A stretch of DNA of 63,283 bases, counting the filler, from Bigelowiella natans CCMP2755 (lineage: Eukaryota > Protista > Cercozoa), in assembly GCA_000320545.1 (NCBI GenBank). It is 4 parts of 4 records of this genome, joined end to end, with 100 filler letters (N's around TTAATTAATTAA, not from the genome) between each part and the next. Parts side by side here need not be neighbours in the genome. Positions count along the whole stretch, not along the records: positions 44,691 to 49,758 come from ADNK01001739.1; 3 more parts are not named here. One strand, written 5' to 3'. A program made the position numbers and the translations under genes. The first letter of the stretch is position 1, and every line of letters starts with the position of its first letter. Under the pieces are notes generated by a model. That model did no database searches. It was not told where the DNA came from and saw nothing but the letters and a program-made list of their open reading frames with translations. Of the stretch, positions 1 to 63,283 are shown piece after piece.

Positions 1-959
1 ATCGTATCGAGCTTCGAAGATAACTGAACCACATGTAAAGACGAGTTGCCTCATTCATTCGTTCAATCCCTCCTTCATCACACTTTGAAAGATTGGGAAT
101 AATGCCCTCCTCCTCCTCCTCCTCCACCTCCTCCCCCTCCTCCCTCTTCAACGATAATCCCTATTCATAGGAGGGGGTACATCCATTCTTTCGTTCATTC
201 ACAAAGCACCTCCTCTATCCGGCTGTTCTTGGCCCGCATCCGTGCCCCCCAGGTTACGCTGATCCTACGATTGAATTGTTTAGTATGTATTGCAATGGGT
301 TCGGTCATCGTTACCATGACCACGTGTTATACAGTACAAACGGACGGGTACAGGCGAACAGTCCAAGTCTCACACCATTTATATCACACAGATCACGTTA
401 TGACTCACCTCGCAATTTCGGCATCTTTCTCGTTCAGATTTTCAGAAAGCCTGTTAATCTCAATGTCCTGATGAAGAGGAGTATCATGAGAAGAAGGATA
501 TGGGGGGGAGGGGGAGGGGGTGGGTGTATGAAATATCGACTTTCATGTTGCAGGAGCGCTGCAGCGCTGTGATCTGGTCTTCATATTCTCGCATCTGATG
601 ATGATGGTAACAATGATGATCAACAACAGCACGAAGATAATGAAGGAACTCAGCGAAATAACACAAGTCTTCCAGTTCATATATTATCGTCCCTTTCACC
701 TTGCAAGGAGCCGTATCCTCCCATCCCCCCCCCCCCTCCCCTACATCGTCACAACCTTGTTCTCCATTCCGGTATGCTGCGTCTCAATCGCGTTTGACAA
801 CCGCTTCATTTCAGACTCCCTACGCATTCAGTGCATCAATGCCAACAGTATGATATATGCAGCACAGACAACGGGGAAGGAAGGTAGGAGGGAGGGCAGT
901 GAGAGGATAATAGGCAGAAAGACCAAATACCCACCACACATTAAAATCAATATCAATAT

Positions 960-995
<36 letters not shown>

Positions 996-2690
996 TATAT
1001 ATATCAGCAGATGTGTGTTTCACGGAAATTAAAGCAGTATCCGCGGCCGCAGCAGCACCAGCAGCTATACTCTGGCGATATAGCTTTCATCTCCTTATCT
1101 TTTGCTGCAAGCTGTTGCTCCTGGCGGCTCCTACCCGATGTGTGCGCAGCCTTTTTTGTGCATCCGGGAGGAGAAAATCAAGACCGGGGATTACCCAAAG
1201 AAAAATGCACAAGAATATTAAAAGACTCTTGGAGAACGACCACCTCTCTCTGCTCTAGGTTTTGTAGCCTTTGCCGGAATCCATCTCTGAGACCTTTTTT
1301 ATTAATAAGGAGATTGGAAAGAGCAGCTGCTGCAACATGACCTTGTCTTCTCACCTGAGCTGCAAGTATCTTCGACGCGTCCATGTGCTTCTCCCTGGAC
1401 TATATATGAATCGTTAAACAGGTGAGACTTTTTTTTACTACTGCCATCGTGTTTCAAGGAGAGTTCTCATATTAAGACACCAGTAATGCACGCATTTTAT
1501 GCAATAATTTGCGCATAACTCGGGACATAGAAAAATATTTTACCATTAGTGCAACCCTACGACGTTCTTATTATTTCGAGAGAGTAGTAATGACGTAGCG
1601 TTGTCATTCAGTGACTACTACTACTACCTGAGAGCTGAGCAGACTCGTAAGCCTTTCTATGTCGATGTCTTTTTGAGAGATCGTATCTCGTAGATGGTTT
1701 TCCATACTTTCCCGCTCATGTGTGTCACGGCTTCGCACATTTATTAACTCCTGCGGAGATGACCAAGCGAGCACAAGAGACAGGGTGAGGGGAGGGGGAG
1801 GACTTTGGTTAGACACGGAAAACCACATTTCGGAATTGCGCTTGAAAATATGTTCAATAGGTAATGACTGATATGTTACACGATACCTGCACTTTGTTCT
1901 GGAGCCTCGAAATTTCCCCATCTCTGATAGTTAGGGAAAATAGCAGCAGCAGCTCAACGACTCGGCATAGAGTGGACTAGAATTTATTAGTGAGAGCTTA
2001 CTTTCGTCCCAGAAGGTATACCAAGTCCGAGATTCTCTTTGCCTGTGATACTGTCTCAAGGGATGTCATACTTTTACGACTTCCTACCACTACATCGGTC
2101 TGATTTGCAACATCAGTTTGACTCGGCCTCTTGCTTTCGCCGTTCTCTTTCTGTAAAATGTGGGAGGAAGAAGAACCATTTTGGTCATTCCGTTCGCATT
2201 TCTGATCCGTTTCAGAGAGAATTGTCTGATCTATTTCGAAGATACTTTGAAATTAAAGTTACCTTGGTAACATATGCAGGCGTTTTCGGGGAGGATTTGC
2301 TGAGAAAGCTGGGTGGTTTCGGGGAGGCTTCTATGATATCAGAAATCTCGAATTCATTGCTACTTTGCTGATTGAGCATGGTCTCCATCTCCGCCTTTAA
2401 CAGACAAAGAATCATGGAAACGCGTTCTCCAATTTGAAATAAAGCGGCAACATTTGATGAACCTGTATGAAGGAAGCCCTTCGAAGGGGTTCAAGATAAC
2501 TGCTGCCTACAATAATCGCACTCACAGTTAGGGTTAGGGCAGGGAATCATTCATGAGTTGCAATGCAAAAGCTGCTTATAATCTCTGAACCGTCGTTGTC
2601 ATCCTCAAAATGGACCCTGGCCTGCTTTGATCCACTCCCCTGTGGCACACTTGCTGTTAGGCCTGGGGGCGAGCCCTTACGCCTCATCGT
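1..2690 (-). CDS. Multi-exon coiled-coil protein of unknown function, running off the window start
   Basis: Spliceable minus-strand segments such as MRRKGSPPG...EDDNDGSE, MENHLRDTISQKDIDIERLTSLL, MREYEDQITALQ and DIEINRLSENLNEKDAEIAR, separated by microsatellite-containing introns. Start approximate. Confidence 0.4.
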
Positions 2691-3469
2691 GCAATGATAG
2701 GGGAGATCGATGTGAGCGTTAGAAGCAGCTTCAAATTGTTTCCCAACGAACAAAATGGCCTGTATCTGAGCCCTCAATCCAATATTCATCCATGTCGCAA
2801 CTCCAAAACCGTTGGATCCCGATTCTTCTATCGCCTTTGGTAGATCTATCCAACGGTTAGCATGAACTACCGGCTGTCCAAAATTTCAAATCTGTCCTCT
2901 TTTTGGAGGACGAGGTCAGAAAATGTGTTGTCGTAGGTTGAAAACGATAGTAATCACGAATGTTTTCTCTGGCAAATCAGTTGAAGAATTCAAGATTTTC
3001 AGAAAATAAGCAAAGCCGGGAAATGTCGAAGCTAGAGCAAAAAATTGGCACACTACCATCGGACCACCCGTCACTTCCCCGTCTCAATGCCAGAATGGAC
3101 GAATTTTGTCACAATGCAAATGCTCGCGGCATTTGAAATCGGTGCACATGATGCTATGAATGCAAGGTGCACTGTGTTCATTTGCATGTGGATCATTTGT
3201 GAATGTTCACGTGTTTTGCCATGCTGTCTTCTAGTATTGTTAGTCTAGCTAGCTAGGCAGATGCACAGCACGCACAGCCGGGCATGCACGCGCACTCTAG
3301 TGCTCTTTAGCCGGCCTGCCAGATGCTGCGTCGCATGGCATTGTGCATGTCACAGACGCAGCAATGCAATGCACACATGTATGCTATTAAGCATGTGTGC
3401 GTGTCATTAATGCTCAACATCGGCCAACGTGATAATCATAAAACATTATCATGATCTCACGTCATACGA

Positions 3470-3945
3470 CTATCCTGGTGGGGGGGGCGGGGGGTAAGCA
3501 GGGTTTGGTCGGGAAGGTAACGGTGCCGGAGGAGCTCGCTGCTGGTGGTGCGAAGGGAGAGGAGGGGGTGGGCGATGCTGGTGGTGCTGAGGGGGGCCTC
3601 CTTGATGTTGTGGTGGGGGATATTGATGATAGCCGTAGCCTCCCATACCTGGAAAGGATTCAGTTCTATGATGACTCATGGCAGTGATGATGTTACTGAT
3701 CTAACGCTGGTGTAGATTTGAACGAAACGATTCTACAATCGAATTAAACCCGTGAATAGGGATGAAGCAGAAGAAATTCCTTCTGTGCGCAGTGCGTGTA
3801 GCATCTATTGTTATTACCGTAAGGCGGGGGATACGGATACATTGGGGGAGGTGGAAACCCGGGATAAGCCTGATGTAGAATGTTCACCAGACGAAAGAGG
3901 TAGAAGGGTGGGAGGAGGGAGGGAGGAGTGAATCATTATTTTATA

Positions 3946-3980
<35 letters not shown>

Positions 3981-4316
3981 CAAATAACAGTACGGATTAA
4001 TTATCTTTTTGTAATATAAACAATAAGAATTGTCTAGCGATTGTTTTAAATCATTAAATTTACTAACAATAAGTATTGACACCGTACAGTCATCATTAGA
4101 AACAACGATGCTCAATTGATGACAGAAATCCACTTATCGGGCCCCTCCCCTTCCCAATTTCTCTTTCTCTTCCATATGTTTGTTAGTAACGTACCGGCGG
4201 AGGTTGCATATTCTGCATCGGATGGTAGCCGCCTCTTCCAAACCTGTGATGATTTGAAAGATGAAGAATGACGACTGTGATTCTCAAGAGACAGAGTTTA
4301 ATTATCATCGTAGATT

Positions 4317-4360
<44 letters not shown>

Positions 4361-4681
4361 TAGATCCGAATGAAATCATGACGTAATACATACCCAGAGG
4401 GAGGCATGCCGGCGCCGCCCATATGATTTGGGGGTGGGCGAGAAGACGGCATCAAAGGCTGCTGCTGCCGCTGTGGTTGATTTGCAGGATGGTTAGGTGG
4501 AAGTTTGGCTGCTCCTCCCCCGCTCGATCTCCCTGACACATCTGAGTTACGGGCATGCATAATCAGATATAAGTCTCGAGTTGAGTGGGTCTCTAGGGGG
4601 TGAGAGAGACAGACAGACACCCCTTTTATTTACGCATCGTGAATGCATCGCATCATGGTCGTTTTTCATACAAAGCATTAT

Positions 4682-4715
<34 letters not shown>

Positions 4716-5721
4716 GTCATCGCCATTAAGTTATCATGATTATTACCTGCTGCTGAGGCTGGTTTGGCTGGTGCTATTGAACCTGTTGGCTTTGGTGCCG
4801 GAGCTGAAGGGGGAGGCCCCCCTCCTAGCTCAGCCATGAAACTTGCATACTCATCGTTGAGAGCGGGTAGCCGAGTCGCATTCCTGTTGAAGTGAGAGGG
4901 GGGGGGAATGAAAGTACCCCAGCATTAATAATGGCGGACTCTAACTATTTTTTTCGCTTCGAGAGTCGGGATTTTTAGAGACATAATGTAACTTTCATTG
5001 TGATAAAACTCGGACTTCTTCGTCAATATTCTCAAACAGCAAAGAGATAATTTGTGGGGGTTGAACTACGTGATATTAAATTTATAAATATGTATTATAA
5101 TATATATATATAAACACATATGCACATTTTTTATGAATATACCCTTTGTTCGGACAGTCAATAGTGGGGTGTGTGTCCAGGCCGCAGATCGCGCATTTCA
5201 CATCAGCTGCACTCCATGATGATACACGCTTAGGGCACTACACAGTAGCAAACACGTAGCAGAGAAGAAGATACAATGATCAGATGATCATGAGATGGAC
5301 GACAATGACAATCATAATCTCATTTTTACCCACTGAAACGCACATACGTTACTTACTAATGCAGCAACATTAATGTCTGCTCATAGGTTTTATTGAAATA
5401 TCCAAAAAAAGAATGCTACTATTACACTACTACTGCTGCTACCTCTTGAATCTTGTGGCCTTCTTCCCCACAGATGCGACACTTCGGTACCTCTCTGAGC
5501 GTACCGTTGATCAACGCCAGCTCTCGCAACTGCTTGGCTTTATGTACGTTTTGCGTTTCCTAAAGAAGACAAGTAACACTTCTATAAGAAATCGTTCTTC
5601 AATATGTCTATGATATAAAATTCCGGACACTGTGCCCCACGAGAGAAAATTGGTTACTTTGCCATGCAACACGATGAGCTTGTCTATTTCGTCCAAACAC
5701 ATCGATGTATCATGTGTTCGT

Positions 5722-5764
<43 letters not shown>

Positions 5765-6867
5765 CACTTACGTCCATAGGGATCAGAAGTTTGTTAATCA
5801 TCGCCTCGGCCTTAGCAAGTTTTTCCTCATCAGGGGCGATGATATGCACATGTAGCGGCTGGTCTTCGTCGGGCTGTGACCTCCCCTTCTTGCTGGAACC
5901 TTTCCCCCTGATCGATATCTTACAGCCTGTCTCTCGCTCCATACGCTTCTGCGTGTTACCTCGAGGACCAATGATCAACCCAATGAAGTTGTAGTCAGGA
6001 TACTTGTCGACAGGAATGTCGATCTTCTTGATTTTCTTCGCTGGTGCGAACCCAGGAGCGAATGCCTTGAGCGCAGGATTTTCAGCAATGGCCTTTTCCA
6101 GCAGTGTCTGCCTTTCCTCCATCAGCTTGTCCTTGAATCGCTTGTCGCGTGTATTGACTCGCTGATAACATCAATAAGGAAAATAGCAATAGAATCAGGG
6201 AATCGTGACGACAGTTGATGTATTAAAATTATTGACAATTTCGAGTGAATTTTTTCTGGCTGCTTCTACCAATCCCGGCCCTCCTCAATGATATACGATT
6301 GATTATACCTGGCCGTCGGCTGAATAGATCGGAGGCGGGGAAGGCCCCAAATCTGCTGATTCGATGAATGCGGCAGGGTTCATGAGTTTCGTGTTTATTT
6401 GCTCTAGCTTCAACCGAAAAAGATAGATGTCCACTTGCTGCAGTGTAAGATCCTTGGTTGCGAAGGCAGCACCAGGCGGTAATATCATCTGGAATACCAA
6501 CATTGTAGGATAGGCAGAGAGGGGGGAGGAGAAATCAGAGCTGTTGTCAAATATATCACAGCTAATCCTGCATCTCCGAAAACTTGTAGAAGATTGATTC
6601 GTTCTCATAAAAATGTAAAAAAGTGCCATAAATTTCTATATTGAGAATAATGAAACCTTATCCTTATGAGAGCCCCATCTGGACTTCTTGCGGCGCGAAC
6701 CAGGGAGAGCCTCACCCCACCTAGTCTTTTTCTTTCGCCGTCTCCCTCCTGGTATACATAGTAAACGTTCAATTCGATGAAAGGAGAACAACATGTAAGA
6801 GCAAGACAGGACCTTCCGGTTGTTTAGAGTCCGGATTGGTGCTCGGTGTGTTGGCCTCCTGGCTCAT
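3470..6867 (-). CDS. SF1: Splicing factor 1 / branchpoint-bridging protein (multi-exon)
   Basis: ULM RRKKSRW (~6680-6700), [16 protein letters not shown]2 domain ([36 protein letters not shown]; [13 protein letters not shown]), two zinc knuckles ([18 protein letters not shown]), [12 protein letters not shown], and a Pro-rich C-terminus ending at TAG 3470. Confidence 0.93.
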
Positions 6868-7938
6868 CCGCTTGATGATGTTCCCTAAAGAGGGCCGTAC
6901 TTTCTCTCTCGAGACTAATGAAAAATATGAAGCGTAGTGTATGCATTAAGATAATTAATGAATAATTTGAGCAACGCGGCAGTTCGAGCGTGCGTTAAAT
7001 TCGCTCCACATTTCCAAGATGAAAATATTCTCCCCCCTCTTTTGTTTGCTCTAATGCTATACTCAGCTTAAAGTCATAAAAAAGACCCTCGCCCTCAAAG
7101 ATTTCAACTGATAGATTCTAGCTATTTAGCAGGGCTTTGCCCCAAGCGCTGCCTCCCCAACCTGGGCCGCACTCCGAAGAGGATTCAGATGTTCCAGAGG
7201 CTAGGGAGCAACAGAGGGCTGAATAAATATCCTAAATAGAGGGATATTATGGATAATACTGCTCATATTATCCCAAAAATACAGAAAATGCAAGTTAGTG
7301 GCAAAGTCAATACCTCAGTCTATACTCCATGTGCCGTCTCATGTCCGCATTGCAGCTCAATTTCACATATTTTTACTGAAGCCTTTTGTCGTAAGTGTTC
7401 CATACACTCCATTTCTTCAAATCTATCGATTGATCTGCTGACATTCTTTCTTAACATCCATGTAGAATGTTTCATCGTTGAAATTATGCCTGGTCTCGTG
7501 AACATTTCGAACGTTGGGGATGGAACTCCAGCGTACTCCGAATCGCATTTTCTGTCAATTATTTATCCTGGAAACATCTACACTTGGGCTGTCCAAAGTG
7601 GAGGGCATCCGGTAGCGTTACACGGGAGAGGCAGATAGAATATTTAACTGGAGCATGAAGATCATCGAGAATTTTAGATTTTGAGATCCCAATATTGATG
7701 TCGCCATATAACAAAGTACTCGATATAGGATCGATAAGTAGATTAGCGGAATGATTCAAATCTGAAAAGGGCCCCCTCGACCACGATTAGGCTTCGTAAC
7801 ACACGATTCGAGTTTGGAGAACTCATCATAGTACCTGTCATCACATAGCCAAAGGAGAAGTAAGGTTTTCCAATACGTAACACGATATACTGTGACACGG
7901 TGAAGGCAGCTCAGCTATAGAAAAGAGCATTCTTCACC

Positions 7939-10775
7939 ATGATGAAAGACTGGAAAGATGCAGACCGGGTAAGTGAAATCGTTATGATGCCAGTTTATGC
8001 CCTCGATATTCTCGGTGATGGTCCATCTGACGAGAAAATGTTAGAATGAGTTTAATTATTTCACAGCGGGTTGGAGGTCTACGGAGGAAAACAAGGGCCC
8101 CAGGCCCTATCCGATTCCGAACTACTTTCAGAAACTGTATCCTCGATACTCTCAAGAGGCGGGGGTAGACGTCACATCCCTAGCCAGACGAGGAGCTAAC
8201 GCCAAACCATGCAACCTAATGATTTTTAAAATCTCAGGTGGAAAGAGGTAGAAGATGACAGCGAGTGTGACTTGAACTGGATGGATAGGTGCGTGGCCTT
8301 GAGTTGCAAATTCGCCTTGGCGATGCTTAGCTTTTAATTACTACTACGATTGCCATCTTTAACTTGCGCTTTAGGGATTGGATAAGAGAACGCTTTGATA
8401 GGGTTCATCTAGAGCCATTCCAGAAGGTTAACCATTTCAGGAACCACTACGAACTGACGCGAAAGGTGGTCAAAATTTCATCAAAATTGGGGAGGAGGGT
8501 TTATGATTGATTCCCTATCGTTCTCGTTGGATTTTCTTGTGCAGGATTCTATGGTAAAGAATCTGAAGCGAATGAAACGTCAATTAGAAAAGGAGGGAAA
8601 AGGTTTAATTAACTCAGTTTGTTCACCTGAAGCAAAAACTCATTTGGCGCCGCTCTTCCTTTCTTTGTGTTTCCTTGTCTACTACCCTCCTCACAGTGGA
8701 AGAAGCTGCCCAGTTTGATTTCTTTCCGCAGACATTCGTACTCCCAGGCGAGTACTTGTTGTACGTAGAAGCCTTCAAGAAGCTAGGAGGTATACACGTA
8801 CACAGATGCAAGAGCAATCTTAAGTTTGAAGAAAACGCAGAGAATACTACTAATCTTGAATCTGGTGATGTAAAAGGAGTGTGGATCATGAAACCTGTGG
8901 GAAAATCGCAAGGTAAGGGGATCTTCTTGGTCGACAAACTGTCGCAGACGGCGCAGTGGAAGCATGACAATCGCTTCAACCCTGATGGGCCCCAAGCTGA
9001 AACATACGTGGCGCAACAGTATATTCACAACCCACTCCTTATTGGCGGTAGGAAATTCGATATAAGGTAATTGAGTACGTGTACTTCGTTCATATGCATG
9101 ACCACGACCGCATGGAAATTCTTCTGCACCGATCATAAACTAGGCTCAATATCTGAGCAAGTGTGCACTGCTGCTGTGACATTTTCCATCCATCCGCAGA
9201 TTATACGTTCTGGTAACCAGCTTCAATCCTTTAAAAGTCCACATGTACAGGTGACCCCTTCGATACAGTGGTATGACGTAGCGAGCTCTTCTTGACGGCT
9301 GTTGTGTGCTCTTAGGGACGGTTTTGCGCGGTTCTCCGTTGCTCGATACGATACAAAGAACATTAATAACACGTAAGAAACAAAGCCCCTCTTTCAATTT
9401 CCATTATTCATTTCCACCCTTTTCCTCCATTGAATGCTAATTTGTGCAATGCGATTGTGAAACGAAGGTTTGTCCACGTCACTAATGTTGCGATCCAAAA
9501 GACTGCTGCCGACTATGACGCTGATACAGGCAATTTCGCACTTATACTGCCATCATTGAAGTAACAAATCCGGTAACAACCAAAACTTTCCTGTTGCAGG
9601 GGGCAAGATGTTTCTGCGCCCGTTGAAGCTCTACCTAATATCCAAATTTGGAGCTGAGCGTGTGAACGAGTTGTTCTGTGAGATTCAGGTGACACCTCTC
9701 GCGCAGAAGTGCAATTGCAATGTCTTTCCGCTGATCTCCGCGGTGCATCAAGGCTCTATTTCGCTAACAACCTTGTCTTTCTTCTTTTTCCTTAACCACG
9801 ATTCAGCTTACCATCGTCCGCTCCCTCCAAGCTGTACAAAAGACTATAATAAACGACAAACACTGTTTCGAGTTGTACGGGTAATGATAGGACAGTTTAA
9901 AAATGATGTGAGGATGAGGAGAACCAACACATCGATACATTTGGTACCGTATTAGTGGGGAAATGTGGTCATCATTGAAATTCCTACTGTAGAAACTGAA
10001 GATATGCCTAATGCACAGTTATTGAATTGATACAAGAGATCTATATGTTGCAAGACGACACCCATTCTTTTGTTTGATTGATGTCATACATTTATAATAT
10101 GTACACAGGTATGACGTTATGATCGATGATAACCTTAAAGTTTGGTTGATTGAGGTAACAAAAACAAATTCGAGCTTCTCTCCTAGTCCCTTCCTCGCTT
10201 GCTTGCTTTTAACGCATATGTCATAGGTGAATGCCTTCCCTTCATTGACTGCAAACACGAAGGACGACTACAATTTGAAGTGCGCGATGCTTGATGATAT
10301 GCTCAGGTTAATATGTCCCATGTTCTCTCCCCCCGCTTCTTTCCTTCCTGTAATGATACTGAAATTTTTGTTACACTGCTAGCATAATTGACTTGGAAAA
10401 GCGGCTCAATGGAAACGAGGACCAAGTATAATCACCACAATCTTGTCAACCGAATACGTTGTGAATGATAATGTTGCTATTGCAGGTCGGGAGTTTCGAT
10501 CTGATATATTCTGAAGGATATGTTAAGTTCGATCGAAATTGCGAATATACCTCGTAAATCTTCAACTAATTTGCAGATAGATTGTGAGCCCTGATTATTC
10601 AGAGTTCAATGTACTTAGCAAAATTCTTTGACGTATATATATTTACGTCAGATATCTCGGTTGCACGACAAATAGAACTCGACAATTAGGCAAGTTGTTT
10701 AGGTCTAGGGGGAAAGAGCGTGAATTAGCCGAAAGAAAATTAAAAAAATCTCAAGGAGGTGGCAAGAAAGTATAG
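7939..10775 (+). CDS. TTLL9: Tubulin polyglutamylase, TTLL9/TTLL1-like (multi-exon)
   Basis: Exons give KVNHFRNHYELTRK, FFPQTFVLPGEY, WIMKPVGKSQGKGIFL, QQYIHNPLLIGGRKFDIR, VHVTNVAIQK, IINDKHCFELYGYDVMID and WLIEVNAFPSL. Start ATG tentative. Confidence 0.85.
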
Positions 10776-10893
10776 CTGATTGCTACATTATTCTACACGT
10801 AATGTAAATAGATAATAACACACCACATTGCATTAATACCTTGATAAAAGCTACCACAGCAAACTGAAGCACGTCTATCTGTTTTTATTTCTC

Positions 10894-10938
<45 letters not shown>

Positions 10939-12082
10939 CTCTATCTACAATGTACTACATGTCTGATGTATTTACGCATGGTATTAGTGCATACATATAC
11001 AGCGAAATTATGGAGCGATGTAGCTAGCCGTGATACGATACATGCTGCTGGCCAATGATAGACATGCAATGTGTCTATTATGCCACAGAAATAAGCTGCT
11101 ACGCTGCCAGTGGCCTACTAGCCTACGTGCGTGCATAGAATATTTCTAGATGTCTCTAGATGTGCATGGCAACCGTAACAAGCATAGAACAAGCAGTAAG
11201 TATGTGCACATACCTAGATACATCTAGATGCATAGCCGAACATGCATGCAGACGTGCTTGCAAGCTAGATGCCGACCGCGCTGCCGCCTCTCTTAACTTT
11301 TCTTTCATAGCGCTGATCGATCGATTCAACGCGCAGCGGCGCTGAGAATGTCTAGATGGCTGTCGTGTATGCACTCGCATCTAGCTGTCCACACATGCAG
11401 CGATTTAAAAATTTACAGCTGAGCCCTGCACGCTACGCTGCAAGTGCAACGCTCATCACCTTGCCATAACACCTTACATGCCGCTAATATCTGAGTGCAC
11501 CGCGCACAGCCATTGTTAAAGCATGCTATGCTCACGCTTGAATCTAGATATGTGTATTCGTAACATTTTGATTTACATCAAGACATTACATATCGAAGCA
11601 AACATCGAATGGAGAATAACTATAAACTTATAATTATGAAAATCTATATATTATGTCTATCTCTAATTATAGCTATATCTTCATATAAAAAGTTACGATC
11701 AAACAAAATTAACGAAAATATAACTTGAAATTTCAGGTATCACTGCAGAAAAGCAATTTTTCAATAATCTCCTCATTAACTGAACCATTCATTCCCATTC
11801 ATTCCAAGAACCATTGATAATTACAGGTCGAACGAATGCATTTTATGACTAATCTAGTAATGATTAATACTCAGTAATGCGAAATCTGTTTTAGTAGAAT
11901 CTGCATCAAGCAGGACCGACACTTTCTTCTTAAAATTACATTTTACAGCTGAAGAAGCGTCAAAATGACACAGTAGAATTAAAATCTTTTCGGCACGAAA
12001 GTATGAATAGAACTATAAGAACGTATGTGTCAACGGAAACGACTCATAACGTGAGAATATACGTTTAGAAAAGACAAGACGG

Positions 12083-13341
12083 CTAGAAAGGAACCACACC
12101 ACCGTTTTGTTTCATATAGCTTTGAAGTAAGGATAGCTGACTCTGGTCGAAAGCAGCAGTGGAGCAATTAGACATTGTAGCTGCAGGAGTACCTGACACC
12201 GGCGCCTGATACTCCTTGCTCTTGCTATCTGACACCTTCGTTGTTGCATTTGTGGCTGCTTTTTTAGTATCCTTCTTAATAGTTGCGGCGGGTGCTGCTG
12301 CTGCAACGAGGTACTTGCTAGATTTGCTGGTGCTGGTGCTGGTGCTGGTGGCAGTGGTTGAACTGTCGGAGCTGCTGCTGAAATCAAGGCCCAGTAAGGG
12401 ATTGTCGGCTTGGGAGAGCTTCTTTAACCTGTTCACCTGCTCTTGTATTGCGTCCTGCACTTGCTTCGGATCTTTCCTCTGGGAAGTAGCAAACGATGCA
12501 AGTCCCATGGTAAACTGCAGCTCCATCTTCCTGTGATTATTGAAGGAGGCCAAACTACCCATCCCTCCTTTCGATCTTCCAGTGTTGCTCTTCGGGTCAT
12601 ATGGCTCAAGCTTCACATCAAAAGCAGCTGGAATAGACAGGGAATCAAGAGTGATATAAGGAGGCGGGGTATTTTTTGCCATGTCAGCAAGCCCTTGAGG
12701 TAAAGGAGACAAGGGCGAGCACGAAACGTCTGGAATCAGAATCTTCTCCTTCGTCACGGGCATAGCAGGACTGAGAGGGAACAAAAAAACCGTCTCAGAT
12801 AATCATTATAGCTTAAAGAGCGTGCAAGTACAACACAATCAAGAAGGGAAACATTTAAAGTAATCTTGGAAATATATAAATCAACTTCAGCAGTTCGCCT
12901 GTCCATATCGCTTTTAACTCAATTATATGTACGTTCAGAAGGAAATTGTAGGAAAAAGGAAACCCCCCTTCCCCCTTTGCCATCGTCCAACCTGCTTGTT
13001 GGTGCGATAGGGACCATGTTTGCTGGTGATTGAGGAACAAATTGGAAATTTGTCCAGTCAGTTTCAGCATCCTCAGGATGCTTGATGTTTGCGAAGGGAT
13101 TCGGAGTCTCCCCATGCTTTTTCCGCTGCATTCGAAGTTTGCGACGACTCTGCTTCTTTGGTCGCGAGTGACGACCCCCTGAAGGGTGTTCACGCTTCAT
13201 AGAACTACCAACTCGCAACCGATTACTGTTTCCGTTGTGGCTAGATTTTTTCGAGGAAGTGGAGGCCCCTGAATTTGAGTGCACCGGCATAGCTGATGAT
13301 GGAGGCCAGGAGAAGATGGGTTTGAGATGCCTAAATGCCAA
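12083..13341 (-). CDS. Hypothetical low-complexity protein, probably two exons
   Basis: Two long same-strand ORFs (12919-13341, basic; 12083-12784, Ser/Thr/Ala-rich). No recognisable domain. Confidence 0.45.
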
Positions 13342-14763
13342 ATAATCAATAAATCCAAATCGGTTTGAATAAAAACATGGCTACACAGAAACAAGTTTGA
13401 CTCTAATATATAAATCCACGCCTCGATTTACACCACTATGATAAGGAACATTCTCAGTGATGAAAGTGTTCACACGTAAAAGGAAATTTCTGCAGATGGA
13501 AGGGCAAAAAGGGCTTCGACGAGCTTGAAAATTTATGAGAGTTGAAAAATATTTACAGCGTTCGAATTGTATTGAACGAGTGCCAGGAATGAGAAAGGGG
13601 GGGGGACTGCAGAGGGTATTGAAGGGGGATTCGTACCGACAGAGCTATACGAAATTACTGGAAGGTAAGATCTATAGTTATTGCTAGACGACCTTTCAAT
13701 TTCGTCACTATGTTTTTGACCACAAATTATCTATTTATTGTACAAAGATCGATAAAAATATATGTCTCTATTAATTTATTGCCTATTTTTGAAGAATATT
13801 ATTCCAAAATATTTCTGCATTGATTCCATCTTGTACAGTCAATAATTTTGGCCATGAGAGTCAATAATACATATAAATGTCCTTTATTTCTTACATATGT
13901 TGTGAATGTCGGATATCTTTTTGGTCTTACATGAATTTTCGACTAAAGCTCAGCTCAAAAACCACAGAACTAGTTTATACGAAAATGGAGTATGAAGATG
14001 TAGGCTTACATTTAAGTCATTTTTTAAAGAACATAAAGAAATTCTAGTTATATTACGGTTTAATTGGAATTATCGATTAGATATTGATGTCTGAAAATCT
14101 TAGGTGGTGTACAGGTACCAGGCGCCATCTTAAAAGAGACAGATCTGCCCAAGTTGATGATTGTCGCTAACTGCAAAAACCCCTACATTCCAAGTGTTAC
14201 TCTGCACATTTCAGAGAAAATCATGTCTTTCGGAGGGCTGTTGATAGTACAGTTCTCTAATTTTTTAAGACTCACACACTGCTCGACGGAAATTCCCGAC
14301 GTACGTACCCCATGAAGTCCACAAACCAGGAGAACTCAAATGTGTTGCTACAACCAAAATCGAGCGACAATTCTCTCCTTGCGACAGCGATGAATGCATG
14401 TCACTCTTTTTTTCTCTAATGAAATATGTAGATTGCGCTCATGCGACATCTGCATTTTGAAGTCGCATGTCCATCGAGGCCATTTTTTCCTGTGAAAGTT
14501 CGAAGCGTTATGCGCCAGTGTCGTGACACTTTGGAAACGTTGTTCATTGTGCAGTTCATCATCATTGTTTCTTTCATCGTGGTGCACCTTTGAAAAATCG
14601 ATCGTTGGGAGTGTGTGCCAACCCACCCACTTTGTGACTTCCTCGTTGAGCAACAAGCTGGCAAGCGCAGTGATCATGGGCACAGCAGCAACAGGATGTC
14701 CAGGTGTCTGGCTGGCTGGGCTGGTCCAGTCTGGCAGTGGTCACATGGTGGACGTGCACGACA

Positions 14764-15089
14764 TGTTGCGCGTAAGGTGTTCACAGGCCGAGGCGCTACG
14801 TGCACAAGTAGGCAGGGGGGGGGAAAGGCACGTTTGCTTCCTTTTGAAGAGTTGTGTTTATTTTTATTAAAGATTATATTTTTATTAAATCGTGCACTGC
14901 GTAATCATTCGCGAAGCTTTCGCGAATGCCGCCGCACGTGGGGCAGCACACTTCCGGTGTGCTGCCATGAGTCCCGCCGGAACCCACGTGCCTATGCTGT
15001 ATTAATATCTACGTTATCTATATTCTATATCCGCGACAACCCCTTTGTTGTCGCACGTGACTTGTGCCCGCGTAGTGGTACGCGCTACA
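14764..15089 (-). mobile_element. Solo LTR (326 bp) of the Ty3/gypsy element
   Basis: TG...CA termini with imperfect terminal inverted repeat (TGTTGCGCGT / ACGCGCTACA). Appears identical to 20172-20497. Flanked by a 4-bp direct repeat GACA (target-site duplication). Confidence 0.92.
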
Positions 15090-27375: not shown

Positions 27376-29339
27376 GAGGGAGAGACCGAGGGAAAATGAT
27401 TTTTTTTACATTTATGTATATTATATGTGTATCTGTGTGTGTGTATGTGTGTACTGTAGTACTGTATATTACATATCTTAATATGTGTAGCCTAGATCGC
27501 GGCGATGAAGCAAGTAAACAGTGTGCAGCTGTGTTGATAGTTTTTGTTCTTATAAAAACAGCCTATGGCAGCATCTTCATGTTATCACCTAGACCAGCTC
27601 CAAGCTCCACCCCCACCCTCCCCTTCCTGAGTATACGACAGCGAGGCAGAAGAAGTAGAAGAAAAAGAAGAAGAAAAAGAAGAAGAAGTAGTAGCAAAAA
27701 ATACTGTAACAAGCATTGGATGACCTAACTTCGTTATTCCACCAAAGACTTACCAGACTATGGATATCAATTCAACGAGAACACGCCACGCACTTAGGCA
27801 TTAAGGCATGTGAAAAAATACTGACATTCCCTTCGCCCTCTCTGTTTCCTCCTCAATGAGTAACCCGGATATTGCATTTCTATACCACCAAGATTGCTTC
27901 TCTGCCGGTGATTGACTCGACGAATTCTCTCCCCGCGTGGCCTTCTTCCCGGATTTCTTCTTCTTGGACAAAAGCTGCAAGCAATGCCTCGGCGAGTGCC
28001 TTCGCAGCGCACAAAATTCGGAAGCTCGTTAGGCCCAAAACATCCGCCACAGACTCGACGAAACGAAACTACCTTGTCAGGAAGTCGGCAAGAACGAAAC
28101 TTGCGTCCCACATTGCCGTACCTATAGCAAAAGGTTTCAAGCCGCCTTGCACACCCTTCACAAGGTGTTTTAACGATCGATCGATATCCTCTCGATAGCC
28201 CTCTCGCCACCCACCCACCCCCGTTTTCAAAGACACGAACTCATGTGCGAATGCCGTGTTTGCTCCGTGTAGACTCACCAGTATTTTGCAGCTTTCGGCC
28301 GCCTCCAGGGATAGAGCTCAAACCGACGCATATCTCTAATGTGTTTGTGTAGCGAGCAGCAGCAAGCGACAAGTCGATTGCAAGTGTAAGCATAATGGGG
28401 TCTGCGTGGTGTGTGATGGACGCAAAGCGTTTCTATTCGAATAACTTACCGCGTTCGTCCTCAGCGCTCTTGAAGCTAAAGGAGAGTTCTCTCTATGTTG
28501 TTAGAGGAGAAATACTGTCACTTTTAAGTGCTGAAATTGCATATCGTGCAGTGTTTCATGTTTCCTCTCGCATTGCATGTACACGCGCGGTGATGTTGTG
28601 TTGTTGTAGTGCCCCCGGGATGCGCCCATACCTGCGAGAAAGCCAAGGCGTCCAACTCCTCGTTCTGAAGTCATAAAAATCAGCAACAGTGATAGAATTT
28701 TTACCGTTATTGTTTTCTTTTTTTTCTTTTTTTCCTTAAAATTTAAATGCATCGGGCGTTTCTCTCATCGTTAGCCCTAGATCAGGCAGGTTTTTCGCGC
28801 ATTAGATATTTGGCTATTACGTGTGTGTTAGTTCGGGACATCGACCAAAGAAACTTGCTACATTCCTATAAACAAGGGAAAGACACATACGGATGATTGA
28901 GGACTCACAATTCCTTTTAAAAAAGGACGATTGATCCTCTCCGACGAAGGAGAAGAACCTGTAAGAAAAAGTCATCGAGCGCATAACTATCACGGTTAGC
29001 AATTACACCTGTGCATTTAACGCATGGAGAATCTTCACTCCCCGAGCTGCAATGCTATCCATTAGCCCTCTCCTATTCAGCAAGAAGAGTAGTCAAATTC
29101 ACATGTTTGCGAGCGGCGAATATCAGCACCAAAACAGCTTAAGGGCACATATTATAAAAAGGAATCTGTTTGTTTTCTCCATATGAAGGTGTATAGGCTT
29201 CGTACAACTCACATAAACCACCTCGCTCGCCCTCCGTAGATGGTTGCAAACGCCCAGGAGACATTGACAAGGTCATGCGAGTCGAATTGCACACACCTTG
29301 CGGCAACGATGAAATAACCGAAAGACAGTGAGAGCCACG

Positions 29340-29370
<31 letters not shown>

Positions 29371-29427
29371 ACTTACACACTTACACGCAAATATAAATTT
29401 AAATACGTGTGTGTGTATAACTCTTCC

Positions 29428-29458
<31 letters not shown>

Positions 29459-30024
29459 TCTCTCTCTGTGTATGTGTATAATTGTGTGTGAGTGTGGGTG
29501 CTAAAATCCGTTAGCAATTATATACAATATCTCCATGATTTCCAAGCTACCCCTATCCATCACCCCCCCTGCATTCCACACCAGAGAAACCATGCATTAC
29601 CTATTTTCTACTTCATCGGCCACGAATTCCTATCGCGGCATAGTAAGAAAGAACCGATGCGATGTCAAAACGCGAAAATACGCTCCGAAATAAGAAGTCA
29701 ACTCGATGCGAATTTATCATCCGACAAGTAATGTGCTGTAGGATATCGCTTGTTATGCGAGACCAGAGTTTTCTACCATTCTCTAATAGAGTACCTGTAT
29801 TTGAGCGTGCTTCATACGCAACTTCGCTAGTGACCATATGAGGTTTGCCATGTGCTATTCCACGAAGGCGTTGCGTTAAAATCGAATCGAGTGCGCGCTC
29901 GCGTGTTTGTATGCGTGCGCGTGTATGTGTGGTGTGTAAGGGGGGGGGGCGGGGGGGAGATGGGGTATCGATGCGTGTTGCTTTGATCTGTGTTGAAGTT
30001 TGACATATTCCCACCACAAAGAGC

Positions 30025-30068
<44 letters not shown>

Positions 30069-30514
30069 AATAAGAAAACTAAAGAGATAGTGTCCTTCTC
30101 AACTCATGCACATAGGAAAAACCTACGTGGAAAGAGAAAGCGTACAGTGCACAACAAACCTTGGTACTAACACCGATCTGATTTCTTCCTTGTGCGAGAA
30201 GAATAGCCAGTGCTCGGCCCATGCAATTTCGAATCTTGCAACGATAATGTACGTGATGAAGGCGTGCACAGCAAAGGTGAGGAGGTGGGAGTATGGGCGT
30301 TTCTCATCGCTGAAACAGCGACTATCAATTGGGAGAAAACGATGCTATTTTATCAAGTAATGACATTCATTTTCTAAAAATATGTCTCCTGACTTACGTC
30401 TGCACGCTAACAAGTTTCCATAAATGTCTATGCTATGCTATCCGCAAGATTTTTTATTTCCAATGGCACGTGGATGGTGTATGTGTGTGTTGGGGGGGGG
30501 GGGGGGGCGGGGAT

Positions 30515-30561
<47 letters not shown>

Positions 30562-33500
30562 GTGTGTGAGGCAGCAGCATCACCAGCGCTTTCTTCTGAA
30601 TCCCCAGCCTTTAAAACAAAAACAATTTAAAAGAATTTAAGACCCTTCTATGTGCGTGGGCTGGACGCATGAATGTGTGAGTTGTGCGCGCGCGCATGTG
30701 TGTGTGTGTATGTGTGCTTTACTGAGTTTCTTCAGTTTACACGTATCAACACCTTGCCGCAGCCCAAGCAAAATTGGAGACATCTAGCAGTGAGAGGCCA
30801 GAAATCTTGTCTTCCCTACCCATTTGCGTTGCATGATATGGTAGAACACCACAGAAAAAAAAAAAGCGATTGCGCATCGATTCATGACTCGTGTTTAAAA
30901 TGAAGACCAGGAACGTCGCAAGTAGAGTTGTTCTATGCTATCGCTTCATAACCGGATGTATTGAAGACAAATTGACAGATTTTTACGTTGTGCGTTTACT
31001 AGCTGTCCTACCTTAACGCCTCGGTGAGTGCGTCCACGGTTTTCTCCTCGCGCTGTTGTTGTGCAGTATGATCGTGTGTGGAGGCGAAGAATAAGAAAAA
31101 GAAGACGATGACAGAACGCGTTGAAACGCGATCGCAATCCTCGCGAAGAATGGCAACTCCTCTTCCTCCCGTTTTTTGAATTTTGGGGAAATAATTTTTC
31201 GCAACAGTGAAGGCAAGGTCACATGATTGCATTGGTGCTGCTGTACCAAATTTCTCCTCGCCAGCGCCCACAGCGACATTACTATTTGGGAGCCAGAGAA
31301 CCCTGCGCACGGGTAGAATGATACGGCATTGAAACTTGACACATCTCCAAGACTATCGATGCAACTAACAGATATCGATCTGCCAATCTCCGTGTATTCG
31401 TGTATTCTTACCATGGATATCTATGATAGGGAGGATTTCGCGCATTATCACTTCCCCCCCTGCAACGTCCTGCCGTATGGTATTGGGTGTTATTAGACGG
31501 CGGAGGGGGGGGGGGGGGGATCGGACAGTTGGAGCGAAAAGGCCTTACATGAGCATGAGACCAGAGCAGAGACGTCAGCTCTCTTGAGTTGAACGTCTTT
31601 AGTTTCGAGAGCACCAGCTCATCGAGCCATCTTGCATATGCGGGAGAGTTTGGCATGGATTAGACGGAAACGTGCGATAAGAACATGGTGCGAAAAGGGG
31701 GGCTCTTACTGGAGATGTCGCTTAAATCTTGAATCCTGAGTCTGCAAATGAAATGCATGGGCTTCTTTTAGTAAAATCCATATAATACATACACAGCACG
31801 GAAAAAGGGCAAAGTCCCATCGGAGACGTTTTGAAAGCACGATCGCAATTCCAGGCAAGGTCCAACGACAAGCACACTATAGTTTCTACTCCGCAAGCTC
31901 TTAAAGGTTGCGTGGAGCGAAATGTATTACGCACATTCTCAGAGAGCTTCGTGCGCGCCCAGGCAATATTCGCTACTTGCTGGATTATCGAGTTGGTAGA
32001 GGCGCAATACAGGAGCAAACTTTGGTCAAAATATCGAGGCAAAGGGACAGGACGGGGAGTGGGAAATATGTCTGTTTTTCCGACTAAAACACGAACTCAC
32101 CTGTGACGTCAGTTTACTTCGTTCATAAGCGTTTGCCTAATCGATAGGTGTGGGTTTGTTTGGGAATGCTTAAGTGCTGATGTTCGTGTAGATCTATGCT
32201 GAGGCAGACATCCCTCAGTTAGCAAAATCGATCTTCATTGTAAAACAGCCTCCCCCCCCTTCGCTCTATTTTGATTATATTGACCACGGTCGCTATTCTC
32301 TCCATTTTGCCACCGATTCTGCATGGCGTGAAACTATTTTGAGCCGGTATTTACTTATTTAATTACCCCGAAATGTGTGAGGATAGCATCCGTTATAGAC
32401 GCTAACAGCGGGCCTGTTTGCTTTTGCTTCCCAGTCTTTATCTCTGGATAGAACGAACAATTCGGATTACACAAGGCATTGGTGTCTACGACGTCACTCG
32501 CACACTATTGCTACTTCAATAAATGAAGGCGCATTACCTGAGAGCTTCCCACAAGCCCAGAGCACATTTGCAAGCTCCTGCAGGTTGCGGAGAGGGATGC
32601 GTGGGGGAGATTGAAATGCCATTATAGCAAAGGAAGTAACAATACTCTTTGAAACTATTCTCTCGAGCACATATATTATGTGTGCTTCGATAAGTCTTCT
32701 TTACATGCGATACGCGCTCACACGCATACACACACACACGCGCGCGCGCGCATATAGTCAGCATACCAGCTTTATATGTAGAATTGCGGGATTAAGTTCA
32801 GATGACCTGGGTATTGAAGCTCATTCTCGCTTTCCCCTTGACTCGCTTCTCCGCACCATGCAGCAGCTGCCAAGCAATCTGGTCGAGGGGCACGAGGACA
32901 AAAAGAACCACGACGCAAAACAGAGCATCACTTTCTGGTTTCATCACCTCCAGCAGCTGCTAAAGCGCGCCGCGCATGTTGTCATATTCGAACACGACTC
33001 ATATTCGCAAATCAAGAGACGCGCGCAAACATACATGCACACAAACACAAGCAGGGATACACGACACGCTCTGTGTTGGCAGTGTAACTACCTTCCTTGA
33101 GAGTGGATCGGCGAGGGAAGAAGACATCTTTGCAATTGCCCAGATTGAATTGGAGAGGCCCTGGCAGCGACATAAAGCCCAGGCAAAAGCAACAACAACA
33201 ATAACAAGAATGCCGATTGCGTGAATACCGACTTCACAACCACGGGCATTGATGCGTCGCAGAACGGTCTAGTTTATTGGTTTTCTCTCTTCTGTGCGGA
33301 ACAGAAGCTTGAGAGAAACTTCAGCCAATCATATATATATTACGATAAAATCACGCGAAAGATAATGAAGTGAATTGGGCGAATGAAATGGCGAAAGCAA
33401 CCTGAGCTGTCAGCTCCGCGACGAATATATCGGTCATACTTTCGTCCAAAATTGCCAGGAAGCTATCATGATAAGGTGGTATTTTTAAGCAAAGTCTCTG

Positions 33501-34203
33501 CCCTCTATCACGCACTCTTTCCTTCCTCCTTCCCCGCCTACATCCTCTCTTATAATTCTGCGATTTCTCTTTCATTCCCGTTTCTTTTCTTCTCAAGACG
33601 TCACCGGTCTACGCGTGGCCATATCGAGTCCTCTGCATCGTGACTGCCGCTTTGCTTTATCGTCGAGGTGGACGTGCTTCTTCTAGTTATACTGTCCTAC
33701 TCGATAAGCGTGTACGAGAATCAAGGCGTGATGGTGATGAAGAAATCTCGAAAACACAGGGATTCGAAGGGGGTACCCCGGCTATGCGGCCAAGAGCCCA
33801 GAGAAGATTTGAAACCTAGCACACACCAGGAACGGTGGGAGGGGGGGGGGGGGGAGAAGGTTTTCGAATCGAAGAGAATGGTAGTATAGAGATTGCTATA
33901 GTCGCGTAACATAGTAAAATAACACCTCTACGGTGTGAGTCACTGATTCTAGGCATTTTTCAATCAATAATGCTAAACAAATGTCGCGTTTCTGGCGGAG
34001 GATAACGACGGATAGAGCGAGGCCAATCATTGCTATATTTTATCATGAGAGCAATGCGAGCCTTCAGTGTGCTACTGCGACCTGACCTCCTGATGCTTAA
34101 ACTCCCTCGTTCGCAAGTGAGCAATCTTTTCGGATGTAATCATTAGCGATGATACCGATTCGAATGCTGCTAATCTATACTACGGGCATGCGTATGCATT
34201 CAC

Positions 34204-34278
<75 letters not shown>

Positions 34279-34283
34279 GAGAA

Positions 34284-34329
<46 letters not shown>

Positions 34330-35309
34330 GGGTGAAGAGATGCAATTATCCATTATTACACAAGCAACTTTTCTGAGCAGCTTACAACTGCTACTAATAC
34401 AACACCTTCAATAGAGCAGAAACCAACGCCTCTAGATCCTGGTCCTTCTCCCGCTCTACTGACATACCGATCTTACGCGGCACAATGGCGTACACAACAC
34501 ATTCAAAGAGTCGTGAGCTGATTTGGTATATTGCTACTACTTCTATCATATATGCGTTCTAGAGGATACATCTCGTACCCTGGCAACTGCCCAGACAGCG
34601 TTAGCGATCTAATCACAAAAACGTGGGATTTAAGAAATAAAAAGGGCGAACTCGAATCCTATGCCTATGAATCAGTTTTCAATGCATGATTTCGCCAAGG
34701 TAGCCGCATTGACAGGTGATCTACAAATGCAGCTTCAACTCGCGTGCTTCTAGTTCTTAGTCTTGACGACGACGACGACCTGCCTCGCCCTGCATGCTGC
34801 TGGGTTCTACGATATCCGAAAGGGGGGGGGGGGAGTACATAATGCAAAAGCGACAGGATGCGTTTATTAGAAAATCAGCCGTGGCGTGGAGAAGGGGTGC
34901 CGATAATCGTAATCAATAAAAGGGCCTCCGCGTACCTTTCTCAACTCGGAGAGCGAGCGCATGCATAGAATCTGCTGTATCGACTGATCATCGCTTGAAG
35001 CAGCGCCGTGACTGGGTTTGATTACACTTTCAGAGAATGAGGAAAGGGGAGATGCACGGGAGCCGCCCCTCTTCGTCTTCGCAATCTTCTGGAGAGCCGT
35101 CACACAGTTGACGAGATTTAGTCTTAACGGGAGGGGGGAGGGGCGGGGAGCAAAGACAGAGTAAACAAAGTTCAGTGGTATGAACAACTACTAGAGTTTG
35201 CGTTCTTCATTCAAAACGTACTTGTTTATGTTTGCCTTTACGATGGTGCCAAGCTCCCCAAGCTGTGCAAAGAAAATAATGTTAGGAATTCTGTGACCTC
35301 TGGCAACAG

Positions 35310-35347
<38 letters not shown>

Positions 35348-35453
35348 TCTCTCTCTCTCTCTTTCTCAACCATACATCCTTCGCCTGGAAGATGCTCTTG
35401 TTTATCCTTATATTGGCAGCGCTCACAGTGCGAGGAGGAGGCCTCTTCGGCAT
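24860..35453 (-). CDS. Large multi-exon protein: N-terminal FAST/OPR-like helical repeats plus C-terminal METTL21/Methyltransf_16-type seven-beta-strand methyltransferase and Lys-rich tail
   Basis: Repeats: LNLVNCVTALQKIAK, QVANIAWARTKL, FNSRELTSLLWSHA, QIVMSLWALAR, FDSHDLVNVSWAFATI. MTase: NTG|TAMWDASFVLADFL, KGRVGVELGAGL|GLPSIVAANLG..KASDGDDVVLKLLEEN, VHKLVW, LLMGSGVLY. That these form one gene is inferred. Confidence 0.6.
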
Positions 35454-36032
35454 TATGGAGACGGCCTAGCAGCCTTTGCTACAAATGTTCCGGGAGTTCG
35501 GGTCGGGGGTTCGGCTTCGAAGATGACAGCCCATGCAAGTCAAAAATACTTCCGATTCTGTACAACTTCTTATCCCTGTAATTACCATAAATGTAATTAT
35601 TGAATTCCATAATTTAATTTTTGGCGAAATATTAGCTGCCGAGCCGACGACCAGAAACCAATGAATCAGCGACTTCAGATGTTTCTCGCAGAGAAAGCTT
35701 CCTCGAGCATGTCGGTACCCTCGGACGCAAAAGGCAGCGGAATCCAACGGAGTCAAATGTCGGAACCCAAACCGGGGGAAACGGGCACAAACTGACATTC
35801 CCGGTTTTCCCCTCCCTCAAAGTCCTCTCCGGATCTCTCAAAAGTCTCCAATGTGTCAGACGACGTCATCCACGTGCTGCGGGGTTTTGATTCTGAGGTC
35901 AGAACGGCTCGTTTCAAGTGGGTGAGACGCGGGCGTATTTGCTAATTACGACAACCAAATCTTTGTCGTATCTCCGTCATACCGTGCTCACCTTGTCGCA
36001 CCGTGCAGAAGCGAAGCGCGAAGTGACTCACG

Positions 36033-36807
36033 ATGGTGGATGAAAATTCTCCTCTGATTACTAGTGATGACGATACAAAGAAGAAGGCTGCTCCGCCGGC
36101 TAAATTCATTAGCATGGAGGAGGTTCAAAAACACAAAAAGGTATGTATTATGCGGAAGGGGAGGGAGGTTGAATTTGCGAAATGTGCTGTTGATTTTCCT
36201 CGAAGTTATAGAACGAATCCGATGATGCGGCGCGCTGACTCATACCCCGTGTCCATTTAGGTGAAGGACCTCTGGTTCGTAATCCACGGCAAGGTGTACG
36301 ATGTAACAAAGTATGTAGAAGAACATCCCGGTGGACTTGAGGTTATGCAGGACAATGCAGGTATTGCCGCCACATCTGTTGCCTCAGTGGCCTCCCCTTC
36401 ACGAAGGACTTGCCAATCGACACTTTTCCATTGTTTATTTTATAGGAAAGGACGTAAGCGACCAATTTGAAGAGTTTTTCCATTCCACTGACGCGAGGGA
36501 TATTCTGAAGAAATACGAGGTCGGAGCCCTCGAGGGATCGACAGAAGAAGATTGGAATAAGCTTGAAGCTCCAACAGGCGGATCGTCATCTGGTAATGTT
36601 CGTGTAAAATGGCACTTAATTCTCTGCAATTTATATGGAATCGTTAAGATTCTATCGCTTGATTAAGATAGTGAATTTATCCGTAGTTTACTGATGCTGT
36701 GCTGATCAACATGATTAGGTGGGTCAATGCCGGGATTTATTATTCCTCTCCTCATCGTGCTTCTTGCAGTTTTCTATCAGCTCAATAAGACTTACAAGTT
36801 TGTTTAA
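36033..36807 (+). CDS. CYB5: Cytochrome b5, tail-anchored (4 exons)
   Basis: EEVQKHKK|[33 protein letters not shown]|[27 protein letters not shown], followed by C-terminal [19 protein letters not shown] and TAA at 36807. Confidence 0.93.
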
Positions 36808-38619
36808 TTGAGTGTTTTGGAGAATAAGAACAAGACCAAGAAGAGGGTTTTAAATTTGCACAAATTTGACTCTAGATTGACAACAACGCACTGTTTTCTG
36901 CTCACATGAGGATACTGCTAAAAACATGTAGCAATATTAAATATGTGTGACTTCTTGTGTTATACTTGACTGTATTCCGATGCGCTCACGAGCATCGTCA
37001 ATCATTGATACTCGTAGCTTCATATCTTCGCTACTCACTAGCTCAATTCACTACTATAATTTTGACAACAGTCACAGGCATAACTACGCGCATGATGAAT
37101 TGCACCCTTACCGTATGCGATGCAAGCAAGACCCACAACATAGCAGCGCAGTGGCGTAGCACAGCTAGCTAGTGGACAACGCATGCGGGCGGTGAGGCAC
37201 ATGATCTGTGCGCCATTTCTAGATTATATTGTATTGTTGCAATATCATTTCTAGGTTTGTTGCACATCGCCTGCAATGTGCACAAGCACGTAAGTGCGCA
37301 TGATGATCATGTACGTACAAACATGCATTGTTTTTCGACATTCGATCACTCGAGCAATTCGTGCTAGCATGTCTCCACATTGCTCGCACATGTGTCACTA
37401 GTTCTACAACTCACGCTAGCTACATAGCTAGCTCTAGAGCTAGCTCAGACAGCCTTGGCAATTCTCAGTACGTCGTTTGAACATGTTGCATCTGTGATGT
37501 TCATCCTGCACTCGTCATGCAATGCTCACTCAGCATGACATCGCAATTCCCGCACAGTCTTATTGATTTGTGGTTCTCATCGCGTTCATGGCATTGCTAG
37601 ATTGTGCCTCATCGCAATGGAAGTGCCACAGCACGCTAGCACGCTAGGACGTCTGGCAGCGCCATCTAGCTGTGCTTGCACATGCAGCATGGTGTCTATT
37701 GTCATGGTGGTTCCGGCCCATACTTCTCTCCAGATCTAGCTGTGCATCTGACTTCCATTGTTGGTTGTAATGTGAAACACTAGAGCACTTGAACGCGGAC
37801 AACACGGCGATGCCGACCCACTGTGTGTGCGCTGCAACAGCGCACACGTGCAATTCTGGAATTGCATCCAACGATGTGGAACATCCTTGCTTGATCCCCA
37901 TGAATTGAACTTTTGAAACTGTGCGCCAGAGATGAGGACCGTTTTCTTTTCAATTGGATGTTTTTCCAACAGTACAGGAAGAACACCTCTGGTGCACCAT
38001 CACTGCCACCTGAACATTGAATGTTGGACGTTGAACTTCGAACTGAGCAACACCAACGACAAAGAGTTTGCCCTCTCCGTGCCACCACGCCACTCTGCAC
38101 ACTATTTTTCATTTGAGGTAGTCCAGTTTCCAGTTCGTATCTCCAACATTCCGTTTCCTTTCCTTCCCCCCCCTTCACCCCACTGCATGACTGCACTTTC
38201 CGGCGCCAGCAAACCCAAATTTCCAGGAGTCATTGCATCGGTTGTCGCAGATGGAAAACCCGCCAACACTTCCGGCTGTGGCTGGAATCTGAGCTGCGAG
38301 TACCACACAATGTGAGCATGCGACAACAAAATTCAAGCGTTTTTTTAAGTTCTTAATTTTTCCATAGGGTTAAAGATCAAAATCGATGGGAATTTGTCCC
38401 TGCGACATACCCTAAATCGAAAAGTGATTCGACAGAGATAGTTGGGATCGATCACCAGAGAAGGGCAGCAATGGTGACTGCTTCCTGTTCCAGCGATTTT
38501 CCCCGCACCCTCGCTATCACCCCCGCTAGTTCCCAGCAAGATATCTAAGTAGAAATCGGACAATACAGTGGCTTCATGCGCTAGGCAACGTCAAGTGGAA
38601 ACAAAAGCGAAGAACTGAT

Positions 38620-40323
38620 ATGCGGAAGCTCGGCCTCTTTGCCTATCTTGTGGCCGCATGCCACCTGCTCGCACTCGTCGATGGCGGCACCTCCTCGTCC
38701 CACAAGAGAAAGGTCGGATTTAGCGACTATTGTGTCATCGGGGCCGGACCTGCCGGGATTCAGATGGCGCATTTCTTGCAGAAGGCGTCGCTGAACTACA
38801 TCGTCTTCGAGAGGGACTGGGGGCCAGCTAGCACCTTCCGAAAGTACCCAAGGCACGGGAGATTGATCTCTATCAACAAGCGCTACACCGGCAGAAATAG
38901 CTCGGAATCGAAGGCCAACCGAGAATATAACCTCCGACACGATTGGCACTCCTTCCTCACCGCCACTGAACCCGTCGAGAGAGAGCGCGGTAGCGATAGC
39001 AGCGAGACGCCTGATGGCGGGGGGGCATTTGATGATCACGCCGACGACGACGGTGACGAGATTCTTAGCTTTAGCGGGTTTTCAGAGAGGTATTTTCCAC
39101 TCTCCGAGGAATATATCGCCTACGTGGCAGCGTTCATACGACAGACGAAGCCCAGAATCAGATTCGGGCGGAATGTCGTTGACGTCTCGCATGTCAAGAG
39201 AAACCATTCCGCCAACGCTCGCTTCTCCTCCCCAGACGGTGATGATAGACAGCTATACCACTTTCAGCTAAGAGTGCAACAGCAGGCAAGGCTGCAGGAG
39301 AATGTAAAGAAAAACGATAAGAACGCACAAGCGCAAAACGCAGAGCAGCCACCAAATGAATCACCTAGCAAGCCAAAACAACGGCAAACTCGATGGTTTT
39401 GCAAGCGGCTCCTAGTCGCCAGCGGGATGCAGAAGGAAACAGTCCCGTGGTGGGACGGTGTGGAGCTCACCACTACATACGGCACACACGACACTGACCC
39501 AACGACCTACCGCAACAAGAGCGTTGCCGTGGTAGGAGGCGGAAATTCGGCTTTCGAAATCATCAAATCGATCATGGGGGAGGCTGCCAGCATCCATCAG
39601 TATGTGCATGTAGCGATTTAGTGAGAACGATAGGTCAAGCAGACTTTGATCCTGCGGCGTTTTTGCCATTTCGTGAGAGTGGATGTTTCTGCTTGGGTCA
39701 GAGGCCCACTTTCACGTCCACTGTCATGCTTTGAGTGATGGTGATTTCTCATTTACATGCTCTGCCTTCTTCAACTTTCTGCCCTCCTCGTCATTTGGAG
39801 TATACTTGACTTTCTCTCTCTCGCTCTCCCTCTCCCTTCTCCCCCCTCCCCTCCCCCCCCCCCCCCCGGTCCAAGATATGCGCGGCACAAAACTACAGCT
39901 GAGGAATCACATTATCCCGGCGCGTTGCGCTCCGCGAATTCTGCAGCACTTGACAACGAGCCCGTGCTGAGAACACAGGATAAGTTCTTCCAGCACCCTT
40001 TCCCCCTCCGGAACATTCGAATCCGAGAGGAGCAATACCGAGGCGAGCGGAAAGTTTGCATACTTCCCTCTGACGACGGAGCCCTCGTCTCCGCCCCCAA
40101 GCAAGCACTGAACAGCTCGTGGGAGGGTGAGGTGGAGGGGGGGGGCGATTGGCTTTTCAGTGCGGCGGCGCGTGAGTCGCGCCGACCTCGATATTGCTAC
40201 GATTATGTTATTCGATGCCTTGGTTTCTCCTTCGATCCCTCGGTTATGGGGAGATTGGGAAGGAAGCTAAATTTCCAGAGGCAAAACGGCATTCCAAAGT
40301 GCTACTGATGTTTATATTTGTAT

Positions 40324-40360
<37 letters not shown>

Positions 40361-40400
40361 TATTTATGAGATGTAGTTAACCTGTCGTATGTGCAGATGT

Positions 40401-40443
<43 letters not shown>

Positions 40444-42665
40444 CGCACGCGCAGTACATTACAGAATACATGGAACACGTGTTTATCAGCGTGCGTGCGT
40501 GCGTGTGTGTGTGCGTGTGTGTATATGCGTGTGCGTGTGCGCGAGATTGTGTGTTTGAAGGATCCCAGGGAGAGGGGAGGCGAGAAAGGAAAGAGAGATA
40601 GAAAACGATCGTAGAAAAAGGAAGAGATCACTATATCGCTCCTAATCGTTTCCTTCTTCCGCGCTCCAGGTACCCCAGCATCACCCAGCGATTTGAGGCT
40701 GAGGGTATATCCCACTTGTACTTCATTGGATCCAACGCGCACTCACTCGACTTCAAGCTGTCCTCGGGAGGGCTGGTGCATGGATTTCGATACCAGGTGA
40801 TGATCCCAGAGAGGGCGGGGGGGGGGGGGAGGGGAGGAGTGTAGCTAGTCCGACATTGTTTTTGTAGTCGCACTACTGCGAAACGCATTCCAGAAGACTT
40901 AAACTGAAGAATGTATCTTGTGGACGGGGGTATGAGAGTAACGAGGGGGGGGGGGGCGTGCACGTGAGAAACCCAACTGACAATCGGGGGCATATTTTGA
41001 TGGATGCAGATTTTGAATCTGTTCCGGCACCTTCGGAGACGATATCATGGAGTTCCTTGGCCGCAGAAGAAGCTCACATTGGGGCACGATCTCAAAGAAC
41101 AAATAGTCTCTAGATACGGTGAAACCACGCATATCTCTATCTCCAGCTCTCTCTTTTCTCTCCCTCCCTTTCTCTCTTTCTCCTTCCTTCTTCATCCATA
41201 AACGCGCCTAACAATCGTTATCCTTGACTCCCTTTCATTCAACCCACCCCCCCCTCTTCTCTTCGTCTCCTTCCTTTAGCAATCGCCTCGTCTCTCTACC
41301 AAATGTTTGAGGTGCAGTGTGACGTTGCGGCCATTATATCACGCGAGGGGCAGGGGGAAGTGGTCTACTTTTACGGCGTGCTGACACACGATATTGACGC
41401 TTTTCTGAAGGACATGTTCGCGCCAGCGCCCCCCCCAACCGAGTATATCACACTTTCATTCGAGTTTATGCCCGAGATCGACAACCAGCTGGTGTGGGGC
41501 GATGACGGCTATTTGTACGCGAGCGACAACCCAGTGAAGCCGCACAACAATCAGGTAAGGCGTCCTCACGTCTTCATCTCGAATCCGGATAGTCTCTTAT
41601 CTGCTATCAATCCTACTGCCGCCGCTCACCACCTGCGCAATCAACGATACGATCCTCCCCCTCCTTTCCCATCATCGATAGAGGATTCGCCATCTCGCTG
41701 CTTTCATTCATTCATTTGTGCGTGCAGACCGAGCGAGACTGTCTCTCCATACCAAATATAATGCGTTTTCCCTATTCTTTCTTGTTCCTTTGTGCGTGAG
41801 AAGTGACGCGTAGCACTGACAATGATGCCGCATTCAAATGATTGAATGACTAGTTCATCCACCCGACTATTCGGTACTGGAACAAAGACGCGCCGACGGC
41901 ATATAAGGTGTCCCGGCTCGCCACTTCCCATTTGTAGCGAAACTGAAGCTTATACTAGCGAAAACTAAGCAACAACATCCAGCCCACCCTATGTTAATAA
42001 TGACCATAGTAGCATGATATTAGGTAAGGCAATATTAACCTAAAACTTCTGCCTTCCGTTCAGAGCGTTGAAGCATATACCAGAGAGGAGCTCGTCCCAC
42101 GGGCAACGGCGGAGTTGTATTTGCTCGAAGACTTGAGGCTCGAGTACCAAAACCCAGTGCTTCATCTGGGACCGCTGGGTCGCTTTCTCGAGCGCGTTGG
42201 GGGAGCGCCCATAGACCGCCCCGACCCCGAGTGAGTGTGGCGAATCTTTTGTCGTTTGTATGGAAATGCTGAATGGATATATCGTGTTAGCAAGAAACTT
42301 TGGGTTTTTTGAAAAACAAAGGGGGGGGAGACTGAGCGGGAAAAACACTTAATACAATCATCTTGCGGTGTCCTTCCTTCAAGAATGAGATATCACGGAT
42401 AAATGAATATGTGCCATTGCGGCGATAGTGATTCCCCTGCCAGAAACAGCGTGTGTTGGAGCACGGGCTCTAAGTTTGGATCTGATTATTTTCATCCTGG
42501 CGTTTTGCAATAACATTTTCCTCTCTACTTTCTCCACATCAAAGGTTTTCTATGTCGTGGTTTTGTGACTGGTGTGACGATCCGGACCCATCATGGCGTG
42601 CAGCACTGCGAAAAAGGTGTGGAGACGACCGCGAGACTGGGGTGTGCCAGGCTCTTGCTTGGTAG
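38620..42665 (+). CDS. FOXRED2: FAD-dependent oxidoreductase, FOXRED2-like, with signal peptide (multi-exon)
   Basis: Signal peptide; DYCVIGAGPAGIQ; FRKYPRHGRLISINKRYTG; NLRHDWHSFL; VVGGGNSAFEI; YDYVIRCLGFSFD; HSLDFKLSSGGLVHGFRY; SSLYQMFEVQCD; FIHPTIRY. Last exon tentative. Confidence 0.85.
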
Positions 42666-42669
42666 TACA

Positions 42670-44100
42670 GGAAGAAAAGCAGCATGTGTTCAACTAGATG
42701 AGCTGATGTAGCTTTAAGCACGTGCATGCAGTCATTGCCACATGCTAGCATGTGCACAGCTCTAGAGCTGTTGGCAATGAAGCTGCATGCATGTATGTTG
42801 CACGCCAACCCTGCAGCACGGATGGTGCATGCGCCACAAACAAAGCCACGCGGTCGAGTTTGGTCGCAGGCTAGCTAGCTATATAATATATATACGTATG
42901 TCTATTGTGCTAGCTAACACTTGCCGTGCATAAACTTCCCGATTGCCACAGCCAAGAGCACGCACAGATGCAGCAGGCTAGCTACTAGCAATGATGCATG
43001 CAAATTCGACAGATTGAATTCGTTATTGTTAATTTTGCTAGATTGCTAGATTGAGAAGGCAAGTTGAACTGGACATCTTCACAATCACCAGGACTGTTCA
43101 CCATTTATTTGTGATGACTGCATGTTAACATCACGACTCATGGACTCACGCATCACGCATTGCTAGTAGATCGACACACGCTCAACAACTACATGTAGCT
43201 GGCCAAACTAGCACTAGAGCAAACAAATCTGGACCTTGACGGGCGATTCAGCGACGCTGGCTAGCTCTAGAGCTGGCTAGCTAAGACAATTGATCCAGAA
43301 GCTAGCATGCAGCACATCAATCGAGTTACGCGCAATAAGATCTTGATCGAAGGCCCATTCTGAGACAAAATCTTTTGATGGCAAGAGGATTGCTTTGTCG
43401 TTTCACACTTCATGCAACACATTGCATCCAGTTAGATGATCATTGGCGCACAGTATAGCTAGCTAGCCTAGCTAGTTGCGGCGGTGCGCGTGGTGCACGT
43501 GCATGCTCGCGATGCCAAATTATCTGGCTAACAATTCTAGCTCATCATGCACAAATCAAATGAATGTGACTGTTTGTCACGTGCTAGCGTGCCAGTGGTT
43601 GTGAGGCGAGCGTAGCTAGCTAGCTAGGTAGCTAGCGAGGTAATGATCTAGTGATGCGTGTGTGAAAAGTGCCAAAGCTAGAAAGGCATGCATGACAAGC
43701 TTCACCAGCTAGCCAGTCTAGCTAATGACAGACACAGCAATACAAAAGTGATGTATTGGATGTCTATCATGCTAGCTAGACAGCTAGACAGGCGCTACAC
43801 AGCATGCATGTCGTGATCGATGTGCTCAATTTATCACTGCGTCGCATGTCTGCTCTAGCTAGCTAGTGCTAGATGTGCCACTCTAGCTAGCTAGCACTAC
43901 TACTACGACACAAGCTAGCAAGGTACGACTAGATAGACCAAAGGAGAGCGCATGACACATTTGCAGGCTTCATGAGTGGATGCGGCTACACGCACTAGTG
44001 TTATAGCGATGTTGTACACACATGATGTTACTAGATTCTCTTGTTCTGGTGAGTGAGAGAGCGAGCTTTGTTTTGCGTAAAATGCTGCAATGTGCATCAT
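42670..44100. other. GCTAGC/GCATGC/TGCA-rich intergenic tract (one of the longest of eight)
   Basis: Dense CTAG, AGCT, CATG and TGCA palindromes and (GCTA)n runs. Similar tracts at about 3100-3430, 10950-11600, 14390-15780, 24230-24750, 36930-37880, 53730-54780 and 60640-61570. Confidence 0.7.
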
Positions 44101-44590
44101 CAAGGTATCTTCATTCTACATCTAACCTTTTCTAGTTTTTTAGGTGAGAAAAAAAATCATCTTTGTTTCTGACACAATTTTGCATGAGACGCCGTAATCA
44201 TTATGTCACCACTCATCATCGATGGCTCATCATAGAATTGGCTGTATACCGCATTTTCGGATCTCACTTGCTGCCATATAATCCCTCACTGTCTACACAC
44301 TCAATATAGATATATTCGTTTATTATCATCATCACTGGATGAGCCTCAAATGGCCCAAGCACCCGTCGCTCTCCTGAATCTTCACCTTCTTCGTCGTTAA
44401 CGCGTAACGAAGGGTTTGAGTCTTGTCGTTTTTTTAAAAAAAACAACAAAAAACGGCTATCAGTGCTTCAGCATCAATAAATGCAAATCCCGGCTATAGC
44501 CGAGTCTTTCACACGTGCGTTGCGACTCGTAATTCGAATATCTCGATATTTCATGCTCAAACTTGCTCAAATCCCTACCCCCTTCTTAAC

Positions 44591-44690
44591 NNNNNNNNNN
44601 NNNNNNNNNNNNNNNNNNNNNNNNNNNNNNNNNNTTAATTAATTAANNNNNNNNNNNNNNNNNNNNNNNNNNNNNNNNNNNNNNNNNNNN
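44591..44690. other. Assembly spacer/gap
   Basis: N44-TTAATTAATTAA-N44. Confidence 0.97.
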
Positions 44691-44692
44691 AT

Positions 44693-45700
44693 CTACATTT
44701 TTTTATCTCCTTGCCTATTACTTGTAGCACTTGACCTTAATTCTTTCGCAACACTATCAATTTCTTTATCTCTAACAGATTTATCCACCTCTGCTCCTAA
44801 ACTTGCTTCTATTGTATTTGTCAAATCTATTGTAGGAATACTTACATTATATTTGCTCTTTAAATCATTGTAAAGGTCTCTTCCTGCCTGTGGGGTTTTA
44901 GGGGCATTCAACATCTTGCTACTCCCTTCAATGACGATTTTCAGTTCCTCGTCAGACTTATTTTTATTGCCTAATATGATGACACTTAGGTTCAATATCT
45001 TGAAGAAGACCATTAACTTTGATTTAGGAAAACTCTTAGCAGTCACTCTAAGTTGTTTGCCCCCAACATTACGAGTGAATGTTTTGTTCCCTTCAAAATG
45101 ATACTTCATCACTGATGCGATAAATTTAGCATATTTAACAACATCATCTTTTTTAATCGTGTTGTATTCCTTTTTTAATTGGGAATAAGCATTTCGTAAG
45201 TAGGTTAATTTTATCTCACTATAATCACCTTCCTCAAATAAATCAACGACTTGGTTAAGCATCTTTACATAAACACTCTCGCCTTTGAAGATGCTTTCCT
45301 TTTCAGTAGCAGGTTTCTCTTCATCTTCTTTCACCACAGATAAACCCTGTTTAAGAGCATCCCTTTCAGCAAAAAACTGCCTCTTATTTTCAAGCATATT
45401 TTTGAAAATGTTGTTGTAGTACCTACCTGAACCTCTTTTAGTAGTAGCATAAGCACTATTGCTATCAATAGGCATCGCCGAATGTAAAGATTGGATGTGT
45501 AATCTGTTGAATGCTCCTGTTGGTGTATCCGGAGGAAGGATATTGGGTAGTGATTTACCATTTATGTATTCATTCATTTTCTTCTTATTGTAATCAATAG
45601 ACTGCTTTGCCCTCTGTAAGATGAATCTTCGTGTGTTATCAAAGAAGGGGATTCGTCTTTTCTCGTCGTGTCCTTTTATCATAGCATTATTTTTTTTCAT
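44693..45700 (-). CDS. Virophage hypothetical protein (335 aa)
   Basis: Intact intronless Lys-rich ORF preceded by the TCTA-N13-ATG motif. Confidence 0.75.
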   Translation of the reverse strand: MKKNNAMIKGHDEKRRIPFFDNTRRFILQRAKQSIDYNKKKMNEYINGKSLPNILPPDTPTGAFNRLHIQSLHSAMPIDSNSAYATTKRGSGRYYNNIFKNMLENKRQFFAERDALKQGLSVVKEDEEKPATEKESIFKGESVYVKMLNQVVDLFEEGDYSEIKLTYLRNAYSQLKKEYNTIKKDDVVKYAKFIASVMKYHFEGNKTFTRNVGGKQLRVTAKSFPKSKLMVFFKILNLSVIILGNKNKSDEELKIVIEGSSKMLNAPKTPQAGRDLYNDLKSKYNVSIPTIDLTNTIEASLGAEVDKSVRDKEIDSVAKELRSSATSNRQGDKKM

Positions 45701-45720
45701 ATATATATATGTTTAGATAA

Positions 45721-46284
45721 TTATTTATTTAAAATTTCATTTGTATATAAAACACTCAATTCTAATGAATTGATACAGGTTTTATTTTTTATATGTTTTA
45801 AAATCCTATCAAACTCTTTGAGGTTGTATTTTGAAAAAGCGAACCTTAAGAGAACCCATCTTCCGCAGGTAGCATTGCTTTTATCGGTCCTGTTTTGGTA
45901 TATTTTCTTATTAAATATAGGTTTGTATCCGCTTTTCTTAATGAGGTTTAACAACACATCAGGCGAGACATTCATTTGGGAGTTTAGGTGCTTGTTAATA
46001 TTCTTAAAAGGAAATCCATAACTATCAAAAATTTCTATCGTGTGCTGTTTCCGTATTAAACCCAACCAGTGTCCTGAATTCTCCTCATTCAACCACAACA
46101 AGACACCGATATTACCATTGAATAGTTGGTCGGCAAATCGCAATTTCGGTAAGTCGGCAGATGTAGTTATCCTGATGTTAGGGTGAGCATTTGTTAAATC
46201 ATAATTGGAAAGAGGGTAGGATTTTAGACTGCTGACAAGGTTGTCTAAACTTTTATGGAAATCTACATTCTTACATAAATTCAT
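45721..46284 (-). CDS. Virophage maturation cysteine protease (adenain/Ulp1-like clan CE)
   Basis: Catalytic H (SGHWLGL), D (EIFDSYG), oxyanion Q (IYQ) and C (ATCGRW) in adenain order; 187 aa. Confidence 0.9.
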   Translation of the reverse strand: MNLCKNVDFHKSLDNLVSSLKSYPLSNYDLTNAHPNIRITTSADLPKLRFADQLFNGNIGVLLWLNEENSGHWLGLIRKQHTIEIFDSYGFPFKNINKHLNSQMNVSPDVLLNLIKKSGYKPIFNKKIYQNRTDKSNATCGRWVLLRFAFSKYNLKEFDRILKHIKNKTCINSLELSVLYTNEILNK

Positions 46285-46291
46285 ATATATA

Positions 46292-47059
46292 TTATTTGAG
46301 ATTTATAATTTTAGAGATAATCTTTTTGTATTTACACTTACATTTCTTTTTCTTTTTACATCCGCCTTCTACATAGTCGTTCCGTAATATCGTTGGGTTT
46401 CCATCCTCGTAATTATATAGTTTCCTAAAAGCAGGTTGGTCTAAACTGTGTGCTTTTATCATTGTCGGTGTAGGGTCTACTCTTCTTTTTATCCAATTAA
46501 AGAAACCTCTAACTTGCTCAGGATTGTATTTCAACACCTTCAACCTATCATATCTGTATCCGTTGTTAAGTCTATATAAAAAGTCTTTGTTTATGTATAT
46601 TCTCTTCACCTTATCGTTATTCTGTATCTTTATGTCTTGGGGTTGAGATGCTCCATTGAAGGTTGTAGCATATTTAATAAAAGGATACCTCCTTATAAAT
46701 TCATTCACTATCGCTCCACCCAAAGAATGACCTGTTATGAAATACAGATATTGATTGGGTTTATATTGCTTTATTATTTCGTCCATTCTCTTTATGTCAG
46801 TTTTAAATCTATTACTTGCTTGTAGATTGTTCCAAGCAATCTTGTAATCCGCATACAAATCACCCATACTTGTAGGTACAGTGCCTCTAATTGTTATTAA
46901 TATGACTTTGAGTTTCTCGTCTATATATACATCAAAAGTATCACTATCATATTTTAATTTTAGGTTTTCGTTTATGTCTGTAGGTGTTTGTTGATAGGAA
47001 TTCACAGAACCTATGTAATAATCTTTCTCATCAATGACATCTTTAAATTTTTTCACCAT
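46292..47059 (-). CDS. Alpha/beta hydrolase, lipase class 3-like
   Basis: ILITIRGT lid motif, ITGHSLGG nucleophile elbow, TTFN, KDFL, and C-terminal His (AHSL). Confidence 0.88.
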   Translation of the reverse strand: MVKKFKDVIDEKDYYIGSVNSYQQTPTDINENLKLKYDSDTFDVYIDEKLKVILITIRGTVPTSMGDLYADYKIAWNNLQASNRFKTDIKRMDEIIKQYKPNQYLYFITGHSLGGAIVNEFIRRYPFIKYATTFNGASQPQDIKIQNNDKVKRIYINKDFLYRLNNGYRYDRLKVLKYNPEQVRGFFNWIKRRVDPTPTMIKAHSLDQPAFRKLYNYEDGNPTILRNDYVEGGCKKKKKCKCKYKKIISKIINLK

Positions 47060-47121
47060 ATTAATTATTATATAGAAAATTTTATTGAGAAAAAATAATA
47101 TCTAATGATTTATATATATAT

Positions 47122-47770
47122 ATGTCACAGAATGCTGATAAATCACGAGCATCAGAGTTAGGATTACACTATGCTAAGAACATTATGGAAATGGATGACG
47201 AAGTTAAACAACTAAAGAATTTAATGGGTGCTGGATTTTGGAAAGACTTTCACAAAGGTTTTAAGCAGGGGTTTTCAATACCGATGAAAGTGGGTAAAAA
47301 ATTACTACCTGAGATAGCAGATGTCCTGGATGTAGCGAATGAAGTCGTCCAAGCATCTGGAGTAAAACACAAAAAGAAGAAGAAGAAAAAGATTAATGTG
47401 AAGGCACTCATTCAAAAAGTCAAAGGAAAAGGATACCACTATGGAGGTGCTGACAACAATAAAGACGATTGGGTAGTGGTAGACAAACCTCCAAAAGAAC
47501 TATTTCAGTGGGTAGAAAGCAACAAAGAATTTAAGAAAAGGATAATGGATAGGGTAAATAAAAAGTTGAAAAGTAGCAAAGGGAATAAGAAAAAGCAATA
47601 TCATCCAATGTGATAAAGGATTGAAGATTGTTAAGTCCAGGGTCAAATCCACAAATCCAAACGACAGAAGAAAACGAAGGGGTGCTTTGATTAAAAAATT
47701 GATGAAAGATAAGGGACTGAAGTTTATTGAAGCATCACAATACATAAAAAAAAACAATTTAAAATATTAA
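47122..47770 (+). CDS. Basic virion core-like protein split by a +1 frameshift (ORF 47122-47613 plus frame 47570-47770)
   Basis: The first frame has Gly motifs (LMGAGF, HYGGA) and a poly-Lys run. The +1 frame is open from 47570 to TAA 47770 and ends RRKRRGALIKKLMKDKGLKFIEASQYIKKNNLKY, which I recall as a conserved virophage C-terminal motif. Confidence 0.65.
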
Positions 47771-47778
47771 AAAAATTA

Positions 47779-47782
47779 TCTA
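47779..47782 (+). promoter_or_regulatory. Putative viral late promoter core TCTA (example copy, 13 nt before the penton ATG)
   Basis: TCT[A/C] in AT-rich context also occurs at 45714-45717(-), 46298-46301(-), 47073-47076(-) and 49099-49102(+), all 13 nt from the ATG, and at 47101-47104(+), 17 nt from the ATG. Confidence 0.75.
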
Positions 47783-47795
47783 AATTTTATTAATA

Positions 47796-49085
47796 ATGAA
47801 TAGTTATGTATTTGCTATGAACAATTTTAACAAGGAGCATCAAGACCACCTTTATTACAATTTGGATATTGTGAATAACGAGACCATAGACAGCAATAAG
47901 GATAATCCTGTGGTAAGTTATACAGACACCCTATCAAAGGCATTATTAGACGATGTCAGCAGTTGGTATTTCTCAATCATTCGGTTTCAATTAAATGGTG
48001 TAGGTAGAGAAATCCCTATATTCATACCTGAAATTGAGCGAGACCAGACCGATGCGAATAAGACCATTTACAAGATTACTCTGTTCTACCACTTTATTCA
48101 AAATGGGATACACCACAAAAAGTCTCAGACCGAAACTGTCTATTTTGAAACCCAGAACAAAAACACCAGTCCACCCACAACTGTAGGGAAGCAGATGGAT
48201 TTATCTACTAATTATTACTATGTCTCTACCTATAGTCATATAGCACACTTGATAAATAAAACTCTCAAACGATGTCACGAGAACCTGATTGCTAAATGTA
48301 AAGCAGAAGTACCAGGTCTTCTTTCTGATGAAATAACACATTTAGACAATCTCAAAGCACCTATACTTTATTATGAAGAAAGTTCGCAGTTATTTAAACT
48401 TTATTTAGACAAGGATATACACGGAAAGAAAAACAACAGGTTCAACAATACCATTTTTGATGTGAAAGGTAGATTGTTTTTTAACAGCAACCTCTTCTTA
48501 CTCTTCAGCAATTTTCATCACAACTATATTGGAGGCGACCTTAGAAACACTATAGAATATAACAGAGGCACGATTACTGATATAGTAGAAAATATGTCTA
48601 TACCAGGATGTGCCTACGATATTCTACCAATTGAGGATGATTTAGACATTCATTCACTCACCAAAGGAAATAAAACATATAGTATTTTATCCCAAGACTA
48701 TGAGAGTGTGAGCAGTTTATGGTGTCCAGTCAGTGCGATTGTATTTACTACCAATATCATTCCCATTGAGAGTGAAATCACAGGAACACCTTTAGAATTC
48801 GTAGACAAACAGCAAGTAAGCGATAGTAGGCAAGATACCTCCCAAAAGGTTATTAGTGATATGACAGTAGGTATTAGTAGTGCCGATGATTACAGCGGAA
48901 CGATTACCTATGTCCCAAGCGGTGAATACAGATATATTAACTTTACCTCTGCGAACATCCCCTTAAAAAGTATACAGATTTCGGCATTTTGGAAGCATCG
49001 GTTGACAGGTGATTTAGTCCCTATACGAATGCCTAACAAAAGTAGCATCCATCTAAAACTAATGTTTCAACGAAAGCAAAAATAG
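47796..49085 (+). CDS. Virophage minor capsid (penton) protein
   Basis: DHLYYNLDIVN, YFSIIRFQL..IPIFIP, QDYESVSSLWCPVSAIVFTTNIIPI, YVPSGEYRYI, FWKHRLTGDL and KLMFQRK are typical virophage mCP motifs. Lies directly upstream of MCP. Confidence 0.88.
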   Translation: MNSYVFAMNNFNKEHQDHLYYNLDIVNNETIDSNKDNPVVSYTDTLSKALLDDVSSWYFSIIRFQLNGVGREIPIFIPEIERDQTDANKTIYKITLFYHFIQNGIHHKKSQTETVYFETQNKNTSPPTTVGKQMDLSTNYYYVSTYSHIAHLINKTLKRCHENLIAKCKAEVPGLLSDEITHLDNLKAPILYYEESSQLFKLYLDKDIHGKKNNRFNNTIFDVKGRLFFNSNLFLLFSNFHHNYIGGDLRNTIEYNRGTITDIVENMSIPGCAYDILPIEDDLDIHSLTKGNKTYSILSQDYESVSSLWCPVSAIVFTTNIIPIESEITGTPLEFVDKQQVSDSRQDTSQKVISDMTVGISSADDYSGTITYVPSGEYRYINFTSANIPLKSIQISAFWKHRLTGDLVPIRMPNKSSIHLKLMFQRKQK

Positions 49086-49115
49086 TTTAAATTTTTTTTC
49101 TCGGTGTAATTATAT

Positions 49116-49758
49116 ATGAATTTAAGTAAGAAAGCAGTTTATGATGCTAGAACAGTTCAGTTACCACCTGAATACAAAATCTCTAAGAGTTCTATGTCAG
49201 TGAATAACAAACAGATTAAATCTTTATCCGCAAGTGCGAGTAATCAAAACTATAACATTACCATACCTTCTTTAAATGTCTTCGTTGACCGAAAGATAAA
49301 CTGGACCTCCGAGGTCACCCTTTTAGTCACCTTAAATAGAGGTGATTTTAAGACTACTGTTGATTTTGGTGTGGATGGAAACCCTGCTGCCGGTGCTAAA
49401 ATCGCAACCTTAAGTGAAATCTTATCCTTAAACAACTTCCCTTTACACAGAATGGTTTCCACAATGAGTTTACAAATCAACGATACAGTATCTACGACCA
49501 ATTTAGACCAATCCATTAACGAGCAGTTGCTTCTAATGACTACTGACCCAAAATATGATAGTAGCAGTGCGATTTGCCCTTCCTATTTATCACCTTATGG
49601 AAAATATAGCGAAGGCAAAGGAGCATTCAATAATAGTATTACTGGGTTCTTTGACGGCGATAAATTCTACCACAAGAATGGAGCACATTTTGATGTGAAC
49701 TTTGTAGATGAAAATGGCAATGTTTTAGCGGACAACTTTAATGGAAATGTGAACATAG
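49116..49758 (+). CDS. Virophage major capsid protein, N-terminal part (truncated by gap)
   Basis: SASNQNYNITIPSLNVFVDRKINW and FPLHRMVSTMSLQIND match the N-terminal motifs of Sputnik/YSLV-type MCPs. Follows the penton gene. Confidence 0.85.
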
Positions 49759-49858
49759 NNNNNNNNNNNNNNNNNNNNNNNNNNNNNNNNNNNNNNNNNN
49801 NNTTAATTAATTAANNNNNNNNNNNNNNNNNNNNNNNNNNNNNNNNNNNNNNNNNNNN
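49759..49858. other. Assembly spacer/gap
   Basis: N44-TTAATTAATTAA-N44. Confidence 0.97.
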
Positions 49859-49903
49859 TACGTCTGCACATAGATGAGATTGACTGACGCATACACATGC
49901 GCA

Positions 49904-51687
49904 GGAGGAGGAGGAGGGGTTAGAGCTGCGAGCACATGAGGGAGGTGCAATCCCTTCAAGATTGCAGAATCCTCCTCCTCCTCCTCCTTCTTCGTCTGGA
50001 TGAACCGCAGTGCTGCGATGGTGCTGCTTCTGATCACCGTAATGGCCGTGCGGGGTGATGGCGTCCAAACCGCCTAATAGAGGTTAGGAAATGTAACATC
50101 TATTAGAGAAAATGGGGATAGTCAGAAGAAGAAAAAGAAGAAGGAGGAGAAGGAGAAAGAAGAAAGAAAGAAAAACAAGAGTAACGTGAATCATGTACGG
50201 GCACTACGGTGCGCTGTTGCGCGCGTGCGCATGTGTATGCGTCAGTCAATCTCATCTATGTGCAGACGTAAACGTCGCGAACAATCCTTCCCAGCACCAC
50301 TCAATTTCGACACGTTATCTGCTGCAGAAGCATGCCCGCCTCCCTTCAGCATTACCAACGCCGTCGCCATCTTTGGCAAGCTGGGATGATGGCGCTTCTT
50401 CGTTGATGAGGCACTCTCGGAGCTGCTGATGATGCTCGGCTTCCTGCTGGCGATGTTGAGTCTCGTGCTGCCCCGAAAGGCGTTCTGACCACCAGACGAC
50501 TATCAAAACATAGCCGCCATACACGACGAGGAGAGCCAATGCTTCCCAGAGGTATATGGTGCCATCGACCGAAATCGCGAGGATTGCCGTCGTTGCGACG
50601 AAGTAGGCGATCAAGTCCCGGGAAAATGACTTGGAGCTCACTTCGACGTGCGATATTGTCTGCGACTGAGGAAGATGGTGACAATAAGAATCGTGTAGCT
50701 CTGGGACCTCTTCTCTTCCTTCTTTGGACTCTTTATCATCGCCGTTTTCCCCCTCCAGCTGTTGTGATTTGAGGAGTACCATTTCAGTAGTAATGTGGAT
50801 GCTTTCCCCTCCAATGCTAATTGCTTTCGGCTTTAAGCTCTTCCTCTTGCTCCCTTCGCTTCCCTTTTCGAGTGATTACAAGTGATGTTTGCGAGTGTGC
50901 GTCATGAACTCTAATGTGCACGCACAGGATTCTGCTAAATAGAAGCATCGATGCATGTGTTGTAGCGAGTGAGAGAGAGAAGGGGAGGAAGGGAGGAAAT
51001 GAAATCGTTAGGTATTCATAAGTTCGTTAATTCCTACCCTTTCTGTCGTACTAGGTAAGATTCCACCCACTTCATCACCATATTCTTCTTCCTTACTCTC
51101 CAGAGGCTGGTACTGAGAGCCTGCCCCTCGTTGTGATGATGATGGCCTCTGTTGTTGTCCCGCGCTCAGCAATACGGCCCCCAACACAACGGTGCTAATG
51201 AATGTCGAGGCACCCAATAGGGATCCGACTGCCAATCCGAAGTCGTTCGCCCCAGATATACCTGCAAGCGCGGTGAATACATCGGGGGCGCCATTCCCTA
51301 ATGCTAGTAGTGTGATCCCAGCCACCTTTTTTGTTAGAGGTATTTATCCGAATGTTTCGGCATCATTCAGTAATGGAAAACAAAATAATGAAAGATGTGG
51401 AAATCACAATTTAATACGATGGGTACCTCGGGTCGGAGGCGGAGATACTCGCTCATCCACTCCAGCTGCGGGACGAAATGGCGCTCCGCGGTGCTTGCAA
51501 GGAGACTGATCAGAAGAAACCCCCATGGGATGTATGCGCACAGCAATGAAATTCGCTCAATCCCTCCATGGGCATTGTCATATGCGAAAGCGTATGGAAG
51601 AAGGTTGGCTTCAGACATTACCCTCTCTTCGAACGCAGAGGGGTTCCCGTTTGATTTGGGTTTTGAGTCACAATTATTTTGGGTCAA
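49904..51687 (-). CDS. Cation/Ca2+ exchanger (CCX/NCLX family), 5' part
   Basis: LASTAERHFVPQLEWMSEYLRL, alpha-1 repeat AGITLLALGNGAPDVF, GSLLGASTFISTVVLG, FSRDLIAYFVA, and GTIYLWEALALLVVYGGYV. Truncated by the gap. Confidence 0.88.
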
Positions 51688-52706
51688 AAAATATTAGGTA
51701 TTGTGAGGATGATAGAATTACGCTGATATCGTAAAGAATCCAAAAAATTACGTCGATATTTGCTCTGTGGATCTTGACAAGCTTTTTTGACGGGAAAACA
51801 ACGGCATTTTTACCACAGCACTTTCCGAACCCAACCCGCTCACAAGCATTTGTTGCCTGTGTTGTTACATGAAAGCCAATCCTTCCAGTGTTCGAATCCT
51901 CTACAATGGAGATCGCAAGTAGATTTTACCGACGACATGAAATTGAGTGTGACGCAGTCACAATAACTGATTGTATTTTCCTCTGTACTACGAGTATCAG
52001 ATTTGAAACTACGCGAAACCGAAAACCAGGCTCGGCAGAAGATTTCGGAAGAAAACCCGTAATTTTTCCATTTTCATTGTCGTAGGTGGAAATTATCCTG
52101 CGTTTGTACGTCGCATCATATCTTTGTCTCAGGTAATGTCTTATTGTGTTTCGTATACGGCACTCGTCGTGTACGAACTCATTCATCTACGGACGGCTGG
52201 CGGTGTACGGGCGGATTTGGAACAGGCCATCCCACTCTTTAGGTGACACGAGTCTAGCCCCTAACTGGCAGTTTGCCAAAAATATGAATTTTTTGGGGAA
52301 GATGTTGGAATGCTGTGCGATGTATGTGTAGGGGGAACGCGGCAAATGAAACATTTTGAGTGAGCTTTAACAGCTGCAACCCAATTTCTTTTGTGGTGTT
52401 TTGATACGGAACTTCTTTCCGGCCTTATTCTATCTTGCATAAAGCAAGCTTGTGCTTGGCTCAAAATATCTACTCTGTTCCGCCCCCTAGGTGTCGGGTT
52501 CAAAGATCTCATCTCGCGACCAACACAGGGCAGGCACGCAAACTCCAAAATATCGAGACGAGTTGCCTTTGCGTGGAAGGGGATTTGTGGAGCATCCAGG
52601 ACTAGGGGGGGACACACTAGAGGGGGAGAAAGTTCCTCCTCAGCCTTCTCCTCTCGACGTCGCGGCAAGAGACGTGTAAGCATAAAATGCTTCGAGCGGA
52701 TAGGAA

Positions 52707-52762
52707 TGGAGGAGGAGGAGGAGGAGGAGGAGGAGGAGGAGGAGGAGGAGGAGGAGGAGGAG
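52707..52762. repeat. (GGA)n microsatellite; representative of many (AG)n, (AT)n, (AC)n, (CAT)n and (CTT)n tracts, mostly intronic
   Basis: Directly visible. Confidence 0.9.
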
Positions 52763-52806
52763 GTTCGAATTCCTCTCCCTCAAAAAGCTGTGAGAATCTA
52801 GGCCCT

Positions 52807-53387
52807 ATGTCTAAAAGTTCGGAAAGATTGGACCGCAAGACCTCAGACAGTCCTCCAAAGCTGGCCATGACGAGGAGCATATTGAAGATGTATATAAAAA
52901 TTAGTTGTTTCTATATTATTTCCCCGTTCGACATTTATTTTGGTGGATCCCAGAGTCTATGCATGCTAGAGAAAGGGTGGCTCATAGTGTTCGTGTTCAT
53001 AGCCGATACTTGACACTTAAGGTGGACTCATCTCTTTGAATCGTTCTCTATCAGAGGAAGAAATGATAAACGCTCGCCTCCGTCCTCACCGACGCATAAA
53101 AAAAAACTATCGTTCGCTGATGAACACGGCAAGGTATTTCGATCTTTGGTTTTCATGGTTTTTAAATATCTATTTCTATCGTTAATTTGAGTCTTGCTCG
53201 AATCCCCCCCCCCCCCCTATCCCCCTTTTCTCCCCGCCACACGTTGCTGCTATTTCAGCCGATGGAAGAAATAAGGTTTATCCCTCGATTTACTCACGTG
53301 CCCGAAGACATTTACGGAAACGATGATCTATATGACGACGGAATACAAATTGATCCGGTGCGCTCAGCGTGCTGCAGCACCATGTGA
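52807..53387 (+). CDS. Small (~95-100 aa) 3-exon putative PP1-targeting protein with CaaX-like end
   Basis: In-phase GT-AG splicing gives ...MTRSILKI|GRNDKRSPPSSPTHKKKLSFADEHGK|PMEEIRFI...VRSACCSTM*. Confidence 0.6.
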
Positions 53388-54925
53388 CCGCACATGTTGC
53401 CTGTACTTAATGAACACATCACTTTTAGAAAACACAGATTTCCTCCTCTGGAATCGCTCGTGGGATATTCGTTTCAACTTTTTGCTTCCCTGCCCTAGCC
53501 AATTCAAGGAGGACTAAACCCGTAAATTTATTCGGAGAAGTATTTGCGGGCGAATAGTCTGTACCAAGCTCCAGACTATACGTTGTCCTTTGAAATACCA
53601 AATCAAGAGCTGCTGTAAAAATTGTTAAACTGTAGTCGCGACAGCAATATGTTCCGACACCTTTCGTTCGAACTAACATCGTGAGATCGATAGATTTTGT
53701 CATTCCTGCCGGTCGTTTTTGATGGCATTTGCACATGACACACGGCAGTCTCGGCTGTAGATATCGATGGCAGTTCTAGCTACACGCTAGGCTTTATATG
53801 TTTGCACGACGCATATATATTATACTAAGCTAACCCTGCATGCTATATATACCGCCTGCGCCGCCGCCATGCCGCCAGAGTTCCATGTACGCATATCATA
53901 TCTATGAACGTACACACTACTTGCAAAGAACACCAGTAGAGTGCATCGCACTTACTTGTGTCATCCATGTGATGACGACAGCCTTTTCACTGAATAAATG
54001 TGGGGGTGAACTCGTGTGTAGGCACTTCGAACTCATTTATGTTAGGTCGGTCGGTGTGCCCAGACGCGCTATAGCTAGCCATGCTAGCTAGCTAGCATGT
54101 GTGCGCATGAATGCATGAATGATTGCACATACAAGGCATGTGACACGAGAAAATAAACAGATCCAACTTCAAGCGCTGCAGACGCGGTTCTGCACAGCTA
54201 CATTTAGGATGATCAGAATTTAAAAAAATAATCATTTCAATACGATACATCCGTTTCATGAATGATTGCGTGTTGCAGTGCGTGCGCATGACAAAAGATA
54301 CGCACATGACTTCTATAGATCATTCAAAACGTGTATTAGCACAGTTGCTTATATTGCGAGCATGCACATGCCGTTAAACATCTTGTCATGTACGTCTTTA
54401 CAGGTTAAGCTGATGGCCGCGGCCGATCACAGCTTGTGCCCGCGCAGTGCTGTCGTACGTGTACGTAGCATCTAGCGCCATACATCGCATATCGTCATAT
54501 AATGCACCACGCTACGACTGCGATGCGTGGCGCTACGTACGCTGTATAGCCGGTTGCACTACGACCAATTTAGAACCATGCTATTATGATAGATATAGTG
54601 TATTGCTGTGTCTATTATTATTATACTGTGGTGCGTGCACACTGCTGCTGTCCGTGGCGCATATTGGCCTACATCCACAGACTCATTATAGTATTTTATT
54701 AGGGTTGCAATGATTCATAGCGCTGCTTTGACATCCTTTGCGCTTCACGCATGGTGTGAGTTGGCACAGTCACGGTACCTACGTACACGTAAGATGGGGG
54801 GAAGATATACACGACTATGTCTATAAAATACGCATAGCATTTTTCACTTATTTGGAGAAATACTCAGCGAACCAACGGATTAGTGCTATCGGTCGGTACG
54901 AGGACATTGGGCAAAGTTCAGCCAA

Positions 54926-57428
54926 CTAAGAAGGTGGGCTTTCGTTCTCTCGCGGATGACTAGGTGCAGCGACGTACAGTACATTCCCTGCCAACGAACG
55001 TAGGAGAGGAGAAGGAAAAACTACAAATCTGGTATGTCGACTAACAATGAAGCGAGTTCTAACACGCTGCGCATGATCAATTGCGTGCTTCCGTTTCCGA
55101 TGATGCCTTGGAGCGATTTAGATGGTAGATGCTCTCGTACATTGCAGACGCTACATGTTGATGGCGTCCGGCGGCTCTGGCTTTCCTCACCCCGTCTTAC
55201 GATAGGCCGCGAGCGAGAGTAGAGTATTCCATATCAACCCAATAAAATTCGAGAAAAGTACCTGCAATTAGCACGTAACGAAGGCGTTTCAAATAATGTT
55301 AATGCGTCATAGATGCAAACACAAGATCGAATATGAGCTGAAACAATTTATGAAAAGAAGTGAAACGCTGCTGCTTCTAGGGAATCGCATGACCTGTAAG
55401 TGGACAGGCACCAGAGTGAAGTTAATGACTTGTGCGCTGGGCCAGAGCTTCCAATTTTTAATCATCGTCTGAACGTACTCACGCTTCAATGTTGGCCAGA
55501 TTTGTCTAAGGGTTCATCACATCACAAAAAAACAAAATTGGGATATTATTTGCGAGTTCCTTTGAATCGAGTCATCCAACTTGCCCTAGAGTGTGGCACA
55601 TGTTTGAGAGCGATTCGTTTCTTTCAGAGATAATGCCCCGAAAAATATGGCGCATTAACTAACTGGATATATGAGACTTCGGTCCCTCCCTACCCCATTC
55701 TCAGCGCGTGTTCTTGCGTGAAAGAGAGAAAGAATAAAATAGAGGGGAGGGGGGAATAGAGAAGAATTTTGGTTAAATTTGTTCGAACGTACTCACCGGA
55801 TGTGATCCAATTCTAGCTTGGAGAGTGCCGTTGCAACCCCATTAACGACGAAGAACATTGCAATGGCGAAAGGCGAAAAGACAAGCTGGTCGAGGTGTCG
55901 CATGAGGAAGAGAAGGGAATGAGATATCAAAACACTCGCAGTGATGACGATGGGTGAAAGAGGAAGATCACAAAACGAGCAAGGTTTGACGTCTTTGACA
56001 GATGTAATAATACTAATGCTCTTATTGAAACCGCCCTCTCCCGTATGAAATTTCAAAGTATTTATGTGGGGATGTAGCATCGCAAGCTGGTACTTGGGGG
56101 AACTTTCTAACGAGCATATTAGAGAACAAATAATCACGATATGTTGGGTACCTGATCTGCGACGAGAAGGGAGAGGACGAGGGCAAATTTGGCGTTTATA
56201 GCTGCAGGAAGGCTAGCGAGCATATTCCCCCCTATAGAATCAGGCGAGAAAAATGCGTGCATGATGTTGTACCTATATATTTGATATATGCAAAAAATAA
56301 AGGGGGAGGGGGAGTCAGTACATGCATATATCTGGGAATCAAGCTTCTCCATCCTTTGGATAAAGATAGTAAATAAGTCGTACAATACGCAGATGCCTGC
56401 ATGCACACGCTGTTCAGTGTGTGTGCAATGTGTACGGCAGCAATCGGTCACAGGAGGATAAGTATAAAGTCGATACCAGGCGTGGAGAAGAGGAGCCGTA
56501 AATAGAAAGCCAATACAAGCCATAACCGTCCCACGGCGTAGATCATAAACGAACTGTGGTAAAACAAAAACGCCGAGAAGATGTAAGTTGATGCTTTTTG
56601 AATGAAAAGTGGGGAGAGGAAGGACGTCGAAAATTGGAAAACTACATCACGCACACGCATGGCCACACCTTCTTCCCCCCGCTATCATTCTTCGCTCGGT
56701 TTTCTATGTTTTGTGCTAGCACGTCTCCCCCCGCCGTCATCAGCCCATTTGTCGCCATCTGCATCATACGATCAGAGCAATGCGCGGGAACAAACAACAA
56801 TATAGCGATTAGAATGGCATTGAAGCCGATATATATTGGAAGAGAGAATATATACAGAGCCAATTGTGTGGTAGCTAAGAGGTTTTACAAGCAACCTCAC
56901 CTCAACTGACATGCGAAAACCAACATTTTCCCCCTTTCTTAATTTGTTGTTGTTCTCCTTTATCTTCGGTTTTCTTCTTCGCAGCAAAGCATGCAGCACA
57001 GCATGGACCTTGGTTGTGAGCGGGTTCGTGGATAGATACTGAAGATACACCTCCCACATGCTCATAAATGCTGCAGGCATCATTGCCTGCGAAGCTACGA
57101 ATCGAGGGGGGGACCGCGACGAGGAAATAGATCTTCGTCCTCTTTCTTTGCTGAAAGGGATCATCCTAGCCAGTTTTCCATTCATTTGCTGCAGGGGTGT
57201 TGGTGTGTTAGAAGAGCATTTGCTGGACTTCGCTCCTTGCGTAGTGCACGGGCGTCTGCTTTCTTGAAGCATGTTCGACATTATGCCGTGCTTATTTCGG
57301 TCAACCCGTGGGTATTTGCGCTCAAGGGCAAATCTAGGTGAGGATAGGGTAGTAGTGGCAGCGCAGGAGCACACGGGTAGTAGCAAGAGGAGGAACAACC
57401 CAGCCATCGAGGTGACATTGGACGCCAT
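54926..57428 (-). CDS. Mpv17/PMP22 family membrane protein with signal peptide and transit-like presequence (multi-exon)
   Basis: YLQYLSTNPLTTK, MATNGLMTAGGDVLAQ, GFLFTAPLLHAWY, LVFSPFAIAMFF, NWKLWPSAQVINFTLVPVHLQVLFSNFIGLIWN. Confidence 0.88.
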
Positions 57429-58263
57429 CAGTATCGAAGAAGATGGAGGGATCGACCTCAATGGTGATGAAGTCGTGTATGAAGACGATAACAGGTTACC
57501 CTTTCTCAGAACAAAGCTATTCTCTTTCTTCCTCCTGTATGGATGGGTGGTGTAAGTAAACAATCGATATATTACAGTGGGAAGGCGAAAACTGCGTCGG
57601 CCAAGAAACTCGTAATTCCATTGTAAAAAGCAAACACGCACGAAAAGTGTAATTCAGCATAGAAACCCGCACGTCAGCTTTGCTAGTTAAGTAGAGTAGA
57701 AAATACTAAAATATATTTGACGGACTAACCCATCGTGCTACCCTAGAATATCTACGCTGTCAAAATTATCTCTCCAAAATTGTTCCGAAAACATCAGGGG
57801 GGTGAAGCGAAGCAGACAGGGGGGGGGGGGGGGCACCTCTTGCGTTGACCTCAGAAAGAATTTCCCGAGAATTTCTGTCAGCGAAAATCCTTTCGTTTCG
57901 CCTATTGCGACATGGATTTCATGGCTAATTCCCGTTAAAACGACATGTGATTGGCAAGAGTAACGCAGATGCTCTAACGCAAAGTTGGTTTCAATGCCGA
58001 GTGAGTGAGTACCCGAGATTAAGCGTAATCCCGGGGTCCACATCGAAAGGCATTTGGGACTAGGATGTTTCTAGGAGAAATCAGAGCAGAAATGCGCTGC
58101 GGGATTCTGGGGAATGCAAGGCATTTCGTATCGAATTCGGGAAGAGCTTTATCGGTTTTAGGAAGATTTTCGTCGCGTAAACATCGACGCCGTGTTGTCG
58201 AAACCGAACTTCCTGCGAGACTGCCCCCGCCATGGCCAACGCACGCCCCCCAGGTTCTGAAAA

Positions 58264-58587
58264 ATGCCTCAGGCTGTTGAAGCAGGACGCAAAGATTATG
58301 GAAGGGTAAGTGTACAGCTACTGTTTCTTAATCACTTGATTTTTGGAACTGCTCTGGATTTCTCATACTCATTTCTCACCTTTCAATATTCGCAACAAGG
58401 TGCAACGTCGTCAAGGCCTCGCGATTCGGTACGTTGCTTGCAGATGCTCCGGTTTAATGGTGCCTGATGCTTCTTATCTTTGCCTGTGATCATCTTCCTT
58501 CAGGGCTAGATGGAAAATTATCTAAAGATAAGATCTTCGTTGTGGTCCCTAATATATGAGAGAGAGAGAGAGAGAAAGAGAGAGCAC

Positions 58588-58627
<40 letters not shown>

Positions 58628-60594
58628 GAGAGAGACAGAGAGAAATAGCGACAGAACTCCGCGAAGAGAAATGGCTTCTCACTTCTCTTCGATTGTTTAA
58701 TCGTCCAGGTACGAACAAAAGCAGATGCTCAGCGTCTTCCCAGAGTATATCCTGCAGGAAATGGGTGTGTACGTGTGCTATGTTTTTGAATGCCGCCGTG
58801 AGCAGCAATGTCCTCTCTATTGATGCAAATAGTATGCATAATAAAAGTACACGCTCGAACCCATATCCTAGTCTCGCTGTGGTTCCCAACCGCCTTCCTA
58901 ACCACCATCTTGTAGGAAAGAAATCGTTCCAATTCTAGAGTCCCAGGCTGATGCGGCATCAACTCAGAAGAAGGGGGAGGACGTAGTTGTTGTAAGCGGA
59001 AGAGTCAAGCCCAAAATCACGAGCGATCTGTCCCAGACCCGTGCTTCGAATAAAGTCGCCAGCTACACACACATACACATACGCACGCACACACAAACAC
59101 ACACAAACACACACCGATGTCAATGATCGATTGTCCACGAAATCAATACATATGCTAGGTATGTTTACTATATACACTGATACATATTTATACTCTGTAC
59201 TTCCCACTCGTCAGGTTCGCATGATAAGCGGAACGAAACGGAGCGATGGGACAGTGCGAAAGGTGAATGCATCTAACCGAGATTGAAGGAGTTTCATAAC
59301 AAAACCAACAAAAACCTACTCCCTCTGTTCCGTGGCATGGAGTCATAACCGGTATCTGGGGGGGAGGGGGGGTGGGGGGATGGAACATCCCTACCTACAT
59401 GCCTAGTCGGGTTTTCGAGCCATAAAAATATGTTGGAGAATCAATATGGATGCACGCATGAGAGAAAGAATGAAAGAGATGCCTTCTCTTGACATTGCTG
59501 TGAGTGCTTGAAGATCTGATGGCTGAAAATGCGTTCGCAAAATCGGTCTTGTCATCGCTCAGGGAGTAAAAATCCGTGCCGGTTTCCGCAGCGAAGAGCT
59601 CGATGTGGCCACCTACATGTCCAAGGAGGCGTACGCGACAGCTGAATGGCGGAGGAAGGGCGAGAATTACGTTCCGGGGCTCGGAAAAGTAGTGACAAAG
59701 AGCAAGAAGGAGCTCCAGGCGGAAAAACGGTGTGCGAGCGCCGTTGTGCGTGGGCGCGTTTGCATGCGTACGTGCTTTTTCGGTGTGTGTTTATGTGTGG
59801 CCAACGGACGTTGCTAGATCGTGCATTGGGAACAGCCGCAAAAAAAGGCAAAGACCGCGCGTTTGATCGTTTTTCCTTCTCTCATATTGCTACAGAGCGG
59901 AGAAGAGGCGGCAGCAACGTGCGAGGAAGAAGGCCGAAAAAGTCGCTGCGGAGACATCGTCTAAATCCAGCCCCCACTCCCCCTCCAAAGAAGCCAAAGA
60001 TAACACGCCTCCCGCAAAGAGGGAGACCGCTGATGATCCTGCGACCGCTGCGAAGAAGCGGCTCAGAGCTGTTAATAAGGTGGGGAACGTGTAGCAGTCT
60101 TTTTTATGCAGAATATCGGTTTTCTTCTTCTTCTTGTTGTTGTTTGAGGCACTGAGAATGCTATTGAATCGTTTATACTGATAGTAATGGGTGCCAGTAA
60201 AATGTCTGCCTTGTCTGCCTCGTTGTGATGAAGTGCAGTAAACATTGTCCTCGTGGGTGTCACAACTGAACCCTCGCTCTCTGCCTACCTCATGTAGAAA
60301 CTAAGGCAGATCGAAGCCATAAAGAAGAAGCAAAGCGAGGGCTTGGAACTTGACGACGGGCAAAAGGCAAAGGTTATTCTCCCGACACGCGTTGCGATAA
60401 ATGAACGAGAAAGACGGCTGGGGGGTGGGAAATAGTGAGACAATGCAAAACGATATACGTCCGTGTACATGTGCACTCGCATTGCTCTGTTGTTTATTTT
60501 TTGCCCTTGCCTGCCTGGGTTCATTTGTCAGCTGGCCGGTGAGGGAACGTTGCTAGCGGAGCTCGAAAAACTCAAGATTCACGCCCAAAGCTGA
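58264..60594 (+). CDS. PYM1: Partner of Y14 and Mago (PYM/WIBG) homolog (multi-exon; start uncertain)
   Basis: MISGTKRSDGTVRK|GVKIRAGF..EELDVATY (Mago-binding domain) and KKRLRAVNK|KLRQIEAIKKKQSEGLELDDGQKAK|L C-terminal domain; TGA at 60594. Confidence 0.8.
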
Positions 60595-61570
60595 TCTCTG
60601 TTTGGTATTAGTAGTGGGAAAGTAGAGTGAGTACATAGTGCGAAGGATATCCGATAGGTGAGCGTGAGGCCATGCACGCATTGCAACAAAACGATTATGC
60701 TCGTGTGTGGGGCTGAATGTAATACATCATCGCCCCATGCTGCATGTGCTAGGTGTGCATGTGCATCTCTAAGACAAGAAATCAAACTCACAATTCTATA
60801 GTACACGTGATGCATATGCTAGCTAGCATGCCGACATACATAGTGCATAGCTAGATAGCCTATATCAATGAGCATCGATCATTAGCAACACGACTGCATT
60901 GTCGATCATTCTTAGTCTTTATTTGCAATCATGCAGGTGCGGTTGTCGCATGCAGCAGTCGTAAAGCCAACAAGTAGTATGCACCGCATGTACGCTGTGT
61001 AGCACAACCTAGCTAGCTAGCTAGTATGACATTAGATGGCAACGTTGCCGCGCGTCACCTAGGTCACTAGCACGTCTAATGTCACATGCACTATAATGCA
61101 GATTATTAGCGTAGCATGCTATGCCTAGCAGATAGCACAACTAAGATGCATGAATGAAGTGATTAAGCCTTTTTAATTATCGCTCTAAAATAATGATGCA
61201 TTATAGCTCTATGCTACTACGGCTGAATCGCTTATGTGCGACTCTGCTAGTTTTTCGATCACCGTGCTGTTGCGTATATCGGCTAGCTTCATCCAGTTCG
61301 CACATCTAGACATGTAAAAACGCAGTGTTACGTTGCTGCGCACATGCAAACATGTACATTCCCGCGTTCACGTACAATAATGTACGCCTAATAACTAGCT
61401 AGCTAGCATTCACGTCCATATTTGCCGTGCATGCACCTTGCTGGCGAGGAACACTCGCATCTTTTTTAGATATCATTATGTGCGCAGGAGGCATGCTGCA
61501 TGCTAGCATGTAGTGGGCCAACGCGCAGATCTGGCGATGCAAAGCTGCTCGCTTGCTAGCTTGCCTGTAT

Positions 61571-61611
<41 letters not shown>

Positions 61612-61663
61612 ATGATGCTGGCGCATGTCGATCAAAGGAAGTGTGAAAATGCTCATGCTACTT

Positions 61664-61864
61664 TTTCTACGACGACTTGTCCGCCTCGCCCTCCTTCGCA
61701 AACGTCAACGATGGCACGCTGCTGAAGTTGCGAATACCCATCTTCTCCTCGACTGACTTTAAGTCCTTTGGTAGATGGGAAAATGGAAGATAAGCAACAC
61801 TGTGTTGATGTTCTGTGTTTTATATGTTTATATCATATAATATGAATAAAATACAAACACAAAA

Positions 61865-61940
<76 letters not shown>

Positions 61941-62591
61941 AACATATTGATAAATATAATATGCATATTACACTTAATAAACAGAGACGATAGCAACCTC
62001 ATTTGTCAGCAAAGTCCAACCTGCAGATTCTGGCACTTCGATCTGAAAAATCGCCACCACACACACGCACACACGATTGTGAGCGGCCTCTACTACTCTT
62101 TTGCACTAGTGCTGCTGCTACTTCTGCTACTGCGGACGAGCACAGTACCCCTTCATGCTCGATTTGTAGTTGTAAGTCTTGGATGTCATCTTTGGATTGC
62201 ACCTCCAGGAGCTGATTGAGGGAAAAACCTGCTACCTGCAAACACACCATTCATTAACAAATTAATGGATTATGAGCACACATATCTTTACCAGGCCTAA
62301 ATAATAGCATCGTTACTTCATTAACCGATGTCCCCCCCCCTCCGCCCCCCCCCCGCCCCCCCTCTTCCCTCTCTCCTTCCCTGCCATTCCATTCCATGCC
62401 CCCCCCTTTTTTTTGTCCAGATTCACCACCAACCTCTTCTGATGCTTCTACAACGCCGCTAGTCATGAGAAAGTCAACTCTGCCTCACCAGCAACGCACG
62501 ACAACACCGAAACACACGAATCATACAAACATGGCCTGGTATGGGGAAACCCAGATAGAACTTGCAGCGACTCTCGTGCTCGATATGTAAG

Positions 62592-62624
<33 letters not shown>

Positions 62625-63283
62625 GTATGTATGTATGTATTTGCGCGTGTGCAAGTGTGCAAGTGTGTATATGTATGTATGTATGTATTTTGCGCGTGTG
62701 CCAAGTGCGTGTGAGTGTTCGATCTGGCTTCTTCATGCGCTAACTGACTTTTGCCGCCATCTAACGAGATATTCCGCGTACTCCTCCTTTCCAGCCACTG
62801 ATGGAGAAACAGCGAGGTTAAATGATGCCAGAAGTTTCGTCGTCCGGAGAAGGCTGACAACAACAACCAAACAACAACAACAACAACGACGACGACGACG
62901 ACGACGACGACGACTCACTTGTTCTTAGCTCTGAGGATAAGCCCTCTGCTTCGGTCTGCGATCGTCGCACGAACCGAATCTACGCATCGAACATACACTC
63001 GCGATCAACGGAGGCAAAGATGATGCGAAGATGATTTGATAGGGCAAGCTGGGGAGGTGTGCCGACCGAGGGTAGTGACGGTGACGACGACGACGACGAT
63101 GATGATGATAATGATGATTGATGATTGATGATTGATGATTGATGATTGATGATGATGATTATTGTATCTTTTATAGCAGTAAGGCTCTTTAAGCAACACA
63201 CCCATTGGAGGTCGAAGACAAATTCCTGCGCCTTTATGCTTTGCGTGTCCTCCCCCCACGGAATTGCATCTGGGGATAGGGAA
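61664..63283 (-). CDS. 3' part of a multi-exon hypothetical protein
   Basis: Spliceable segments such as VAGFSLNQLLEVQSKDDIQDLQLQIEHEG and DLKSVEEKMGIRNFSSVPSLTFAKEGEADKSS*, with microsatellite-filled introns. Confidence 0.4.

Follow-up and report, generated by a model that had tools for sequence, protein, structure and literature searches.

The 5,068-bp contig at positions 44691-49758 of the window (the whole stretch of DNA analyzed, 63,283 nucleotides from Bigelowiella natans) carries viral genes among host sequences, which raises the question of whether it is a resident virophage and whether it could act in antiviral defense. Very probably, this contig represents the central portion, with the protease, lipase, core-like, and penton genes plus two cut genes, of a single copy of a virophage that occurs in multiple copies in the B. 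natans nuclear assembly; most likely it is an integrated provirophage belonging to the family published in 2015. Integration at this particular site and a role in defense are what we infer rather than observe.

Composition and gene density set the contig apart. Its GC content is 0.339, compared to a minimum of 0.41 among 172 host windows of equal length, and simple repeats make up 0.47% of it, compared to 1.8-2.9% across three host contigs. Six ORFs, three on each strand, cover 94% of the sequence, which has a CpG ratio (rho) of 0.63. An AT-only stretch precedes all six start codons and ends in TATAT in four cases. The preliminary description of a 5-kb, AT-rich, tightly packed six-ORF block unlike the surrounding host DNA was therefore accurate. 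The features, with the six ORFs having left-hand coordinates 44693, 45721, 46292, 47122, 47796, and 49116, are as follows.

44591-44690, no strand: artificial linker (gap or contig join), without a visible host-virus junction
44693-45700, minus strand: hypothetical protein truncated by the contig end, with 335 N-terminal residues present out of about 550, judging by sister models
45721-46284, minus strand: virophage maturation cysteine protease, clan CE, 187 aa, from conserved catalytic residues and fold
46292-47059, minus strand: class-3-like lipase/alpha-beta hydrolase, 255 aa, from profile and conserved residues
47122-47613, plus strand: basic core-like protein, N-terminal part, 163 aa, ending out of frame with the C-terminal motif
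47570-47770, plus strand: core-like protein C-terminal motif, +1 frame, not preceded by an ATG
47796-49085, plus strand: virophage penton (minor capsid protein), 429 aa, complete, Pfam V18-19
49116-49758, plus strand: virophage major capsid protein (MCP), N-terminal 214 aa, truncated by the contig end, Pfam Sputnik_MCP_1st
49759-49858, no strand: artificial linker, without a visible host-virus junction

Both ends of the contig fall inside viral genes and abut identical 100-nt linkers, each made of 44 N, a 12-nt stop linker, and 44 N; the same linker also occurs at 22769-22868. As had been recognized at the outset, spacers at both ends leave integration without direct proof, and the window contains no integrase, TIR, TSD, or host junction. 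A search for a long inverted repeat pairing the two contig ends found none, and 1,963 query ORFs (from virophage loci and sister proteins) gave no matches in the window outside the contig. A CTAG-rich tract with hairpins in the left flank was considered as a TIR and rejected, as it has neither a matching right arm nor viral similarity.

The MCP fragment matches Pfam Sputnik_MCP_1st (PF21915; E=5.1e-28, 98 bits). With just 214 N-terminal residues, it covers about one third of the sister protein before its reading frame enters the linker. One sister MCP, P0030, matches both PF21915 and PF22031. A profile of the MCP family gave three matches in total, among them Sputnik (E=4.8e-69) and mavirus (E=2.1e-8); phmmer of the fragment against the PDB returned chance matches only. 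When P0030 was modelled, its fold aligned to Sputnik with a TM of 0.69 and to mavirus with 0.64-0.65, with the next best at or below 0.43. The top six BFVD fold matches comprise four named virophage or mavirus capsids, one unnamed entry, and one labelled 'Adintovirus sp.'. Below the single representative at 95%, the best MCP representatives are 40-43% identical. The penton matches Pfam V18-19 (PF21507; E=1.7e-17, 63.8 bits) and Sputnik 3j26_N (E=2e-12).

Support for the two minus-strand enzymes came from catalytic residues, with fold or profile matches. The protease has His72, Asp87, Gln130, and Cys140, which are conserved without exception across the 46 aligned sequences, and its model (pLDDT 89.5) finds clan CE proteins as best fold matches. 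By sequence alone it is weak: Pfam C48 was matched at E=0.029, the best profile match in the PDB was an unrelated enzyme (E=0.049), and phmmer against the PDB gave chance matches only. For the lipase, Ser112, Asp159, and His204 are present and invariant (22/22); Pfam matches fell under the cut-off, and a profile matched fungal lipases (best E=1.6e-5), bearing out the lipase proposed for this block. In the virion, penton and MCP would form the capsid, with the MCP tail trimmed by the protease. DNA packing would fall to the basic core protein, and the lipase would likely target a membrane during entry.

We compared these genes with the features expected of Maveriviricetes (MCP, protease, ATPase, penton, and a genome of 15-45 kb; PMC9952930). 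The main feature, a virophage-type MCP, is present as judged by Pfam, family profile, and modelled fold rather than ICTV profiles, as are the expected virophage-type penton and a virophage-type cysteine protease (residues, fold, and occurrence in 98 of 160 virophage loci). Thus, Pfam, profile, and fold searches upheld the virophage identity proposed for MCP, penton, and protease. Grouping with Polintons or Polinton-like viruses (PLVs), which would have counted against it, was not seen: the MCP is not of Polinton/PLV type by any of the three comparisons, and no such family is among the Pfam matches listed for the contig proteins.

Sputnik (PDB 3J26; capsid V20, penton V18/19) shares the MCP, penton, and protease families and the double jelly-roll, yet its capsid is only 19% identical to the sister MCP in the structural alignment; according to a review, Sputnik integrates in giant-virus genomes and is not found in Acanthamoeba genomes. 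Mavirus and the EMALEs of Cafeteria share nuclear integration and a homologous capsid (PMC8547959, PMC10945749, in part), but the mavirus capsid is more distant, at 13-14% identity. Among 160 uncultured virophage loci (L001-L160, e.g., L002, L081, and L102), which were selected by penton and hence all carry it, 142 share the MCP, 98 the protease, 38 the lipase, and 23 the core C-terminal motif. Their commonest order is protease-penton-MCP on a single strand; the divergent order in the window occurs in none of the 160, many of which are short. Single-protein scans of viral contigs identified no relative (0/6 and 0/7 pattern matches); the relatives came from the alignment query.

Much closer relatives exist in B. 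natans itself. The protein P0084, which carries a B. natans gene-model label, agrees with the window at every position of its lipase block, its protease block, and its 311-aa hypothetical block, and it terminates at the same residue. For models under nine other scaffold labels, identity in the main blocks is 94-99.5%. The penton is identical to P0001 at 427 of 429 residues; the MCP is identical to P0030 at 187 of 188 and to other models at 199 of 211 and 176 of 188; and the hypothetical protein is 96-98% identical to its sister models. Gene order is also the same in sister models. The contig is thus nearly identical to other copies in the nuclear assembly, as expected from the Bigelowiella provirophage context initially proposed. 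Reviews and related articles (PMC6723459, PMC11172284, PMC6905037) attribute to B. natans 38 provirophage elements (Blanc et al. 2015; Blanc, Gallot-Lavallee, and Maumus) that are low in GC, chromosome-integrated, and mostly transcribed, many of them truncated and six with TIRs. The species label, low GC relative to flanks, many similar copies, truncation, and transcription of family members all recur here, and the comparison showed no feature that sets the contig apart from that family. A review also reports an integrase domain in this family, and the B. natans virophage is placed in clade Vp.cl15 with YSLV5 (PMC6905037, in part). Because an exactly matching gene model and near-identical models on other scaffold labels exist, the contig is not new; most likely it is a copy of the published family. 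As a provirophage it adds little, since the family in B. natans is a textbook case.

One sister sequence contains a cluster of TpA-type changes resembling reported hypermutation, which the window copy lacks. Hypermutation of the window copy was rejected, as its TpA ratio is 0.87 and its TpA share 9.5%. Changes from TA in a sister to CA or TG in the window account for 4 of 51 unique differences and 4 of 26 transitions (11% expected).

The ORFs had been described as mostly intact, which is overstated, since two of the six are cut by contig ends and one is frameshifted as assembled. The core-like gene, as assembled, shifts frame before its conserved C-terminal motif, in a zone containing short A runs; 11 of 13 locus ORFs with the core N-terminal motif end in the C-terminal motif in the same frame. 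A programmed -1 frameshift was set aside because the offset is +1. If the frameshift is real, it makes the window copy a weak candidate for defense. The hypothetical ORF encodes 335 aa, whereas three sister models have 548-554 aa. Only 2 nt separate the apparent stop of this ORF from the contig end, and at this point the frame slips relative to P0085. The hypothetical protein has no Pfam family, no tblastn match in the 160 virophage loci, and nothing above 0.78 in the Atlas; by profile, it shows weak similarity, in two free virophage loci (L082, E=0.008; L102, E=0.72), to the gene located upstream of the ATPase. An ATPase is absent from the 5-kb contig. However, in the sister models P0085 and P0088 the hypothetical gene is followed by an ATPase-like part, and P0085 matches the ATPase ORF of L002 (E=2e-8). 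The ATPase, earlier assigned to a gap, thus likely lies in the left one.

How this copy came to be here could be explained in other ways. The virophage might be integrated in the genome while this contig, as a collapsed or mis-scaffolded repeat piece, does not belong between these host contigs. We give this a minor share of the probability. In its favor, the contig ends lie within viral genes with no viral sequence beyond the linkers, and the high identity of the sister copies would be difficult for a scaffolder. We take the label number of P0084, 41, to be its scaffold number, following naming practice. Scaffold sizes fall with number (74 is 544,257 bp, 146 is about 42 kb, and 226 is 4,360 bp; Mettrop preprint), and by this trend the assembly likely assigned the contig to a scaffold longer than 0.5 Mb, which argues against misplacement. 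A free virophage genome from the culture, assembled along with the algal DNA, would fit the unseen junction and the compact, AT-rich, low-CpG sequence. It is very improbable given ten scaffold labels with divergent copies, GT-AG skips that imply passage through the nucleus (below), and chromosome-integrated copies as reviews describe them. That the element is a Polinton or PLV is barely conceivable. In its favor is the 'Adintovirus sp.' entry, fourth among the BFVD folds (TM 0.64). Against it, Sputnik-family Pfam models score above their cut-offs, named virophage or mavirus capsids predominate among the top six BFVD folds, and a MELD-virus entry reaches a TM of only 0.41; together with the profile and fold comparisons above, these results refute such an identity short of the official ICTV profiles. 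Roux et al. (PMC9952930) found that five 'adintoviruses' belong to Maveriviricetes and that PLV genes score below 10 bits on virophage markers.

The contig could also belong to a competent, inducible defense provirophage like integrated mavirus, with the frameshift and cut ends being assembly errors. Consistent with this, protease, lipase, and penton are full length, the catalytic residues of both enzymes are intact, TpA is not depleted, and A runs occur at the frame switch; moreover, integrated mavirus, silent until then, reactivates upon CroV infection (bioRxiv 10.1101/068312, in part). Against it are the split core-like gene, where most comparable ORFs keep one frame, and reviews reporting most family elements as truncated and calling the giant virus of Bigelowiella undescribed. 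In these sources, defense is shown for mavirus only, and the B. natans family differs in being transcribed with no helper known. We consider full competence improbable. For the reading that we prefer, a fragment of an integrated multi-copy provirophage, the virus would have entered the nucleus and inserted itself through its own integrase, encoded outside the window. Near-identical repeats would then have fragmented the assembly into short contigs, with the remaining MCP, ATPase, and termini in gaps or lost. To act in defense, an intact copy would have to be reactivated by a giant virus.

The contig had also been called intronless. This stands for the DNA, where the ORFs are uninterrupted, but not for the transcript-like proteins of sister copies, which appear to be spliced. 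Among such proteins from the hypothetical gene, all 13 lack one or more blocks, and every testable junction falls on GT-AG. The segments concerned, all read on the minus strand, are as follows.

45347-45426, minus strand: 80-nt skipped segment with GT-AG ends, whose removal shifts the frame, from sister-copy proteins
44971-45228, minus strand: 258-nt skipped segment with GT-AG ends, 86 codons lost in frame
44783-44845, minus strand: alternative GT donors 44845 and 44788, with one common acceptor past the contig end

GT-AG ends fit the 80-nt skip in 11 of 12 proteins, with one untestable (chance 0.055 per junction), and they fit the 258-nt skip in all 12 proteins (chance 0.033 per junction). 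The acceptor shared by the two donors corresponds to residue 377 of the sister P0082. The 13 proteins are isoforms and sister copies, and so non-independent; they amount to two complete junctions and two further donors in one gene, the hypothetical, and the RNA origin of four JGI/IMG sequences among them is presumed. Since the junctions carry 3-4 nt of microhomology, any single one could reflect a DNA deletion. No report of virophage transcript splicing was found in the literature searched, which included parts of PMC10120064 and PMC12220804, the key 2015 paper lying outside the search.

These protein sequences suggest that the host spliceosome likely mis-splices nuclear transcripts of B. natans provirophages. 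Integrated family members would be transcribed in the nucleus, chance GT-AG signals in AT-rich frames would likely be used, and at least the hypothetical-gene message would become shifted or shortened forms. Yeast cytoplasmic virus-like elements offer an analogy of mechanism rather than kinship: there too, AT-rich genes adapted to the cytoplasm are damaged under nuclear expression (PMC4431711, in part), but their transcripts are fragmented, whereas those here are apparently GT-AG spliced. More tentatively, the spliceosome may constitute a nuclear barrier, cutting constitutive provirophage transcripts at cryptic GT-AG sites such that 'transcriptionally active' copies make only small amounts of intact viral protein before a giant virus brings its own transcription route.

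If such a barrier exists, it and copy-specific TpA hypermutation would form two host layers restraining resident virophages, and endogenous virophage expression would be read differently as evidence of defense. Others have pointed to expression of the B. natans elements as a sign of possible antiviral function; in the gene tested, every transcript-like product is spliced so that the protein is shifted or shortened. Should splicing extend to the capsid and ATPase genes, transcription alone would be uninformative on function. Public gene models of these provirophages are unreliable and can mislead database searches: in P0069, P0084, and P0088, false introns fuse adjacent viral genes.

The virophage-like block is one entire contig (ADNK01001739.1, positions 44691-49758; 5,068 bp), flanked on both sides by identical artificial 100-nt linkers; a third identical linker lies at 22769-22868. 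Six open reading frames (ORFs), three per strand, cover 94% of the contig and diverge at approximately 47090:

44693-45700, minus strand, hypothetical protein
45721-46284, minus strand, protease
46292-47059, minus strand, lipase
47122-47613, plus strand, core-like protein
47796-49085, plus strand, penton
49116-49758, plus strand, major capsid protein (MCP)

The contig has a GC fraction of 0.339, all 172 host windows of equal size were at 0.41 or above, and simple repeats are approximately 4-6-fold scarcer than in the flanks. The DNA on either side is unremarkable for a eukaryote, with a flavin oxidoreductase, a Na/Ca exchanger piece and a retroelement pol, and the window outside the contig contained no matches to 1,963 virophage-derived query ORFs. 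Thus, the preliminary description of an AT-rich, compact block of six divergent ORFs unlike host DNA was borne out.

That description had named grouping with Polintons or Polinton-like viruses (PLVs) as one outcome that would refute it, and the evidence fell on the virophage side. The 429-amino-acid plus-strand ORF belongs to the Sputnik penton family (Pfam, E = 1.7e-17) and also matches the Sputnik minor virion protein in the PDB (E = 2e-12). The last ORF scored 98 bits against the Pfam family for the Sputnik MCP's first domain. Since the contig MCP ends at 214 amino acids, a sister protein, P0030 (187/188 residues identical), stood in for it in deeper tests. An MCP profile of 59 sequences matched Sputnik V20 (E = 4.8e-69) and mavirus (E = 2.1e-8). 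The predicted structure of P0030 (pLDDT 78.7) resembled Sputnik (TM 0.69) and mavirus (TM 0.64-0.65), with TM ≤ 0.43 to the other capsids listed. Searching BFVD with this model returned Qinghai Lake virophage first and an entry labelled 'Adintovirus sp.' fourth; according to Roux et al. (PMC9952930), five 'adintoviruses' are actually virophages. Of 160 uncultured virophage loci chosen for penton, MCP matches occurred in 142, the protease in 98, the lipase in 38 and the core C-terminal motif in 23. We conclude that the contig is a virophage morphogenesis module rather than a Polinton or PLV.

The 187-amino-acid ORF was weak by sequence search alone. Its His72, Asp87, Gln130 and Cys140 are invariant in 46/46 aligned sequences (the window sequence and 45 of 67 distinct locus homologs), and a fold search with its structure model (pLDDT 89.5) returned clan CE proteases, among them the adenovirus protease and I7L of poxviruses. 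The 255-amino-acid ORF keeps a Ser-Asp-His set in 22/22 sequences, and its profile matches fungal lipases.

Protease, lipase and penton are full-length in the contig, and about one third of the MCP is present. In three sister models the hypothetical protein has 548-554 amino acids; here a stop comes 2 nt before the contig end, at a point where the reading frame shifts against that of the related protein P0085, which is probably an error at the contig terminus. Past this gene, two sister models run on into an ATPase-like part, supporting the earlier guess that an ATPase lies in the left gap. The core-like ORF stops at 163 amino acids, and its conserved basic C-terminal motif is in the +1 frame (47570-47770), with no ATG upstream of the motif. 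Of 13 ORFs bearing the core N-terminal motif in the fetched loci, 11 terminate in the same C-terminal motif. The frame break may be either a lesion or an assembly error. In its central part the gene is wholly unlike P0069, a model with the same gene order (core-penton-MCP). The middle of P0069 resembles a second core-like gene of L081:1-14490, the nearest locus by penton (38%) among those compared, although this model is mis-spliced and may combine two genes. L081 carries two tandem core-like genes, a penton, a D5-type primase-helicase and a C-terminal MCP fragment in inverted orientation. Interspersed are genes of cellular appearance (a Sel1-repeat protein and hydrolase-like ORFs), and the locus is possibly another rearranged endogenous virophage.

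The top database matches bear B. natans gene-model labels, in which we take the number to be that of the scaffold. The lipase, protease and hypothetical-protein blocks of P0084 match the window without a mismatch, and it ends at the same residue. It is therefore most likely a gene model of this same copy in which false introns join three viral genes. Models under nine other scaffold numbers (2, 54, 57, 77, 85, 119, 146, 161 and 187) were 94-99.5% identical in their main blocks, and the scaffold-85 models of the MCP, penton and hypothetical protein have near-consecutive label numbers. When 1.8 billion representatives were searched with the MCP, the best matches after a single 95% one were 40-43% identical. 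Blanc et al. (2015), as cited in PMC6723459, PMC11172284 and PMC6905037, reported 38 such elements from this alga; they are heterogeneous and GC-poor, most are transcribed and six have terminal inverted repeats (TIRs). Given these publications and the near-identical sister models, the element is most likely already known; the value of our finding lies mainly in the splicing lead described below. Public models P0069, P0084, P0088 and P0095 merge adjacent viral ORFs via predicted introns, and their protein sequences should not be treated as true products.

Splicing was examined in the hypothetical gene alone. The search gave 16 matches (8 B. natans models, 5 MMETSP-labelled, 2 JGI/IMG and 1 ENA), and cluster look-up added 4 MMETSP and 2 JGI/IMG members. 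All 13 MMETSP or JGI/IMG proteins, assigned by database label and match to the window, consist of blocks 91-100% identical to the window with at least one stretch skipped; they are isoforms from few assemblies and sister copies rather than independent events. An 80-nt skip (45426-45347), which shifts the reading frame, occurs in 12/13 proteins, with a GT-AG fit in 11 and one untestable. A 258-nt skip (45228-44971) also occurs in 12/13, including 9/9 MMETSP proteins, and fits GT-AG in 12/12. A random skip would fit by chance with probability 0.055 (80 nt) or 0.033 (258 nt). Additional GT donors at 44845 and 44788 both join one downstream residue of the related protein P0082, and a fourth skip is located past the contig end. 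Skip junctions carry 3-4 nt of microhomology, so any single one might instead be a DNA deletion. Since the skipped DNA lies within the open reading frame and is kept by P0087, a distant homolog (46% over 99% of the query), the skips look like cryptic splices rather than evolved introns. An unspliced MMETSP product would have been in the length range, and the matches contained none, but assemblers lose minor forms. We found no report of virophage transcript splicing in the literature searched, which excluded the 2015 B. natans paper and its supplements. Three short proteins (P0071, P0072 and P0200) track P0030 and then finish in unrelated residues, departing after about residue 551-557 and 393-400; these breakpoints, beyond the window, could mark additional splicing or chimera sites in transcripts of the capsid gene.

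No host-virus junction, TIR, target-site duplication or integrase is visible in the window, and mis-scaffolding of this particular contig is possible. Indirect evidence argues for integration: copies in the assembly are many and diverged, transcripts are spliced, and scaffold sizes quoted in the Mettrop preprint (bioRxiv 10.64898/2026.01.13.699255) follow number order, implying that the P0084 label denotes a scaffold > 0.5 Mb. The contig is most likely a fragment of an integrated virophage copy. This copy, or at least its sister copies, would be transcribed in the nucleus, where host splicing would likely damage virophage messages. Integrated mavirus is reported to stay silent until CroV infection (bioRxiv 10.1101/068312). 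A mavirus-like defence is possible for the B. natans family and less likely for this copy.

Mettrop et al. (same preprint) describe hypermutation of A/T to G/C, specific to TpA, that affects one giant-virus insert as well as a virophage region of scaffold 146. This copy bears no trace of it (rho for TpA, 0.87), and we rejected it here. The related proteins P0089 and P0101 share five changes in 21 codons relative to window 44872-44812 (minus strand), all five fitting TpA to CpA or TpG, a type making up 18% (564/3,076) of possible non-synonymous transitions. From this single cluster, read from protein sequences and chosen post hoc, their source is likely a sister copy struck by such hypermutation.

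In the surrounding DNA, CTAG/GCTAGC-dense intergenic tracts (43000-44000, 37001-38000, 61001-62000 and 11001-12000) reach 36 words per kb beside the viral contig versus 0-8 in most windows; compared with viral sequence, they gave no match. The retroelement pol (20549-22768, minus strand; RNase H and integrase zinc-binding domain) is open for 739 codons until truncated by the linker and, unlike neighbouring DNA, is TpA-rich (rho 1.18) and CpG-poor (0.56). A stretch of ~120 codons is present twice, 5.5 kb apart (14594-15124 and 20128-20544), the second copy adjoining this pol; the pair are candidate long terminal repeats. A perfect 45-bp inverted repeat (49859-49903 and 50226-50270; 322 nt between arms) opens the right-hand contig from its very first base. 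It could be a small element resembling a transposon or an artefact of assembly.

Follow-up and report, generated by a model that had tools for sequence, protein, structure and literature searches.

The question raised by this locus is what reads the short signal that precedes each of its six genes, and how far that signal can identify the giant virus that serves as helper. The window analysed here is the whole stretch of 63,283 nucleotides from Bigelowiella natans CCMP2755 (GCA_000320545.1), in which parts of four genome records are joined end to end with filler. In our judgement the W8-TCT-N9-TA element at each gene is likely a late promoter, and its predicted reader is the transcription machinery of a co-infecting giant virus, most probably a relative of CroV such as ChlorV. 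The kind of promoter and the element itself are already known, whereas the presence of the motif in this provirophage family, the contrast in spacer length, the match to ChlorV and the spliced antisense RNA are likely to be new.

A provirophage fragment with six genes

The fragment is a contig of 5068 bp, truncated at either end and flanked by artificial assembly spacers (N44-TTAATTAATTAA-N44, at 44591-44690 and 49759-49858), and the adjoining contigs are therefore unrelated to it. Its features are as follows.

44691..49758, no strand assigned: virophage fragment, a separate contig with GC 0.34 versus 0.45-0.47 in its neighbours
44693..45700, minus strand: 335-aa ORF (ORF335), no family found
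45721..46284, minus strand: virophage maturation cysteine protease, 187 aa, with H72, D87 and C140
46292..47059, minus strand: alpha/beta hydrolase (lipase-like, GHSLGG), 255 aa, with relatives in 41 fetched virophage loci
47122..47613, plus strand: ORF163, 163 aa, N-terminal part kept upstream of the penton gene in the closest relatives
47796..49085, plus strand: virophage minor capsid (penton) protein, 429 aa, PF21507 (E 1.7e-17)
49116..49758, plus strand: virophage major capsid protein (MCP), first 214 aa, PF21915, gene cut by the contig end

Three of the proteins expected of a Lavidaviridae-type virophage (major capsid protein, penton and maturation cysteine protease) are encoded. The N-terminal 214 residues of the MCP match PF21915 with E 5e-28 and a score of 98 bits (cut-off 27), and the penton protein also matches the Sputnik chain 3j26_N (E 2e-12). 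Relatives were sought in 187 virophage loci fetched by an alignment-based search, which succeeded where single-protein searches of viral contigs and a phage collection returned no relatives. The protease has tblastn matches in 123 of these 187 loci. An alignment of 73 sequences keeps H72, D87 and C140 in at least 99% of its members. A PDB search with this protein gave chance matches only. The Pfam matches and the conserved protease residues thus bear out the names given to these three genes in an earlier note on this DNA. The hydrolase, which that note called a lipase, appears to be of lipase type, but its Pfam matches all lie below the cut-offs. No lead was obtained for ORF335 in Pfam or Atlas. 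The closest relatives that keep the N-terminal part of ORF163 are the loci L158, L159 and L175; the fragment lacks about 238 nt at 47593, within this gene, that other copies contain. Judged by protein sequence, virophage membership is based on the capsid, penton and protease homologies and not on the promoter motif, which had been offered earlier as an argument for a true virophage.

The penton protein is identical to one labelled jgi/Bigna1/144262 by its source, a label that we take to denote Bigelowiella natans, and this identity places the fragment among the known provirophages of that alga. It is almost certainly one of those described by Blanc et al. (2015). According to the accessible parts of the review literature, the B. 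natans genome holds 38 virophage-like elements, most of them transcribed (PMC6723459, PMC13196603), and the fragment resembles them in being multi-copy, low in GC and transcribed. Four DNA runs aligned to the fragment contain many variant copies as well as ends that continue into different sequence, consistent with a family integrated in multiple copies. Given the artificial spacers, no junction with host DNA is visible within the window, and indirect support for integration comes from the variant copies, the loose ends and the spliced RNA described below.

A bipartite signal ahead of every gene

Each gene is preceded by a likely late promoter, at the following positions.

45701..45725, minus strand: likely late promoter of the 335-aa ORF, W8-TCT-N9-TATA-T-ATG, TCTA at 45717-45714
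46285..46309, minus strand: likely late promoter of the protease gene, TCTC at 46301-46298
47060..47084, minus strand: likely late promoter of the hydrolase gene, TCTA at 47076-47073, T at offset 9 and TA at offset 10
47093..47121, plus strand: likely late promoter of ORF163, TCTA at 47101-04, N9 register, leader 4 nt longer
47771..47795, plus strand: likely late promoter of the penton gene, TCTA at 47779-82
49091..49115, plus strand: likely late promoter of the MCP gene, TCTC at 49099-102

W8-TCT is present at all six genes, with TCTA at four and TCTC at two. According to the earlier note, five genes (those of the 335-aa ORF, protease, hydrolase, penton and MCP) have TCT[A/C] exactly 13 nt ahead of their start codon, and ORF163 has TCTA 17 nt ahead of its ATG at 47122. 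All of these coordinates are right, and the motif spans -17 to -14 in five of the six genes. The W8 part of the ORF335 promoter overlaps the protease stop codon, the protease promoter falls within the final codons of the hydrolase coding sequence, and the hydrolase and ORF163 promoters stand back to back. An early-type AAAATTGA at 47695 was considered as a further promoter and rejected, as it sits in an apparent coding remnant.

What is invariant is not the distance to the ATG, as had been supposed, but the spacing from TCT to a downstream T: TCT-N9-T is found in all six promoters, and TA at that position in five. By this measure the ORF163 promoter is also in register. Its (TA)n run was earlier suspected of having expanded, and its length does vary between copies, the others being 4 nt longer in three of the four DNA runs, but no form shorter by 4 nt is among those listed from these runs. 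Both the extra bases of ORF163 and the four further bases of the other copies sit in the downstream TA run, so that the register is kept. TA lies at 9 rather than 10 in five promoters versus one (n=6), the exception being that of the hydrolase gene, and four of the five cases at 9 fall within (TA)n runs and hence give parity only (9 or 11). We suggest that the AT run with TCT would form the factor-binding half of the promoter and that the TA run about 10 nt downstream would serve as initiator. The mRNA leaders would then be only a few bases long, an arrangement that may explain the fixed 13 nt.

Chance is a poor explanation for this regularity within the fragment. TCT[AC] stands at 13 nt before 5 of the 177 contig ATGs that have 50 nt upstream, and all five are ORF starts, while W8-TCT occurs at ten sites on both strands of the contig, six of which are these promoters. 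When the six 50-nt upstream regions were shuffled (20,000 mononucleotide and 20,000 dinucleotide shuffles), no shuffle of either kind placed any 3-mer containing C or G at one offset in five of the six regions; with AT-only 3-mers allowed, 1.1-1.2% did so. Enrichment at a fixed position over shuffled controls is thus borne out for the fragment's own upstream regions. Outside the contig the 13-nt spacing is not enriched, with 35 occurrences in the whole window including these five, against 13-31 at other spacings. We consider it very probable that the signal is a late promoter.

TCTAA is close to the core of a branch point, and a distance to the ATG that is fixed in five genes would also suit a splice acceptor or a signal for translation. 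However, there is no AG between motif and ATG at any of the six genes, and in giant-virus loci the downstream TA tracks TCT and not the ATG among the matches listed. A splicing or translation signal in place of a promoter is accordingly a very remote prospect.

Spliced antisense RNA and the host polymerase

The fragment is crossed by RNA, and this has to be reconciled with a promoter that would await a virus. Contigs from three metatranscriptome runs, which agree in year, habitat and library type and may stem from a single campaign, contain at least 17 distinct RNA-only joints that are absent from the DNA-run listings (one listing being confined to 45560-47950). Among the joints listed, 13 have GT-AG ends when read on the minus strand, against none for the plus strand, and the median length is 165 nt. 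They describe spliced minus-strand RNA along the whole fragment, antisense to the penton and capsid genes. Every promoter, together with its ATG, is spliced out in one run or more, although this coincidence is non-significant, as the listed skipped pieces make up 52% of the contig and are AT-rich. The one spliced chain that was tested, of six exons, has stops in all three frames.

These observations bear on the idea that expression needs no helper because the motif serves host RNA polymerase II or one of the element's own factors. Provirophage genes of B. natans have been reported as transcribed without a known virus, in the available parts of the review literature (PMC6723459, PMC13196603), and RNA contigs of one run (X15) cover 28 of 30 bins. 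However, the RNA is spliced on one strand, opposite to penton and capsid, each promoter and its ATG can be removed with a skipped piece, and the tested chain is closed in every frame. Spliced antisense RNA of this sort argues against host use of the motif, an account that we hold to be decidedly improbable. Because the spliced minus-strand transcripts remove the promoters, basal expression is probably host read-through, and the minus-strand RNA itself is probably the product of RNA polymerase II reading through the element.

No pile of read ends that would mark a transcription start was found in the sole raw-read RNA run (55 reads), and a search made without a shuffle control found no strong 3' hairpins near the stops. 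In run X21 most first mates of the raw reads share a strand over the whole contig; the library chemistry is not given and the usual reading would place them opposite to the splicing strand, so this pattern was set aside.

On the late-promoter reading, the six promoters would be idle in the uninfected alga, while host read-through RNA would cross the element and be cut up by the spliceosome. During infection, a late factor of the virus would activate the six genes in concert, as happens to integrated mavirus under CroV.

Spacer length in giant viruses and other virophages

The earlier note had proposed TCTA/C as a fingerprint for the helper. The late-promoter part of that proposal is supported, as the build of these sites resembles the published Megamimivirinae late consensus and the TCTA near -14 of CroV and ChlorV, but TCTA/C alone does not identify a helper. 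Across 81 dereplicated virophage loci (754 upstream regions), distant virophages included, TCT is over-represented 10-21 nt ahead of the ATG, with 359 occurrences against 168 expected, and a TATA-like element follows it. At least 356 giant-virus loci were fetched with the help of two pattern scans, and the search for the motif in Imitervirales that had been called for did find it: the 140 distinct capsid upstream regions among the matches listed comprise 112 with W8-TCT, 12 with TGT, 5 with TAT and 11 with none of these. The fourth base of the 112 sites, again among the matches listed, is T in 53, A in 33, C in 21 and G in 5, so that A or C follows in 54. Named genomes with W8-TCT span at least IM_01, IM_09, IM_16 and AG_04, and the motif stands ahead of late-type genes in the loci listed. 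The same 13-nt spacing is rare: the ATG gap is 13 at only three of the listed capsid sites. In these loci the spacing of TA from TCT is preserved, whereas that of the ATG ranges between 10 and 29 nt, and TA[TGC]A lies at offset 10 in 79 capsid sites and at offset 9 in 18 among the matches listed.

With W8-TCT so widespread, TCT alone is a weak fingerprint and the length of the spacer is more discriminating. The 9-nt spacer is more telling than TCT, 10 being the usual length in virophages and in other giant viruses: in other virophages TA is found at 9 in 12 and at 10 in 73 of 108 sites (86 loci). For giant viruses, the register was counted at non-capsid genes of 122 loci with a capsid gene of at least 300 aa, out of 138 dereplicated loci of at least 4 kb among the matches listed. 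In a low-GC clade of 37 of these loci, sampled from a seed chosen for its likeness to the window, TA lies at 9 in 80 and at 10 in 27 of 116 phylogenetically non-independent sites, whereas the other 85 loci have it at 9 in 9 and at 10 in 40 of 65 sites. The subset of the latter with GC of at most 0.30 gives 1 at 9 and 21 at 10 (of 30), and where the gap to the ATG is at least 12 the counts at 9 versus 10 are 50 versus 12 in the clade and 8 versus 34 in the others, all among the matches listed.

The low-GC clade, with FastTree support of 0.60 and 0.87 in two trees, differs from the fragment in some respects. Among the matches listed its commonest gap to the ATG is 10, against 13 in the fragment, and C is the fourth base in 5 of 116 sites, against two of six. 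The motif stands ahead of its capsid gene and of a conserved gene of 284-288 aa, and no motif was found before VLTF3 in the listed loci. Its named members (four tips and two further loci fetched with the clade) belong to the Mimiviridae IM_16 genera g222 or g224. Genus numbers in the parts of PMC8575486 available to us run from g225 for CroV through g226-227 for PacV genomes and g228 for Hokovirus, the first klosneuvirus seen, to g246 for mimivirus, and from this consecutive numbering we infer that the g222-224 clade belongs with CroV.

Fixed spacing to the ATG appears to be peculiar to the fragment among the virophages compared. The two closest relatives with DNA (L158 and L159, 38-40% identity) do not keep the 13 nt and have TCT within 30 nt of only one of three penton/capsid starts, and among 77 virophage loci with at least five ORFs no other has more than one third of its ORFs at one spacing.

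A sceptical reading of these counts is that the signal is a generic Megaviricetes-type late promoter without helper information, its 9-nt register a product of drift or (TA)n parity, and that any of several families may help. This would agree with the spread of W8-TCT across IM_01, IM_09, IM_16 and AG_04, with the ambiguity of (TA)n runs, and with N9 at the capsid genes of a multi-capsid group, the named members of which fall in IM_09, among the matches listed. However, the contrast in register persists in the low-GC controls and at long gaps to the ATG among the matches listed, N9 is found at only 12 of 108 virophage sites, and a CroV-related virus of B. natans is known. We therefore regard a promoter that says nothing of the helper as unlikely, and retain the reading in which the 9-nt spacer points to the CroV group.

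A candidate helper

The closest published parallel is the CroV late promoter with its copies in mavirus and type 4 EMALEs. As described in the sections available (PMC8547959, PMC10945749, PMC5294985), these share with the fragment a TCTA core, set in AT-rich sequence immediately ahead of the start codon, the presence of the motif before all genes seen, and an integrated element in a protist genome. They differ in host and virophage lineage, and the fragment has TCTC in two of six promoters; the likeness is one of published description, in core, context and position. In Cafeteria the EMALE type bearing the CroV motif is the only type reactivated by CroV, and induction needs late-phase virus.

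The late motif of Megamimivirinae (mimivirus, Sputnik and Zamilon) is given as W8 T[AC]T N4 W5 R TA[TG]A in the parts of the sources at hand (PMC11464507, PMC11998528), which also report that Sputnik and Zamilon carry it on only about half of their genes. It likewise consists of eight A/T bases, TCT and a downstream TA element, but differs in a spacer one base longer, with TA at offset 10. At the published spacing and with at most one mismatch, none of the six fragment promoters matches this consensus; with the spacer one base longer five do, and with it one base shorter three do.

The helper was earlier described as unknown, yet a published candidate for B. natans exists. ChlorV-1 to -4 infect B. 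natans strains and group with CroV and XW01 in the Aliimimivirinae, as stated in the accessible portions of PMC13196603 and its preprint (10.1101/2025.11.19.688996), where the legend of Fig. S6 gives a late motif predicted by MEME, TCTA 'around -14'. The fragment, with its AT-flanked TCTA-type motif ending at -14, matches that description in core motif and position. The covered parts of both versions contain no comparison of the motif with provirophage promoters and no reactivation test, and a literature search that was thin on subscription papers, and did not include Blanc et al. (2015) or the ChlorV supplement, found no published link between ChlorV and these promoters. Other sources, covered in part, are cited here without a specific claim (PMC12085832, 10.1101/068312, 10.64898/2026.07.28.741278, 10.1101/2025.10.09.676808).

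Since only the EMALEs with the CroV motif answer CroV, a virus of ChlorV type is by analogy our best guess as the helper, and ChlorV may be regarded as a candidate for that role. That the helper belongs to the CroV/ChlorV group seems reasonably probable to us, whereas the more specific expectation that ChlorV itself can reactivate some copy is plausible but falls a little short of an even chance. A broader conjecture can be offered tentatively. Imitervirales and Algavirales might share a bipartite late promoter (W8-TCT, spacer, TA) in which the spacer, of 9 or 10 nt, differs by lineage and acts as a code to be matched by any virophage. On that view the provirophages of B. natans would have the 9-nt version, that of the CroV group, and be woken by ChlorV, forming a second inducible virophage defence system, and their virus-free expression would be only spliced host read-through.

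Implications

The contrast in spacer length offers a sharper rule for predicting helpers than the presence of TCTA, which we found to be too widespread for diagnosis. The spliced minus-strand RNA suggests that provirophages described as transcribed need not express viral proteins. The helper of the Bigelowiella provirophages has been in question since 2015, and the promoter, together with the isolation of ChlorV from B. natans in 2025-26, names a cultured candidate, so that a question a decade old is now directly testable with a cultured virus. At stake is whether a rhizarian alga, like Cafeteria, has an inducible virophage defence.

Sequence context of the virophage fragment

Because the window concatenates four contigs with artificial 100-nt spacers (22769-22868, 44591-44690 and 49759-49858), neighbourhood across a spacer is without meaning. 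The following genes lie on host contigs:

5721-6122, KH-domain exon
20549-22369, retrotransposon RNase H/integrase remnant
38620-39621, flavin oxidoreductase
50315-50782, Na/Ca-exchanger-like exon

Variation and transcription

Other copies carry about 238 nt of extra sequence at 47593. The adjoining stretch (47593-47745) resembles what is left of a small basic gene at its 3' end, and the end of ORF163 (47122-47613, plus strand) may therefore be an artefact of a deletion at 47593. Loose ends common to DNA and RNA runs occur at 47097 and 45917, where some copies run on into different sequence; thus, gene order is not the same in all copies.

RNA contigs from three runs reveal minus-strand GT-AG splicing along the whole fragment (44969-49548), antisense to the penton and capsid genes. 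Their joints are absent from those listed for the compared DNA runs on the fragment. This spliced RNA is possibly a read-through or silencing transcript.

Probable late promoters of virophages and giant viruses

Among the compared virophage loci, the nearest likeness to the fragment promoters is found in L091, a low-GC virophage (0.29) in which 7 of 11 ORFs are preceded by W8-TCTA (W8, eight A/T positions) and both the 9 and 10 registers of the downstream TA are present. In the giant-virus loci (L188-L323), among the matches listed, W8-T[CGA]T-N9/10-TATA lies upstream of 129 of 140 capsid genes, with Mesomimiviridae, family IM_09, Mimiviridae and Algavirales-type loci all represented, and these upstream regions also hold a spaced inverted pair formed by TCT and a downstream AGA/ATA. 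This recurrence suggests a single late promoter common to these groups.
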